Notes under the pieces: generated by a model
Told to the model about the DNA's origin: nothing
The model's input: the letters and a program-made list of their open reading frames with translations, nothing else
Database searches by the model: none
Assembly (NCBI GenBank): GCA_965204745.1
Contig: OZ242010.1
Location: forward strand, 3,936,001-4,000,000
Origin: Candidatus Latescibacterota bacterium
GTDB taxonomy: Bacteria; Latescibacterota; UBA2968
DNA length: 64,000 nucleotides
Reading direction: 5' to 3'
Part shown: one piece after another, positions 1 through 64,000 of the stretch
Layout: every line of letters starts with the position of its first letter
Numbering within the stretch: the stretch's first letter is position 1
Translations under genes and position numbers: made by a program

Positions 1-5
1 TTTAT

Positions 6-1388
6 GTGCCCTTGTCCGTTGGTGTGGGCATTGGGGTGTCTATTGCGTGTCTGGTGGGGGTGTATTTCACGCGCCCGAGAATCCTTTGGGCGACCTTGGT
101 TCTGTTTGGCTTCTGTTGGGCATTGCCCATGCGCCATACCGTTAAATTGATTTCCCATGACTTCGAGAGCGTGTTTTACATCGGCCTGCCTCTGGTCTTC
201 TTCTCGCTTATTCTGCTGTGTCTATCCCGACGCTTCAAGGCCCCGCCTTTGACGGTCGGCTTTGCGGGTGTTGCCCTGATCGTCTTTGTCCTTTCCAGTT
301 TTCAGATGAGCCATTTCTATGCCCCCGATGCGACGCAACGCCAAAAGGCTGAGCTAGCAGACGCGACAGCCATCCGCCGGTTAACGACAGAAAACGACCC
401 CATTTTTATTTTTTTTTTCTTGTCCAACTCCTACATCGAGACAAATCGGATAGGATACTATCTGAACCGGAGAATTATTCACTCTCATGCTCTCACCGCA
501 GAGGGCTTCACAGTGATGTTTGATCGCCTGGAGACAGACGCGTTGCTCACGCCGAAAAACGAGCGGATATTCCTCTATGACTCCAAGAAATTGCTCGAGG
601 AGTATCGGCAGGTATATCAACGGGTCGTGTCTGGCGAGGTGGTGGCGCGCTCGACCTTCGATGTGTACCGCGACGAGCGTGTGTTGCATTACGTCAAAAG
701 TCCCTGTTCTGACGCGGACATGCAGACCGAATTCTTCTTGCACATCTTTCCGACAGACACGCAGGAACTGCCCCCTCATCGCTGGCGGTGGGGGTATGAC
801 AACTTGGCTATCCGCCTGTACCCATTTTCCACGTTCCGCTCTCAGCGCTGGCGGTGGGGGTATGACAACGACGGCTTTTCTTTTGATACGCGAGGTCTGC
901 GGTTCGATGACAAATGCTTGGCGAGCATCGCGCTTCCACACTACGACATCGCCCGGATTGAAACCGGACCACTTTCCCCCGGCCAAAGCAAAGAACGCGC
1001 TGATGATCCCGGGATGCTCAAAGCGCATCGGCAGGCATATCAACGGGTAGTATCTGGCGAGGTGGTGGCGCGGTCAACCTTTGATGTGTATCGCGACGAG
1101 CGCGTGTTGCATTACGTCAAAACGCCCTGTTCTGATGCGGACGTGAAAACCAAATTCTTCTTGCACATCTTTCCGACCAAGAAGGAACCATCCTCCCTGC
1201 ACTATCGGTGGAGGTATAAAAACATCGACTTTGATTTTTCTTCCTACGGCTTGCGGTTCGATGACAAATGCTTGGCGAGCATCGCGCTTCCGCCCTACGA
1301 CATCGCCCGTATTGAAACGGGTCAGTTCAACAATGATGGAGTTAGAGTGTGGGAGGCAGAAATTTTTCTCAACGCGCAGTCAAAGTAG
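6..1388 (+). CDS. Membrane protein (probably 5'-truncated by window edge) with duplicated C-terminal extracytoplasmic domain
   Basis: Hydrophobic helices at the N-terminus, then two copies of 'FDVYRDERVLHYVK.PC..D....FFLHIFP...GLRFDDKCLASIALP.YDIARIETG'. Confidence 0.6.
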   Translation: MPLSVGVGIGVSIACLVGVYFTRPRILWATLVLFGFCWALPMRHTVKLISHDFESVFYIGLPLVFFSLILLCLSRRFKAPPLTVGFAGVALIVFVLSSFQMSHFYAPDATQRQKAELADATAIRRLTTENDPIFIFFFLSNSYIETNRIGYYLNRRIIHSHALTAEGFTVMFDRLETDALLTPKNERIFLYDSKKLLEEYRQVYQRVVSGEVVARSTFDVYRDERVLHYVKSPCSDADMQTEFFLHIFPTDTQELPPHRWRWGYDNLAIRLYPFSTFRSQRWRWGYDNDGFSFDTRGLRFDDKCLASIALPHYDIARIETGPLSPGQSKERADDPGMLKAHRQAYQRVVSGEVVARSTFDVYRDERVLHYVKTPCSDADVKTKFFLHIFPTKKEPSSLHYRWRYKNIDFDFSSYGLRFDDKCLASIALPPYDIARIETGQFNNDGVRVWEAEIFLNAQSK

Positions 1389-1404
1389 GTGATACATCTG
1401 AGAG

Positions 1405-1551
1405 TAGGTAAGACGCGAGACGCAAGAGGGGAGAGGCAAGACGCAAGAGGGGAGAGGTAAGACGCAAGAGGGGAGAGGCAAGACGCAAGAGGCAAGAGGT
1501 AAGAGGCAAGAGGGGAGAGGCAAGACGCAAGAGGCGAAAAGCGAAACGCAA
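1405..1551 (+). repeat. Heptamer tandem array (GAGGCAA/GACGCAA/GAGGGGA/GAGGTAA variants), 21 units
   Basis: 7-bp periodicity read directly. Confidence 0.9.
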
Positions 1552-1730
1552 GAGGGCCATCGTCAAGTTGACGAAAGGCGAGCGGGGATGGGGACGCACA
1601 TGGCGGGGCAAGGTAGCGGAAGGGATCGCACGGGTGGTTGGGTGGCCTTCTCACGTCTTGCCTCTACCTTCTCACTTTTTGGGGTGTAGGATGCCCCCGT
1701 GCTCGGTCGAAGATACAAGATGGAGCGAGG

Positions 1731-2978
1731 ATGTTTGAAACGGACAAATACGATCTGATCATCGTGGGTGCAGGGCCTGCGGGGGCGACTGCGGCGCTGT
1801 ATGCCCATCGCACGGGATTGCGGGTCTGCTTGGTGGATAAGGCGCGGTTTCCGCGGGACAAAATCTGTGGGGACGCGCTATCGGGCAAAGTGGTGTCGAT
1901 CTTGCACGAACTCGATTTGCTCGATGACATAGCGCGATTGCCGGGCGCGGCGATTCGGAAAGTGGTGTTTGGTAGCCCTGATCATGCGGTTGCGCGGGTG
2001 GATTTGCGCGGGTATGACCACCGAGATCGCGCAACCGGCAAAATTTTGCCAATGGAAGGCTTTGTGATTCGGCGCGCCGTGCTGGATCACTTCTTGTTTG
2101 AAAAAGCGCGAAAAATCGTCGATGCGTGTTACGAGGGATTCGCGGTCAAAGCCCTGCTGTTTGAACGCGGACAAGTGGTGGGGGTGCGCGGGGTGGTGGA
2201 TGGCGTGGAACGCGAGATACGGGCGCGCGTGGTATTGGGGGCCGATGGATTCAATTCGATAGTGGCGCGCAAGGCGGGCCTATACGCGCACGCATCCGCG
2301 CATTGGGTGGTGGCAATTCGGCGTTATTACGAAAATGTGGCGGGGCTGAGCGACCAGATCGAGTTGCACTTTGTCGATGAAGTCTTGCCCGGCTACTTCT
2401 GGATTTTTCCGCTGGAAAATGGAACGGCAAATGTGGGCATTGGCATGCGCCACGACGCGCTGAAGAAACGGAACGTGAATTTGAAAGCCGCATTAAACGC
2501 GGTGATTCACCGCCCGCCTTATGCCCATCGGTTCAAAGACGCGCGACCACTCGAAGACCCAGTGGGCTGGAATTTGCCCGTGGGCAGTACGCGCCGCAAA
2601 AGTTATGGCGATGGCGTGTTGCTCTTGGGCGATGCCGCGGGCTTGATCGACCCCTTCACCGGCGAGGGCATTGGCAACGCCCTGTATTCGGCACGCTTTG
2701 CCGTCGAAGTGGTGAAAGAAGCACTTATAGCCAGGGATCATTCAGCGGCTTTTTTGAAGCGATACGAAGACCGCTTGTGGGATGCGATAGGCGACGAATT
2801 GGCGACGAGCACGCGGATGCAGAAACTGGGCCAATGGCGCCCCCTACTCAATTTCACCATCCACAAAGCCTCACACAACGCCACGGTCCGCGATCTCATC
2901 TGCGGCATGATGGCTAACGCCGTCCCCAAAAAACACCTCACAAATCCGTTGTTTTATTTGAAATTGTTGTTCAGTTGA
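1731..2978 (+). CDS. Geranylgeranyl reductase-family FAD-dependent oxidoreductase
   Basis: IIVGAGPAG, FPRDKICGD, GYFWIFP and GDAAGLIDPFTGEGI motifs; ATG at 1731 preceded by GGAG/GAGG. Confidence 0.85.
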   Translation: MFETDKYDLIIVGAGPAGATAALYAHRTGLRVCLVDKARFPRDKICGDALSGKVVSILHELDLLDDIARLPGAAIRKVVFGSPDHAVARVDLRGYDHRDRATGKILPMEGFVIRRAVLDHFLFEKARKIVDACYEGFAVKALLFERGQVVGVRGVVDGVEREIRARVVLGADGFNSIVARKAGLYAHASAHWVVAIRRYYENVAGLSDQIELHFVDEVLPGYFWIFPLENGTANVGIGMRHDALKKRNVNLKAALNAVIHRPPYAHRFKDARPLEDPVGWNLPVGSTRRKSYGDGVLLLGDAAGLIDPFTGEGIGNALYSARFAVEVVKEALIARDHSAAFLKRYEDRLWDAIGDELATSTRMQKLGQWRPLLNFTIHKASHNATVRDLICGMMANAVPKKHLTNPLFYLKLLFS

Positions 2979-3011
2979 ATCAGTCCGCCCCGCCCAACCG
3001 CCCTTCGGTAA

Positions 3012-3095
3012 GAGGTAAGACGGGAGAGGTAAGACGGGAGAGGTAAGATGGGAGAGGTAAGATGGGAGAGGTAAGACGGGAGAGGCGAAAGGCAA
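3012..3095 (+). repeat. Heptamer tandem array (GAGGTAA/GA[CT]GGGA), 12 units
   Basis: Alternating heptamers giving a 14-bp period. Confidence 0.9.
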
Positions 3096-3229
3096 CCCCT
3101 GATGAACACCGATAAAAGACAAGGCATCTGCGTTCTTATACCACGCGGGGATAGGTCCGTGGTTGCACGCTACACGTTGCATGTTTATATTCGCTGACCG
3201 CTAACCGCTATTTTCACAGGAGGTAACAC

Positions 3230-4093
3230 ATGCATGTGGGCATGCGAATCCCGCCGATGGGTCGGGAAATGGGATTGGAAGGTATTATTCAATGGGCCGC
3301 AGACAATGGTTTGGCGTCGATTGATCTGCCCGAAGTCGATGCTGAAATTCGCGCGTGGTGCGACCGTGCGAAAATCGGTATTGGCAGCGTGGATTGGGGC
3401 GCAGGAGGCGGTGTGTTGAGCAAAGATGATCGCGTGCGAAACAAAGCCGTGGGCGCGATGAAGCAACGCGTCCGCGCAGTTGCCGAGCACGGCTCTGGCG
3501 TGATTTTTCTGTGTCTCTCGCCCGATGACCGGTTGCAGAAGCGCGCCGAGACGTTTGAGGTGTTCGAACAGAGCTATCCCGAGATCGTGGCAGAAGCAGA
3601 GGCGTGCGAGGTTTTTCTCGCCATTGAACCCTGGCCTGGGCCACCGCCCGCGTATCCGAATTTGGGGTGTACGCCCGAAACCCTGCGCGCGGTGTTCAAG
3701 GCTGTGCCGTCTCCCAATTTGGGAATATGTTACGATCCATCGCACTTTGCGCGCATTGGCGTGGATTACAAGCGCGTGCTGATCGAGTTTGGCGACCGGG
3801 TGCGGCATGTGCATGCCAAAGATACCGAACGCTTGGCAGATGGGCTTTACGAGTTTGGGTACCTGGGCCAATCGTTTGGACAACGCTACGGGCACGGCGA
3901 AGGTTGGTGGCGGTATTGCATTCCCGGCTGGGGCGTGGTGGATTGGAAATGGGTGGTGGCGCGTCTGGAAGAAATCGGCTATGACGGCCCCCTGTCCATT
4001 GAATTAGAAGACCACCGCTACAGCGGCAGTGCAGAAAAAAACGCAGCGGGCATCCTGTCTGCAAAACGCTATCTCGAAGCGATTTTGGAATAA
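3230..4093 (+). CDS. Sugar phosphate isomerase/epimerase (AP endonuclease 2 TIM barrel)
   Basis: LAIEP, YDPSH, HVHAKD and LSIELED motifs; AGGAGG RBS. Confidence 0.85.
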   Translation: MHVGMRIPPMGREMGLEGIIQWAADNGLASIDLPEVDAEIRAWCDRAKIGIGSVDWGAGGGVLSKDDRVRNKAVGAMKQRVRAVAEHGSGVIFLCLSPDDRLQKRAETFEVFEQSYPEIVAEAEACEVFLAIEPWPGPPPAYPNLGCTPETLRAVFKAVPSPNLGICYDPSHFARIGVDYKRVLIEFGDRVRHVHAKDTERLADGLYEFGYLGQSFGQRYGHGEGWWRYCIPGWGVVDWKWVVARLEEIGYDGPLSIELEDHRYSGSAEKNAAGILSAKRYLEAILE

Positions 4094-4123
4094 CAGCGGA
4101 CGCATTATCGACACATAAAACCA

Positions 4124-4159
4124 AAACCCCGGCGTCGTCAAAAGACGATACCGGGGTTC
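4124..4159. terminator. Hairpin between convergent genes
   Basis: AACCCCGG.GTCGTC-loop-GACGAT.CCGGGGTT inverted repeat. Confidence 0.55.
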
Positions 4160-4291
4160 TCGTTGTCTGACCTCCTCCCCACCTATCCCCGTGCGTGCCC
4201 GTCCCGTCTCTACCCCGCTGTGTGCGGCACCACCGCTCCGCCCATCCGCCGTGTGCGTTCCCGTCTCCACCCCGCTTTGTGCGTTCTGTGG

Positions 4292-5188
4292 CTAAACGCT
4301 CATCTCGTCTATCACCGCCTGCATCGTAGCCCCCATTTCCGCGGGGCTTTCGCAGACGTGGATGCCCGCATCTCGGAGGGCCGCCATTTTATCAGCGGCA
4401 GAGCCTTGTCCGCCCGAGATGATCGCGCCTGCGTGTCCCATGCGCCGGCCGGGGGGCGCGGTTTGGCCCGCGATAAAACTGACCACGGGCTTGTCGAAAT
4501 GGGCTTTGACGTACGCGGCGGCTTCCTCTTCCGCAGTGCCCCCGATTTCCCCGATCATGATCACGGCGTCCGTGTCCGTGTCGTCCCGAAAGAGCATGAG
4601 GCAGTCCGTGAAGGTCGTGCCGATGATCGGATCTCCGCCAATGCCCACGCAGGACGATTGCCCAAACCCGGCATCGGTGAGTTGCGAGACCGCCTCGTAC
4701 GTGAGCGTGCCGCTGCGCGAAATCACGCCGATGCGCCCCTCGCGGTGAATCGCGCCGGGCATAATACCGATTTTGCACTTGCCCGGGGAAATCAGCCCCG
4801 GACAATTTGGGCCGATCAAGCGCGTGGGTTTATCCGCCAAGTAGTGTTTGACTTTGAGCATGTCCAAAACCGGGATGTGCTCGGAAATGCACACGACCAA
4901 AGGCAGGCCCGCATCGGCGGCCTCCATAATGGTGTCCGCAGCAAAGGGCGCGGGAACGAAATTGGCCGATGCCGTGGCACCGGTTTGTGCTATCGCTTCG
5001 GAGACCGTGTCAAACACCGGCACCCCATCCGCGCTTTCGCCGCCCTTGCCCGCGTTGACCACGCCGACGACCTGAGTGCCGTATTCCATCATTTGTTGCA
5101 GATGAAACCGCGCCTCGCCCCCCATTGCCCTGCTGCTGGAAAATGTCTGGACGATCACGCGGGTGTCGCTGTCAATGAGAATGCCCAT
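4292..5188 (-). CDS. sucD: Succinyl-CoA synthetase alpha subunit
   Basis: [18 protein letters not shown] and [10 protein letters not shown] motifs. Confidence 0.95.
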
Positions 5189-5267
5189 AAGGTGTTCCTC
5201 GTAGGTTAAAGGTGATGTGTGAAACGCGAGATGCGAGAGGGGAGAAGACCGTGGCCCACAACCCCAA

Positions 5268-5295
5268 GTTGTCAGTTGTCAGTTGTCAGTTGTCA
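5268..5295 (+). repeat. (GTTGTCA)4 heptamer array
   Basis: Read directly; flanks resemble those of the IS982-occupied array at 15297. Confidence 0.85.
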
Positions 5296-5377
5296 GTCCC
5301 CGCCTCCGCCCTACCGCTCATCAATGTGATATTTGTTGTGCTGGTCCGAGATCATTAGGAGAACGTCGTATTGAGCG

Positions 5378-5896
5378 CTACGTCATAATCACGCCTTCGT
5401 GCCTCAGCAAAAACGCTTTCTTGTCCAATCCCCCGGCGTATCCCGTCAGACTGCCGGACGCGCCAACCACGCGATGGCACGGCACTGCGATAGCTATGGG
5501 ATTCTTGCCATTGGCCGCGCCCACCGCTTGTGACGCGCCCACATTGCCCAAGGCGCGGGCGATGTCTCCGTACGCGCGCGTTTGCCCAAAGGGGATTTCC
5601 CGCACCAACGCCCACACGCGCTGCTGAAAATCCGTGCCGTGCAACTCCAATGGCAAATCAAAACGTCTCGACGTCCCGTCAAAATACATCGTCAGTTGTT
5701 GCACCGCCTCGTCAAGGACCGCGTGCGCCCTCGCCCGAGGCAACGCCATCTTCGCCCGCTCGGTCTGTTCACCCGCAAACGCAATCGCCCGGATGCCCGC
5801 ATCTGACGCCAACACGGTCAACGCCCCCAACGGACTCGCCACCTCGCGCCAAACAGTCTCGCCCGGCAATTTCTTTAAGAGATGCAAATCGAACAT
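5378..5896 (-). CDS. ogt: Methylated-DNA-protein-cysteine S-methyltransferase
   Basis: GTDFQQRVW and AVGAANGKNPIAIAVPCHRVV active-site motif. Confidence 0.92.
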   Translation of the reverse strand: MFDLHLLKKLPGETVWREVASPLGALTVLASDAGIRAIAFAGEQTERAKMALPRARAHAVLDEAVQQLTMYFDGTSRRFDLPLELHGTDFQQRVWALVREIPFGQTRAYGDIARALGNVGASQAVGAANGKNPIAIAVPCHRVVGASGSLTGYAGGLDKKAFLLRHEGVIMT

Positions 5897-6030
5897 CGCG
5901 CGCTCCGATGAGTGGTCAGTGGTTAGCGGTCGGCAAAACGAGCGGTTAAAAGGCTTTTATTATACACAAAAACGAGCTGTATGCCTAAAAAAATAGCCCT
6001 TCAAACACCCGTCGATGCTCAACCTCGCCC

Positions 6031-6059
6031 TTGAAATCCAGCGCATTCCGTATTATATT
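6031..6059 (+). promoter_or_regulatory. Putative sigma70 promoter for sucAB
   Basis: TTGAAA-N17-TATATT. Confidence 0.55.
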
Positions 6060-6207
6060 ACTGATGAAAGTAAGCGGGCAGAGGAAAAGTCTCCCGCCTG
6101 CCGTCACTCCGCTGAACGGGTTTTGCCATTAGAGAGCCACCCTCTGATTCAGCAAGGGGAGAACGTCACTACGGGGAGTAGAAATTCTCAAGTGATGGAG
6201 GATACTT

Positions 6208-9018
6208 ATGTCATTCGATATTGCGACAACTGCAAATGCCGATTACATCGACGCCATGTACGAAAAGTTCAGAGCCGATCCCAATTTGGTCGATGGGCAA
6301 TGGCAGGCATTTTTTGCGGGATTCGAGTTGGGAGCGCGGCGCGAGGGCGCGGATGAACCGGTGATCCAAAGCGCGCCTGAGCAGGCCGAAAGCGCGGGTG
6401 AGCGCGAGGCAATCGCCTTTCTCGATGCGTATGACACATTGGAGGAATACACGCGCACGGATATGACGCGGCAACAAGGCGCGATGGCCTTGGTCAATGC
6501 CTATCGCGCCTGGGGGCACATGATCGCCGATATCGCGCCGATGAGTTATACGCGGCCGCCCTATCCCCTGTTGGAATTGGCTGAATACGGCTTTACAGAA
6601 GACGATTTGGATCAAATTGTCGGCAATGGCGGCTTCAATGGCCCCACGGATGGCACGTTGCGCGACCTCGTCGCCAAGCTCGGGCAAACCTATTGCGGGT
6701 CCGTGGCCGTGGAATACACCGAGATCCCCTACAAGAGCCAACACGAGTGGCTAGAACAGCGCATGGAGCCGATTCTCAACCGGCCAAAATTCAGCGCGGA
6801 GCAATGCCGCGACCTCTTGGGGCAACTCATTGAAGCGCGGGAGTTTGAGCAATTTTTGCACACCAAGTACATCGGGCGAAAGCGGTTCTCTATCGAAGGC
6901 GGCGAGGCCCTCTTGCCCATGTTGCACGCGATCATCGAAACCGGCGCCGCGCTCAATGTCGAAGAAATTGTGATGGGGATGGCGCATCGCGGCAGGCTCA
7001 ACGTGCTCACGCATGTGATGCACAAGCCCTACGCGGAAATTTTCAGCGAGTTCGAGGGCGTTGTGATGGACCGCAGCGAGGGATCCGGCGACGTGAAATA
7101 CCACATGGGATACGCCCATGAATACATCACGCGCGATGGCCGCGAAGTGCATTTGGGATTGACGCCCAACCCGAGCCACCTCGAGTTGGTCAACCCGGTG
7201 ATCGAGGGCATCGTCTGCACCAAGCAAGAGACCAAAGGCGACATACAACACGAGCACATCGTCCCCTTGATCATCCACGGCGACGCCGCCTTTGCCGGGC
7301 AGGGCATCGTCCCGGAAACGATCTGCCTGTCCCACTTGGATGGCTACGACAACGGGGGCACGATCCACATTGTGGTCAACAACCAAATCGGGTTCACGGC
7401 CCTGCCCCGCGAATCCCGGTTTACGTCGTATCCAACAGACGTCGCCAAAATCGTCAAAATGCCGATTTTTCACGTCAATGGCGACGACCCCGAAGCCGTG
7501 GTCCACGCGGCGCGCTTGGCCATGGCCTATCGCCAAGCTGTGAAAAACGACGTGATCATCGACCTGTGGTGTTACCGCAGGTACGGGCACAATGAATCCG
7601 ACGATCCCGCTTTTACCCAACCTTTGCAATACGCTGAAATCGCGGCGCATCCGACGGTCGTCGATCTGTACGCCAACCGCCTCATCGAGCAAAACATCGC
7701 CACGGAAGACGACGTCGCGGCCATGAAACGCGCGGTGCGGGAAAAACTCGACGCCGGCTTGGTCGCGGCCAAGACGCAGACGATTGAACAACCGCGCGGG
7801 CCCTCATTTGGCGGCGCGTGGCAGGGATATGGCAAGGCGGGGACAGACCGCACCGCGAAAACCGCCGTGCCCGCAGCGCGCTTGATCGACATCGCCCAAA
7901 AGGCGACCGCCGTGCCCGAGGGGTTTCACCTCTACCGCAAATTGGCGCGCCAATTCGATTACCGCATGCAGATGGTCAACGGCAACGCGCCCATGGACTG
8001 GGGGTGCGCCGAGATGCTCGCGTTTGGCAGCTTGTTGGTCGAGGGCTACTCGGTGCGCTTGGCCGGGCAGGATTCGCAGCGCGGCACGTTTAGCCATCGG
8101 CAAGCCGTGTGGCACGACGTCAAAACCGGCGCGCTCTATTCCCCGCTGAATCACCTGTCGGACGATCAAGCCGGGTTCAGGGTGTACAATACCATGTTGT
8201 CCGAACTCGCGGTGCTCGGTTTTGAGTTTGGCGTGAGCTATGCCAACCCCAACAAATTGACGATTTGGGAAGCGCAGTTTGGCGATTTTGTCAATGGCGC
8301 GCAGGCCATCATCGATCAGTTCATTTCCAGTTCCGAGGCCAAGTGGGAAAAGATGAGCGGCTTGGTGATGCTGTTGCCACACGGGTTTGAAGGCCAAGGC
8401 CCCGAGCATTCGAGCGCGCGCTTAGAGCGGTTTCAAGCCCTATGCGCCGAAGACAACATGCAGGTGGGCTGTCCCACCTTGCCCGCGCAGTATTTCCATC
8501 TGTTGCGCCGGCAGATGCTCCGCGAGTTTCGCAAGCCCCTGATTTTGATGATGCCCAAGAGTTTGTTGCGGCACAAAGAATCGACCTCCGCGCCCGACGA
8601 TTTGGCTTCCGGCGCGTTTTACCCGGTTTTGGACGACCCCGCACAGCCGGATCCCAGCCGGGTCGAGCGCGTCGTGTTTTGCACGGGCAAGGTCTTTTTC
8701 GACCTCAAAGAGGGGCGCGATCAAAAGGGCGAGGATCGGCTCGCGCTGGTGCGGATCGAAGAACACTATCCGTTCCCGTGGGATAGCGTGGGCGCGATTC
8801 TCGACAAATACCCGGATGCGGACATTTTCTGGGGACAAGAAGAGCCGCAAAACATGGGCAGTTGGGATTTTATGGAGCCAAAAATCCGCCGCGCGCTCGC
8901 CGACAAAAAGCCCGTGCATTACATCGGGCGCAAGCCCACCGCTGCAACGGCTACGGGCATTCAATCCGTGCATCTGGCCGAACAGCGCGAGATCGTGGAA
9001 ACGACATTGGATTTCTAA
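6208..9018 (+). CDS. sucA: 2-oxoglutarate dehydrogenase E1
   Basis: GMAHRGRLN, GDVKYH, HGDAAFAGQG, WEAQFGDF and GPEHSSARLER motifs. Confidence 0.97.
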   Translation: MSFDIATTANADYIDAMYEKFRADPNLVDGQWQAFFAGFELGARREGADEPVIQSAPEQAESAGEREAIAFLDAYDTLEEYTRTDMTRQQGAMALVNAYRAWGHMIADIAPMSYTRPPYPLLELAEYGFTEDDLDQIVGNGGFNGPTDGTLRDLVAKLGQTYCGSVAVEYTEIPYKSQHEWLEQRMEPILNRPKFSAEQCRDLLGQLIEAREFEQFLHTKYIGRKRFSIEGGEALLPMLHAIIETGAALNVEEIVMGMAHRGRLNVLTHVMHKPYAEIFSEFEGVVMDRSEGSGDVKYHMGYAHEYITRDGREVHLGLTPNPSHLELVNPVIEGIVCTKQETKGDIQHEHIVPLIIHGDAAFAGQGIVPETICLSHLDGYDNGGTIHIVVNNQIGFTALPRESRFTSYPTDVAKIVKMPIFHVNGDDPEAVVHAARLAMAYRQAVKNDVIIDLWCYRRYGHNESDDPAFTQPLQYAEIAAHPTVVDLYANRLIEQNIATEDDVAAMKRAVREKLDAGLVAAKTQTIEQPRGPSFGGAWQGYGKAGTDRTAKTAVPAARLIDIAQKATAVPEGFHLYRKLARQFDYRMQMVNGNAPMDWGCAEMLAFGSLLVEGYSVRLAGQDSQRGTFSHRQAVWHDVKTGALYSPLNHLSDDQAGFRVYNTMLSELAVLGFEFGVSYANPNKLTIWEAQFGDFVNGAQAIIDQFISSSEAKWEKMSGLVMLLPHGFEGQGPEHSSARLERFQALCAEDNMQVGCPTLPAQYFHLLRRQMLREFRKPLILMMPKSLLRHKESTSAPDDLASGAFYPVLDDPAQPDPSRVERVVFCTGKVFFDLKEGRDQKGEDRLALVRIEEHYPFPWDSVGAILDKYPDADIFWGQEEPQNMGSWDFMEPKIRRALADKKPVHYIGRKPTAATATGIQSVHLAEQREIVETTLDF

Positions 9019-9069
9019 CCCAACCCCCCGTTTCCCCGGACGGGGCGGAGTAACTTTAAGGAGGCACGC

Positions 9070-10254
9070 ATGCCCGTCGACGTGGTTTTGCCCGAATTGG
9101 GCGAGTCTGTCACCAGCGCCATTTTGGTCGAGTGGTTGAAATTGGATGGCGAGGCTGTCGCCGTGGATGAACCCATTGCGGTTATCGAAACGGATAAAGC
9201 CGATGTGGAATTGCCCGCGCCATCATCTGGCGTGTTGCACACCTTGAGGGCCGATGGCGACACCATCGAAATCGGCGAGGCCATCGCCACGATTGCAGAA
9301 GACGGCGCGCCAACGGTCAGTCGAGAATCGCGCCCGCCCGTGGCTGAGGCCGCGGCCCCTGTCGCAACCGCGCCCACAGATGCCCTAAGCCCGGCCGTGC
9401 GCCGCCTGGTGACAGAACACAATCTCGACCCCACGACCATCGCCGGCACCGGCAAAGATGGGCGATTGACCAAAGGAGATGTGCTCGCCCATCTCGATTC
9501 GGCAACGCCGGAACCGGAACCCCAAATCGAACCCGAACCAGCGGCACCACCAGCCGCCGGTGAACGGCGCGAGCCAATGAGCCAACTTCGCACGCGCATT
9601 GCCCAGCGTCTGGTCTCGGCACAGCAGACCGCGGCCATGTTGACCACGTTTAACGAGGTCGATATGAGCGGTATTTTTGAGTTGCGCGGCAAATACAAAG
9701 AGCCTTTTGCAGAGGTCCACGGCGTGTCCCTGGGCTTGATGTCCTTTTTCGTGCGCGCCTGCGTCATTGCCCTGGGGGATTTTCCCGACGTGAACGCCAG
9801 TATAGATGGTTCCGATATCGTCTATCGCGATTACGTCAACATGGGCATTGCCGTGGGCACGGATCGCGGCGTCGTGGTCCCGGTTTTGAAATCCGCAGAG
9901 CGCATGTCTTTTGCGACCATCGAATCCGAGATCAAGCGCGTGGCCCTGTCCGCACGCGAGGGCAAACTCGGCCTGAACGAGTTGAGCGGAGGCACCTTTA
10001 CAATTACCAATGGCGGCGTGTTTGGGTCCCTGTTGTCAACCCCCATTCTCACGCCACCGCAGACCGGCATTTTGGGCATGCACGCCATTCAAAACCGGCC
10101 CATTGCCGTGGGCGATGAGGTGGTCATCCGCCCCATGATGTATCTCGCCTTGACCTATGACCACCGCATCATCGACGGCCAAACTTCGGTCACATTCCTC
10201 GTGCGCGTCAAAAACCTGCTCGAAGACCCCGCACGCATGATGTTGGAGGTGTAG
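9070..10254 (+). CDS. sucB: 2-oxoglutarate dehydrogenase E2 (dihydrolipoyl succinyltransferase)
   Basis: Lipoyl ETDKA, E3-binding [13 protein letters not shown], catalytic YDHRIIDG. Confidence 0.96.
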
Positions 10255-10259
10255 GTATG

Positions 10260-10367
10260 AAGGCTAAGAGAGGGAAGAGGCAAGAGACGAAAGGCAAGAG
10301 GCGAAAGGCGAAAGGCAAAAGGGGAGAGGCAAGAGGCAAGAGGGGAGAGGCGAAAGGCAAGAGGGGA
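10260..10367 (+). repeat. Purine-rich heptamer array (GAGGCAA/AAGGCGA/GAGGGGA)
   Basis: 7-bp periodicity; edges approximate. Confidence 0.8.
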
Positions 10368-10418
10368 GAGGGTGCCTTCTCACGTCTTGCCTCTCACTTC
10401 TCACCTTTTGCAGACGGA

Positions 10419-12557
10419 ATGCCGCAAGACAGGTATAAAACGCTTTTCTACGCTTTGATCGCGCTCTATGGCGTCCTCATCTTGAGTACGTTTCGCCAGT
10501 ATGGCATCACCGTCGATGAACCCCCTCAAGTGGCTTATGGACAGGCCATATTTGACTGGTACTTTGGTGAGGGTAATATCACAGACCTTTTTGAGAAAGA
10601 TAAAGCCCTTGAACTCTATGGCGTCTTGTTTAACCTCGTCGCTTACAGTACATCTCAACTCCTTCCCTTTGACATTTATGACGCGCACCACCTCGCCAAC
10701 GCAGTCGTAGGGCTACTAGGCGTTGTAATCGTTTACAAAATCGGCACAGCCCTGGGCACATCATCCACGGGGTTGCTCGCAGCGGTTCTCCTTTTGCTCA
10801 TGCCCCGTTATTACGGGCACGCTTTTAATAATCCCAAAGATATCCCTTTTGCGATATGTTATGCGTGGAGTCTCTATCACCTAATACGCGGTTTGGGCGA
10901 AATCCCTCATCTCTCGTGGAAAAGAATCATCTTCACGGGGTTGGGCATAGGGACGGCGTTGGGCACGCGCGTTGGTGGATTAATCCTTTTTGCCTATCTC
11001 GGTTTATTTTGGACACTGGCTTATGTTTTTTTACTGACAACGCGCAACAAAATCGCGCATCTCAAAATGTATGCGATTCAACTGGGTTGCGTCATCGCCA
11101 TAGCCTGGGTTGTCATGCTCGCGGTTTGGCCTCGCGCACAGCAAGAGCCCTTTACCTATCCATTTTATGCGTTGCGTTATTTTTCCCATTTTACGCATCA
11201 CAACACCACATTTTTTGATGGACAAATCGTACTAAGTGTCGATGTTCCGCGAAATTACGCTTTGCAATGGCTGGCGATGGTCCTGCCCGAACTCCATATG
11301 ATCTGTCTCGTCGCGGGCCTGTACTATCTCGTTTGTCATTTCAAAAAACGCACGCTATCACATCGCCATTTGCAATGGGCACTCATCGCCTTTGCCGTTG
11401 TATTTCCACTTGCTTACGTTATCGCGATCCGCGCCCCACTTTACGCTGGTTTTCGCCATTTCTTATTTATTTTGCCGCCGCTGGCAGTCTTATGCGCGGG
11501 GGGTTTAGAACGCACATTCCGACACCTTCTCCAGCGCGTCCGCATCGTCTGGATCATACCCGTTTTGCTCGCTGGCCTCACGCTCTACGACATGATTCGC
11601 CTACATCCCAATGAGTATGTGTATTTCAATCGAATTTATGCCGGCGGTCTGTTCAAGGCGGCGCAAAAATATGACACCGACTATTGGGAAAATACCTATA
11701 AACAGGGCATTGCTTGGCTAGATAAGCACTACGCCATGCTTGCGAAAGGTCGCTCTAAACTTCGCGTTGGCGCGGAAAGCAAAAATGCACAATACATGCT
11801 CGATAAAGCGCGATATGTGTTCAACCCCGTGCCAGAACACATCGATGTGTATTTGAGCACGACCCGCGAAAACCACCACAAGTTGGTTCCCGGAGAGATC
11901 TTTCACATAGTCAAGAGAGACCGAGTGCCTCTTTTTTACGTCATCCGCGCGGACAGCAGTTATGACACCGATCCATTCTTCATCCACCCTGCCAGTCGAT
12001 ACTCAATATTAGGGTGGAAATACATCAGAGAAAAAAATTATCCAGGCGCATGTGAGGCTTACAAAAATGCCCTCCACCACGCCCCAAAGGAGCCGTTTTT
12101 ACATACCAAAATAGGTTTTGTTTATTTGCAATTAAAAGAATACGAAAAAGCCCGAGAACATCTCGAGCGGTCTCTCGTCCTTAACCCCAGATACGCCGAG
12201 GCGTATCGCCATTTGGGCCAGGTGTATATTGCCCTCAATCAATACGATAAAGCATTGGCTACCTATCACAAACTTTCGACTCACACGCCAGAATTTGCAG
12301 ACATCTATTTTAACATAGGCGTTCTCTCGCTCAAACAATTGCAATTTGAATCTGCAATTGAGGCATTTGAAAAGGTGCTTCAATACAGGCCCACAGATCA
12401 CGAAGCTCATTGGTATCTCGCTGTGGCCTATGAACACAGCAATCTCATTTTGAAAGCAATTGGCGCCTATCGCAATGTCCTGAAATACAAAGGCGCCGAT
12501 CCCAAAATCAGCGCGAAAATACAAGCCCTTCAAAATACACGACAAAAGCGTGAATAG
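10419..12557 (+). CDS. ArnT/PMT-like (GT-C) membrane glycosyltransferase with C-terminal TPR repeats
   Basis: YGITVDE, YGHAFNNPKDIP, many TM helices, DTDYW, TPR repeats. Confidence 0.75.
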   Translation: MPQDRYKTLFYALIALYGVLILSTFRQYGITVDEPPQVAYGQAIFDWYFGEGNITDLFEKDKALELYGVLFNLVAYSTSQLLPFDIYDAHHLANAVVGLLGVVIVYKIGTALGTSSTGLLAAVLLLLMPRYYGHAFNNPKDIPFAICYAWSLYHLIRGLGEIPHLSWKRIIFTGLGIGTALGTRVGGLILFAYLGLFWTLAYVFLLTTRNKIAHLKMYAIQLGCVIAIAWVVMLAVWPRAQQEPFTYPFYALRYFSHFTHHNTTFFDGQIVLSVDVPRNYALQWLAMVLPELHMICLVAGLYYLVCHFKKRTLSHRHLQWALIAFAVVFPLAYVIAIRAPLYAGFRHFLFILPPLAVLCAGGLERTFRHLLQRVRIVWIIPVLLAGLTLYDMIRLHPNEYVYFNRIYAGGLFKAAQKYDTDYWENTYKQGIAWLDKHYAMLAKGRSKLRVGAESKNAQYMLDKARYVFNPVPEHIDVYLSTTRENHHKLVPGEIFHIVKRDRVPLFYVIRADSSYDTDPFFIHPASRYSILGWKYIREKNYPGACEAYKNALHHAPKEPFLHTKIGFVYLQLKEYEKAREHLERSLVLNPRYAEAYRHLGQVYIALNQYDKALATYHKLSTHTPEFADIYFNIGVLSLKQLQFESAIEAFEKVLQYRPTDHEAHWYLAVAYEHSNLILKAIGAYRNVLKYKGADPKISAKIQALQNTRQKRE

Positions 12558-12730
12558 ATGGCACGGGGTACAACCGACCGTTTTTCAGGCCAGTTCACAG
12601 ACGGCCGCAGTTTCCAAAGGCGGTCAGCAATGCACTGTATTTCACAAGCCCCGATATGGCGGATGTTGAACTGGATGGCCTGAGTCACCTTAAACGCTCA
12701 CACCGAGGCACCAAACGAGTAGAGTGACAT

Positions 12731-12760
12731 TTGCGCTTTACAGAAAGTTTGTGGTATAAT
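12731..12760 (+). promoter_or_regulatory. Putative sigma70 promoter for lpdA
   Basis: TTGCGC-N18-TATAAT with extended -10 TG. Confidence 0.6.
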
Positions 12761-12834
12761 ACTTTGAGCGCAGAAGAAAAGCCGCTTTGATGACTTGTAG
12801 GATACGGACAACTTGAAATTGAATGGGTATAACC

Positions 12835-14220
12835 ATGACAAACTCTACATTTGATCTCATCGTTATCGGCGCAGGGCCGGGGGGGTATGTCGCTGCGATT
12901 CGCGCGGCGCAACTGGGCATGCGCGTGGCGTGCGTTGAAAAACGCGCACTGGGCGGCACCTGCCTCAATGTGGGTTGTATTCCGAGTAAGGCCCTGCTGG
13001 AATCGAGCGAATTGTTTCACCGCGCACAGACCGCGTTGGGTGTTCACGGCGTCATGGTCGAGGGTATTACACTCGATTTGGCGGGCATGATGAAGCGCAA
13101 GTCCGATATCGTTCGGAAAATGGCGGCCGGGATCCGCGGCCTGTTTCGCAAGCACAATGTGACGCATATCCCGGGCACGGCGCGGTTGATGGGCGACGGC
13201 GAGGTCGATGTCGAAGGGGAGATGTATTCGGCAACGCGCATTTTGATCGCCACGGGCAGTTCCGAGATCGAATTGCCCAATTTGCCCTACGATGGCGAGT
13301 GCGTGATCAGTTCCACCGAGGCTTTGGCACTGGACGCAGTGCCCGAGCGGATGATCGTCATCGGCGCGGGCGCAATCGGCCTCGAGTTGGGGTCCGTGTG
13401 GCGTCGCTTGGGGGCCGAGGTGCATGTGGTCGAATTTCTCGACGGGATCGCGCCGACAATGGACCGAGAACTGTGCCGCGCCCTGCAAAAGCTGTTGGAA
13501 AAACAGGGGTTGACATTCGCGTTTGAAACGCGGGCCGAAGCGGCCGAGGTTTGCGATAGCAACGTGACCGCAACCCTTGTGCAAGGCGAGGAGACGACTT
13601 TTGAAACGTGTGATAAATTGCTGGTCGCCGTGGGGCGAAAGCCCAATACCGAGGGGCTTGGGGCCGAAGAGGTGGGCTTGGCAATGGACGATAAGGGCCG
13701 CATTTTGGTCGATGAAAAATTTGAGACCAATGTGCCCGGCGTCTATGCCATCGGCGATGTAATCCCCGGTCCGATGCTGGCGCACAAGGCAGAAGAAGAG
13801 GGGATTGCAGCGGTAGAACGCATGGCCGACAAAGCCGGGCATGTGAATTACCACGCAATCCCCAATGTGGTGTACACGCATCCGGAACTCGCATCGGTCG
13901 GCCTCACCGAAGAACAGGTCAAAGAGCGGGGGATGCCCTACAAGGTGGGCAAATTTCCCCTGATTGCCAATGGTCGCGCCCATGCCTTAGACGCCACAGA
14001 TGGCCTGGTGAAGATCATCGCGCACGAGAAAACGGATCGCGTTTTGGGCGTCCACATCTTGGCGGCCCACGCCTCGGATATGCTCGCCGAAGGCGTGCTC
14101 GCAATGGAATTTTCCGCTAGCGCAGAGGATATCGCCCGCACCATGCACGCGCACCCCACGCTTGCCGAAACCCTCAAAGAAGCCGCGCTCAACGTCGCGC
14201 AAGAGGCGATTCACATTTAG
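12835..14220 (+). CDS. lpdA: Dihydrolipoyl dehydrogenase (E3)
   Basis: GAGPGGY, GGTCLNVGCIPSK and HAHPTLAE motifs. Confidence 0.96.
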   Translation: MTNSTFDLIVIGAGPGGYVAAIRAAQLGMRVACVEKRALGGTCLNVGCIPSKALLESSELFHRAQTALGVHGVMVEGITLDLAGMMKRKSDIVRKMAAGIRGLFRKHNVTHIPGTARLMGDGEVDVEGEMYSATRILIATGSSEIELPNLPYDGECVISSTEALALDAVPERMIVIGAGAIGLELGSVWRRLGAEVHVVEFLDGIAPTMDRELCRALQKLLEKQGLTFAFETRAEAAEVCDSNVTATLVQGEETTFETCDKLLVAVGRKPNTEGLGAEEVGLAMDDKGRILVDEKFETNVPGVYAIGDVIPGPMLAHKAEEEGIAAVERMADKAGHVNYHAIPNVVYTHPELASVGLTEEQVKERGMPYKVGKFPLIANGRAHALDATDGLVKIIAHEKTDRVLGVHILAAHASDMLAEGVLAMEFSASAEDIARTMHAHPTLAETLKEAALNVAQEAIHI

Positions 14221-14238
14221 AAGTCGTCTTAAATTACA

Positions 14239-15213
14239 ATGTCCACCACACCTGAAATCACGGTCCAAAACCTCCGAAAAACATATCGCGTTCCCGAGCG
14301 GAAATCCGGATTGGGCGCGGCCATCAAAAGCCTGGTCTCGCGCACCACGCACGACATCCAAGCCGTCAAAAGCATCTCCTTTGACGTCGCGCCGGGGGAG
14401 ATCGTCGGCTTCTTAGGCCCCAATGGCGCGGGCAAAACCACCACCCTCAAAATGCTCTCGGGCCTGTTGCATCCAACCTCGGGCACCCTCTCTGTCTTGG
14501 GGCACACCCCGCACGCACGCCACAAAGACTTTCTCAGCCGCATCACTTTGGTCATGGGCCAGCGCAACCAACTCATGTGGGACATCCCCGTCGCCGACTC
14601 GTTTGAACGCAACCGCGCCATTTACCGCATCTCCCGCCGCGACTACGACCAAACCCTCGGCGAACTCAACGCCCTGCTCGACCTGAATGACCTGCTCGCC
14701 AAACCCGTCCGCAACCTGTCCTTGGGCGAACGCATGAAATGCGAAATCGCCGCGGCCTTGCTCCACCGCCCGCAAGTCCTCTTCCTCGACGAACCCACCA
14801 TTGGCCTCGACGTCGCCATGCAACGCCGCATCCGCGCTTTTATCGGGGAATACAACCGCCATCACAGCGCGACCGTCTTGCTCACCTCGCACTACATGGC
14901 CGACGTGGAAGCCCTGTGCAAACGGGTCATCGTCATTCACCGCGGGGACATCCTCTTTGACGGGGACCTCAACGCGCTCGTAGAACGCTTTTCACCGCAC
15001 AAAACCATTGTCGTCGATCTGGAAACGGACCGCGCAGACCTCTCAGCCTACGGCGACATCGTCACCGCCGAAGGCAGTCGCGTCACCCTTCGCGTGCCCA
15101 AAACAAAAACCGCCGAGGTCACCGGAAAACTGCTCGCGGACCTCCCCATCATCGACCTCACCGTTCAAGACCCGCCTATCGAGGAGGTGATTGAACAGGT
15201 GTTTGCGTCGTAG
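14239..15213 (+). CDS. ABC-2 type transporter ATP-binding protein
   Basis: GPNGAGKTT, LSLGERMK and FLDEPT motifs. Confidence 0.9.
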   Translation: MSTTPEITVQNLRKTYRVPERKSGLGAAIKSLVSRTTHDIQAVKSISFDVAPGEIVGFLGPNGAGKTTTLKMLSGLLHPTSGTLSVLGHTPHARHKDFLSRITLVMGQRNQLMWDIPVADSFERNRAIYRISRRDYDQTLGELNALLDLNDLLAKPVRNLSLGERMKCEIAAALLHRPQVLFLDEPTIGLDVAMQRRIRAFIGEYNRHHSATVLLTSHYMADVEALCKRVIVIHRGDILFDGDLNALVERFSPHKTIVVDLETDRADLSAYGDIVTAEGSRVTLRVPKTKTAEVTGKLLADLPIIDLTVQDPPIEEVIEQVFAS

Positions 15214-15366
15214 GGTGTCACGCACAGTAAGAAGTAAGAGGGGAGAGGCGAGAGGCAAGAGGCAAGAGGGGAGAAGGCTACCGCGCTGTTCCTCAAGTTG
15301 TCAGTTGTCAGTTGTCAGTTGTCAGTTGTCAGTTGTCAGTTGTCAGTTGTCAGTTGTCAGTTGTCA

Positions 15367-16393
15367 ATGCGAATTAAGAGTAGAAAGCGAGTAAGAAGCA
15401 AGCCGCGGTCAATCGCCCAAAGACATGAACGAGTAAGCCCTCATAGGATCGTACCCGAGACGCCATCGAGATGTTCGTCTTTCGTTCAGGATCGTACCCG
15501 AGACGCCATCGAGATGTTCGTCTTTCGTTCAATCCAACTGAACAAGGCCTCAATCGGCTGTCGTATGCTCGAAACCGCCCGAGAATAGTCTTTTTCGGCT
15601 TCGGTCAGGCTTTCTTGTCCCTTCTTGCGCTTCACCGGCGTCTCGAAGATCAGGTTCTGCTGTTTGCTAAGCGTGTCTTTTAAGGGCTGATCGGCGTAGA
15701 TTTTATCGCCGTAGAGGTGTCCATCACGCAAAACGGGTAAGACTTGTCGCAAAGCGGTCAGGTCATGCTCTGCTGCACCTGTCAAGCCGATGTACTCTGC
15801 TTTCGGGAGGCCGTTCTCACGGTCTTGTGCGACAATGTGCAGTTTGGTGCCGTAATACCACATCTTTTTGGAAGCGCAGCGGCCTTTGTTGGCCAGTTGT
15901 TCTTCGGCCACACACGCCTGACCGCTGCGTGCCGATTGTGCCATGACAATCGGCATGGAATCCACCAAGTAGGTGTGTTCAGAGAGATCGGTTGCGGGAC
16001 TGTCCTTTTGGATTTGTTCAATCAATGGCGCGAAGACCACACACAAGCGGTTCAACCGCTGGATATAGCCTGCATAAGTGGGCAGATGGGGAAACCAGTC
16101 GGAAAGATGATCCTTGGTATAGGTATAAATCGCCTTGATCTGCGTGTGCTGTTGCATGATCCCAAACAAATAGATCGTCAGCACTTCTTCATCTGTGAAG
16201 GTCGGCGTATCGTTATTGCTCATGCGTTCCGTATAAAACCACAGATGCTTTTGGTCATACTGCTGACAAATATAGACATACAAGTGAATGAGTTTATCTT
16301 GCCAATCCATCGCGTGCTCCTTCCTTTAAGGGTGAAATGACTGAGCCCTCAAGAAAAGACAAGTACGCGATGGATTCAACTCTTAATTCGCAT
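15367..16393 (-). mobile_element. IS982-family insertion sequence (about 1027 bp)
   Basis: Terminal inverted repeats ATGCGAATTAAGAGT[A/T]GAA at both ends; TGTCA on both flanks; exact end could shift by 1-2 bp. Confidence 0.88.
15374..16310 (-). pseudogene. IS982 DDE transposase truncated by a 43-bp tandem duplication
   Basis: VDSMP, YYGTKLH, GDKIY and RQPIE motifs; duplication 15445-15487/15488-15530 gives a stop at 15486; native tail YEGLLVHVFGRLTAACFLLAFYS* lies out of frame. Confidence 0.85.
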
Positions 16394-16456
16394 TGTCAGT
16401 TGTCAGTTGTCAGTTGTCAGTTGTCAGTTGTCAGTCCGCCCCGCCCAATCCCCGTC

Positions 16457-16483
16457 GTAGGGGCGATGCCCCTGTGCTCGTCC
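16457..16483 (+). repeat. GTAG-type REP-like palindrome (relatives at 17741-17767 reverse, 24501-24526, 60126-60152, degenerate near 1686)
   Basis: GTAGGG.C...CCC.TGTGCT.G.CC imperfect hairpin repeated in several gaps. Confidence 0.6.
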
Positions 16484-16571
16484 AAAGCTACAAGAGGGGA
16501 GAAGGTAGCCGTGTTATCCCTCTCATCGCCTGAAAACAAAACACCTACTGATCACTCCAAAGGATCACCTT

Positions 16572-17735
16572 TTGCATTCTATCGTCACACACGCGCGACG
16601 CGCTTTTGAATCGGTTTTTGATGGGCGGGCGGATGTGCTCGCGCAGGCACCGGGGCGCGTCAATTTGATTGGGGAACACACGGACTACAACGAGGGCTTT
16701 GTGTTTCCCGCGGCGATTGACCGATGGGTCGTTGTCGCGGCGCGGTTGAGAACCGATCAGCGCGTGCGGATTTACGCGGCGATGTACGATGAGATGGTCG
16801 AGTTTCGGGTCGATGACACAGCAGAGGCACAGGGGAATTGGGCGGATTATCCCAAAGGAGTGGTGCGCGAGTTTCAGCAACTCGGGCATCGGCTGGGCGG
16901 TTTTGATGCGGCGATAGTGGGCGATGTGCCCGTAGGCGCGGGGTTGGGCAGTTCGGCGGCTGTCGAGATGGCGATGGGTACGGCAATCGCTTCGTTGAAC
17001 GATATCGCGATCAGCAAACCCGATTTGGCCCTGTTGGGACAGCGTGCGGAAAATCGCTATGTGGGCGTCAACTGCGGGATTATGGACCAATTCGTCTCTA
17101 CCAATGCGCGGGCCGATCACGCATTGTTTCTCGATTGCCGCGATCTCTCGTTTGAGCTCGTCCCCCTGTTTGATGACGGGGTTCGCATTGTGATTTGCAA
17201 TTCGGCCGTGACGCGCGGGTTGACGGATTCCGCGTACAATGCGCGACGCTCCGCCTGTGAAACCGGGGTGTCGCATCTCGCCCGGGCGATGGGGACAAAG
17301 ATAGGGGCACTGCGCGACGTATCGCTGGAGATGCTCAACATGTATCGCGGCGTGCTATCGGCAACGGTTTTGAAGCGATGCCGCCATGTGATCGCGGAAA
17401 ACGACCGCACACAGCGGGCCGTTGCATTGCTCAAAGCGGGCGACCTATCGGGTTTTGGGCAATTGATGATCGCATCCCACGAGAGTTTGCGAGACGATTA
17501 CGAGGTAAGCGGGAGGGAACTCGACCTGTTGGTCGAAATCGCGTTGCGCGTGCCGGGGGTGTTCGGCGCGCGGATGACGGGCGCGGGTTTTGGCGGGTGC
17601 ATTGTCAATGTGGTCAAACGCGACGCCGTGCTAGCCCTGACCGATGCGATAAACGCAACGTATCCCCAACAAACCGGGCTGACCCCTGAGATTTACGTCT
17701 GTTCATCCGTCAACGGCGCGACGCGGATAGCGTGA
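16572..17735 (+). CDS. galK: Galactokinase
   Basis: GRVNLIGEHTDYNEG, GAGLGSSAA, CGIMDQ and GARMTGAGFGGC motifs. Confidence 0.9.
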   Translation: MHSIVTHARRAFESVFDGRADVLAQAPGRVNLIGEHTDYNEGFVFPAAIDRWVVVAARLRTDQRVRIYAAMYDEMVEFRVDDTAEAQGNWADYPKGVVREFQQLGHRLGGFDAAIVGDVPVGAGLGSSAAVEMAMGTAIASLNDIAISKPDLALLGQRAENRYVGVNCGIMDQFVSTNARADHALFLDCRDLSFELVPLFDDGVRIVICNSAVTRGLTDSAYNARRSACETGVSHLARAMGTKIGALRDVSLEMLNMYRGVLSATVLKRCRHVIAENDRTQRAVALLKAGDLSGFGQLMIASHESLRDDYEVSGRELDLLVEIALRVPGVFGARMTGAGFGGCIVNVVKRDAVLALTDAINATYPQQTGLTPEIYVCSSVNGATRIA

Positions 17736-17847
17736 GGTATGGGACAAGCACGGGGGCCTGTCCCTACGGACGATGGAACCAGGATGGAATAAAGGATGGC
17801 TGTTGAGCTAACCGCTTGGGAGTGGAGGTGAGCGGCCTTCTCACCTT

Positions 17848-18195
17848 TTACGGCTCCCCTCTCGCGCCTTTCGCCCCTTGCCGCCTGCGCTTTTTTTTTG
17901 CGTGGCGGCTTTTTTGATTCAGGCGTTTTTCGATAGCGGATCGGCGCGGGCGGGTTTTGATGCGCGGTTTGCGCGGTTTGTTGCGGCTGTTCAGGCGGGT
18001 TTGCAAACGTGCGAGCGCGAGTTTTTTGTTGCGGTATTGCGAGCGGTGTTCTGTGGCGATGGCCGTAATGCCCGTGGGCAGGTGGGTTGCGCGGATGGCG
18101 GTTTCCACTTTGTTGCGGTGTTGACCGCCCGGCCCGGATGCGCGCAAGGGTTGGAATTGAACATCCTTGAGGAGGGCTTCGGTGTTTGTACGCAT
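17848..18195 (-). CDS. Peptidyl-tRNA hydrolase / release-factor-like ribosome rescue protein (ArfB-like)
   Basis: ASGPGGQHRNKVETA GGQ motif and basic C-terminal tail; start at MRTNTE. Confidence 0.85.
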   Translation of the reverse strand: MRTNTEALLKDVQFQPLRASGPGGQHRNKVETAIRATHLPTGITAIATEHRSQYRNKKLALARLQTRLNSRNKPRKPRIKTRPRRSAIEKRLNQKSRHAKKKRRRQGAKGARGEP

Positions 18196-18208
18196 GGCGA
18201 GAAATCGA

Positions 18209-19486
18209 TCAGGCGAGGCCCGCGCGGCGGAGGGCTTCGGCCATGGCATTGTCGCTTTGGGTTTCTTGCGGTTGATTGGACTTGAACGCGGCCATGTCTT
18301 CGGCTTCGGCGGTTTGCCGCGCCGCTTCTTCAACTGCGCGCACCGAGAGCGAGACGCGCTTTTTGCGCGGGTTGATTTCGCGGATCATGGCCTTGATTTC
18401 GTCGCCCACGGCCACGACTTCGCTGGGGTTTGCGAGGCGCTTGCCCGAAACGAATTGCGAGATGTGGACCAGCCCTTCGACCCCGGGTTCGATTTCGACA
18501 AACGCGCCAAAATTTTGGATGGAAACGACCTTGCCCGTGATGACGTTGCCGGTGTGGTACCGGTCGGCAACTTTGTCCCACGGGTCTTTTTTCAGCGCTT
18601 TCAGCGAGAGCGACACGCGCTCGTTTTTCTTTCCCAAGTTTTTGAGCTTGAGAATTTTCACGCGCACCTCTTGGCCTTTTTTTAAGATGTCTCGCGGATG
18701 TGCCACCCGGGTGTGGCTGATTTCCGAGACGTGAATCAGGCCCTCAACGCCATCGAGATCGACAAACGCGCCGAAATTTTCGAGGCGCACGATCTTGCCC
18801 GTTCTCTCTTCGCCTGCCGAGAGTTGGCGACGCACCTCATCGGCTTTTTTGCGGCGTTCTTCTCGCAAGTACGCACGGCGCGAAACCACCACGTTGTTGC
18901 GCCCGCGCAGTTCAACAATTTTGAACGTGAGGACTTGCCCGGCATACGCAGCGGGGTCGTGGCAATACGCGGTGTCGATTTGCGACATGGGACAAAATCC
19001 GCGCACTCCGCCGATGTTGACCACGAGGCCGCCGGCGTTGAAACCGGTGACTTTGCCCTCGATGGGCATGTCGTTTTGATGGGCTTGGCGCAAGACCTGC
19101 CGGCTGGAGGCGCGCAAGGAATGGGTCAAGCGGATTTCGCCATCCGTGCTGGCGACAAAGGCTTCGATGGTGTCGCCGGGCTTGTATTTCAACGCGCCCG
19201 ATTTATCGCGCAAATTTTGGATGTCCATCGATGCCTCGCTGCGACCGCCAAAGTCGATAAACGCGACAGAGGTCCCGATTTCTCGGATCGTGCCCGTGAT
19301 TTTTTCCCCGGGCGAGACCGTGCGATAAGTCTGGCTGTCGCTCTCTTCGAGCAAAGCGGCAAATTCCGCGCTCGGTGCATCGGCGGCGTATTGTTTGTCG
19401 AGTGCGTCAACGCTAGCTGAAGGGGGCGCGACGGATGTTTCGCCTGCGGGTGCAGCACTGCGGGGGGTGTTGTCAGAGGTGCTCAT
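18209..19486 (-). CDS. S1-domain RNA-binding protein (ribosomal protein S1-like, 4 domains)
   Basis: Repeated FGAFV....EGL.H.S S1 motifs. Confidence 0.85.
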   Translation of the reverse strand: MSTSDNTPRSAAPAGETSVAPPSASVDALDKQYAADAPSAEFAALLEESDSQTYRTVSPGEKITGTIREIGTSVAFIDFGGRSEASMDIQNLRDKSGALKYKPGDTIEAFVASTDGEIRLTHSLRASSRQVLRQAHQNDMPIEGKVTGFNAGGLVVNIGGVRGFCPMSQIDTAYCHDPAAYAGQVLTFKIVELRGRNNVVVSRRAYLREERRKKADEVRRQLSAGEERTGKIVRLENFGAFVDLDGVEGLIHVSEISHTRVAHPRDILKKGQEVRVKILKLKNLGKKNERVSLSLKALKKDPWDKVADRYHTGNVITGKVVSIQNFGAFVEIEPGVEGLVHISQFVSGKRLANPSEVVAVGDEIKAMIREINPRKKRVSLSVRAVEEAARQTAEAEDMAAFKSNQPQETQSDNAMAEALRRAGLA

Positions 19487-19693
19487 AGTTCGTAACCTGT
19501 GGAGTGAAAAAAAAGATGCGGAAATTAGGACACAAAATTTATGAAGGATAGCGGAAATAAGCAACCGAATTTTTTTGCGAACAAAAGTCCGTGGAAAAAA
19601 AATAAAGGGAAGTTCTGAAACAAAGTTTCAAAACCGCTGTCTAAAAAAATACCTTCTATTTTCTCAACCCAATTCTTCAACAGGAGGCAAGAG

Positions 19694-20344
19694 ATGTTGC
19701 GTAAATGGGCATTGTTGTTGGGGTTGTTGACTCTGGTCATGGACGCACCGCAATGCGAGGCAGGGGCCGCGCACGGTGTGAAACGCTCTCGGCTTGAAGT
19801 GTGCGGCGGATATTGGAATCCGAGCGGAAGTTCCGAGGCGAACACAGGCGGATTGGTGCGGCAAAGCGTGGCAAATGTGATGTGGTCTGTCGCCTACAGC
19901 TATCAACGCAAAGAAAATCTGGCCCTGACGGTCCGACTCGCCGGATTGGTTGCAGAAGTTGAACAAGGTGTGGGCTGGCTGGGCATATCGCAAGGTGCTG
20001 TCGTTGTGATGCCCGTGCTTTTTGGCGTGCGATACGAATGGCCGTTGCCGCCATCCCCTTTTCGTCCATACCTCGCCGCAAGCGCGGGGCCGTATTTTTT
20101 ATCCCATAGCCGCAACGAGGTTTCGATAAGTGCGGTGGTGCAAGAAGCCAACGTTCAAGCCACCCTCGGAACGTATTTGGGCGGCGGTGTGGATTTTGCG
20201 ATTGGAAAACGCTTCATGCTCGGCGCAGGTGTGGGGTATCATTTGCTCGCGGAGCTCGCGAAAAGAAATTTCAGCGGGCCCGAAGTGTGCATATCTGCGA
20301 GTTTTTTGTGGGGAAGGGAAATAGCGCGGGTTGGCGCGAATTAG
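19694..20344 (+). CDS. Outer-membrane beta-barrel protein (OmpW/OmpA-like)
   Basis: Signal peptide, alternating beta strands, RPYL..G.GPY pattern; AGGAGG RBS. Confidence 0.65.
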   Translation: MLRKWALLLGLLTLVMDAPQCEAGAAHGVKRSRLEVCGGYWNPSGSSEANTGGLVRQSVANVMWSVAYSYQRKENLALTVRLAGLVAEVEQGVGWLGISQGAVVVMPVLFGVRYEWPLPPSPFRPYLAASAGPYFLSHSRNEVSISAVVQEANVQATLGTYLGGGVDFAIGKRFMLGAGVGYHLLAELAKRNFSGPEVCISASFLWGREIARVGAN

Positions 20345-21480
20345 GCCCGCCTCGCCTGCGATGCCCAATCCCCGCCATCCGCGATCAGATGGCGGACGAC
20401 TGTGGCAGGGTCGCCTGTGCGGTCGAGCAAGTCCATTTGCCGTTGCGCCCAGGTGGGGCGATGGGCCATGTCGAGAACGCGCTTGAGGAACGAGACGCAA
20501 CTGAGGTGGTCGGCGGTGGGAAGCAGGGCATCGACGAGTTCCTCGGCGATTTGCGGGACGGATTTGAGGTTGTGAGATGTGGAATCGACGAGTTGTGCGT
20601 CAATGCCGTAGCGCGACGCGTGCCACTTGTTTTGCCGGATGAGCATGGGGTGGCAGTCGTGTTGGTAGATGCCTTGGTCGATCTGATCGGACAGGGTACA
20701 GACCAAACACTGAATCAATGCGACCAAGCCCAAGGTGTCGCCGAGGGATCCGGGCATGTCGCAAATGCGAACCTCGACCGTGCCAAACGCATGGTGGGGG
20801 CGCACGTCCCACCAGATCTCGCGGATGGATTCGATGTAGCCAGTGTCGATGAGGTGGTTGATCAGCCACACGTATTCGCTCCAGTTCCGCATCAGGGGGG
20901 GCAACCCGGCCGTGGGCAGCCCCTCCATGATTTTTGAACGCCACGAGTGCAAGCCCGTAACGCGGCCCTCCCAAAACGGGCTGTTGCAAGACAGGGCCAA
21001 TAAGACGGGCAAATAACGCAAAATGCGGTCGCAGATCATAATGGCTTTGTCGCCGCTGTTGACGCCCACGTGGACGTGGAGTCCAAAAGTCACCAGTTGT
21101 CGGGCAGTGTCCTGAAGCAGGTTGACGAGACCCATGTATCGCTCGTTGGGCGTAATTTTTTGTTCGCGCCATGTGGAAAACGGGTGCGTGCCCGACCAGT
21201 AGAGTCGCGTGTTCTCCGCCGCCGCCGCTTTGGACAACACCCGAAGTTTGGCTTTGAGATCCGCTTCGACCTCGGCGAGGCTTTCGCAGACATCGGTGTT
21301 GAGTTCGACGTAGCACTGCATCAGTTCGGGCTTGATTTTGTCCGCGTATTTTTGGGGAATGCGATTGAGAATCGCGGCGTTTTTGCTGCACAAGGCCATG
21401 GTTTGGGCATCGACCAAAGCCAGTTCTATTTCCACGCCAACCGTGGGTTGGGCACTGGGATTAAAATCGAGTCGGGTCAT
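20341..21480 (-). CDS. YbdK-family carboxylate-amine (glutamate-cysteine) ligase
   Basis: TVGVEIE, GTHPF, FGLHVHVG and WWDVRP..FGTVEVRICD motifs. Confidence 0.9.
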   Translation of the reverse strand: MTRLDFNPSAQPTVGVEIELALVDAQTMALCSKNAAILNRIPQKYADKIKPELMQCYVELNTDVCESLAEVEADLKAKLRVLSKAAAAENTRLYWSGTHPFSTWREQKITPNERYMGLVNLLQDTARQLVTFGLHVHVGVNSGDKAIMICDRILRYLPVLLALSCNSPFWEGRVTGLHSWRSKIMEGLPTAGLPPLMRNWSEYVWLINHLIDTGYIESIREIWWDVRPHHAFGTVEVRICDMPGSLGDTLGLVALIQCLVCTLSDQIDQGIYQHDCHPMLIRQNKWHASRYGIDAQLVDSTSHNLKSVPQIAEELVDALLPTADHLSCVSFLKRVLDMAHRPTWAQRQMDLLDRTGDPATVVRHLIADGGDWASQARRA

Positions 21481-22688
21481 TGGGAATCTCCCTGGTTGTC
21501 GCGTGCTGGGTCAAAATAATGGATGACGCTGCGCGCGAGAATTTTCGCGCCAATCGTCAAGGCGCGTTCATCGAGGTCAAAGTCCGGGGCGTGCAATGGC
21601 GGGGCATTTCCCCCGGTTGGCCCGCATCCCAAGCGAAACAAGGCGCCGGGCACATGCGCGAGATAATTGGCAAAATCCTCGCCGCCCATGCTCGGTTCGG
21701 CGATGGCCTGAACGCCCGTTGCGCCCAATACATCGGTGGCGCTTTGGCGGATCAGATCGGTCAGCGCGGGATCGTTGTCAACCGATGGCGGCCCCACGGA
21801 AAACCGCACGTCAATGCGCGTGTCGGTGATGTTGCCCGCGCCCTGGGCAATTTTGAGAATGCGATCCATCGCGCGGGTTTGCGCTTTGGCATTGAGGGTT
21901 CGCAAGGTGCCGCGCAGCATGGCGTGGTCGGGAATGACATTGGGATTTTCGCCCGCTGCGATATGCCCGATAGACATGACAACCGGGTCGTGCGCGTCGA
22001 AGTTGCGCGGCAGGGCTTGGTAAAGCGCGGTGATGACCTGCACGCCCGCTGCGATGGGGTCTCGCGTTTCGCTCGGTCGCGCTGCATGTCCGCCTCGTCC
22101 GCGGATGTCGATTTCCATGCCCACGCAGTTGGCGGTGAGCACGCCTTGCCGAATGCCCACTGTGCCCGAGGGCCGCGAGGGGTCTAAATGCAGGCCGATC
22201 AGGCCGCAGACGTTTTGGAGCGCGCCAAAGGCGATCATGGCCAGCGCGCCGCGATTGGTTTCTTCGGCGGGCTGAAAAATGGCGCGCCAATGCACGGGCC
22301 ACGGCAACGCGGTCGCGCAATCCAACAGGCCCCAAACCGCGCCGAGCACGGTGGCGGTATGCCCATCGTGCCCACAGGCGTGCATCACCCCCGGCACCCG
22401 GCTGCGGTAGGGCACTTTCTTGACGTCTTGGATGTGTAGCGCGTCGATATCAGCGCGCAGGCCCAAGCGCGGGCCTTCCGATGCGTTGTCGGCAATCGCG
22501 CCACATCCATTCGGCCCCGGTTGCACAGCGCAGCCGGCCCGTTGCAACATATCGGTCAGGTAGCGCGTGGTCTCCACCTCGCAACCGCTGAGTTCGGGGT
22601 ACATGTGTAGGTCGCGGCGGACTTCCACCATTTTTTGTTTTCGCGCGTCGATGGCGCGGTCGAGTTTTTGCATCCAGGTGTCGGGCAT
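21477..22688 (-). CDS. M20D-family amidohydrolase
   Basis: RADIDAL, MHACGHDGH, FQPAEE and GEDF motifs. Confidence 0.9.
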   Translation of the reverse strand: MPDTWMQKLDRAIDARKQKMVEVRRDLHMYPELSGCEVETTRYLTDMLQRAGCAVQPGPNGCGAIADNASEGPRLGLRADIDALHIQDVKKVPYRSRVPGVMHACGHDGHTATVLGAVWGLLDCATALPWPVHWRAIFQPAEETNRGALAMIAFGALQNVCGLIGLHLDPSRPSGTVGIRQGVLTANCVGMEIDIRGRGGHAARPSETRDPIAAGVQVITALYQALPRNFDAHDPVVMSIGHIAAGENPNVIPDHAMLRGTLRTLNAKAQTRAMDRILKIAQGAGNITDTRIDVRFSVGPPSVDNDPALTDLIRQSATDVLGATGVQAIAEPSMGGEDFANYLAHVPGALFRLGCGPTGGNAPPLHAPDFDLDERALTIGAKILARSVIHYFDPARDNQGDSQ

Positions 22689-22861
22689 ATCTCTAAAATA
22701 GGGTGATTTGAATTTTTTGCACGACAAATTGTTTTAGATGGCGGCATCTCTCCATCGCGCATTTCCGCTTGACTTCCCATTGCGTATCGGTGAAATTGTC
22801 CGCAACAGAAAACGCGGGCGTAGCCCAAACGACGCCAACCCCATCGAGAAAGGAGCAGGAC

Positions 22862-23182
22862 ATGGCGATAGCAGTAGAAGAACTCGAAAGGAATGATGCT
22901 CGGATAGAATCAAAACAAGACGAACTGCAAAGCGAACAACTCGCACTGCGGGAACGTCAAACCAGGGTTGAAGAAACCGACAAGCGGATTCTCGACCAAC
23001 TGGTATTTATCCGCGAGGAGATCAAAATGCTGGCAACCAGCGTAGATAAGCGGTTTGACGCCATAGATAGGCGAATTGATCGTGTGGATACAAAGGCTCG
23101 CTGGATCATTTCGACCCTTGTCGCGTCTTTCATTGCAGGTGGCATATTGGGTTTCAACATGCTCAACTACTTTTTCAAATAG
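22862..23182 (+). CDS. Coiled-coil protein with C-terminal TM anchor (copy 1)
   Basis: AAGGAG RBS, heptad pattern, hydrophobic C-terminus. Confidence 0.7.
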   Translation: MAIAVEELERNDARIESKQDELQSEQLALRERQTRVEETDKRILDQLVFIREEIKMLATSVDKRFDAIDRRIDRVDTKARWIISTLVASFIAGGILGFNMLNYFFK

Positions 23183-23285
23183 GAGCGCGTTATGTGGAAG
23201 CGCATCATGCGGAAACGAGAAGTGCAACGGAATTATTTGGGCGCAGCCCAAAACGACGCCAACCCCATCGAGAAAGGAGCAGGAC

Positions 23286-23669
23286 ATGGCGATATCGGTT
23301 GAAGACATCGAGAAAACCAACACTCGGATAGAATCAAAACAAGACGAACTGCAAAGCGAACAACTCGCACTGCGGGAACGTCAAACCAGGGTTGAAGAAA
23401 CCGACAAGCGGATTCTCGACCAACTGGTATTTATCCGCGAGGAGATCAAAATGCTGGCAACCAGCGTAGATAAGCGGTTTGATGCCATAGATAAGCAATT
23501 TGATGCCATAGATAAGCAATTTGACGCCATAGAAAAGCGTATCGACGCTTTGGAAAGGCGGATTGATCGCGTGGATACAAAGGCTCGCTGGATCATTTCG
23601 ACCCTTGTCGCGTCTTTCATTGCGGGTGGCATATTGGGTTTCAACATGCTCAACTACTTTTTCAAATAG
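23286..23669 (+). CDS. Coiled-coil protein with C-terminal TM anchor (copy 2, 3 extra heptads)
   Basis: Near-identical tandem duplicate with 63 extra nt of 21-bp repeats. Confidence 0.7.
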   Translation: MAISVEDIEKTNTRIESKQDELQSEQLALRERQTRVEETDKRILDQLVFIREEIKMLATSVDKRFDAIDKQFDAIDKQFDAIEKRIDALERRIDRVDTKARWIISTLVASFIAGGILGFNMLNYFFK

Positions 23670-23678
23670 GAGCGCGTT

Positions 23679-23939
23679 ATGTGGAAGCATATCATGCGGA
23701 AACGAGAAGTGCAACGGAATTATTTCCGAGTCGGTTTGATTACGGGCCTTGCCCTAGGGGGGCTCGCCATCTTGGGTCTGTTTTTGTGGTCGGAAACCGG
23801 GCGAAATACGCGCGGGCGTTTGGGACAGACTGTTCAGCGCGTGCGGACTCGGCTCAATGGCGGGGCGGGATCCAATGGTTCAGCAGATGTTCAGGCTCCA
23901 CCTGTAAAAGAAAAATCTGCCGATGCAAAAAAGTCTTAA
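23679..23939 (+). CDS. Small single-TM membrane protein
   Basis: AGGAG RBS, one hydrophobic helix. Confidence 0.55.
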   Translation: MWKHIMRKREVQRNYFRVGLITGLALGGLAILGLFLWSETGRNTRGRLGQTVQRVRTRLNGGAGSNGSADVQAPPVKEKSADAKKS

Positions 23940-23950
23940 AACGCGATCTG

Positions 23951-24451
23951 ATGAATTTGATTTCCAAACCCGCTGCGTATCCCATATACGCCATCGTGGA
24001 AAATGTGCGCTCCCTGTTCAATGTGGGCGCGATATTCCGCTCGGCAGATGGGGTCAATGCCTCGGGGATTTATCTCACGGGCTTTACGGGATGCCCGCCG
24101 CGCAGGGAAATCAGCCGCGTGGCATTGGGCGCAGAAGACAGCGTGCCCTGGCAGTATGAACGCGAGACAGAAACCGCGATCAGCAACTTGCGTGCAACAG
24201 GCGTGCAGGTGGTCGCATTGGAGCAAACGCCCGATAGCGTCGATTTTCGCGCCTTTCCCTATCGCTACCCGGTGGCCGTGATCTTGGGCCATGAAGTGAT
24301 GGGCGTGCGCCCCGAAACCCTGAGTTTGTGCGATGGCGTTGTCCACATTCCGATGTTGGGACACAAAGCGTCATTGAATGTGTCTGTCGCCGCGGGGATC
24401 GTGCTGTATGAGTTGTTGTCCGTTTATGAAAAACGGGAGATGGATGTTTAG
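23951..24451 (+). CDS. SpoU/TrmH-family RNA methyltransferase
   Basis: NVGAIFRSAD, GHEVMG and IPMLG.KASLNVSVA motifs. Confidence 0.88.
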   Translation: MNLISKPAAYPIYAIVENVRSLFNVGAIFRSADGVNASGIYLTGFTGCPPRREISRVALGAEDSVPWQYERETETAISNLRATGVQVVALEQTPDSVDFRAFPYRYPVAVILGHEVMGVRPETLSLCDGVVHIPMLGHKASLNVSVAAGIVLYELLSVYEKREMDV

Positions 24452-24623
24452 CCACGAGCGGGGTACAACTGGCGACAGCCAGTTCAAAGGCGAGTAGTGT
24501 GTAGGGGCGATGCCCCGTGCTCGCCCGAAGATACAAGATGAAAGACAGGCAACTCCAAAAGTTACTGGACTCCGGCGAATGACGATAGGCGGATGTCTCG
24601 CCTCAAAGAAAGGATGTATCCCA

Positions 24624-25823
24624 ATGCGTTTACGCTTTTGCGCTGTGTTGTGTGTGTTGATGGTCTCGAGCGGGGGGCTGTGGGCCGAATCGCAGGTGTT
24701 CTTTGTGGCAAACGGCCCGATGGCCTCCGATTTTGATGGCGATGGCGCGGTGGCGTTTGCCGATTTTTTGTACTTTGTCAATCATTTTAATCGCAATGCC
24801 GAAAGCGCGGGCTATGATCCGCACACGGATTTGAACGAGGACGGAGTCACGAATTTCAGCGATTTTTTGGCGTTGAGCGCCGCGTATGGTCAAACGCAGG
24901 CCCAGGTTGAACCGAGTGGGGATCGATACATTATTTACGTGGCGGATTCGGATGACAGTTCGGTTATGGCACTGGATTTTGACTCGCATCTCTTGCTCGA
25001 TTACATGCCCTATCGCGGGCCGGGTGGGGTGATGGTGTCTGCGGATCAGCAGGCGATTTACGTGGCCGAGGTGTTCGGGTTTTTCAAGATGGACACGCGG
25101 CATCAGGTGCAGTTTAGCGTGCCGGTTGAATCCCGAGGCAAAGCCGTGCTGAGTCTGGATCAGACGCGGGCTTATGTCTCGGATCAAGTGCGCGACATGG
25201 TGCGCGTGGTGGATGTGGTCAATGGCGTCGCCGTGGATTCCATTTTGGTGGGCAATCGGCCCATTGACCTCGCGCTCTCGCCCGATGGTGCGACCCTGTA
25301 CGTGGTCAATCAAACCGATCAAAACGTGGTGGTGGTCGATCTGGCAATCGCGACAGTGACGCATCGGATCACTATCGGCGCGATTCCGGGGGAGATCGTC
25401 ATTACCGGGAATGGCACGCGGGCTTATGTGACCAATTTGACGCACGGGTTGATCTCTGTTTTAGACCTCGATGCCAATCGCGTGGTGGGCCAGATTCAAC
25501 TCGATCAAGAGGCGTGTTTTGGCGCGGAACTCTCGCCCGATGGCACGGTGATGTACGTGAGCGCGCGGGGCGCGTTGCTCGCGGTTGACGTGCAGCGCAA
25601 TTTGATCGTGCGAACCCTGGCTTTGGGAAATAATTCGACTGTGCTCGGGATTTCGCCCGATGGCTCTCGGGCCTATGTCACGACGCTTGTGCAACAGGCC
25701 GGCGGGCCGGGGCTTACTGTGGTGGATTTGAATGCGTGGGCCATTCTCGGGCGAGTGCGCGGGGTCAGTTTCCCCAGGGAAATCGCGTTCCGCACTGCGC
25801 CGCGAGAGACGGCGTCTCAGTAA
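24624..25823 (+). CDS. Secreted protein: EF-hand/dockerin-like pair plus YVTN beta-propeller
   Basis: Signal peptide, DFDGDGAVAFADF...DLNEDGVTNFSDF, SPDG..YV.N repeats. Confidence 0.75.
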   Translation: MRLRFCAVLCVLMVSSGGLWAESQVFFVANGPMASDFDGDGAVAFADFLYFVNHFNRNAESAGYDPHTDLNEDGVTNFSDFLALSAAYGQTQAQVEPSGDRYIIYVADSDDSSVMALDFDSHLLLDYMPYRGPGGVMVSADQQAIYVAEVFGFFKMDTRHQVQFSVPVESRGKAVLSLDQTRAYVSDQVRDMVRVVDVVNGVAVDSILVGNRPIDLALSPDGATLYVVNQTDQNVVVVDLAIATVTHRITIGAIPGEIVITGNGTRAYVTNLTHGLISVLDLDANRVVGQIQLDQEACFGAELSPDGTVMYVSARGALLAVDVQRNLIVRTLALGNNSTVLGISPDGSRAYVTTLVQQAGGPGLTVVDLNAWAILGRVRGVSFPREIAFRTAPRETASQ

Positions 25824-25895
25824 AGAAACGCGGCTGAAACGCAAATGGGTACTCATCGCCAGTATGAGTGCCCAATTTTTTTGTCGTATCACAAC

Positions 25896-26858
25896 TCAAT
25901 CGTCATCGCGCGGTGGGACGATCAGGCGGAAGAGCACGGGGTGGTGATCCGAGTAGTATTGTGCAAATAGGTTTCCGTTGTACGGATCGCCGGGATAGGG
26001 GCCGGTGTCTCGCCACGCAGGGCGCATGGCGTCGATGAGGTCGATCACCTGAAAGTCAAACGTCTCATCCACCTCGTCCAATTCGGGACGTGCGGCCGGG
26101 CGATACAAGATGTGGTCGTAGGGTTTGTTGCGCGTGGTCGCGGTGTTCGTTTTGTCGCACTGGTCATTTAGGGATACGAATCCCGGCGGTGTGACGGCCT
26201 CGAGTTCGGCCATGTGTTCGATGTTCATATCTCCAACGATGTAGAAATCCCGCTCCCGGGCGTCATTTTGGTCGATCCAATTTGCAATGCCCGAAAGCTC
26301 GGCCTTGCGTTTTTCGGCTGCGCGGGCGCCTGGGTGCAAATGGACATTGACGACGACAAAATCCATTCTGCCATCTGCGGTGCGAAACCCGTGCGCGTGT
26401 GGCACGCGGCGATACACGGGATGGGCCGACCGGTCTTCGGCCAGGAATCCGTGGGGCAAATCATCGGCGAGGGCGAGTTTGGCGGGCTTGTAAAAGACCA
26501 CGGACCACTCGGTGCTCGCGCTCCGCTTGTGGTTGGATTGCCCGCTGCCCGTGTCTTCACACGACAGGGAATAGGCAAAGCCCTGCGCGCTCATGGCATT
26601 GAAAAACGCATCGGCTTCCGCGTCTTCGCGGTAGGGCGTGCCATCGCAGTAGTGGTCGTTGTCAGGCGGCGCGACGAGTTCTTGGACGACGACCATATCG
26701 TATTGCCCGACCAACTCGGCGAGGCTTTGGTTGTCCTTCTTTTTGTACAGGCCGACGAATTTGATGTTGAAAGAACAGACCGTGATCTCGTATTCCTCAA
26801 CCGCCGGTTGGCAGCCCAAGAACAACAGCAAAGCGCAGGGTAGGAGAAATTTTTTCAT
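25896..26858 (-). CDS. Endonuclease/exonuclease/phosphatase (DNase I-like) lipoprotein
   Basis: Lipobox FLGC; SFNI, QE, GDMN, YDHI and SDHHP motifs. Confidence 0.85.
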   Translation of the reverse strand: MKKFLLPCALLLFLGCQPAVEEYEITVCSFNIKFVGLYKKKDNQSLAELVGQYDMVVVQELVAPPDNDHYCDGTPYREDAEADAFFNAMSAQGFAYSLSCEDTGSGQSNHKRSASTEWSVVFYKPAKLALADDLPHGFLAEDRSAHPVYRRVPHAHGFRTADGRMDFVVVNVHLHPGARAAEKRKAELSGIANWIDQNDARERDFYIVGDMNIEHMAELEAVTPPGFVSLNDQCDKTNTATTRNKPYDHILYRPAARPELDEVDETFDFQVIDLIDAMRPAWRDTGPYPGDPYNGNLFAQYYSDHHPVLFRLIVPPRDDD

Positions 26859-26864
26859 GATCGT

Positions 26865-27563
26865 TTACCGGGTGGGATCGGCCACAAACAGATCGAGACA
26901 GTCTGCCATAAGGCGGTTGATGCGGTCAAAACGCCGGTGATCGATCAGGATTTCATGGGCGGGTTGGATATAGGGCGCGTTGACGAGTTCATCGTTGCAG
27001 TGATCGATCAGGGCTTGGGCCGCGCTACGCGTTGTTTCCAAGTGAAATTGAAATGCGAGCACGCGAGTGCCTATCGAGAACGCCTGATTTTGACAAGCCC
27101 TGCTCTCGGCGAGGTGCGCTACGCCATCGGGCAGGTCAAACGCGTCGCCGTGCCAGTGAAAAACATCGCCAGCCCGCGCGAGCAGCGACCCGATTGCACC
27201 GTGCGGTTGCACGGCCGCGATGGGAAACCAGCCGATTTCTTTGTGCGCGTTGGGATAGACCCGCGCGCCGAGCACCGCGGCGATGAGTTGCGAACCCAAG
27301 CAGACGCCCAAGACCCGGGTTTCGGAATCCAGTGCGCGTTTCAAAAATTCTTTCTCTCGCACGAGCCACGGGTATTCATCCTCGTCATAGACGCCCATCG
27401 GCCCGCCCATCACCACCAACAAGTCGATCTCATCGGGCGACGGACAAACCTCGCCAGCAAAGAGGCGCGTGCAGGAGACTTGAGCGCGCCGCGCCTTCGC
27501 CCAATCCGCAATGCTGCCGAGCCCCTCAAAGGGCACATGCTGGAGATAGTGCAGTCTCATCAT
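26865..27563 (-). CDS. Type 1 glutamine amidotransferase
   Basis: GGPMG, GVCLGSQ and FQFHLE motifs. Confidence 0.88.
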   Translation of the reverse strand: MMRLHYLQHVPFEGLGSIADWAKARRAQVSCTRLFAGEVCPSPDEIDLLVVMGGPMGVYDEDEYPWLVREKEFLKRALDSETRVLGVCLGSQLIAAVLGARVYPNAHKEIGWFPIAAVQPHGAIGSLLARAGDVFHWHGDAFDLPDGVAHLAESRACQNQAFSIGTRVLAFQFHLETTRSAAQALIDHCNDELVNAPYIQPAHEILIDHRRFDRINRLMADCLDLFVADPTR

Positions 27564-28003
27564 CGACCTTTCAAGCGACCTGTTTCTTTTGAGGCCATTA
27601 AAACGCATCCATTCAGGCGGGCAACTGACTACTGACTAGGTCGTAATGTGTTGCTTGCTGATTTTAATGCGTTTGGTCCTATAGCCTCGTTGGTTGCCTC
27701 CGATGCCTTCGGCGACCTACTTTTTTTCAACAGCAAAAAAAAGTAGGCAAAAAATGCCGCTCTCAAACGCCGAGAGGCTTGCACAGCGCAAATCGCTTTT
27801 GTAACCGCACGACATGCGTTGGCCTACAAAGTGGGTTGCATAATGGATGTTGGTTGCGAAACGGACTTGCGCGCTGTGCGTGATGGCTTTCGCTGATGGG
27901 CGTTTGCGATGGCATTGTTGCCATGACTTCTCTGAATGACTGCGGAACATCAAGGGATCGCTTGCTGTCAGTATATCGCATCACATTAGGGCAACAGTTA
28001 GTA

Positions 28004-29956
28004 TTACACCACGCGGGCACCTGCCCGTGGTTGTTTTGCATCAGCCGTTTCCACAGCCGCCATGATGCCTTCGATATAGGAATCCGCCACTTCTTCTTTT
28101 TGCTTTTGTTGTTGTTCGTAGAGCAAGCAGTACACTTCGCATTCGGTCAGCAAGTCATCGTGGACGCCCCAGCCGGCCATGCGCCCGTTGTCCAAGACCA
28201 AAATGCGATCCGCGCGCATCGCCGTGGAAATGCGGTGGGTGATCACAAAGGTCGAGCGGCCCTCCATCAAGTGGTCGAGGGTCTGTTGGATTTTGGCTTC
28301 TGTTTTTGCGTCGAGTGCCGAGGTCGTATCGTCCAAAATGAGAATGCTGGGATCGGTGACGACGGCCATTGCAAAGGCGAGGCGTTGTTTTTGCCCGCCG
28401 GACAGGTTGGTGCCGCGTTCTTCCACGCGGGCCTCGTATTTTTCCGGCAAGGTCATGATGAAATCGTGCAACTCTGCGGCTCTGGCCGCGGCCATCACTT
28501 GCTCGGGCGTGGTATTGGGCCGGCCGTAGCGGATGTTCTCGGCTATCGTGCCGGAAAACAACACGGGTTCTTGCGGCACCATGCTGATGTGATTTCGCAG
28601 GGAGGAGATTTTGAGGTCTTGGACGTCGTAATCGTCCAAAATAATTTTGCCTTCTGAAGGTTCGTACAGGCGCATCAGCAAACTGACCAACGTGCTCTTT
28701 CCCGCGCCCGAAGGCCCGACCACGGCGACTGAAGTGCCCGGGCGGACCACAAAATTGAGGCCTCGAATCGCGTAATCGCCCGCCTCGGTGTACCGAAAAG
28801 ACACGTTGCGAAACGCCACGCGCCCGCGCACCGCGTCCAAGGTTTTCGCGTCCGGCTTGTCTTGGATGATCACCTCTTCGTCGAGCACCTCAAACACGCG
28901 GCTGATCACCACCAACATCTGTTGCAACACGGCATTCACATTCGCCAAAGCCACCAAGGGGGAAAACAGATTGCCCATCGACATGTTGAAATAGATCAGA
29001 TCTCCAACCGTCATCGCGCCGTTGCGAACTTGCAACGCGCCAAAGTAAAAGATCAACGCCATCGCCACGCCGCCCACCACCGAACAGGTCGCCCCGAGCG
29101 CGGAACTCAACACGGACTGTTTGACGCCCAAGCGATACAGCGCGATCAGCCGCCTAAAAAAATCCCGAAATTCCCGGCGTTCACGCGCGTAGGACAAGAT
29201 GAGGCGAATCCCTTTTGCGCGCTCTTCCAAAAAGCCGGAGACCTCGGCGTAATCCTCCCGAAACCGGGTAAAAACATTGGCAATGGGACGCTGAAACACC
29301 TTGTAAGTCACCACGTAAGCCGGCAACACCACAAAGGCGAGCAGCGCGAGTTTGACGTCTATCGTGAACAGAATCACCGTCCCCATCAAAATGCGCGCGA
29401 CGTGGCGCGTGGTTTCGACAAAGGTCGTGGTGATTTCGCTTTGCAACAGGCCCACGTCGTCCAAAATGCGCGCCATGATTTTTCCGGTCTGTTGCCGGTC
29501 GAAAAACGTCATTTGCAACTTTTGCACCTTCTCGTGCAGATCCAGACGAATGCGAAAGACGATCCGCTGTCCCACATAAGCGATGCTGTACGTGTAAAAC
29601 CAGTTGATCGTGGCAAAGCACGATCTGACGATTAGATAGAGGACGAAAATCCAGCCGAGCCATTCCAGTTTTTCCGTGCGCGTCTTTGGCTGGACCAACG
29701 CTTTGCCAAACTCGGGAAGCGTCGCGTGGGGGTCTCGCCGCGGGCGCTTGTCCGCCTGAATCGACGCTTGCCTGCGCGCTTCTGAAACGACTTCCTCCGA
29801 CGGCTTGAGTTGCAGGACTTCGTCGACCGTGATTTTGGAAATGAACCCGAGCAAAAACGTATAGGACGACGTGACGGTCGCCATCGCGATGACCATCAGC
29901 ATCCGCCCCCAATACGGCTTGATGTACAAGCGGATAAATCGCTTCAAACTTGCCAT
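28004..29956 (-). CDS. ABC exporter, fused TMD-NBD
   Basis: TM domain, GPSGAGKS, LSGGQKQR, degenerate Walker B ILDD. Confidence 0.9.
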   Translation of the reverse strand: MASLKRFIRLYIKPYWGRMLMVIAMATVTSSYTFLLGFISKITVDEVLQLKPSEEVVSEARRQASIQADKRPRRDPHATLPEFGKALVQPKTRTEKLEWLGWIFVLYLIVRSCFATINWFYTYSIAYVGQRIVFRIRLDLHEKVQKLQMTFFDRQQTGKIMARILDDVGLLQSEITTTFVETTRHVARILMGTVILFTIDVKLALLAFVVLPAYVVTYKVFQRPIANVFTRFREDYAEVSGFLEERAKGIRLILSYARERREFRDFFRRLIALYRLGVKQSVLSSALGATCSVVGGVAMALIFYFGALQVRNGAMTVGDLIYFNMSMGNLFSPLVALANVNAVLQQMLVVISRVFEVLDEEVIIQDKPDAKTLDAVRGRVAFRNVSFRYTEAGDYAIRGLNFVVRPGTSVAVVGPSGAGKSTLVSLLMRLYEPSEGKIILDDYDVQDLKISSLRNHISMVPQEPVLFSGTIAENIRYGRPNTTPEQVMAAARAAELHDFIMTLPEKYEARVEERGTNLSGGQKQRLAFAMAVVTDPSILILDDTTSALDAKTEAKIQQTLDHLMEGRSTFVITHRISTAMRADRILVLDNGRMAGWGVHDDLLTECEVYCLLYEQQQKQKEEVADSYIEGIMAAVETADAKQPRAGARVV

Positions 29957-29959
29957 AAC

Positions 29960-31735
29960 TCATCCCGCCATGGCCTCGACGGCCTCTTCAATAGAACCCG
30001 CGGCCTGCTGTTCGTAGAGTTGGCGATACCTGCCATTGGGCAGTTGCAGCAGTTCTCGATGCGTCCCGGTTTCGATGATTTCGCCGCGATCCATCACCAC
30101 GATGAGGTCCGCATTGACGATAGTGGATAGGCGATGGGCGATGGCAAAGGACGTGCGTTCCTTGAGGACATTGCCCATGGCCTTTTGGATGAGGGCCTCC
30201 GACAGGGAATCGAGCGACGAGGTGGCTTCGTCGAGAATCATAATCGCCGGATCGGTCAGCACGGCGCGGGCAATGGCGAGGCGTTGTTTTTCCCCCACGG
30301 ACAATTTGATGCCGTCATTGCCCAACATCGAGTCGTAGCCTTCGGGCGTTCGCATGATAAATTCGTGGATCTCGGCGATGCGCGCGGCTTCTATCAACTC
30401 GGCATCCGTGGCATCGGCGCGGCCGTAGAGCAGATTTTCCCGAATGGTGCCGTTGAACATCACCGAGTCTTGCAACACCTGCCCGATCTGCGTGCGTAGG
30501 GTGCGTAATTTCACGTCTCGCAAATCGCGCCCATCGATGGTAATGCGCCCATCGGTCACGTCGAAAAAGCGCATCAACAAACTCGTCATCGTGGTCTTCC
30601 CGCAACCGGTGTGCCCGACGAGTGCGACCATCTGCCCCGGCAACACTTCCAGGTCGATCCCCTTGAGGACAGGCTCGCCTTTTTTGTATTCAAAATGCAC
30701 GTTTTCAAACCTGACGTGCCCCGCAATCGGCGGCAATTCAACGGCGTCTTCGCGGTCTTTGATGTCGATGGGAAATTCCAAAATCTCCAAGACGCGCTCC
30801 ACCGACACCATCACGGCTTGCAGGCGCATGGCGATTTGCGTGAGGTTGAGAATGGGCTGAAACATGCGGCTCGAGTACGAAAAAAACGCCATCACGGCGC
30901 CATAAGTCATTTCGCCTTCGATGACGTAATAACAGCCCAAGCAAAAGATCACCGTGTTGCGAAAGCCGGACACGCCCCAGGTGCCCGCGTAATAGCCCGC
31001 GCGGTGCGACGCGGACAGCATCGCGGCGTCCAAACTTTCGTGCGTGTCTTCTGCAAATGCGCGGTGTTCTCTGCGCTCCCGGCCATAAGATTTGACGAGT
31101 TGTACGCCGGACAACCGCTCTTGCAACCCCACCGAGACCTGATCCATTTTTCTGCGCCACAGGCTGATCGACTCTCGGATGGGCGCGCGCCACCCGTGAT
31201 AATTGAGAAAGTACAGGGGCAACAACATGAGCAACAAGCAACCCATTTTCCAATTCAGGCCCATACACAGGCCGAGCGCGACCCAGAACGATATAAAGTC
31301 GACGATGATGCCCAGCATGCGCGACGTCACCATGCTGCGAACATTTGCCACATCGGCCATCACGCGCGACATGATTTTGCCCGTGCCCATCTCGTCGTAA
31401 AATCGCATGGGCAATTTCAACATGTGTTCATAGACGAACTTCCGCATGTGCGTGGTGATGCCCCAACCCACGTACGCGTTGACAAAGGAAATGGCAATCC
31501 GCATCGTAGCAGACGCGATGGGCAGGCAAATCGAAATGACCAAGAGCACTTCCAGCACGCGCCAGTTGCCATCGACAATGATGTCGTCGATGATGTATTT
31601 CATCACCAACGGAGGCATCATGCCCAAGGTGGTCATCGTCGCGGTGAGGCCCAACAGCAGGATCAGCCGGGATTTGTACGGCCTGACAAAATGCGCGAGT
31701 TTCCGCAACTTGTCCATATTGCTCTCATCTGCCAT
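29960..31735 (-). CDS. ABC exporter, fused TMD-NBD (likely heterodimer partner)
   Basis: GHTGCGKT, LSVGEKQR and ILDEATS motifs. Confidence 0.9.
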   Translation of the reverse strand: MADESNMDKLRKLAHFVRPYKSRLILLLGLTATMTTLGMMPPLVMKYIIDDIIVDGNWRVLEVLLVISICLPIASATMRIAISFVNAYVGWGITTHMRKFVYEHMLKLPMRFYDEMGTGKIMSRVMADVANVRSMVTSRMLGIIVDFISFWVALGLCMGLNWKMGCLLLMLLPLYFLNYHGWRAPIRESISLWRRKMDQVSVGLQERLSGVQLVKSYGRERREHRAFAEDTHESLDAAMLSASHRAGYYAGTWGVSGFRNTVIFCLGCYYVIEGEMTYGAVMAFFSYSSRMFQPILNLTQIAMRLQAVMVSVERVLEILEFPIDIKDREDAVELPPIAGHVRFENVHFEYKKGEPVLKGIDLEVLPGQMVALVGHTGCGKTTMTSLLMRFFDVTDGRITIDGRDLRDVKLRTLRTQIGQVLQDSVMFNGTIRENLLYGRADATDAELIEAARIAEIHEFIMRTPEGYDSMLGNDGIKLSVGEKQRLAIARAVLTDPAIMILDEATSSLDSLSEALIQKAMGNVLKERTSFAIAHRLSTIVNADLIVVMDRGEIIETGTHRELLQLPNGRYRQLYEQQAAGSIEEAVEAMAG

Positions 31736-31761
31736 AGTGCCCTCATTGCGATGATAGGCCC

Positions 31762-32301
31762 CTATGCGACGGGCAGGATGTCGGTGAATTGGTATTCTTC
31801 CACGAGTTCGCCCACCGAGGCGTCATAATGGTCTTCGTCCCATTGCTCGAGGGTAAGGGTGCGTTTTTCCGACTCGTCGATGTACTGCCAGACGATAAAT
31901 TCCCGTCCCGATTGATCGCCATTTTGGTGATACCGCCCAACGGCTGATGACTCGCCGTAATACACAATGCCGTCGCAGGTGACTTCATCCGGGGGATCGT
32001 CATTGTGGCGCATGTGACCGCGGATGTTGCCCTCGATGCTGGACAGGGGAACTTTGCGCGTCAAGATCCAAGTGGTGCCGTCGTCTTCTGCGCGCTCGAG
32101 ATATACCCTGTCGTCGCCGCAGGAGAGTTCCCATTCATCCACGCGGGTTCCGTCATAATCGTAATAATGTCGCGCTGTGACCTGCCACGTTTTGAGGTCG
32201 TAGTCGAGAACATAGCCCGGTTTGAGATCGGACAGGGTCAGGCTAAGGGGATCGTGGGCTTCGGGTTCGCGTTCTTTTTTTTTGAAGGGATTCCAGCTCA
32301 T
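31762..32301 (-). CDS. DUF4178-like protein of the PspA cluster
   Basis: Position after pspA; acidic, W/Y-rich pattern. Confidence 0.55.
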   Translation of the reverse strand: MSWNPFKKKEREPEAHDPLSLTLSDLKPGYVLDYDLKTWQVTARHYYDYDGTRVDEWELSCGDDRVYLERAEDDGTTWILTRKVPLSSIEGNIRGHMRHNDDPPDEVTCDGIVYYGESSAVGRYHQNGDQSGREFIVWQYIDESEKRTLTLEQWDEDHYDASVGELVEEYQFTDILPVA

Positions 32302-32324
32302 ACGTTTTCCAATGTTGCGTTGCC

Positions 32325-32357
32325 AATCCGCCTGTCCGTGGCGCAGACAGGCGGATT
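32325..32357 (-). terminator. Stem-loop after pspA
   Basis: AATCCGCCTGTC...GACAGGCGGATT. Confidence 0.55.
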
Positions 32358-32367
32358 GTAGAAGCGA

Positions 32368-33072
32368 TTAGGCATCCATGCCCATTTTTGCCTTGAGGGC
32401 AGCGAGGCGTTGATCTGATCCGCTCGATGCGGTGCTCAGTGCCGAGTCGATTTCTTCATCCACACTTTTGGCTTCGCCAGCCATTTCGCCGTACGCTTGG
32501 GAGAGCGATTCGTCTTCTTCAACGCGCTCTTTCATGCGCTCGAGCATGGCGATGGTGCCAGACGAATCGACTTTGGCGAGTTGCTTGTTGATCTTTTTGG
32601 TCGCTGCGGCGGTTTTCGCACGCGCCCGCAAAGAGATGAGTTCGTTTTCGTGGGTCGCGATGGTCGATTTGAGTTTATCCACTTGGCTTTGAAGCTGGTT
32701 TGCCATGGTTTCCTGCGCTTGGGCGTCCTGTTCAAACTGCGCCAGACGCCGCTCGGCCTCTTCTTTGCGGTTGAGGGCCTCGGTTGCCAAGCGGTCGGCT
32801 TCTTCGGGATCCAGGCCGCCGCCTTGGGCTTTTTGGATCAAGATCATGGCTTTTCGCTCCCAGTCCGCCGAGGCTTTTTTGTTGTCTTCGGCCTGCTTTC
32901 GCAAGCGAATGGCCTGACCCTTGACCTCTGCGAGGCTGGTCATCGCGCTGCTGAGGTCTTTTTTCAGATCGCGGATGCCCTGTTCGGTCATTTTGATGGG
33001 GTCTTCAAACTTGTCGATAGCCGAATGGACTTCGGCCTTGCCCACATTGAAGAGGCGTTGAAAGATGCTCAT
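32368..33072 (-). CDS. pspA: PspA/IM30 family protein
   Basis: MSIFQRLFN...EDPIKMTEQGIRDL N-terminus and long coiled coil. Confidence 0.85.
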   Translation of the reverse strand: MSIFQRLFNVGKAEVHSAIDKFEDPIKMTEQGIRDLKKDLSSAMTSLAEVKGQAIRLRKQAEDNKKASADWERKAMILIQKAQGGGLDPEEADRLATEALNRKEEAERRLAQFEQDAQAQETMANQLQSQVDKLKSTIATHENELISLRARAKTAAATKKINKQLAKVDSSGTIAMLERMKERVEEDESLSQAYGEMAGEAKSVDEEIDSALSTASSGSDQRLAALKAKMGMDA

Positions 33073-33099
33073 GTGATGCTCCTTTGAAAAAGCGGGTGA

Positions 33100-33495
33100 T
33101 TATTGCTTGCTGTACGCGAGCAATTCGGCGGCATTTTCAGCCAAGGCGAGTTCGAGGGCCGTGATAGACCCTTCGAGTTCTGCGCGGTCGAGGGTTTCGA
33201 GGCGCAGGGTGTCGCGGAAGAGAACCGTGCCGGTTTCATCGTCGACGGCAAATGCACCGTGAACGAGCGTGCGATTCATTTCGAGCAACCGCTTGTAGAG
33301 GTCGCCCGGCGCGCTGGGGATGGGCAGAATCGCCTGTTCGATGATGAGGATGGGGTCCTCGCAATCCACGATGAGGTGGTTGATGCCCCTATCTTCGTCG
33401 CTGACCACGACCAATGCTTCTGCAACATCTTCTTCGTCGATGGCGAGGTCGAGGTCTTGAAGATAAGATTTGACTGTGTCGAAATATTCTGACAT
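33100..33495 (-). CDS. YbjN/CesT-like chaperone-fold protein
   Basis: LLEMNRTLVHGAFAVD motif; upstream of pspA. Confidence 0.7.
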   Translation of the reverse strand: MSEYFDTVKSYLQDLDLAIDEEDVAEALVVVSDEDRGINHLIVDCEDPILIIEQAILPIPSAPGDLYKRLLEMNRTLVHGAFAVDDETGTVLFRDTLRLETLDRAELEGSITALELALAENAAELLAYSKQ

Positions 33496-33794
33496 TTTAC
33501 ACTCCTGAAAAAACGGTTGGCGTTTTGCCGTTCATCTATGAGATTCGCAAGCGAATTATTGGTTTCAAAAAGTTACTGCTCAAATTGCCCCGCGTCAAGG
33601 AGAGAATCCCAGTTGTCAGTTGTCAGTGGCTTTAGCCCGACAAACTTTTTAAGCCTTGCTTTTTTAAGAGTTGTTTGAATTGGGTAATGTCGCCCGAATC
33701 GAAAACCACATAGGATCTCCCGTCTCATCTTCTCAAACTTGCAGATGAAAAATTTGAATCGTTTGTTTGGAAGAGCAAAGAGTAGAAGGAAGCA

Positions 33795-34367
33795 GTGATG
33801 TGGGAATTTCTGTTTGGGTTGAGCGAAGCAGTGACATGGGAATTTCTGTTTGGGTTGAGCGTTGTCGTCCTCTGCGTCCTCTGCGTATGTGTCCTCTGCG
33901 TATATTTTGCCTTAGAAATTTGGTCACTTGTGGTCGTGGTCAACCGAGCGGGTAAAGCAGTGATGCGGAAAATTCTGTTTTGGTTGACCGTGTGGTTTGT
34001 CGTCCTCTGCGTATGTTTTGCCTTACATGGTTGGTCACTTGTGGTCGTGGTCAACCGAGCGGGTATTGAGGTGACGGAGATCGACTTTGTGTGGTTCAAT
34101 CCGCAATGGGACGGGCGCGGGGATGATTCCTTTGTGAAGTACAATTTTTGGAAATCCGTGATTTGGTTCTTTGGCTTGTGGCTTGGTATCCCTCTCCTTC
34201 TCGCCTATGGGTGGACTGCTGATGAGAGAGCCGAGACATGGTGGGAGAAATGGAACGAGAAACGGTGGAAGAAATTGAAGAAAACACAAAAGCGCATGGA
34301 GGATTATGCCGAGGCGCTACGACGCCATCAGGAGAGGAGGCAGGATGGACGTTCGGAAGATGTATAA
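33795..34367 (+). CDS. Hypothetical Trp-rich membrane protein with N-terminal internal repeats (start uncertain)
   Basis: Hydrophobic segments; nested direct repeats 33789-34065. Confidence 0.4.
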   Translation: MMWEFLFGLSEAVTWEFLFGLSVVVLCVLCVCVLCVYFALEIWSLVVVVNRAGKAVMRKILFWLTVWFVVLCVCFALHGWSLVVVVNRAGIEVTEIDFVWFNPQWDGRGDDSFVKYNFWKSVIWFFGLWLGIPLLLAYGWTADERAETWWEKWNEKRWKKLKKTQKRMEDYAEALRRHQERRQDGRSEDV

Positions 34368-34587
34368 ATCTGATCGCGTGAAAATCACGCAGACGGACGA
34401 CGGAGAGTGGTGGGTGCTCTTGCTCGAAGGGGCAATGGCCGAGTGGGAACGGACAGCCGTCGCGCGAAGCCTGCGCGGGTTGCTCGATGGGGATCACATG
34501 CGTTGCTTCGAGCGGTTTCACGCGAGCGGCGAGGATCGAGACGTGATTGAGGAATGGCGCAAACGCGCCGGCGACCCGATTGATTAG
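34345..34587 (+). CDS. Small hypothetical protein
   Basis: GGAGG RBS, overlaps the upstream ORF end. Confidence 0.4.
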   Translation: MDVRKMYKSDRVKITQTDDGEWWVLLLEGAMAEWERTAVARSLRGLLDGDHMRCFERFHASGEDRDVIEEWRKRAGDPID

Positions 34588-34804
34588 GAGCTAAGTAGCA
34601 AAGGCCACGGGCGACGCCTCTTTCAAAGTCGCCCCATTTTTTCATCTTGTAGTAAGCGTTGTAAGCGTTGATTCTGTCGCCTGGTGTTGTCCGTGTTGGG
34701 CGATCTCGTTGGGTATGGGTTTGTAGTGGCGTGCGTCTTTGATGCAGAATAAGGGCTTGTGGGGCGTGCCTGACAAACGCCCCAAATTCTATTGGAGGTG
34801 TAAA

Positions 34805-37204
34805 ATGTTGAAGCGTATGTTTGGTTGTTTCGCAGTGGTGGCAATCGCGCTGGCAATGCACCAGCCCGTAGCCGCCGGTCCCAATGCTAATGCCGTTCTG
34901 TCTTGGGACATCGATGCCAGCGATAATAAAAGGGATGATGGCAATACATCGGGCACCGTGGCAGGTGCAGGTACCGATGTTGTCGTCGAGGTGTTTATCA
35001 CGGGGTTGGCAGGCCCAATTATCGGTGGTGCGTTTTCCATTGATACGAATAGGCTGACCGTCAAAAGTGCGGCGGCTACGCCGGGGTTGTCGGTTCTTGG
35101 GACTACCGCAAGAACTGTCTCATTAGGTGGTTTCCCACCGGGCGTTGCCCTGCCCAATGGCTATTTGGGAACTGTTACGCTTACGACAACTTCTGACGTA
35201 ACAGGTACCGAATTCACAGTTAGTGCCAGCATAAATGTGGCGGATGGCACAAGTCCTTTTGCGACGGATATGCTCACCGCGGCGACGCCATTGACTTTTA
35301 ATGCCTCTACGCAAACGCCTACGCCCGATTTTAACGGCGATGGCACAGTAGGCTTTGCAGACTTCTTGGAATTTGCAGGGCAATTTGGCACGCGGCGCGG
35401 GGATGGCAGATACCAAGCCAAGTACGATCTGAATAGCGATGGCGCGATAGACTTTCGGGATTTTCTGAGTTTTGCCGGCAGTTATGGTCAGTCCGTGCCA
35501 CCCAGCGGTGGGGGCGGGGGCGGCAGTGGTGGCGGTGGCAGTGGTGGTAGTGGTGGCGGTAGTAGCAGTCCCGATCTGATCGTTGAATCGCCTTCGGTCA
35601 GCGATAGCACCTTGACGCCTGGGCAATCCTTCACCCTGCAAGCCACCGTTCGCAATCGGGGCACGGGGCAATCAGCCTCGACGACCCTGCGCTATTACCG
35701 CTCGTCCAATTCGACGATCTCTACGAGCGATACAGAAGTCGGCACAGATTCGGTCAGCGGTCTTTCCGCTTCGCGCACGGGTTCGGAATCGATCAGTCTA
35801 ACTGCTCCGTCGAGTACCGGCACGTATTACTACGGTGCGTGCGTGGCAAGCGTCAGCGGCGAGACCGATACCCGCAACAACTGCTCAACAGGCGTGCGCG
35901 TTACGGTGAGTAGCGGCAGTGGTGGCGGTGGCAGTGGTGGTAGTGGTGGCGGTAGTAGCAGTCCCGATCTGATCGTTGAATCGCCTTCGGTCAGCGATAG
36001 CACCTTGACGCCTGGGCAATCCTTCACCCTGCAAGCCACCGTTCGCAATCGGGGCACGGGGCAATCAGTCTCGACGACCCTGCGCTATTACCGCTCGACC
36101 AATTCGACGATCTCTACGAGCGATACAGAAGTGGGCACGGATTCGGTCAGCGGTCTGTCCGCTTCGGGCACAGGTTCGGAATCGATCAGTCTAACTGCTC
36201 CGTCGAGTACCGGCACGTATTACTACGGCGCGTGCGTGAGAGCGGTCAGCGGCGAGACCGATACCCGCAACAACTGCTCAACAGGCGTGCGCGTTACGGT
36301 GAGTAGCGGCAGCGGTGGCGGTGGCGGTAGTAGCGGTGGCGGTACGCCCAAGATGTACTGGACAGACGATTTCACCGACGAAGCCCAATTCAGATATGGC
36401 ACGTTCCTATATGGCACGGGTAGGATTTCTCGTGCCAACTTGGATGGCTCCCAGGTCGAAATCGTCCGCAGACCGCAGTCACCAACTCGCATCGCGCTGG
36501 ATGTGGAAGGCAGAAAGATGTACTGGACGGGCAACTCGTACACAATAACAAACCGGGTCGGAAGCTTAATATGGTATATATCGTATGGTCTGATTCAGCG
36601 TGCCAGCTTGGATGGCCGGGGCGGATACCTCCGCCTCCGCAACGTGAGGGATCAGAATCCACGGGGCATCGCGCTGGATGTGGGACGCGGAAAGATGTAC
36701 TGGGCGGCGAACCTGGGTAGAATTTATCGTGCCAACTTGGATGGCTCCCAGGTCGAAATCATCCTCAGAGGATTGAGGTCTCCAAATGGCATCGCGCTGG
36801 ATGTGGGGGGCGGAAAGATGTACTGGACGGACTATGGCACGGATAAGATTCAGCGTGCCAACTTGGATGGCTCCAATGTCGAAGACCTCATCACCACAGG
36901 ATTGAGTGGGCCATCTGGCATCGCGCTGGATGTGGGGGGCGGAAAGATGTACTGGACGGACTATGGCACGGATAAGATTCAGCGTGCCAACTTGGATGGC
37001 TCCCAGGTTGAAGACCTCATCACCACAGGATTGAGGTCTCCATCTGGCATCGCGCTGGATGTGGGGGGCGGAAAGATGTACTGGACAGACTATGGCACGG
37101 ATAAGATTCAGCGTGCCAACCTCGATGGCTCCAATGTCGAAGACCTCATCACCACAGGATTGGATAGGCCAAGTGGCATCGCGCTGGATTTGCGGGGTCA
37201 GTAG
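34805..37204 (+). CDS. Secreted modular protein: cohesin-like beta domain, EF-hand/dockerin-like pair, 2 CARDB-like domains, LDL-receptor YWTD propeller
   Basis: GGAGGT RBS, signal peptide, DFNGDGTVGFADF, 393-bp tandem repeat, MYWTD repeats with 129-bp period. Confidence 0.8.
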   Translation: MLKRMFGCFAVVAIALAMHQPVAAGPNANAVLSWDIDASDNKRDDGNTSGTVAGAGTDVVVEVFITGLAGPIIGGAFSIDTNRLTVKSAAATPGLSVLGTTARTVSLGGFPPGVALPNGYLGTVTLTTTSDVTGTEFTVSASINVADGTSPFATDMLTAATPLTFNASTQTPTPDFNGDGTVGFADFLEFAGQFGTRRGDGRYQAKYDLNSDGAIDFRDFLSFAGSYGQSVPPSGGGGGGSGGGGSGGSGGGSSSPDLIVESPSVSDSTLTPGQSFTLQATVRNRGTGQSASTTLRYYRSSNSTISTSDTEVGTDSVSGLSASRTGSESISLTAPSSTGTYYYGACVASVSGETDTRNNCSTGVRVTVSSGSGGGGSGGSGGGSSSPDLIVESPSVSDSTLTPGQSFTLQATVRNRGTGQSVSTTLRYYRSTNSTISTSDTEVGTDSVSGLSASGTGSESISLTAPSSTGTYYYGACVRAVSGETDTRNNCSTGVRVTVSSGSGGGGGSSGGGTPKMYWTDDFTDEAQFRYGTFLYGTGRISRANLDGSQVEIVRRPQSPTRIALDVEGRKMYWTGNSYTITNRVGSLIWYISYGLIQRASLDGRGGYLRLRNVRDQNPRGIALDVGRGKMYWAANLGRIYRANLDGSQVEIILRGLRSPNGIALDVGGGKMYWTDYGTDKIQRANLDGSNVEDLITTGLSGPSGIALDVGGGKMYWTDYGTDKIQRANLDGSQVEDLITTGLRSPSGIALDVGGGKMYWTDYGTDKIQRANLDGSNVEDLITTGLDRPSGIALDLRGQ

Positions 37205-37874
37205 TTCCGTGTTCAAGGCTTGAACCGCGTGCGGCGCGCCATGAGAACGGGCAGAGATCAGGGGAGAGCCCGTGATCGGGCGCGGCGCGCGCCATTCTAG
37301 CTGTAAAAAAAAGGTTGCCTTCGTTCCGATTGGGCCTTATGATTAGGGCGATTCAGCGCAGAGGGGTGGCGGCCCCGTTTCACGCGCCAATGGATAACGT
37401 AAAATTGTCCGCCAGGGCGAGGTTTCAATGCATGTCGTTATCCCATGCTATTGAGGTCTCGCCCACTTTTTTTGCCGAGCGCGTGCGACAAAGACACGGT
37501 GGCCGAAGGCGCGAAAAAGGAAAGGAAAGGTGAGCGGCGATGCGAAGGTGGCAACTGGTGGTCGAGGGCGCGGCGTGGCTGGTGGGTAGCTTCGTGGTGG
37601 GGACGTTGATTTTGTGGTTGCTTGGCCGCGTGTAGCCATCTCCCCGGCACCGGGGAATTGAAACATTGATGGACACAAAAAAGCGTCACCGGGTGAGGGA
37701 GCCCAGTGACGCATGTCCTCAGAATGCGGATAGGCATAAGCATGAGGGGCGAGACTATAATTTAATCTGCAACAAATGTCAATTACTTTTTTCAGGAGGT
37801 TTTTGTTCTATCGCGGTCAGAGTAGATGCGGTCAGAGTAGATATAGCAAGCAAGCAAATTATTCACAGTGAGGT

Positions 37875-38100
37875 TTGGTTATGGAACGTCGTTTTTTGGC
37901 AACACGGTTTGATTATGATGTGGTGCGTGGTCACATGATGACGTGGGGAAAGGCGGTTGATCTGGCGACAATCGCTCAGCACAAAGAGGTTGAAAAGGTC
38001 AGGGCTTTGTATTTGACCGACAAGACGGCTTATGAGGATGCGAAGAAGCAACTCCCGGCGTTTTGCGTCTCGTCGACGTATCCGTCGAGAAAGAGGGGCT
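37875..38100 (+). pseudogene. Fragment resembling a VirE N-terminal (BT4734-like) domain
   Basis: KKQLPAFCVS motif, then the frame runs into repeat DNA. Confidence 0.35.
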
Positions 38101-38293
38101 TAAAGCCAATGGAAAAGGGACGTATTTTGCCACGACAATATTTATGCAACAACGCCGTTGTCAGTTGTCAGTCCCAACCCCTCGCCCCACCTTTTGTGCC
38201 TTTGAACTGGCTGGCGCCAGTTGTACCCCGCTCGTGGCTAAAATCCCATCTCACGCCTTGTTGACCGCCGATTGATCCCATTGGAGTTTCTTT

Positions 38294-40003
38294 ATGATAC
38301 CCAACTATCCCGTCTGGCATGTGCGCCATAAAGGGGATTGCGATTCCCTGCCCGATGTGATTCTCGCAAACCGATCATTGACGAGCGAGCATCTGTCCGA
38401 TTCGCCCGAGATTTTGAACGATCCCTATTTGATGATGGATATGGACCGCATTGTCGAGCGCGTGGCGCGGGCCATTCGCAAGGGCGAACACATCGTGGTG
38501 TTTGGCGATTACGACGTGGATGGGGTGACGAGCACGGCTGTTTTGCTGGATTTTTTTGACTCGGTGGGCGCGCATGCCTCGTTTTTGCTGCCCGATAGGT
38601 ATCGAGACGGATACGGCATCAAGCCCCCGAGCGTGGCGCGGGCCATCAAAAAGGGCGCGCAACTGATCGTGACAGCAGACAATGGCATTTCGGCTTTTGA
38701 GGCGGTTGACGCGGCCAATGCGGCTGGCGTGGATGTGGTGGTGATCGACCATCACCACCCGCAGGCACAGCAGGAGTGCCCGAACCGCGATCTGTTGCCA
38801 GACGCGCTCGCGCTGGTCAATCCCAATCGGTCGGATTGCGCGTATCCCTTTAAGGGCTTGGCCGCTGTGGGCCTGGCCTTCAAGGTGGTGCAGGCGTTGG
38901 CGAAAGAGTTCATCGTCGAATCGGAACGCAGGCGGTATTTGAACGCGCTTTTGGATCTGGTGGCGTTGGGCACTGTGGCGGATATGGCGCCGATGATCGC
39001 GGAGAATCGCCTGCTCACGCGAAGGGGCATGCAGGTGCTCGAAACGACGCAGCGCCCGGGCCTACAAGCGCTGAAGGCGGTTGCCGGGGCGAGGAATCGG
39101 TGCGTGGATACGACCACAATCGGATTTTTCCTGGGGCCGCGCATCAACAGCGCGGGGCGGTTGTCTTCAGCGGATTTGGCCCTCGATTTGTTGCGGAGTG
39201 CGGACCACGCCCAAGCGACGCGCTTGGCCGATACGTTGAATGGCTTAAATGGCGAACGCCGGGCTTTGCAGAGCGACGGGATGGCCGAAGCAGAGCGCGT
39301 GGTGGAAGACCAGGGGTTGACGCAACAGCGCGTTTTGGTGGTGCGCGGCGAGCATTGGCATTTGGGCGTGGTGGGCTTGATCGCCGGGCGGTTGGTGGAG
39401 AAATTTTATCGGCCCGCGCTGGTGTGTACCAATTTTCGGAAAAACGGCGTTTATACCGGGTCCGCGCGCACAGCCGGGGGATACAATATCGTGGAGGCGA
39501 TTTTCCGCGTGTCCGATTTGCTCACCGAATTTGGCGGGCACGCCGATGCGGCCGGGTTTTCGGTGCCCGCTGACAAGTACCCCGAATTTCGCGCCCGGCT
39601 GATCGCCGATGCGGCCGAGCGGTTGTCCGAAGACGCACTGATTCCGCAGTTGGAGGTCGATGCGGTGCTCAAACCATCCGAGATTTCATTGGATACGGTC
39701 GATGCCCTCAATAAATTGGCGCCCTTTGGCGCGAGGAATGAATCGCCCCGCTTTGTGGCGCGCAACTGCCGAATCGCCGATGCGCGGGCCGTGGGCCGCG
39801 GCGCGCACTTAAAACTGAGCGTGGATACGGGCGCGAAGCTGTGCGACGCGATATGGTTCCGCAATGGCGAGCGCGTTCACGAGTTGTCCATCGGCGATCA
39901 GGTCGATCTCGCCTTTGCCCTTGATGCCAACACTTGGCAGGGCAGAACCACGGTGCAGATGGTGGTGGAAGATATGCGTTTGTCATCCGTTCCATCGCGC
40001 TGA
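38294..40003 (+). CDS. recJ: ssDNA-specific exonuclease RecJ
   Basis: GDYDVDG, DNG, DHH, GTVAD, PRINSAGR and GGHADAAG motifs. Confidence 0.95.
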   Translation: MIPNYPVWHVRHKGDCDSLPDVILANRSLTSEHLSDSPEILNDPYLMMDMDRIVERVARAIRKGEHIVVFGDYDVDGVTSTAVLLDFFDSVGAHASFLLPDRYRDGYGIKPPSVARAIKKGAQLIVTADNGISAFEAVDAANAAGVDVVVIDHHHPQAQQECPNRDLLPDALALVNPNRSDCAYPFKGLAAVGLAFKVVQALAKEFIVESERRRYLNALLDLVALGTVADMAPMIAENRLLTRRGMQVLETTQRPGLQALKAVAGARNRCVDTTTIGFFLGPRINSAGRLSSADLALDLLRSADHAQATRLADTLNGLNGERRALQSDGMAEAERVVEDQGLTQQRVLVVRGEHWHLGVVGLIAGRLVEKFYRPALVCTNFRKNGVYTGSARTAGGYNIVEAIFRVSDLLTEFGGHADAAGFSVPADKYPEFRARLIADAAERLSEDALIPQLEVDAVLKPSEISLDTVDALNKLAPFGARNESPRFVARNCRIADARAVGRGAHLKLSVDTGAKLCDAIWFRNGERVHELSIGDQVDLAFALDANTWQGRTTVQMVVEDMRLSSVPSR

Positions 40004-40018
40004 TTTCCCGGAGGTAAA

Positions 40019-41137
40019 ATGGGCCTTGTCGAAAAGTTGAATGTGGGCATCGTGGGGGCCGTAGGACGCGGGGCGAGTTTTCGCGTGGCGTTTGAAGCGC
40101 AGGAACTCGCCCGCATTCACGCGGTGTGCGATGTGCGCGAAGACGCGCTCGACGATGTGGCTGAACGCTTGGGCGCGGCTGAAAAATACGTGGATTACGA
40201 GGAGATGCTGGCGCGGTCTGAAATCGACGCGGTCGTGATCGGCACGCCCATGCACTTTCACGCCCCGCAGGCTATCGCCGCGCTGCGCCGGGATCTCCAC
40301 GTCTTGAGCGAAGTCACGGCCGGGGTTTCCGTGTCGGAATGCCGCGAATTGGTGCAGGTGGCATCCGCGTCAACCGCGGTCTATATGATGGCTGAAAATT
40401 ACACCTATACCCGATCCAATGTCTTGGTCAAGGAACTCGTCCGACAGGGGTTGTTCGGCGAGGTGTATTACGGCGAAGGCGAGTATTTGCACGAATTGAA
40501 GGCCCTCAACGAGATCACGACCTGGCGGCGCAAGTGGCAAACCGGAATCGATGGCGTGACGTATTGCACGCACAGCTTGGGGCCGCTGTTGCAGTGGATG
40601 CCGGGCGACCGCGTGGCACGGGTGTGTTGCGCCGGAAGTGGTCATCACTATGCGGACCCGCGCGGGGATCGGTATGAAAATCAGGATTCCTGCGTGATGT
40701 TGTGCCAGATGGCGAGCGGCGGACTGGTAAAAATTCGGGTGGATATGCTGTCCGAGCGACCCCATGCGACCGGCAATTTTCAGTTGCAGGGCACCAAGGG
40801 GTGCTACGAATCCGCACGAGAACGCAACGGCGTCAATCGCGTGTGGCTCGCGGATATCTGCGAGGACAAAAATGCGTGGCTGGATTTGACCGAGTTGGAG
40901 GCCGATTATTTGCCCGACATGTGGCGCGACCCGCCCGAAGCCGCATCGCGAGCAGGGCACGGCGGGAGCGATTTTTTCGAGGTGATGGATTTCATCCAAA
41001 GCATCGCCGGCGAGATCACCTGCCCCATCGGCATTCACGAGGCGATGGACATGACCCTGCCGGGGCTGATCAGCCAACAATCCATTTTGCAAAACAGCGC
41101 GTGGCTAGATGTGCCGGATTCGAGGACGTGGGTATAG
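40019..41137 (+). CDS. Gfo/Idh/MocA-family oxidoreductase
   Basis: VGIVG, IGTPMHFH, HVLSEV and YMMAENY motifs. Confidence 0.88.
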   Translation: MGLVEKLNVGIVGAVGRGASFRVAFEAQELARIHAVCDVREDALDDVAERLGAAEKYVDYEEMLARSEIDAVVIGTPMHFHAPQAIAALRRDLHVLSEVTAGVSVSECRELVQVASASTAVYMMAENYTYTRSNVLVKELVRQGLFGEVYYGEGEYLHELKALNEITTWRRKWQTGIDGVTYCTHSLGPLLQWMPGDRVARVCCAGSGHHYADPRGDRYENQDSCVMLCQMASGGLVKIRVDMLSERPHATGNFQLQGTKGCYESARERNGVNRVWLADICEDKNAWLDLTELEADYLPDMWRDPPEAASRAGHGGSDFFEVMDFIQSIAGEITCPIGIHEAMDMTLPGLISQQSILQNSAWLDVPDSRTWV

Positions 41138-41171
41138 CGTCAACTCCCACTGACCACTCAAAGGAGCGACC

Positions 41172-42647
41172 ATGAGCCTACTGAACGCCCTTGACTTGAA
41201 CGCCAAAATCGACAAACCCAATTACAAAGTCCTGATGGAAGAGCTGGAGATCAAAATGGGCCACCTCCAGCGAAAAGCGCGGGAAAACAATGTGCCCATT
41301 ACCATCGTGTTTGAGGGTTGGGGGGCTTCGGGCAAGGGGCGGTTGATCAACGAGTTGTTGCAAGTGCTCGACCCTCGGGGCGTGCGCGTGCATTCCACGC
41401 AAGCCCCGAATGAAGAAGAATTGCTCCGCCCTTTTATGTGGCGGTTTTGGACGAAAATACCCGAACGCGGGCGCGTGGCGATTTACGACCGCAGTTGGTA
41501 CAGCCGGTTCATCGTGGAGAAGATGGATCCGATCATGAGCAAGTTGCCGGTGGATAAGGCGTATCAAGAGGTGAATGGGTTTGAACGCCAACTCGTGGAT
41601 GACGGGCATGTGGTGATCAAGTTTTTTCTGCACATCTCGCGGAAAGAGCAAAAAAAGCGGTTTCAGGCACTCGAGAAGAACCCGATGACCTCGTGGCGCG
41701 TGACCCCTTACGATTGGAAGAAGAACAAGCAATACAGGTCGTATCGGGACGTGATCGAAGAGATGATCGTGCGCACAAACAGCAAATACGCCCCGTGGCA
41801 TCTCGTGCCCGCGCAGAATTGGCGGTTTGCCGTGCTTTCGGTTTTTCAAACCGCGATCGACGTCATCGAAAAACATCTCGCGGCCAAAAAGACCCCGGCA
41901 AAACCCGTGCGCCTGCGTCCGATTGCGGCCTCTATGCTCGACGCGTCCAATTTGTCAAACGCACTCACGCGCAAGAAATACGACCGCCTGCGCCGCGAGT
42001 ATCAAAAGCGGCTGTGGGAACTCGAGCACGATGTGCATCGACAAAGGCAAACCGTGGTCATCGTGTACGAGGGCTGGGACGCGGCCGGCAAAGGGGGCAA
42101 TATCAAACGCTTGGTGCGGCGGATGGACCCACGCGGGTACGAGGTGATCCCCATTGCCGCGCCGAATGACATCGAATTTGCCCACCACTACTTGTGGCGG
42201 TTCTGGATCAAGATGCCCAAGGCCGGGCATTTTGCCATTTTTGATCGGTCGTGGTACGGGCGCGTTCTGGTCGAGCGCGTGGAGGGATTTGCCACGCAAC
42301 AGGAGTGGCAACGCGCGTACCGCGAGATCAACGAGATGGAAGAACTGATGGCAAATTACGGCGCGCTGTTGTTTAAGTTCTGGATCGACATCGACAAAGA
42401 AGAACAGTTGCGTCGGTTTCAAGACCGGGAAAAGGTGCCGGCCAAGCAGTGGAAAATCACGGATGAGGATTGGCGCAACCGCGAGAAGTGGGCGCAGTAT
42501 CGAGACGCGGTGGATGAGATGTTATACCGCACGCACACGGCCCACGCGCCATGGACCATCGTGGAATCCAACTGCAAACTCCACGCGCGCATCAAGACCA
42601 TGAAGACCGTGGTCAGAACGCTGGAAAAACATTTGATTAAGTATTGA
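41172..42647 (+). CDS. pap: Two-domain PPK2 (polyphosphate:AMP phosphotransferase)
   Basis: Two EGW.A.GKG and DRSWY motif sets. Confidence 0.88.
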   Translation: MSLLNALDLNAKIDKPNYKVLMEELEIKMGHLQRKARENNVPITIVFEGWGASGKGRLINELLQVLDPRGVRVHSTQAPNEEELLRPFMWRFWTKIPERGRVAIYDRSWYSRFIVEKMDPIMSKLPVDKAYQEVNGFERQLVDDGHVVIKFFLHISRKEQKKRFQALEKNPMTSWRVTPYDWKKNKQYRSYRDVIEEMIVRTNSKYAPWHLVPAQNWRFAVLSVFQTAIDVIEKHLAAKKTPAKPVRLRPIAASMLDASNLSNALTRKKYDRLRREYQKRLWELEHDVHRQRQTVVIVYEGWDAAGKGGNIKRLVRRMDPRGYEVIPIAAPNDIEFAHHYLWRFWIKMPKAGHFAIFDRSWYGRVLVERVEGFATQQEWQRAYREINEMEELMANYGALLFKFWIDIDKEEQLRRFQDREKVPAKQWKITDEDWRNREKWAQYRDAVDEMLYRTHTAHAPWTIVESNCKLHARIKTMKTVVRTLEKHLIKY

Positions 42648-42933
42648 TCTGCTGGTAAGAGGTGAGACGTAAGACGTAAGACGTGAGATGAAAGGCGTAA
42701 GACGTGAGATGTAGAGGCGATGCCTCTGTGCGTGCCTCACCGCTCCACCTCTCCACCCGTGCGTGCCCTGCCCGACACCGCCCTGCCAAGTGCGATCCCC
42801 GCCGCTACCCTGCCCCGCCGTGTGCGTGCCCATCCCCGGCCACCCAGCCGCCCAAGTGCGATCCCCGCCACTACCCCGCCCCGCTGTGTGCGTTTCCTTC
42901 CCCGCTCACCTTTTGTGCCTTTTGTGGCTAAAC

Positions 42934-43068
42934 TTGCCTCTCGCCTCTCACCTCTCGCCTCTCGCCTCTCACCTCTCGCCTCTCACCTCTCGCCTCTCAC
43001 CTCTCGCCTCTCGCCTCTCGCCTCTCGCCTCTCGCCTCTCGCCTCTCGCCTCTCGCCTCTCGCCTCTC
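42934..43068 (+). repeat. (CTCGCCT/CTCACCT)n heptamer array; opposite-strand relative at about 42655-42718
   Basis: Read directly. Confidence 0.9.
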
Positions 43069-43076
43069 ACCATCTT

Positions 43077-44210
43077 CTAAAACCATCGTTTGTAGTAAAA
43101 CGGGCTGGATTCGTCTGTGTTGAGTTGTTTGACGACCTCGTAGAACCATGTGTCCAGCGGCATTTCGTGGGCGTCCAAGCGCGGGAAGGGGTTGAAGTCG
43201 TGGGTTGACAGTGTTTTGCCGATAGCACCCAGCATGCCCAATCCCAACTCGGGCACGTCTATGCGGCGGATGCCCGCTTTTTCCATGAGTTTGTCATACA
43301 CGTAGGACATGGTCGTGCCGCCTGGGATAAAGGGCAACGCGCGCGTCCGCATCACGGGAAAGAACACATCCACCACTTTTCGGCGCGTGCCATAAGCCGC
43401 TGAGGTCGCTTCCTGAAGCGCGTCTTTGGGCAAGTACAGGCTCGTTGAGTACGCGCCTTGGCGCCCGTACTCAACGGCATTTGGATCGCGGCTCGGTTTG
43501 TCCAAACTGCCGCGCCAGTCGCAAAAAGCGGTCACGTCCACGGAAATTCCGGAGTCCATCAGCGCGTCTGCAAATTGCACGGCCATATCGCCCATCACAA
43601 AGCGGGTGGCTTCAATCGCACGGTCGGATAAGGGCGTCAACCGCCACTGGAACAGACCCTCGGCGTCGACGTCTTTCACGTACACGGGCGGATGATCGGG
43701 TAGCAATCCGGAACTGGCGGCGGCGACCGCGTTGATATAAATGACGTCTTGGGCATCCATCCCTCGTAGCGCATCTACAATCGCTCGCAATGCCTTGCCC
43801 TCGAGGCCCACGCCACTGTTGAGCCAGCAAAACCGGTCCCTGATGCCCGCGTCTTTTGCCCAATTCTCCATTGCTTTGCCAGTCGCATAGCCCAGGGATT
43901 TTGACAAATCCCGAGCGATGACGGTCAAACTGCCGCGCTCTGCGATGAGGCCCATCGCCGCGGTTGCCACAGAACAGCCAATGCCCAATCCGGTTCCGCC
44001 GGCAATGACGAAATGCCGGCCTTTGGCCCAGTTCACATCGCACTGCGTTGCGACAGTTTGTTGCGCGTTGCGGTTGCGGGCCAGCAAGTTCGCGGCTTCG
44101 GCAGGAAATGCTTCGACCTCTTCTTTGCTCGGTCGGGAAATCGCCGGCGCGCCTTCTACGATTCGCACGCCCGGCATGGGGGTTGCGAATGGACTTGGAT
44201 AGGTGCTCAT
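43077..44210 (-). CDS. Divergent trans-2-enoyl-CoA/ACP reductase (FabV/TER)-like protein
   Basis: AGGTGLGIG Rossmann motif, IEATRFVMG, Y-x7-K, TRALPFIPG resembling FabV segments. Confidence 0.5.
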   Translation of the reverse strand: MSTYPSPFATPMPGVRIVEGAPAISRPSKEEVEAFPAEAANLLARNRNAQQTVATQCDVNWAKGRHFVIAGGTGLGIGCSVATAAMGLIAERGSLTVIARDLSKSLGYATGKAMENWAKDAGIRDRFCWLNSGVGLEGKALRAIVDALRGMDAQDVIYINAVAAASSGLLPDHPPVYVKDVDAEGLFQWRLTPLSDRAIEATRFVMGDMAVQFADALMDSGISVDVTAFCDWRGSLDKPSRDPNAVEYGRQGAYSTSLYLPKDALQEATSAAYGTRRKVVDVFFPVMRTRALPFIPGGTTMSYVYDKLMEKAGIRRIDVPELGLGMLGAIGKTLSTHDFNPFPRLDAHEMPLDTWFYEVVKQLNTDESSPFYYKRWF

Positions 44211-44251
44211 GGTTGCTCCTTCAGTTGTCAGTGGTCAGTGGTCAGTGGTCA

Positions 44252-44582
44252 ATGCGAATAAAGCGTTGAATCCATTTATTGGGACCTACCCCCCTGGCCC
44301 CCCTTCCTGTGAGGAAGGGGGGAATGGCGAGAGGTTGTGCGAGGGGTTTGGGGTTCCAGGGCGTGATCTATTCGCTCAAAGCCATCAGAACAGCTAGGGA
44401 GACAAACTTTCAAAAAGCCATGCGCTCCCCCTTTCCTTGTAGGAAAGGGGGCCGGGGGGATAGGTCCTACGAGGAAGGGGAAGAACATCTCTCGTTGCGG
44501 AGAGGCGCCGGATGACTCGTCCATGTCTTTGGGCGATTGGTCTCGGCTTGCTTCCTACTCGCTTTCTACTCTTAATTCGCAT
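44252..44582 (+). mobile_element. Non-autonomous IS982 derivative (331 bp) inside a (GT[G/T]GTCA)n array
   Basis: Left end matches the IS end at 16370-16393 (2 mismatches in 24); right about 68 bp match 15367-15434; interior is a palindromic element. Confidence 0.8.
44281..44467 (+). repeat. About 190-200 bp palindromic MITE/REPIN-like element (copies at 47513-47714 reverse and 52600-52787; partials near 52513 and 59205)
   Basis: Termini GACCTA[C/T]CCCC...GGGGGATAGGTC with subterminal CCCCTT(T)CCT-AGGA(A)AGGGG hairpins. Confidence 0.8.
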
Positions 44583-44692
44583 TGTCAGTGGTCAGTGGTC
44601 AGTTCGCCCAAACCCGCCCCCCAAGTGGTCAGCAAAACAAGCGTGGCGTGGCGGGAATGGATAGCTGAACGCCGATGGCTTTTCGATGATTC

Positions 44693-47209
44693 TCACTTCT
44701 TCTCTTCCCAAGAGATGGCGAAGCCCGTGTTTGCTTCAAAGGCGGCGGCGCGGGTGTCAGCATCTTCGGGGATTGTCAACACCGGGACGACCAAGCGATT
44801 TTCAGGGATGTAAAATTTCGGGCCGCCGCGTATGACGCATTGTTGCGGGGTGATCGCACGGGCTTCTCGGGCGATGAGGGCTTGGTTGGCCGTGGGGCGC
44901 ACCTCGATTTTCCATCCGATCTTGTCGCTCACCTTGTCGAGCAAGGCGCGGTAGCGGTTGCCCACTTCGGGCGAGATAAACGCGGCCTCGATGTACCCAT
45001 TGCCGCGAAGCCCCATTTTTATCGGGGTGTGGGGTTGGTTCCAAAATGCCTTTCTGATCTCGGCGAAGGCTTTGTTGATCTCCCACGCGCCATCCCGCCT
45101 TGGTGGGCGATCTTCTCGTTGTTCGTCGCCGAGCCGATTCCAGATCAAGTCGATCCCGGTCTTGGCTTTGAATTTGGCCGTTGCGTCTCGGCTCAGTTCG
45201 TCCCAGTGTCCGGCGATTCTTTTGCCCACGGCAACGGTCAATATCACGGCGGCTTGATCCATCCGCAAGGCCGGCGTTTTTGTGACCTTCGCGCCGTTGG
45301 GCACGGCGGCGTGTGCTTCTTCAAAGACCCGTTCCTGATGCGGCGTTTCCCGTAGTCTGATAGACCAGCCGATTTCGCGTTCCAACTTGGAAAAGAGGTC
45401 GGCATACTGTTGTTGCGCCACAGCAGGAAAGTGAAAAGCCAGTTCAAACGTCCCCAACGCCATGTGGACGCCGCACTTGAACAACCCGGCCTCTGGGGGG
45501 AATGCCGCCATGACGCGCGCGCGCGCTTCGTTCATCTCCATTGGCCCGTCGTCATCCTGCGGGGTTTCGTTGAGGTGGAACAAGTACGGACGCTGTTCGT
45601 CTGGGGTGAAGAATTTTTTGGAGTACGACAACAACAGCCGAAAGACCTCCACCTCTGCGGGCGTGGTCATTTCCGTGCCGAACCACATCTCGGTCAATTC
45701 CTGCGTGCGGAACGGGCCTTTGGCGCCGGTTTCGATGCAATAGGCATGCACGTCCGCGAGCGTTTCCTCGCTCAAGGGTTTGTCGTTTGCAATGCCTGCA
45801 CGGGAGACGCGCCTGCCGTACCCGCGGCGCAATGTCTGCGGGGGTTCGACAGTATAAACACCGCCGTTTTCCGGCAGTTGTACTCCGCCTTGCACATGCA
45901 CATCCACAGATTGGGACAAGGCCCGCCGCGCCTCTGCGTCGCCGTGGACGAGAAAGCAGGTGTGCGGTTTCAGGGTTTGCACCAAGCCGGTGAGTTCGTC
46001 CTTGTCCGCGTGGGCGGAAAGCGAATAGGGTTCGACCGAGCACTTCACCGGCACGCGCTTGCCATTGAGGGTCAGCACGCGCTCATCCTGCTCTTTTGCC
46101 CGTATCAAGTCCAGCAATGCGCGCCCGGGGGATTCCTCATCTTGGTACCCGGTCAGGGCGATCAGGTTTGTCCCTTTGCCGACCAAGGTTTGCGCGTAGT
46201 AGGTTGACGCGCCGCCGTTCAACATCCCGGAAGACGCCACGATGCAACACGGGGGGCCGGACAACGCCTTCCTGCGCTCGGAACGCCCGGCCACCTCTTG
46301 GACCGTGTTCGAATAAAAAACGCGCTCCCCGCGGTTGATCCTGCGGCGCACAGGCGAAGCGAGATCATCGCCAAACGCCGAATAGATCGCATTGACCGAG
46401 CGCACCATCCCATCCACGTATATGGGAAACTCGGGGATTTGATTGCGCCGCATGGCCCGCGCCAAAATCAAAATGACCTCTTGGGAACGCCCCACCGCAA
46501 AGGCGGGGATCAACACTTTGCCGCCCATTTTAATGACTTCGGCCACGCGCAGGGCGAGCGCGGTTTCCTGTTGCTCGCGGTCCGCGTGTTGGCGGTTGCC
46601 ATAAGTCGATTCCAGCACCATCACATTGGGCCGACACTGCGGGATGATCATGCCCGGAATGGTCAGTTGATTGGCGACGGATATGTCGCCGGTCATCAAG
46701 ATGCTCTCGCGCTTGCCCTCGATGTAGATCGACGCCGCGCCCAAGATGTGCCCGGCCGGAACCCATGTGGCGGTCAATGCGCCGTCGCAAATCGGCACGG
46801 TGGTCAGCCAAGGCACGCCATCCACGAGGCCCAATGCCGCATCGATGGCCTCGGGCGGATACAGGGGCAACTCGGCGTCTTGGATGCCGCCCGGTGCCAT
46901 CAGGTTCGCCGCGTCCATCAACAAGACCTGCGTGATGGCCTTTGTCGCGGGCGTGGCGTACACCTTCACGCCGGGGGGCAAACTGCTCGCCAGCACGGGC
47001 AACGCGCCTGTGTGGTCCGTATGTGCGTGCGTCACGAGTACGGCGTCGGGCATGCCGACGTCGTCCAAGACCGAGAAATTGGGCAACCGCGCCCCCTGCG
47101 CCGCGCCCGGCCGAATGCCCGCATCCACCAGAATGCGGCGGCCTTCTATTTCGATGAACGTACACGAGGCGCCGATTTCGTCGGCACCGCCTAAAAAGTG
47201 AAGTTTCAT
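44693..47209 (-). CDS. Metallo-beta-lactamase/beta-CASP ribonuclease with long C-terminal extension
   Basis: FLGGADEIGASC, THAHTDH, AGHILG, ESTYG, FAVGRSQE, SAHAD and LVHG motifs. Confidence 0.88.
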   Translation of the reverse strand: MKLHFLGGADEIGASCTFIEIEGRRILVDAGIRPGAAQGARLPNFSVLDDVGMPDAVLVTHAHTDHTGALPVLASSLPPGVKVYATPATKAITQVLLMDAANLMAPGGIQDAELPLYPPEAIDAALGLVDGVPWLTTVPICDGALTATWVPAGHILGAASIYIEGKRESILMTGDISVANQLTIPGMIIPQCRPNVMVLESTYGNRQHADREQQETALALRVAEVIKMGGKVLIPAFAVGRSQEVILILARAMRRNQIPEFPIYVDGMVRSVNAIYSAFGDDLASPVRRRINRGERVFYSNTVQEVAGRSERRKALSGPPCCIVASSGMLNGGASTYYAQTLVGKGTNLIALTGYQDEESPGRALLDLIRAKEQDERVLTLNGKRVPVKCSVEPYSLSAHADKDELTGLVQTLKPHTCFLVHGDAEARRALSQSVDVHVQGGVQLPENGGVYTVEPPQTLRRGYGRRVSRAGIANDKPLSEETLADVHAYCIETGAKGPFRTQELTEMWFGTEMTTPAEVEVFRLLLSYSKKFFTPDEQRPYLFHLNETPQDDDGPMEMNEARARVMAAFPPEAGLFKCGVHMALGTFELAFHFPAVAQQQYADLFSKLEREIGWSIRLRETPHQERVFEEAHAAVPNGAKVTKTPALRMDQAAVILTVAVGKRIAGHWDELSRDATAKFKAKTGIDLIWNRLGDEQREDRPPRRDGAWEINKAFAEIRKAFWNQPHTPIKMGLRGNGYIEAAFISPEVGNRYRALLDKVSDKIGWKIEVRPTANQALIAREARAITPQQCVIRGGPKFYIPENRLVVPVLTIPEDADTRAAAFEANTGFAISWEEKK

Positions 47210-47720
47210 GAATCGCTCGCAGTTGTTGGTCTGCCTCCCTGTCCGCCCGGCCGTGTCTGAATCGCGGATTAAACGGATTACGCGGATTACGCGGATTACC
47301 CCACACATCCCCACCACCGCTTCATCGTTCCCACTCCGCTGTGTCCTTCGCATCCGCCGCCATAGCCCTATCCCTCCGGCCCCGTTATTCGCTTCGCTCA
47401 TTGTAGGCTACGCCTGTGCCTACAAGGAAAGGGGGAGCGCATGGCTTTTTGAAGGTTTGTATCCATGGCTGTTTTGATGGCTTTGAGCGAATGGATCACG
47501 CCATGAAAAAGCGACCTATCCCCCCGGCCCCCTTTCCTGCAAGGAAAGGGGGAGCGCATGGCTTTCTTAAAGGTTTGTCTCCCTGGCTGTTCTGATGGCT
47601 TTGGGCGAATGGATCACGCCATAGAAACCCAAAAACCTCTCGCGTAAATCTGTCGCAAACCCTCTCGCCATTCCCCCCTTCCTCGCAGGAAGGGGGGTTA
47701 GGGGGGTAGGTCCCAAAAAG

Positions 47721-47762
47721 TAAAGCCCGAGTTCACAGTGAACCCGGGCTTTTGTTTTTTCT
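47721..47762. terminator. Intrinsic terminator-like hairpin
   Basis: AAAGCCCG.GTTCAC-A-GTGAAC.CGGGCTTT with T-rich flank. Confidence 0.7.
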
Positions 47763-47779
47763 TTCGCATCTTTCGTCGT

Positions 47780-47950
47780 TCAGCCTGTCGAGCCAAAGCT
47801 ATCGGCGAAGATGAGGAAATCGTCAAAGTCAATTTGACCATCGCCATCGCACCGGGGGTCATATCGCTCCTGACCGAGGCGCGAGCCGAACTTGCTGGCA
47901 AAGGTCAAGAAGTCGGCGAAATTCGCATTGCTATCGCCATTTTCATCTGT
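47780..47950 (-). pseudogene. Relic EF-hand/dockerin-like C-terminal domain
   Basis: NGDSNANFADFLTFASKFG...RYDPRCDGDGQIDFDDFLIFADSFG, a damaged homolog of the domain in the 24624 and 34805 genes. Confidence 0.6.
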
Positions 47951-47970
47951 GGCGGTCAGGGAACAGGCTT

Positions 47971-50900
47971 TCATTGGAAGTGGGAGTCGGGATAGAGGCT
48001 TCGGATGTAGGGTTCAATGGCTTGAGCGGTCGTGCGCGTAGCATTTTGCTCGATGACGTTCCCTCTGACGAGGGCCTCGTTCCGGAAGAAGAGGACGTAT
48101 CGAATGATCAGGATTATATCCGAGAACAGCCTCACATCGCCATCGCCATCCACATCGAGAATGTTCTGATTGACCAACGTGTCGAGGTAGGGTTCAATGG
48201 CTTGAGCGGTCGTGCGCGTGGCAGTTGGCTCGATGACGTTCCCTCTGAGGAGGGCCTCTTCCCGGAAGAAGAGGACATATCGAATGACCAGGATTATATC
48301 CGAGAACAATCTCACCCGGCCATCGCCATCCACATCCAAGTTGGCACTCGGGGTTTCGTCATCGATAATCGTCCCTGTGCCTTGCGCCGTGCTTATGGTC
48401 GCATTGGTCGCACTGCTCAACTCGACGATCACGGTCTCGTTCTGCTCATCATCCGAGTCGTCGGTCACAGAAACAGCGATAGTCTGGATGGTATCGCCCA
48501 TCGCGAAGGTCAGGGTCCCTGCGGTGAGCGCGGTGTAATCGGTCCCCGAAGTCGCGGTGCCCGTGCCCGCGTCTGCATACGCCACCGTCACTTGTAACGT
48601 GCTGTGCGCTGGGCGTAGGTACACCTGAAAGGTCAGGGTCGCGCCGGTCGCGCCTTCAATCACGCTTGGCGAACCGATACTCAGCGCAGGCATGCCATCG
48701 TCATCGATAATCGTCCCTGTGCCTTGCGCCGTGCTTATGGTCGCATTGGTCGCACTGCTCAGCGTCACGATCACGGTCTCGTTCGGCTCATCATCCCCGT
48801 CGTCGGTCACAGAAACAGCGATGGTCTGGCTGGTCGTGGTCGTGCCCGCCGCGAAGGTCAGGGTTCCTGCGGTAAGCGCGGTGTAGTCCGTCCCCGAAGT
48901 CGCGCTGCCCGTGCCCGCGTCTGCATACGCCACCGTCACCGCCTTGCCGCTCACCGCATTCAATCTAACGGTGAACGTCAGGGCAGTGCCCTCAACCGCA
49001 CTCGGCGAACTGATCGAGAGCCTCGGCGGCGGGTCATCATCGGTGATCGTTATCACGGGCGAGAGGACCGCAATGCCCTGGCCCTGGGCGGACAAGTCCA
49101 CGTTGCGATCAGCTTCGTCTAAGGTGTTGTCCACCGCTGTAATGACCACCGTATCCGAAGCGTTCGCGGTTTGCCCGGCCGCGATGGTGATCGTCGAATC
49201 CGCCCCCACCGTGTAAGCACCGGTCACAGGGCGCACCGTGATCGTCGTCGCCTCGGTCCGCGACCGTGTCAGCGTCGCGGTCACGGTACTCATCTCGCCG
49301 TTTTCCGAGATCGTCGAGGGCGTCAGTGTCGCCGTCACTATCACGGGTTGTCGCTGAAATTGCACGGTGGTGTCCATGCCGGCATACTTCAGAGCCGGAT
49401 ACTGAAGCATCGTGCCAAAGGTCCACGGGTCGGCGCCGGCCCCTCCTTGGCCGGCGTTGTTCCAGTTGTAGTAGGTGTCGCTGGTGGTGGCACCGTAGGT
49501 GGTGGGGCTTAGGAGCTCGCGGGTGGTTTTGCCAGTGCCGCCGCGGCTGGTGGGTTGCCCGCTGGTTTGGGTGTCCCAGTGGCTATTGACTGTATTATTT
49601 AAGGTGGCGCTGCCGTGTAGGTATCCTACCAGCCCGCCGACGTTTGAGGTTCCGGTGACTCGGCCGGTGGAGTAGGAGTTATATATGCGGGGACCGGCAT
49701 GCTGCACATGCCCCACCAAGCCGCCGACCCTACTGGCTCCGGTGACGGAGGCGTGGGAGTAGGATGACCGGATGATGCGCTCAAGAAAGGCGACTAGACC
49801 GCCCACATAATTGCCCCCCGTAACCTTGCCGGTGACGTAGCAGCCGATGATGTTGCCGTTGTTGTTTCTTACCAGGATGGAGGTGCGGTTGCCTCCGGTG
49901 ATGTCGGCGTTGGTTACGCCGAGCGACTCGATGCGGCCTTCGCTCCAAAGATGGACGAACATCGCTTGGTTTGCGACGCCGGGGCGGTTGATGAACAGGT
50001 TGTTGATGGTGTGTCCGTTGCCCCTGAAGGTGGTTCTCCATGCTGCGGTGCTGCCGACGCCGCCGATGGGCGTCCAGCCTGCGCCGCCGTTCCAGTAGGC
50101 ACCGCCGTGGTCGTTGGCGTCCACGTCGCCGTCTCCGTCGCTGTCGAAGTCCAAATCGGCGATGAGTTCGTAGCCGGTGCATGTCCCAGACGGGCAACCC
50201 ATTCGGCTACCGGAGCGGGTGTCGCGGTAGAGGAATGCGGCGTTGTACGTTGTAGCACCGCCGCTTGTGGGAGTGCCTCTGCCGTATCTGTCGTAGCGCA
50301 TCGCGTTGAGTTGAGCGAGATTGGAGACTTCGATTAGGCGGTCGTTGTCCGAGTCGTAGTCGCCGGCGCTCTGCTTTGAGAGGTCATGCCCGCCGTACTT
50401 TAGCGACGGGTACTGTCTGGAGTTGCCGAAGTACCACGGGTCGTCGTTGCCCGTCTGTCCGTCGATGTTGGCGTTCCAGTCGGCGTATATGCTACCGGCG
50501 GTGTAGTCGGTGGGGGCCTGGAGGGCGGCGGTGGCGTAGCCCGTTCCGGCTGCGCTGTTGGAGCGGCCGCTGGTTGTGGTGTCCCAGTAGCTTGCGGTTA
50601 CGGTTGCGCTGCTGACAAGCCCTATTAACCCGCCGATGTTGTTGCCGCTGGCGTTGACGCGGCCGGTGGAATATGAGTTTGTTATGTTGCTGCTTATGGC
50701 CCGCCCTATTAGGCCGCCGGCATTATTGGCGGCTCCGCCGACGGAAGCGGTGGAGTAGCTAGAGCTGACGGACGCATTGGATGCGTTCATTAAGCCTACC
50801 AGACCGCCGACATCGCTTCTGGAGCCGCTTACCGCGCCGGTGGTGTAACAGGCGACGATTGGTCCGTAACTGGTGCCTACCAGAATGCCGACATATTCCC

Positions 50901-52398
50901 GCGCCGTGACGTTGGCGTTGATTACGCCCAATGTCTCGATGGTGGATGCACTGGAATTTGCGCCGAACAGCCCGACGTCGTCGGTGCCGGTTCTATTGAT
51001 GACCAGGTTGTCTATGGTGAAGCCGTTGCCTTTGAAATTGCCTGAGTACTGGTTGCCGGAGTCGTCGCCTAAAGGATCCCAGCCGTTGCCGCTGTTGTAG
51101 TATGCGTCGGCGGCGGTGTGGTTGCCGTCGCCGTTGGTGTCGAGGTCGACGTTTGCGGTGAGTTCGTAGCCGACGCAGGTGCCGGACGGGCAACCCATGC
51201 GCTTTGTGGTGGAGGTAACGCGGTTGGGGAATGCGGCGTTGTAGTTCGCGGTATCAGTAGCGGCTACGACCCCATCGCCGTTGAGGTCGTAGCGGACGGC
51301 GTTGAGCTGAGCGTGGCCGGAAATCTCAATGTAGCCGTCTTCGTCGGTGTCGTAGTCGGTGAGGTGGTATATGAGCGTGGGATATGCGTTTGTGGCGCCG
51401 AAGTCCCAGGGGTCGTCCTTGCCGGTTGTCCTGTCGCTGTCGCCGTCGGCGTTGTCTAGGTCGATGTTCCAGCCGTGGTAGGTATCGGAGGAGGTTGCGC
51501 CGTAGGTGGTTGGGCTCCGGAGTTGGGAGGTGGTTCTGCCCACCGCGGTTTGGCTGCCGGCGCTTGTTGTCTGCATGCTGGTTTGGGTGTTCCAGTAACT
51601 ACCGGGAGCGTCGTACGCGCCGCCGCTTCCTAACAACCCGCCAACGTTTATAGAAGTGCCGGTGCGGGTAATCCTGCCGGTGGAGTAGGAGTTCCTTATC
51701 GTGGCACTTTGGCTTTGTCCCATCAGTCCGCCGACGTGATCAGCTTGTGCTGCGGTTCCGGTGACGGATGCGTGGGAGTAGCTTGTGGTAATGGCGTTAG
51801 AGTTGTTAGACCAGCCGACCAGTCCGCCAACGACCCTTGTTGCCGTAACGCTGCCGGTGGACCAGCAGGCGACGACTTCGCCTTGCAGGGCACCGACCAG
51901 AGCGCCGGCGTGACTATTTCCGGTAACATTGGCGTTGGTAATGCCGACGGACTCGATGCGGGCGGCACTGCTGGTTCTGCCGAACAATCCCACGTTAGTG
52001 GTGGAGGTTCGGTTGATGGTCAGGTTGTCGATAGTGTGGCCGTTGCCCTTGAAGTCGCCTGTGAATTCGGTGGTGGCTGAGCCAAGGGGATTCCAGTTGG
52101 TGTAGGTGGTTAGGTTGATGTCGGCGGTGAGTTCGTAACCGACGCAGGTGGCGGCGCAACCCATGCCGGTGGCGGCGTTGGGGAATGCGGCGTTGTAGTT
52201 CGCGGTATCCGTAGCGGCTATGACCCCATCGCCGTTGAGGTCGTAGCGAATGGCGTTGAGCTGGGCGTGGCCGGACACCTCAATGTAGTTATCGTTGTCC
52301 GTGTCGTAGTCGGTTTGGGCAAAAGCCGGCCCCGAATGCACCAGCATGCCCAGCGCGACCAGGGCCAACAAGCGAGATCTGAAAAGGGCGGTAATCAC
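47971..52398 (-). CDS. Large secreted adhesin-like protein: 3 GLUG-type modules, 2 Calx-beta-like domains, duplicated C-terminal DxDxDG domain
   Basis: GTG start with AGGAGG RBS, signal peptide, DYD.D.D..IE.S..AQLNA.RYD x3, VGGLVG repeats, GTATSGTDY...GTLTF, LDVDGDG x2. Confidence 0.8.
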   Translation of the reverse strand: MITALFRSRLLALVALGMLVHSGPAFAQTDYDTDNDNYIEVSGHAQLNAIRYDLNGDGVIAATDTANYNAAFPNAATGMGCAATCVGYELTADINLTTYTNWNPLGSATTEFTGDFKGNGHTIDNLTINRTSTTNVGLFGRTSSAARIESVGITNANVTGNSHAGALVGALQGEVVACWSTGSVTATRVVGGLVGWSNNSNAITTSYSHASVTGTAAQADHVGGLMGQSQSATIRNSYSTGRITRTGTSINVGGLLGSGGAYDAPGSYWNTQTSMQTTSAGSQTAVGRTTSQLRSPTTYGATSSDTYHGWNIDLDNADGDSDRTTGKDDPWDFGATNAYPTLIYHLTDYDTDEDGYIEISGHAQLNAVRYDLNGDGVVAATDTANYNAAFPNRVTSTTKRMGCPSGTCVGYELTANVDLDTNGDGNHTAADAYYNSGNGWDPLGDDSGNQYSGNFKGNGFTIDNLVINRTGTDDVGLFGANSSASTIETLGVINANVTAREYVGILVGTSYGPIVACYTTGAVSGSRSDVGGLVGLMNASNASVSSSYSTASVGGAANNAGGLIGRAISSNITNSYSTGRVNASGNNIGGLIGLVSSATVTASYWDTTTSGRSNSAAGTGYATAALQAPTDYTAGSIYADWNANIDGQTGNDDPWYFGNSRQYPSLKYGGHDLSKQSAGDYDSDNDRLIEVSNLAQLNAMRYDRYGRGTPTSGGATTYNAAFLYRDTRSGSRMGCPSGTCTGYELIADLDFDSDGDGDVDANDHGGAYWNGGAGWTPIGGVGSTAAWRTTFRGNGHTINNLFINRPGVANQAMFVHLWSEGRIESLGVTNADITGGNRTSILVRNNNGNIIGCYVTGKVTGGNYVGGLVAFLERIIRSSYSHASVTGASRVGGLVGHVQHAGPRIYNSYSTGRVTGTSNVGGLVGYLHGSATLNNTVNSHWDTQTSGQPTSRGGTGKTTRELLSPTTYGATTSDTYYNWNNAGQGGAGADPWTFGTMLQYPALKYAGMDTTVQFQRQPVIVTATLTPSTISENGEMSTVTATLTRSRTEATTITVRPVTGAYTVGADSTITIAAGQTANASDTVVITAVDNTLDEADRNVDLSAQGQGIAVLSPVITITDDDPPPRLSISSPSAVEGTALTFTVRLNAVSGKAVTVAYADAGTGSATSGTDYTALTAGTLTFAAGTTTTSQTIAVSVTDDGDDEPNETVIVTLSSATNATISTAQGTGTIIDDDGMPALSIGSPSVIEGATGATLTFQVYLRPAHSTLQVTVAYADAGTGTATSGTDYTALTAGTLTFAMGDTIQTIAVSVTDDSDDEQNETVIVELSSATNATISTAQGTGTIIDDETPSANLDVDGDGRVRLFSDIILVIRYVLFFREEALLRGNVIEPTATRTTAQAIEPYLDTLVNQNILDVDGDGDVRLFSDIILIIRYVLFFRNEALVRGNVIEQNATRTTAQAIEPYIRSLYPDSHFQ

Positions 52399-53029
52399 CT
52401 GAAACCTCCTAAAATATAATGAGTTGCACAGGCATGGCTTTTGCCTGCGTGCAAAAAATAATGATGGTGGAGACAAGTTAAGGTACCACGTCGTTTCTTG
52501 TCAAGGAAATTTTGGACCTACCCCCTAGCCCCGTTACTCGCAGGAAGGGGGGAATGGCGATGGGTTTTCCGAGGGGAATGGCGATAGGTTTTGCGAGGTG
52601 GGACCTACCCCCTAGCCCCCTTCCTAAGAGGAAGGGGGAACTGTGAGTGGTTTTGCGAGGGGATTGATGAGGGATTTTTAATCGCTTTATGCCCTCGCAC
52701 AACGCCATCAGAGTAGCCATTGATATAAGCCATCAAAGGAACTTTACTCCCCTTTCCTTGCAGGAAAGGGGCCGGGGGATAGGTCCCAAAGCCATCAGAA
52801 CAGCCCTGGATACAAATCTTCAAGAAAGCCATGTGCTCCCCCTTTCCTCGTAGGCACAGGCGTAGCCTACAATGAGCGAAGCGAATAACGGGGGCCGGGG
52901 GGATAGAGCTATGGCGGCGGAATGAGCAGGACATAGCGGAGTGGGAACGATAAAGCGGCGGTAGGGCGGTGGGGCGGTCTCACCTCTTACTTCTCGCCTC
53001 TTACTTCTCGCCTCTTGTATGTTGTCAGA

Positions 53030-53245
53030 AAGGGTTAATTTAGGTGTTGCGCCCTCGCATCGAGACACGCCATCTTGATGCCCTGCTCGGGGAAGGCCGG
53101 CGCCTCTTGAAGGCTATGACCTTGTAAGTAAGATAGGCCCCCTGACCGCCGAGTTGATACCGAAGAGTATCTAAGTCCATCGAGGCTGCATATACAAGAC
53201 CGGTAGACTGGGCAAACAGTCGGGACGCGAACCCGAGCGCACACC
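53030..53245 (+). ncRNA. Putative IS110 bridge RNA (ends approximate)
   Basis: Target loop 53095-53139 with guides CGCCTCTT and AAGTAAGA; donor loop 53158-53205 with guides AGAGTATCT and ATACAAGA. Confidence 0.82.
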
Positions 53246-53281
53246 AGACCCCTTCCCCACCCCTCATCACAGGAGGCCCCG

Positions 53282-54289
53282 ATGTCGAACACTCAACCCG
53301 CTTTTGCCGGCATTGATGTCAGTGCCCACACGTTGTCCGTTGCCCTGTCCAGACCCGGACAAGGGGTCATGCAAGCCACCTTTGACAACGCGCCTCGGGC
53401 GCACAAGCACCTGTTGAAGTGGCTCACCAAGGGCGGGCGCATGGTCTCGGTCTGTCTCGAAGCGACCGGGCGTTATAGCTTGGGGGTGGCCTTGGCCTTG
53501 CATCAGCATCACCGCACGCAGGTCATGGTCGTCAATCCCAAAGCGATGAGCAAGTACGCTCACGCCTGCATGCAACGGGCAAAGACGGATGCGAAGGATG
53601 CGTTGTTGATCCTCGATTATGCCGAGCGCATGCCCTTTGTGCCTTGGCAAGTGCCGAGCGAGCACGTCCTGCAACTGCAAACGCTGACCAGACGCATTGA
53701 CCAACTCAAACAGGAGGTCAGCCGAGAACAGAACCGGCACCACGCGCAGGACTACCCCGTCAAGCGTGCCCGCCTCATCACACGCGATATTCAGGTGAAT
53801 ATTCGACACCTCAAACGCCGCATTGCCTACTTGGAAGACCAAGCCCTCAAACTCGTTTTGCAGGACGAGCCCCAAAAGCGTGCCTACCAGCACCTCTGCT
53901 CGGTGCCCGGTATCGCCCAAACGAGTGCCTTGCGGCTCTTGGCCGAGCTGGCCTCCTTGCCAGACGGGATGGAACCGCCCCAATGGGTCGCTCATGCAGG
54001 CCTGGATCCCAAACCCAAACAATCCGGGACTGCCAATCCACAAAGACGCATCTCGAAAACCGGGAATAAGTACCTCCGTCATGCCCTCTATATGCCTGCC
54101 TGGGTGGCCAGCAGACACGAAGTCCATGTCAAAGCCTTCTATGACCAACTCATTGCCCGCGGCAAGAAACCTTTGCAGGCTATCGTTGCGGTGATGCGAA
54201 AATTGCTCCATGCGATCTGGGGCATGTTGCGGCATGACCAAGATTTTGAGGGCGAGAAATTCTATCGAATCGCCCCGCAATCCCCTTGA
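53282..54289 (+). CDS. IS110-family DEDD recombinase/transposase
   Basis: GIDVS, LEATG, KTDAKDA, SVPGI, AGLDP...QSG, ISKTGN..LR..LY and AVMRKLL motifs; AGGAGG RBS. Confidence 0.95.
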   Translation: MSNTQPAFAGIDVSAHTLSVALSRPGQGVMQATFDNAPRAHKHLLKWLTKGGRMVSVCLEATGRYSLGVALALHQHHRTQVMVVNPKAMSKYAHACMQRAKTDAKDALLILDYAERMPFVPWQVPSEHVLQLQTLTRRIDQLKQEVSREQNRHHAQDYPVKRARLITRDIQVNIRHLKRRIAYLEDQALKLVLQDEPQKRAYQHLCSVPGIAQTSALRLLAELASLPDGMEPPQWVAHAGLDPKPKQSGTANPQRRISKTGNKYLRHALYMPAWVASRHEVHVKAFYDQLIARGKKPLQAIVAVMRKLLHAIWGMLRHDQDFEGEKFYRIAPQSP

Positions 54290-54411
54290 CCTTTAAGAGA
54301 GTATCTTACTTCTCGCCTCTTACTTGGGGATAGGTCTTGCGGTGGGGCGGCGAGGATGGGCACGCACGGGCGGATGGGTGGCGCGGTGAGGCCGCACGGG
54401 TGGTTGAGCGG

Positions 54412-54473
54412 CCATGTCTTTGGATGATGGGTTGCGGCTTGCTTCTTACTCGCTTTCTACTCTTAATTCGCAT
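54412..54473 (+). mobile_element. Isolated IS982 right-end fragment
   Basis: Reverse complement matches 15367-15428. Confidence 0.78.
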
Positions 54474-54501
54474 TGACAGGTGGTTGTCAGGCGGGTATAA
54501 T
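54473..54501 (+). promoter_or_regulatory. Consensus sigma70 promoter at the IS982 end junction
   Basis: TTGACA(54473-78)-N17-TATAAT(54496-501). Confidence 0.7.
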
Positions 54502-54634
54502 CGAATTGAATTGCGAAAGATTCGGGACCTCGCGGAATTTTATGACCTGTTTATCGACCTTGCAATTCAGCATTACCAGCGGGTCAGTCGCGACGCCATG
54601 AATCGAATCGCAGCACTAAAAGCGTTTCAAAAAA

Positions 54635-54859
54635 ATGGGTACAAATAATTCGCACGCCGTTGAGGTCGGGCAGGTTTTTACGCCGCTTGCGTGGGCAAAA
54701 TGGCTCATCTATCGGTGGGGCATTTTCGACGCGTGGATCGATAGGGCCGCTGTCTGCGGGAATGGAAAATGCAACTGGGCGCAACCGGGTAAGATCAAAC
54801 AGATCCTCGCCCTGGGAAAGCCCGCATGCGATCAACCCCAACTCCCGCTACTCCAGTGA
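54635..54859 (+). pseudogene. Internally deleted DNA methyltransferase-like remnant
   Basis: GQVFTP motif typical of amino-MTase N-termini; only 74 aa. Confidence 0.4.
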
Positions 54860-54889
54860 ACAAAATGAAAGGCATGCCGCACCACAAGA

Positions 54890-56173
54890 ATGGGAAAATT
54901 TGTCACAGCCTTTCGAGGCACCCTCGCGCCTTTGGGCAACAGGGGTTTTCGCAACCTGCTGATGAGCAACGCGCTTTGGTGGCAGGCCATGTGGATGGAA
55001 ATGATCGTCACAGGGTGGCTCGTCTTCGAGATGACCCACTCGGCGTTTGACGTGGCACTCATCGGATTTTACCGCTCCATCCCTTTGTTGCTCACCGGAT
55101 TCATCGCCGGGCCATTGACCAATCGCGTGGGTCGCGTGCGCGTCGTGATTGTCTCGCAGGGGATCGGCGTCCTCGTCACCGCAGCCATCGGCATTTTGCT
55201 TTGGACCGACCGCTTGGCATTCTGGCACCTTGCGATAGGCGCAGGCATGTTCGGCTTGTCTTGGTCCCTCAACTGGACCGCACGCCGCGCCCTCGTCCCG
55301 GACTTGGTCGGCAAAGCGCGCACGGTCGAAGCGATGATGCTCGAAAGCTTCACGCAAAACATCGCCCGCGTGATCGGCCCGATTTCCAGCGGCTCCCTCT
55401 ACGCACAGTTGGGCGTCAAAGCCTGTTATCTCGCGATTTTTGGCGTCTCGTTCATCTCCTTCCTGTGCATGTTGCGCGTCAACTCGCCCCATCGCCCCGC
55501 GCTTCTCAACACCTCGCAGTGGGCCTTGATGCGCGAGGGCCTAAAATACATGCGGACCAGCCAGCCCATTATGGGCACGTTGCTCATCACGGTCATCATG
55601 AATTTTTTGGCCTTCCCCTACCAGACCATCTTGCCGGTTTTCACGCACGACATCCTCGGCAAAGGCCCTTACGAATACGGCGTATTGGGCGCGTGCAATG
55701 GCATAGGGGCGTTTTTTGGGCTTTACGCCATCAATGTCTTGCGCGCCCGCCTCAGCCGCGGCTGGATCTTTTCTATCGGGTCTCTCTTCCAGTCCCTCGC
55801 GCTGTTCGCCTTTGCCTTTGGCACCTCGTGGATGGCCGCGCAGACCCTGTTCGGAACGCCGGTTGCCCTGGCCTATCCGCTCGCCATTTTCCTCCTCGTG
55901 CTCTCCGGTTTGGGCCAGGCCTTTTTCAGCGTGATGCAAAGCGCCATTATCCTGACCGCTACCCGCGATGACATGAGAGACCGCGCCATGGGATCCCTCA
56001 TCCTCGCCATTGGCGCAGGCCCGCTCGGCCGCTTGCAAATCGGCAAACTCACCGAAGTCTATGGCGCGCCCATGGCCCTCGGCTTGCACACCAGCGTCGC
56101 CGTGATCACCATCGCCACGGTCACGGCCCTTCTGCCCGGGTTTCGCACGCGCATGGCCGAGGAACGAGCATGA
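54890..56173 (+). CDS. MFS transporter
   Basis: About 12 TM helices, G.L..R.GR motif A variant. Confidence 0.85.
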   Translation: MGKFVTAFRGTLAPLGNRGFRNLLMSNALWWQAMWMEMIVTGWLVFEMTHSAFDVALIGFYRSIPLLLTGFIAGPLTNRVGRVRVVIVSQGIGVLVTAAIGILLWTDRLAFWHLAIGAGMFGLSWSLNWTARRALVPDLVGKARTVEAMMLESFTQNIARVIGPISSGSLYAQLGVKACYLAIFGVSFISFLCMLRVNSPHRPALLNTSQWALMREGLKYMRTSQPIMGTLLITVIMNFLAFPYQTILPVFTHDILGKGPYEYGVLGACNGIGAFFGLYAINVLRARLSRGWIFSIGSLFQSLALFAFAFGTSWMAAQTLFGTPVALAYPLAIFLLVLSGLGQAFFSVMQSAIILTATRDDMRDRAMGSLILAIGAGPLGRLQIGKLTEVYGAPMALGLHTSVAVITIATVTALLPGFRTRMAEERA

Positions 56174-56223
56174 AAAAAGCCCCGCAGATCATTCTGCAAG
56201 GCTTTCGCAAACTATCGGGAAAC

Positions 56224-56673
56224 TCACGCGCTTTCCCCGAGTGCCTCCAAGTCGGCCAGATCTTTTTGTCGGCCGGTCAGGCGTTTGTTTTTTGCCAACT
56301 GAGCGCGCCCAATAAAAAAAACCGGAATGCCGCCATATTTTCCCGTTTCCCGGTTGTCTGCTACTTCTCGCCATGAAACGCCCGTAATCGACGTGATCAG
56401 ATCGACGCGCACGGGTGGATATCCGAGTTGAATGACTCGATCGGGCACGACAAAGTCCGTTGTGGTCAAGGCCAAATTGCCGAAGCCAAATTCAGACAGC
56501 GCGTCTAAAATTCGACGTGCATTTTCGGCTTCTGGCCGAATAAAAATGTCCAAATCCCCGGTGTATCGCGGCACGCCGTAAAATGAAAGTGCGTAAGCCC
56601 CCACAATCGCGTATTCGACATTATGCGCGTTGAACAACGCGAGCAACTCTTTGAAGTCTCGCTGTGCTTCCAT
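56224..56673 (-). CDS. Nucleotidyltransferase-family protein
   Basis: VGAYA...G.PRYTGDLD and GRQKDLADL motifs. Confidence 0.75.
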   Translation of the reverse strand: MEAQRDFKELLALFNAHNVEYAIVGAYALSFYGVPRYTGDLDIFIRPEAENARRILDALSEFGFGNLALTTTDFVVPDRVIQLGYPPVRVDLITSITGVSWREVADNRETGKYGGIPVFFIGRAQLAKNKRLTGRQKDLADLEALGESA

Positions 56674-56803
56674 GATGTTGTCGCCTGAGATGATCCACGG
56701 CCAAAACCCGCTCTTCCGCGGGCCGACTCAGCCAATAGGCCAGATCTTCTTTCGCCTGATCATGCGTTGTCATATTTCGCTTGTGAACGATTTTTTGTAT
56801 CAT
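56621..56803 (-). CDS. Small partner protein upstream of the nucleotidyltransferase (possible toxin-antitoxin pair)
   Basis: GGAG RBS, DLAYWLSRPAEER motif, overlaps the downstream gene. Confidence 0.6.
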   Translation of the reverse strand: MIQKIVHKRNMTTHDQAKEDLAYWLSRPAEERVLAVDHLRRQHHGSTARLQRVARVVQRA

Positions 56804-57002
56804 CGCTTTCTCCAAAAATTGCGTTTGGATTTGCAATGGGAACAAGGTAGGGAACTGTATAAACCATGTCAACGCGCTCGTGTTTGCAGTGCAAATTTTC
56901 TCGGGAGGGTTCGCTATGCAGGCAGAAGAGCATCCCATCTATCGTGAATTTGACGGAGCGAAAAGTCGCGCGATTGAAGCGGCGATAGGGATGTGGGTGG
57001 AT

Positions 57003-57128
57003 CTTGCCTCTTCCTTCTTGCCTCTTCCTTCTTGCCTCTTCCTTCTTGCCTCTTCCTTCTTGCCTCTTCCTTCTTGCCTCTTCCTTCTTGCCTCTTCCTT
57101 CTTGCCTCTTCCTTCTTGCCTCTTCCTT
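57003..57128 (+). repeat. (CTTGCCT/CTTCCTT)n heptamer array, about 18 units
   Basis: Read directly. Confidence 0.9.
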
Positions 57129-57189
57129 GGGGATAGGGCTTGCGGTAGGGCGGTTGGGCACGCAGCTATCCCGCTCAAACGGTCAGTTC

Positions 57190-58566
57190 TCAGGGATCAG
57201 TACAGGCATTGCCTCGTGTGGACGGGCGACGCAGGCGGCCCAATTGAAACCGCCGGGGATCGCCGAGGCGGTTGGCGAGGGCTTCGGGCGTCCAGTTGGT
57301 GTGTGCGAGGACCCAGTCGATTTCGCTGGCGAGGGGGCTGTCGAAAATGCCGGGGTCGTCTGCGCCGATAGCGAGGTTGACGTCTGATTTGAGAAAGGTG
57401 TGGATGGGGTGATGCGCGGGATCGGGTACGCCGCCGATGCGGAGGTTGGACGTGGGGCACGTTTCGATGACCGTGCCCAAGCGCGCGAGGCGGTTCAAGA
57501 CGAATTGTTGCCGGTTGCGGATTTCCGCGAGGCGTTGGGGCGTGTAGGGGCGTGCGACGATGTCGTCGGACGCGCGCTGTTTGAGGGATTGGCGTTCTGC
57601 CCGAAGCGCGGGGGCGTTCACTTGAAGACCATAAGCCGAGAGCGCGGGGGCATAGTTGAGGTCGTACGCGATTTGGTCGAGGCGTTCGCCAACCCGTTCT
57701 TTGACGTGTGCGTCGGCGCGGCGGGCTATGGCGATTTCCGGATCCAAGCCGAGGGCGATGGCATGGCCCAAGCGGCGCACGCCCATTTCAGCGGCTTCAT
57801 GGCACCAGCGAATCGCGCTTTCAAGGGATTTGTCAAAGTAGCTTTCGCCGACGTGATAGGTGATTTCAAGGGCGCGATGGGGGCGTTGCAGGTTGTCGTT
57901 GCGTATCCGTTTGAAAAGTGCGCGGTTGCGTTTGGGGGGATGGCCTTCTTCTATATGGGCGAAGTCGATGCCGACAATGGTGGGGATGAGTTCGGGATTT
58001 TCGTCCAAGAGGGCTTGCACCCATTCGTAGTCTTGCATCGCGGCCCAGCGGCGCAGGCTGATGATGTAGCGCGCAGTCGTGTCGCGTTGCGATGCGCGGG
58101 CGAGGAGTTGGGCATATACGCGGTGAAAGTGGAGGAATGCTTCGCGCGTTTCATCACTGCAACCACAGCGGTATTCGACAAAGGTAATGCCCTCTTTTTC
58201 GTGCCGGTCAATTGTGCGCTGGAGGGCGTTTTTCAGGAGTTCCCTTCTTTTTGGCGGATGTCGCAAGAGGCCGATGATGAGGTTGAATTTGGCTTGGAAC
58301 CGCCCGAAGTCGCCCCCGTCTTTTTGCGCGTAGATGTAGTGTTCCCGAAATTTGTCCAATCCCGCGCTCGGGTCGGACAGGGCATTGCGAAAGAGCGCGA
58401 TGGGATCCGGGCGCGTGCCATAAGCGCGTTCATAAGCATCTGTAAAAATCCGCCAGTCCACTTCTCCGTAAAAATCCTCGCCGAGCGCGAGGATATCTTC
58501 CGCGGTCAAGCATCCAGCGGGGTGAACGTGCAGTTCGCATGTTTTGGAGAAATCAAGGCGAGACAT
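57190..58566 (-). CDS. Adenosine deaminase-family protein
   Basis: ELHVH, YHVGE, RLGHA, CPTSN and ADDP motifs. Confidence 0.8.
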   Translation of the reverse strand: MSRLDFSKTCELHVHPAGCLTAEDILALGEDFYGEVDWRIFTDAYERAYGTRPDPIALFRNALSDPSAGLDKFREHYIYAQKDGGDFGRFQAKFNLIIGLLRHPPKRRELLKNALQRTIDRHEKEGITFVEYRCGCSDETREAFLHFHRVYAQLLARASQRDTTARYIISLRRWAAMQDYEWVQALLDENPELIPTIVGIDFAHIEEGHPPKRNRALFKRIRNDNLQRPHRALEITYHVGESYFDKSLESAIRWCHEAAEMGVRRLGHAIALGLDPEIAIARRADAHVKERVGERLDQIAYDLNYAPALSAYGLQVNAPALRAERQSLKQRASDDIVARPYTPQRLAEIRNRQQFVLNRLARLGTVIETCPTSNLRIGGVPDPAHHPIHTFLKSDVNLAIGADDPGIFDSPLASEIDWVLAHTNWTPEALANRLGDPRRFQLGRLRRPSTRGNACTDP

Positions 58567-58746
58567 GACGGCGTTCCTCTAGTTGTCGCGTGACGGGTAA
58601 TCGCGTTGCAAAGGTAATGGAATTTGCGGATTGAAACAAGAATCCATTTTTTTTATCCGTTTCATCTTTGGCTTCATTCACCGCTTGACGCATCTCGGCA
58701 TTTGTGATATTTTTTGGGCGAGACAACCACACACATGGAGGCTTAT

Positions 58747-58974
58747 ATGACCCCGCAATTATTGATTTTTCTCGGTGCGATGATTTATCTGAGTTGGGTA
58801 CTCTTCCGGTATTGGAAACGGCGCAACCGCAAAGACAATGATGCCCCGTTTATAGAAGTGGTCAAAGGCGACCCCAAGGTGTATAGATGGCGGGAAAAAA
58901 AGAAACGAGAGGCCCAGGAGGACCGTGAATGGCGCAAGCGCGTGCAAGATGAGATCGAAGATTTGACAAAATAA
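58747..58974 (+). CDS. Small membrane-anchored protein
   Basis: GGAGG RBS, N-terminal TM; TTGACG-N17-TATTTT upstream at 58685. Confidence 0.5.
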   Translation: MTPQLLIFLGAMIYLSWVLFRYWKRRNRKDNDAPFIEVVKGDPKVYRWREKKKREAQEDREWRKRVQDEIEDLTK

Positions 58975-59004
58975 TCCGTGTTGCAATGACCGCAGGATAT
59001 CGAC

Positions 59005-59190
59005 ATGGCGATTCAAACACTCGCGCAAGCGCAGGCCGATCTACAGGAACGCCAGACGCGGTGGGAAGAAACCGATAAACGGATATTAGGTCGTGTTGAC
59101 ATTTACGAGCCCTGCAACTGGCTTGAACGGTTTATCGAAAAAATCAAACCCTATCGCAGAATATGCTCTCGGTTTGAGAAACTTGTAACA
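59005..59190 (+). pseudogene. 5' fragment of a coiled-coil paralog joined to an IS5-family remnant
   Basis: ERQTR.EETDKRIL shared with the 22862 and 23286 genes; TAGGTCGTGTTGACATTT IR-like sequence, then ERFIEKIK.YRRICSRFEKL. Confidence 0.55.
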
Positions 59191-59438
59191 GTCGCTCCTT
59201 ATCAGGACCTACCCTCTACCCCCGTTACTCGCTTCGCTTCGTTGTAGGCTACGCCTGTGCCTGCGAGGAAGAGGGGAGAGGCAAGAGGTAAGACGTAAGA
59301 GGGGAGAGGGGTGGCCTTCTCACGTCTTGCCTCTGCCTTCTCACTTTTTTGGAGAGGGGTGGCCTTCTCACGTCTTGCCTCTCACCTTTCACCTTTTTGG
59401 GCGGTGCCCCGGTGCCTGCCCGAATACAGGAGTCAGCC

Positions 59439-59558
59439 ATGTTTGATCTCGAAATTCGCAAACCGTCCAAAGAAACCGTCATCGGTTTTATCGTCACATG
59501 GATCTGCGTGATAGGCATTGTGTTGCTCACGATGGCCCTCGTCCGCATTGGCGCGTAA
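59439..59558 (+). CDS. Small hydrophobic peptide (39 aa)
   Basis: AGGAG RBS, single TM. Confidence 0.45.
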   Translation: MFDLEIRKPSKETVIGFIVTWICVIGIVLLTMALVRIGA

Positions 59559-59568
59559 AGGCATTGTC

Positions 59569-60048
59569 ATGATCCGAAAATACCGTTCTGAAGACCTCGA
59601 CGTCCTCAAGGAAATCACAGTGATTTGTTTTGATGGGGTGTCGATTGACCAAAATATGGAAAAACAATTCGGTCAATTTGCCGACACGGATTGGAAAGCG
59701 CGCAAAGCCAAGCACATCGACGCGGATGTCGCGGCCAATGCCGATGGCATCTTCGTTTGTGAAGATAATGGCACGGTGGTGGGGTACATCACCACGCGCA
59801 TCGACCGCGAAAGCAAAATAGGCGGCATTCCCAATCTCGCCATCCTGTCCACGTACCGGGGCCAAGGTCTCGGCAAGGCATTGATGAAAGCCGCCTTTGA
59901 TTACTTTGAGGAACAGGGCATGGTCGTCGCCAAAATCGAAACGCTCGACCAAAATCCCATCGGTCAAAACTTTTATCCGCGCTCGGGCTTCACCCCAGTC
60001 GCCCGACAAATCCACTACGCCATGCCATTGGCAGATCGCAAAGTGTAG
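59569..60048 (+). CDS. GNAT acetyltransferase
   Basis: YRGQGLGKAL and FY...GF motifs. Confidence 0.85.
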   Translation: MIRKYRSEDLDVLKEITVICFDGVSIDQNMEKQFGQFADTDWKARKAKHIDADVAANADGIFVCEDNGTVVGYITTRIDRESKIGGIPNLAILSTYRGQGLGKALMKAAFDYFEEQGMVVAKIETLDQNPIGQNFYPRSGFTPVARQIHYAMPLADRKV

Positions 60049-60232
60049 GAAGGAAGATGACCGCCCTTCAGCCCTCTAAGCGGTCAGCGTCAGTGATCTC
60101 GTCCTGCCCTATGCCCCATCAACTTGTAGGGACAGGCCCTTGTGCTTGTCCTCATACCCGACGGTTGGGAGTGGTTGCTTTTTACCTCTCACGTCTCACC
60201 TCTTCCCTCTTCCCTCTAACCTCTCGCGCCTC

Positions 60233-61411
60233 ATGATACAACTCAAATCCGAAATGAAGACCCGATTTGGCATCGCGCCTGACGACGTGTGCATCGTGCA
60301 ATCGCCCTATCGTATCTGTCCGCTCGGCGCGCATATCGACCACCAACTCGGGCGGGTCATGGGCATGGCGATTGATCAGGCGGTGTACCTCGCGTTCGCG
60401 CCCTCAAGCGATGAAACCACGCGCTTGCAAAGCCTCACCTTTGACGGCGAGGTCGCGTTTGCACTCGGGGACGTGCCGGACAAAATCGAAGGGGATTGGG
60501 GCAATTTTCCGCGTGGGGCCGTGCGTGCATTGCAGCGAGGGGGGTACGAACTCGCGTGCGGCATCACGGGCATCACAGCGGGCCGAATGCACGAGGGGGG
60601 CTTGAGTTCATCCGCGGCCATTGGCGTGGCGTATTTGCTCGCCTATCAAAAGGCCAATGGCTTGTCCGTCTCGCCCGCGGACAATATCCGGCTCGATCAA
60701 GCCATTGAAAACAGCTATCTCGGCCTGAAAAATGGCATTTTGGATCAATCGGCGATTCTCTTATCGCAAAAGGGCTTTCTCACGGTGATCGATTGCGCGA
60801 CCGCCACGCACACCTCGATTCCGCAGTCGCCCGCGCTACCGCCCTTTGATATTCTCATCGCCCAATCGGGCCTGCGAGACGCCTTGGTCTCCACTGGGTA
60901 TAACGCTCGGGTTGACGAATGCGCTCGGGCAGCGCGAATCTTGCTTCAGGCCGCGGGGCGCCCCGATCAACAACCCCTGCTCGGCAACATCACCCATGAA
61001 GAATACGAAACGCACAAAAGCCTGTTGCGCGGCCCTTCTGCCAAACGCGCCAAACACTTTTTCACGGAATCCGCGCGCGTGCTTCAGGGCATTGGTGCAT
61101 GGCGCGAGGGCCACCTTGCGGCCTTTGGGCACCTCATCGCGGAATCTGGCCGCAGTTCAATAGAAAATTACGAATGCGGCAGCGAACCCCTCATCGCCCT
61201 CTATCGCATCCTCATCGACACGGACGGGGTTTACGGTGCTCGGTTTAGCGGCGCCGGGTTCAGGGGGTGTTGTGTGGCGCTGGTCGATCCGCAACAATCC
61301 AGCGCGGCGATGGAACGCATCCGCACGGCTTATCGGGCGAAATATCCCGAGTTGTCGAAAAACGCCTCGGTCTTTACGTGTCGCCCCGACGATGGAGCCA
61401 GAATCCTGTGA
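60233..61411 (+). CDS. GHMP sugar-1-kinase, galacturonokinase-like
   Basis: SPYRICPLGAHIDHQ, GLSSSAA, GLKNGILDQSAILLS and GARFSGAGFRGCC motifs. Confidence 0.75.
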   Translation: MIQLKSEMKTRFGIAPDDVCIVQSPYRICPLGAHIDHQLGRVMGMAIDQAVYLAFAPSSDETTRLQSLTFDGEVAFALGDVPDKIEGDWGNFPRGAVRALQRGGYELACGITGITAGRMHEGGLSSSAAIGVAYLLAYQKANGLSVSPADNIRLDQAIENSYLGLKNGILDQSAILLSQKGFLTVIDCATATHTSIPQSPALPPFDILIAQSGLRDALVSTGYNARVDECARAARILLQAAGRPDQQPLLGNITHEEYETHKSLLRGPSAKRAKHFFTESARVLQGIGAWREGHLAAFGHLIAESGRSSIENYECGSEPLIALYRILIDTDGVYGARFSGAGFRGCCVALVDPQQSSAAMERIRTAYRAKYPELSKNASVFTCRPDDGARIL

Positions 61412-62157
61412 AAGCCATTATTCTCGCGGCGGGATATGCCACGCGGCTGTATCCCCTCACCAAAAATTTTCCCAAGCCCTTGCTCGAAGTGGGGGGCAAA
61501 ACCATTCTCGATCACCTCATCGATCAGGTCAAAACCATTTCGGAGATCGACCGCGCGTATCTGGTGTCCAACCGCCGATTTTACGATCACTTTGCGGATT
61601 GGGCACGCGCAAAGGGCGTGCCCATCGACATTTTGGACGACGGCACGACCTCCAACGACGACCGCTTAGGCGCGGTGGGCGATCTCCGCTTTGCCCTTGA
61701 AACCCGCGCCATTGCCGACGATGTGATCGTTCTCGCTGCGGACAACATTTTGCTGTTTTCCCTGCAAAAGTTCGTCAACGCATTCAAAGCCAATCCCGCG
61801 TCTCACATTACCGTGCGCCACAATCCCGACTACGAAGATCGCAAACGCCGGGGCAATGTCCTGCTAGACGAAAACAACCGCGTCTTGCAATTCATCGAAA
61901 AACCGGATGAGCCGATTTCCGAATGGTCCGTGCCGCCCTTGTATATTTATCCATCCACCACCTTGCCCCGCGTCAAAGAATACCTCGCCGGCGGCGGCAC
62001 GCCAGACGCGCCCGGGCATTTCGCGGAATGGTTGCACATGTGCGAACCCGTGTACGCCCACAAAATTGAAGGCCGCATTCTCGACATTGGCAACCGCGAA
62101 TCCCTGTCCGAGGCGCGGGCGTTTTTTCAATCCCAAACACCTGATCGCACGCATTGA
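61408..62157 (+). CDS. Sugar-phosphate nucleotidyltransferase
   Basis: KAIILAAGYATRLYPLT...PKPLL and FIEKP motifs; GTGA overlap with the kinase. Confidence 0.85.
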   Translation: MKAIILAAGYATRLYPLTKNFPKPLLEVGGKTILDHLIDQVKTISEIDRAYLVSNRRFYDHFADWARAKGVPIDILDDGTTSNDDRLGAVGDLRFALETRAIADDVIVLAADNILLFSLQKFVNAFKANPASHITVRHNPDYEDRKRRGNVLLDENNRVLQFIEKPDEPISEWSVPPLYIYPSTTLPRVKEYLAGGGTPDAPGHFAEWLHMCEPVYAHKIEGRILDIGNRESLSEARAFFQSQTPDRTH

Positions 62158-62182
62158 CATCGCGGGGTTCGGGTTCTATCTT
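62154..62182 (+). promoter_or_regulatory. Putative sigma70 promoter for the Uma2 array
   Basis: TTGACA-N17-TATCTT. Confidence 0.6.
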
Positions 62183-62205
62183 TTGGCAAACAGGAGGAAT
62201 GTGCT

Positions 62206-62922
62206 ATGGAAATCGCATTGGATGTCAAACCCTTTGGCGCGCTGACAGAGGATGACTTTTTTGAGTTTTGTCAACGCAACAGGGATGTGCGTATCGAGCG
62301 CGATGCAGAAGGCGGAATACGGATTATGCCGCCGGCAGGAGAGGCCACGATAGAAACCGTGTTGGATGTCGAGCCTTTTATCGGGCTTACGGAGGATGAA
62401 TTTTTTGAATTTTGCCAGCGCACCCATGATGTGCGTATCGAGCGCAATGCAAAAGGAGAAATATTGATTATGCCACCGACAGGCGGAGCGACAGGCGACC
62501 GAAATGCAGAAATCACAATGCAGTTGCGATGGTGGGCAAAACGCGATGGGACGGGTATAGCGTTTGATTCCTCAACCGGCTTTCGGTTGCCCAACCAAGC
62601 GATGCGTGCGCCGGATGCGTCTTGGGTCTTGCACTGGCGTTACGATCAGTTGACGGAACGAGAACAAGAGCGATTTTTGCCTCTGTGTCCCGATTTTGCC
62701 ATTGAACTCAAATCGCCCACGGATACGCTTGCCGCGCTCAAACGAAAGATGGATGAGTATATCGAGAACGGCCTGCAACTCGGCTGGCTCATCGATCCGA
62801 AACAGAAAACCGTTCATATCTACCGCCCGCATCTGCCCGTTGAGGTGCGCGACAATCCCAACACTTTGTCCGCCGATCCAATTCTACCGGGATTTGTTTT
62901 GGATCTCACGGAAATCTGGTGA
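62206..62922 (+). CDS. Uma2-family (PD-(D/E)XK) endonuclease, copy 1
   Basis: FDSS.GF.LP, PDASW, CPDFAIELKS and LGWLIDP motifs. Confidence 0.9.
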   Translation: MEIALDVKPFGALTEDDFFEFCQRNRDVRIERDAEGGIRIMPPAGEATIETVLDVEPFIGLTEDEFFEFCQRTHDVRIERNAKGEILIMPPTGGATGDRNAEITMQLRWWAKRDGTGIAFDSSTGFRLPNQAMRAPDASWVLHWRYDQLTEREQERFLPLCPDFAIELKSPTDTLAALKRKMDEYIENGLQLGWLIDPKQKTVHIYRPHLPVEVRDNPNTLSADPILPGFVLDLTEIW

Positions 62923-62953
62923 GGTGAGCATCCTATCAATAGAGGAATGTGCT

Positions 62954-63670
62954 ATGGAAATCGCATTGGATGTCAAACCCTTTGGCGCGCTGACAGAGGA
63001 TGACTTTTTTGAATTTTGTCAACGCAACCGGGATGTGCGTATCGAGCGCGATGCACGAGGAGGAATACGGATTATGCCACCGGCAGGCGAGGCCACGATA
63101 GAAACCGTGTTGGATGTCGAGCCTTTTATCGGGCTGACGGAGGATGAATTTTTTGAATTTTGCCAGCGCACCCATGATGTGCGTATCGAGCGCAATGCAA
63201 AAGGAGAAATACTGATTATGCCACCAGCAGGCGGAGCGACGAGCAACCGAAATGCAGGGATCACAACACAATTGTACTTATGGTCAGAACGCGATGGAAC
63301 AGGTATAGCGTTTGATTCCTCGGGCGGCTTTCGGTTGCCCAACCAAGCGGTGCGTGCGCCGGATGCGTCTTGGGTCTTGCGCTGGCGTTATGAGCAGTTG
63401 ACGGAACGAGAACAAGAGCGATTTTTGCCTCTGTGTCCCGATTTTGCCATTGAACTCAAATCACCCACGGATACGCTTGCCGCGCTCAAACGAAAAATGG
63501 ATGAGTATATCGAGAACGGCCTGCAACTCGGTTGGCTCATCGATCCGAAACAGAAAACCGTTCATATCTACCGTCCGCATCTGCCCGTTGAGGTGCGCGA
63601 CAATATCAACAACCTGTCCGCCGATCCAATTCTACCGGGATTTGTTTTGGACCTCGCGGAAATCTGGTGA
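62954..63670 (+). CDS. Uma2-family endonuclease, copy 2
   Basis: Same length as copy 1 and near-identical. Confidence 0.9.
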   Translation: MEIALDVKPFGALTEDDFFEFCQRNRDVRIERDARGGIRIMPPAGEATIETVLDVEPFIGLTEDEFFEFCQRTHDVRIERNAKGEILIMPPAGGATSNRNAGITTQLYLWSERDGTGIAFDSSGGFRLPNQAVRAPDASWVLRWRYEQLTEREQERFLPLCPDFAIELKSPTDTLAALKRKMDEYIENGLQLGWLIDPKQKTVHIYRPHLPVEVRDNINNLSADPILPGFVLDLAEIW

Positions 63671-63700
63671 TGAGAAACCCTATCAAGTGAGGTACCTACA

Positions 63701-64000
63701 ATGGAAATTGCATTAGATGTCAAACCCTTTGGCGCGCTGACAGAGGATAAATTTTTTGAGTTTTGTCAACGCAACCGAGATGTGCGTATCGAGCGCGATG
63801 CGCGAGGAGGAATACGGATTATGCCACCGGCAGGCGAGGCCACGATAGAAACCGTGTTGGATGTCGAGCCTTTTATCGGGCTTACGGAGGATGAATTTTT
63901 TGAATTTTGTCAGCGCACCCATGATGTGCGTATCGAGCGCAATGCAAAAGGAGAAATACTGGTTATGCCACCAGCAGGCGGAGCGACGAGCAACCGAAAT
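63701..64000 (+). CDS. Uma2-family endonuclease, copy 3 (cut by window edge)
   Basis: Starts MEIALDVKPFG. Confidence 0.85.
   Translation, partial: MEIALDVKPFGALTEDKFFEFCQRNRDVRIERDARGGIRIMPPAGEATIETVLDVEPFIGLTEDEFFEFCQRTHDVRIERNAKGEILVMPPAGGATSNRN

Follow-up and report, generated by a model that had tools for sequence, protein, structure and literature searches.

The window, a stretch of 64,000 nucleotides from the genome of a sponge-associated Latescibacterota bacterium, contains a 1,291-bp IS110-family element at positions 53016-54306 (+ strand; the right-hand CT core, 54305-06, is counted in). The element lies within a short tandem array; the genes on either side, Calx-beta/GLUG and MFS, are divergent. 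Its features are as follows.

52980-53015, +, left part of an interrupted 14-bp (2 x 7) tandem array (sequence, TRF), carrying the left target CTCGCCT and the CT core at 53014-15
53016-53281, +, non-coding left end of 266 nt, starting with the right donor TGTAT and encoding the putative bridge RNA
53018-53023, +, candidate -10 box TATGTT (sequence) of a promoter that would be present only on the excised circle (by reference to PMC11208160)
53085-53238, +, putative bridge RNA core; its helix 1 shows compensatory changes in 4/7 pairs
53095-53139, +, target-binding loop (sequence, left-end variants, fold alignment)
53148-53213, +, donor-binding loop (sequence, left-end variants, fold alignment)
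53282-54289, +, gene for a recombinase of 335 aa (stop codon included in the span) that has DEDD_Tnp_IS110 and Transposase_20 domains
54286-54291, +, candidate -35 box TTGACC overlapping the stop codon (sequence; presumed function)
54290-54306, +, short right end of 17 nt, terminating in the left donor AGAGTAT and the CT core (sequence)
54307-54325, +, right part of the array, carrying the right target TACTT and another intact target word at 54314-25 (sequence)

The array CTCGCCTCTTACTT occupies 52980-53015 and continues at 54307-54325 after the element, which is flanked by CT dinucleotides at 53014-15 and 54305-06. An earlier note on this DNA had claimed that removing 53016-54306 restores an in-register array, and this is what we found: CTCGCCTCT is joined to TACTT, an exact restoration of the empty site as expected for the IS110 group. 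The coordinates given in that note agree with the sequence at each position. TRF reports the left array part as 52978-53016 with a period of 14, and on a script-rebuilt empty site it finds a period-14 array of 4.1 copies spanning the join. The heptamer array of the earlier note can thus be refined to a local period of 14, in which CTCGCCT and CTTACTT alternate. One heptamer unit forms the left target; the following unit consists of CT and the right target. Intact copies of the target, CGCCTCTTACTT, remain on both sides of the element, at 52995-53006 and 54314-54325 (genome positions 3988995 and 3990314), again as previously proposed, and a further spare word is found at 52981-92 in the left array part.

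The recombinase matches PF01548 (4.9e-26; 91.8 bits, cut-off 29) and PF02371 (3.1e-20; 72.8 bits, cut-off 21.3). The closest match of known structure is the ISCro4 transposase (PDB 9t56; E = 3.3e-36 over residues 7-332), and the IS621 transposase (PDB 8wt6) is matched with a phmmer E value of 3e-33. The assignment to the IS110 family made from the sequence is borne out by the Pfam domains and by these closest solved relatives, both of them bridge recombinases. In the alignment to 8wt6, Asp12, Glu60, Asp103, Asp106 and Ser248-Gly249 lie opposite the IS621 catalytic residues Asp11, Glu60, Asp102, Asp105 and Ser241-Gly242, as named in PMC11208158; the numbering of 8wt6 is shifted by 2, judging from its chain length of 328 compared with the 326 residues of the paper.

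The left end contains two predicted loops. The target loop is closed by GGCC (53095-98) and GGCC (53136-39), encloses an inner hairpin of AAGG (53110-13) and CCTT (53120-23), and carries the left guide CGCCTCTT at 53101-108 and the right guide AAGTAAGA at 53126-133. The donor loop has an outer helix (53148-55/53206-13), a second helix of TACCG (53158-62) and CGGTA (53201-05), and an inner AGTC/GGCT hairpin (53174-77/53184-87). Its left guide, AGAGTATCT at 53164-172, is identical to the end of the element at 54298-306, and its right guide, ATACAAGA at 53192-199, is the reverse complement of TCTTGTAT; the complementarity to the element's own joined ends thus extends over 9 nt and 8 nt. All of the guides and the helices named by the earlier note were recovered, and their four-guide layout obeys the strand rules that the excerpted text of PMC11208160 sets out for IS621. 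Shuffling the left end produced all four guide words in 0 of 200,000 trials, and multiplying the frequencies of the individual words gives 5e-9. The donor-loop guides are identical in nine of the ten left-end variants of the genome, the tenth (u5) differing by one base.

We aligned 14 left ends from 10 genomes to examine the fold. The common two-loop structure, which was predicted from the same alignment that was used for counting its pairs, has 90.8% of cells paired, compared with 25-51% when the partners are slid; compensatory changes are found in 16 of its 32 pairs, and 0/500 shuffles scored as high as observed. MAFFT had shifted a 6-nt indel in helix 1, and the partner strand of the window copy was taken straight from the sequence. 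The stability of the left end folded as a single sequence is not unusual (z = -1.04), and a search of Rfam gave chance-level matches only (E ≥ 4), with no bridge-RNA family among them.

The genome contains 52 full-length copies of the element, 51 of which have an intact 335-aa open reading frame. They carry four guide pairs, which fall into three families: subfamily A, subfamily B and a singleton. The CT core is present at both junctions (...CT/TGTAT...GTATCT/, slashes marking the element boundaries) in 51 copies, the exception being c5198949, which has a damaged left tip. The words read are CTCGCCT/CTTACTT in subfamily A, CTCCCCT/CTTACCT in subfamily B and CTTCCCT/CTCACCT in the singleton (slashes marking the unit boundary). 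Over the 5+5 non-core flank positions, pairing with the copy's own guides is perfect in 23/52 copies and consists of nine Watson-Crick pairs and one wobble in another 19/52, so that 42/52 copies are fully paired; the remaining 10 have one to three unpaired positions. When all four guide pairs are compared, 44/52 copies are matched strictly best by their own, and the guide pair of another subfamily fits the flanks better for seven. Among these seven is c602782, a chimera whose flanks match the guides of the singleton at 10/10 positions.

The flanks change with the guides. The right flank TACTT is found in four of the six copies with A guides, compared with one of the 45 with B guides (Fisher p = 2.9e-4), and in the singleton, c1297036, both guides are altered (TCCCTCTC and AGGTGAGA) and the flanks are TCCCT-CT-CACCT. 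At one locus two independent copies lie 7 bp apart. Segmental duplication as a source of copies was ruled out for the five A copies examined, the distal flanks of which are unrelated. The donor ends are identical across the families, yet for 44 of the 52 copies the best fit to the site is given by the copy's own guide. This pattern agrees with cis-coupling of guide and element, in which the RNA would be transcribed solely from the excised circle and would stay with the copy that it guides.

Relatives in other Latescibacterota genomes have guides that differ from those of the window element and match different flanks. At least eight co-varying sets of guides and flanks beyond A, B and the singleton were found, in seven other genomes. 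Genome G091 has 17 of its 18 loci inside heptamer arrays, with the guide CTCGCCTCT and the word CTCGCCT/CTCCC. In G082 none of the seven loci is in such an array and the guides read CT-TTTCT, the left guide of one element (L031) being matched at 2/5 positions only. The right donor guide of both G082 and G091 is a poorer match (TGT, then a mismatch). More distant relatives, at 48-63% identity, also match their own flanks: the left target of L062 is matched at 9/9 positions, and the right targets of L063, L064, L066 and L056 at 5/5. L063 has an altered right end, GAAAACCT, together with a donor guide that reads GAAAACC. The refuting condition set by the earlier note, other copies at sites unrelated to their guides, was thus examined and the outcome favours the note: guides and flanks co-vary in the 52 copies and in the relatives elsewhere. 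Among the 21 genomes, heptamer arrays are abundant only in the window genome, G000 (528 matches), and in G091 (219), two genomes of the same genus whose copies read these arrays; each of the other 19, G082 included, has 0-1 matches.

Period-7 arrays make up 43.5 kb of the 5.48-Mb genome, or 0.8%, and 46 of the 52 insertion points lie within period-7n arrays, two lie no more than 20 bp away and four are near none. The short array of subfamily A is part of a dispersed composite repeat present at dozens of loci, and A-type empty sites are also present at dozens of loci. Occupancy falls as the mismatch to the B guides increases. The exact site, CCCCT-CT-TACCT, is filled in 20 cases and empty in five (20/25); the one-wobble site CCCCT-CT-TGCCT is filled in 16 and empty in 65 (16/81); and the two-mismatch site TACCT-CT-TACCT is filled in four and empty in 83 (4/87). 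The two commonest heptamer words, TGCCT-CT-TGCCT (241 sites) and CACCT-CT-CACCT (117 sites), have received none of the 52 insertions. This gradient of 80%, 20%, 5% and 0% is suggestive of tolerance for rG:dT and rU:dG wobbles but, in most cases, not for two left-arm mismatches. As the target word is exactly two units of the host's degenerate CT-initial heptamers, a CT core is on offer in every unit; specificity lies in the variable middle bases of the units. When the empty sites are rebuilt, 38/52 lie in a stop-free frame of at least 150 codons, a count that is uninformative about coding, as stop codons are in any case absent from CT-rich repeats when the genome is GC-rich.

We conclude, with a probability of about 0.9, that the IS110 group has an autonomous, IS621-like insertion sequence at 53016-54306. 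The domain architecture, the catalytic residues, the structure of the ends, the conserved two-loop fold and the co-variation of guides and flanks within and across genomes support this conclusion. By homology, the element would leave its site as a circle, on which the right end is joined to the left end and the TTGACC -35 box comes to lie 17 bp from the TATGTT -10 box, both boxes being candidates that follow a sigma-70 consensus not validated for this phylum. With one exception, the relatives examined have TTGAC at a distance of 15 nt from the right tip; in subfamily B the distance is 16 nt. The left end would then be transcribed into a bridge RNA of ~200 nt, to be bound by the recombinase with its DEDD RuvC-like domain and its Tnp domain containing the catalytic serine. 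Pairing would take place between the donor loop and the circle junction (AGAGTAT-CT-TGTAT) and between the target loop and the 14-nt genomic word, with strand exchange at the CT core. The circle junction GAGTATCTTGTAT has 0 occurrences in the assembly, where none would be expected.

The element shares with IS621 of Escherichia coli the two Pfam domains, the aligned DEDD and Ser-Gly catalytic residues, a long left end (266 nt here) and a short right end (17 nt here), the CT core, a -35 box in the right end (a candidate here) and a two-loop RNA (predicted here) with its 5' guides in top-strand sense and its 3' guides antisense. The IS621 donor junction is also very close to AGAGTAT-CT-TGTAT. In the IS110 group the gene is as a rule preceded by a long left end and followed by a short right end, according to the excerpted text of PMC11208160, which also describes IS621 recombination from a left-end transcript supplied in trans and a minimal donor, and which states, as the earlier note had done, that IS621 targets REP elements. 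The window element differs from IS621 in its protein, which is a remote match, and in being present as 52 copies with three guide families in one genome of a sponge symbiont. Unlike the palindromic REP target of IS621, its natural target spans two heptamer units of a tandem array, and in both G000 and G091 the heptamer words targeted lie within tandem arrays, are not palindromic and do not belong to the REP type. Insertion of bridge-RNA elements is known for REP palindromes, for attC sites and for the ends of transposons.

ISPpu9 and ISPpu10 of Pseudomonas putida are likewise multi-copy IS110 elements that enter repeated intergenic sequence, but their targets (REP or conserved intergenic) are described as palindromic in the excerpts consulted, and the heptamer words are not. 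The seekRNA elements of the IS1111 group (ISEc11, IS4321/IS5075 and the attC group) are also RNA-guided DEDD transposases that retarget naturally by a change of guide, according to the excerpt of PMC11187229, in which the word 'tandem' is absent; they have a long non-coding region downstream of the gene and subterminal inverted repeats, whereas the window element has the IS110-group layout. Our literature search found no IS110 or bridge-RNA element targeting a microsatellite or heptamer array, and the supplementary target tables of surveys (e.g. PMC11208160) might list some. 'Tandem repeat' in the excerpts of 10.1101/2025.10.25.684509, 10.64898/2026.08.14.744561 and 10.64898/2026.10.21.760802 refers to duplicated cargo, units in expanded loci or guide arrays, and heptanucleotide repeats in Geobacter are described, without a link to insertions, in the excerpt of PMC2700814. 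The mechanism is already known; what is unusual is the natural target, a 14-nt word across two heptamer units.

Two other explanations of the guide matches appear improbable. The recombinase, or the DNA structure of polypyrimidine heptamer tracts, might choose the site and leave the matches incidental; the targets in G000 and G091 are indeed all pyrimidine-rich on one strand, and a preprint, in the part consulted, presents a target stem-loop as an added layer of specificity for ISPpu10. We consider this very unlikely, as the commonest heptamer words are devoid of insertions while the rare exact word is 80% filled, guides and flanks have changed together in A, B, the singleton and the further sets, eight or more, of the seven other genomes, and the targets of the relatives include sequences that are not polypyrimidine. 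We give even less credence to the idea that the left-end segments act as DNA, through att-like homology with the target, and not as RNA guides. The target halves are in opposite senses with a conserved hairpin between them, and the helices are kept by compensatory changes, all of which fits RNA and not a DNA crossover site; solved RNA-protein-DNA complexes moreover exist for homologues.

The role of the arrays is a separate matter. The earlier note proposed that they are a renewable intergenic safe harbour, and the spare intact target words on both sides of the window copy and its place between the divergent genes would agree with this, as would the possibility, in principle, that slippage in mixed-unit arrays makes new words. 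There is about an even chance, however, that the same RNA-guided mechanism operates on arrays that are neither selected nor renewable, the guides having drifted onto an abundant CT-containing repeat of the host and the insertions being neutral or mildly harmful. The relative in G082, which has no such arrays, has guides that read another site, and more distant relatives (L060, L063, L075 and L080) adjoin palindromic repeats. With 20 of the 25 exact subfamily B sites filled, sites look limiting and not renewed, and repeated refilling was seen at no locus except for the one pair 7 bp apart. A bolder proposal, which we consider unlikely, is that the element co-evolves with the CT-rich heptamer arrays and is not a parasite on a pre-existing landing pad. 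The restriction of abundant arrays to G000 and G091 bears on this idea, as does an 88-copy module of 34 nt headed by the right-donor half-site of the element, CT-TGTATCTT. In a search for two-ended miniature elements, GAGTATCT was not enriched outside the right ends and donor guides of the insertion sequences, and we therefore rejected the module as a classical MITE of the element. Were co-evolution true, bridge-recombinase activity, in half-site or in-trans reactions, would help to spread or reshape the repeats, and the split of the guides into A, B and the singleton would be a niche partitioning of combinatorial two-unit 'words'.

The RNA-guided reading of the element widens the natural target range of bridge-RNA elements to tandem heptamer repeats, in which the 14-nt window of the guides equals two units and a CT core recurs each 7 bp. 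The 52 insertions by three guide families with one donor in one genome amount to a natural specificity experiment that complements the laboratory mismatch screens of IS621. The element is also an orthologue of small size from a sponge symbiont that has not been cultured, it appears to have been active recently, and it is a candidate for testing in genome engineering.

Finally, we looked for excision products in contigs from four runs of four studies. These contain no 53015-54307 join, as in the empty site, and no 54306-53016 join, as in the circle, and short contigs break within the repeats. Run X5 contains two low-depth joints, 52823>54339 with 36 nt and 52910>54369 with 21 nt on the shorter side, which lie away from the element ends and which we read as cross-matches between the flanking repeats.

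In the window, the (CTCGCCTCTTACTT)n array ends at 53015 and picks up again at 54307. The earlier note placed the element at 53016-54306, and its coordinates for the element (1,291 bp), loops and guides all proved correct. It also stated that removing the element leaves the array in register, which is indeed the case: without 53016-54306, CTCGCCTCT abuts TACTT in frame. TRF calls the left part of the array, and the rebuilt empty site is a 4.1-copy period-14 array across the join. CT is present at both element junctions (53014-15 and 54305-06). The 14-nt target consists of exactly two heptamer units, CTCGCCT (left target) and CTTACTT (CT plus right target), so that each unit carries its own CT core and the information resides in the variable middle bases. 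The relevant features are as follows.

53018-53023, TATGTT, beginning 2 nt into the left end
53085-53091 / 53232-53238, outer helix of the window's copy, GCTCGGG / CCCGAGC
53095-53098 / 53136-53139, closing helix of the target loop, GGCC / GGCC
53101-53108, left target guide, CGCCTCTT, within GGCC/GGCC
between the two target guides, small inner hairpin of the target loop, AAGG/CCTT
53126-53133, right target guide, AAGTAAGA, within GGCC/GGCC
53158-53162 / 53201-53205, donor-loop helix, TACCG / CGGTA
53164-53172, left donor guide, AGAGTATCT, identical to the last nine bases of the element
53192-53199, right donor guide, ATACAAGA, the reverse complement of TCTTGTAT
53282-54289, recombinase ORF, 335 aa, the only convincing ORF of the element
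54286-54291, TTGACC, overlapping the stop codon, 15 nt from the right tip

The four-guide match in the left end is beyond chance: shuffling the left end 200,000 times never brought all four words together, and the product of their single-word frequencies is 5e-9. RNAalifold, applied to a MAFFT alignment of fourteen left ends from ten genomes, predicts an outer helix around two stem/internal-loop/hairpin modules, with guides in the internal loops of both. In this alignment 90.8% of cells are paired, vs 25-51% with slid partners, and both partners have changed in 16 of 32 pairs, vs 4-8 when partners are slid. The covariation score was reached by none of 500 shuffles, the structure having been predicted on the same alignment, which somewhat favours the score. 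The outer-helix partner strand of the window's copy was taken from the sequence directly, as MAFFT displaced a 6-nt indel. The guide layout conforms to the bridge-RNA rules of PMC11208160, by which 4-7 nt of the 3' side pair with the top strand and all four pairings include the core.

The earlier note's assignment to the IS621-type IS110 elements is borne out by the recombinase. The ORF contains both IS110 domains (PF01548, 4.9e-26; PF02371, 3.1e-20), and its only two matches among solved structures are the transposases of ISCro4 (9t56, 3.3e-36) and IS621 (8wt6, 3e-33). The composite active site of IS621 comprises D11, E60, D102, D105 and S241, with G242, according to PMC11208158; D12, E60, D103, D106 and S248-G249 align opposite these residues. 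The element has a left end of 266 nt and a right end of 17 nt, the same layout of long left and short right end as described for the IS110 group in PMC11208160. An Rfam search returned chance-level matches only.

The source genome (G000) is a single 5.48-Mb contig (C1), with the window at G000:C1:3936001-4000000. By blastn it contains 76 segments of the element, including 52 full-length copies. The 335-aa ORF is intact in 51 of these and shortened to 262 aa in the remaining one; 34 copies encode an identical protein. The left ends fall into ten distinct variants (groups of 34, 8 and 3 copies and seven singletons) with four guide pairs among them. Donor-loop guides and element tips are invariant, save for a one-base change in the left donor guide of the singleton u5 and a damaged left tip in copy c5198949.

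Target-guide pairs of the 52 full-length copies (set; copies; left target guide; reverse complement of right target guide)
B; 45; CCCCTCTT; TCTTACCT
A; 4; CGCCTCTT; TCTTACTT
A; 2; TGCCTCTT; TCTTACTT
Singleton (u5); 1; TCCCTCTC; TCTCACCT

As the earlier note had proposed, we mapped the genomic copies and compared their flanks with their guides, taking five bases on each side of CT in all 52 copies, the damaged-tip copy included. Of these, 23 copies fit their own guides at 10/10 positions, 19 have nine Watson-Crick pairs and one wobble, and ten have one to three unpaired positions. A copy's own guide pair was strictly the best of the four in 44 cases, tied in one and outdone in seven, namely four B copies in TACCT-CT-TACCT, two B copies in CCCCT-CT-CCCGT, and c602782, whose flanks fit the singleton's guides at 10/10. 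The right flank TACTT accompanies A guides in 4/6 copies vs B guides in 1/45 (Fisher p = 2.9e-4), and a purine at left position -4 in 5/6 vs 4/45 (p = 3.0e-4). The singleton c1297036, with both guides changed and flanks TCCCT-CT-CACCT, is a double compensatory case.

Insertion points, taken from rebuilt empty sites, lie within an array of period 7n in 46 of the 52 copies, no more than 20 bp from one in two, and near none in four. There are 815 such arrays in the genome, covering 43.5 kb (0.8%). Indiscriminate use of any heptamer is ruled out by the occupancy of individual words (targets written left-CT-right).

Occupancy of target words in the source genome (word; filled; empty)
CCCCT-CT-TACCT, exact B word; 20; 5
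CCCCT-CT-TGCCT, one rU:dG wobble; 16; 65
TACCT-CT-TACCT, two mismatches; 4; 83
TGCCT-CT-TGCCT, commonest word; 0; 241
CACCT-CT-CACCT; 0; 117

The subfamily A word occurs in short arrays, 2-4 units long, inside a dispersed composite repeat. Its distribution is therefore REP-like, though the site is non-palindromic; 71 A words are left over, wobble included, many at empty copies of the composite repeat. The flanks of five A copies are alike for only ~25 bp to the left of the element and 50-70 bp to its right and unrelated beyond, which indicates separate insertions and rules out segmental duplication as their origin. As to the proposed renewable safe harbour, occupation of 20 of the 25 exact B words counts against renewal. 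Support for a safe harbour is local and comes from the window's copy, whose neighbours on the two sides are the gene of a Calx-beta/GLUG protein, in divergent orientation, and that of an MFS transporter.

At E <= 1e-30, matches are present in 14/168 genomes of the phylum and 3/21 of the genus, the source genome counted. We compared 26 related loci in other genomes: 18 in the Latescibacterota MAG chromosome OZ251458 (G091; 73-75% aa identity), seven in Latescibacterota OY282377 (G082; 77-79%) and one in a Gemmatimonadota MAG (48%). In G091 the copies have CTCGCCTCT as guide and TCTCCCT as right-guide complement, and 17 of 18 loci lie within CTCGCCT|CTCCCGT-type arrays. G082 has ATCC(T/C)CCTT with TCTTTTCT (TCTTTCCT in copy L032); its right flank is CT-TTTCT at 7/7 loci, none of them in a heptamer array, and the left-target match varies, L031 fitting at only 2/5 positions. 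More distant relatives (52-63% identity) each fit their own flanks, with a left target match of 9/9 in L062 and right target matches of 5/5 in L063, L064 and L066. The right end of L063 is changed to GAAAACCT and its donor guide mirrors this, reading GAAAACC. L075 and L080 have the right flank CT-AACGT vs guide complement TCTAACGT, and the Gemmatimonadota copy has CT-AACGG with TCTAACGG. Several of the more distant relatives adjoin palindromic, REP-like repeats. Matches to the pattern (CCTCTNN)x3+CCTCT number 528 in G000, 219 in G091 and 0-1 in each of the 19 other genus genomes, G082 among them; a single-unit pattern occurs 147, 30 and 0 times, respectively. Heptamer-reading guides would thus be confined to genomes rich in such arrays, a lead that comes from two related genomes. 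A reversed control pattern is also abundant in G091 (135 and 147 matches), so TCTCC-type arrays are present there too.

On the circle, TTGACC and TATGTT would lie 17 bp apart and form a candidate promoter. TTGAC has the same spacing from the tip in G041, G082, G091, G097, G101, G128, G152 and the Gemmatimonadota copy, and is one base further from it in subfamily B. According to PMC11208160, circle formation restores a promoter that spans the core, and the -35 box is lost on donor trimming. If the RNA were made from the circle only, it would stay coupled to the copy that it guides, which would explain why A and B are mostly at their own words despite identical donor ends.

Mechanism and family are already known from PMC11208160, PMC11208158 and PMC11187229. 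In the literature searched, we found no IS110/bridge-RNA element naturally targeting a microsatellite or heptamer array. The element thus represents an unusual target class within a known family and mechanism, and it documents with unusual clarity how guides are reprogrammed and mismatches tolerated in nature.

Several copies are of interest individually. The two full copies at G000:C1:1121591-1124180 share one orientation and are 7 bp (one heptamer unit) apart; as they differ in left-end variant, they are independent insertions into adjacent units rather than a duplication. Copy c602782 (G000:C1:602782-604074) is chimeric: behind a unique tip, its target guides are A-type and the distal part of its left end is B-like, suggesting recombination or gene conversion between resident copies. 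A miniature derivative within a heptamer array (G000:C1:2972675-2972850) combines left-end nt 15-184, which take in the target loop and the greater part of the donor loop, with the final 8 nt of the right end; the two pieces meet at the right donor guide.

The 10-mer CT+TGTATCTT, in which the core is followed by the first 8 nt of the subfamily B left end, occurs ~150 times outside IS copies in G000, vs ~10 expected (two strands, 5.48 Mb, 4^10), for instance beside copy c2713405; in G091 it is seen at L041, L048 and L053. CT marks the start of conservation. Eighty-eight occurrences head a conserved ~34-nt module, CTTGTATCTT(T/C)GGGCGAGCACGGGGGCATCGCCC, which holds a hairpin, and 15 sit before a REP-like unit. 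Without a matching left-donor end, the module is not a two-ended MITE.

A second, unrelated heptamer class (AGTTGTC/GTCAGTT and relatives) is the commonest genome-wide by TRF unit and is used by 0/52 copies; arrays in the window include 5267-5297, 15296-15366, 16393-16435, 42936-43068 and 57002-57128. The intergenic DNA around the element (52740-52915, 54326-54440) is a mosaic of short dispersed repeats (CCCCTTTCCTTGCAGGAAAGGGGCCGGGGGATAGGTC; CTCGTAGGCACAGGCGTAGCCTACAATGAGCGAAGCGAATAAC; GGGGATAGGNCTTGCGGTNGGGCGG), found again beside copies in G082 and G091; in sponge metagenomes their summed contig depth is very high. Most sequencing runs that contain the sequence carry sponge or marine metagenome labels. 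Assembled contigs from such runs, which break in the repeats, showed no transcript, circle or polymorphic empty site. Directly upstream of this repeat-filled region is the Calx-beta/GLUG gene (47971-52476, minus strand), which has internal repeats of ~180 nt; its 1,501-aa product carries Calx-beta and GLUG motifs and gives a weak dockerin match.
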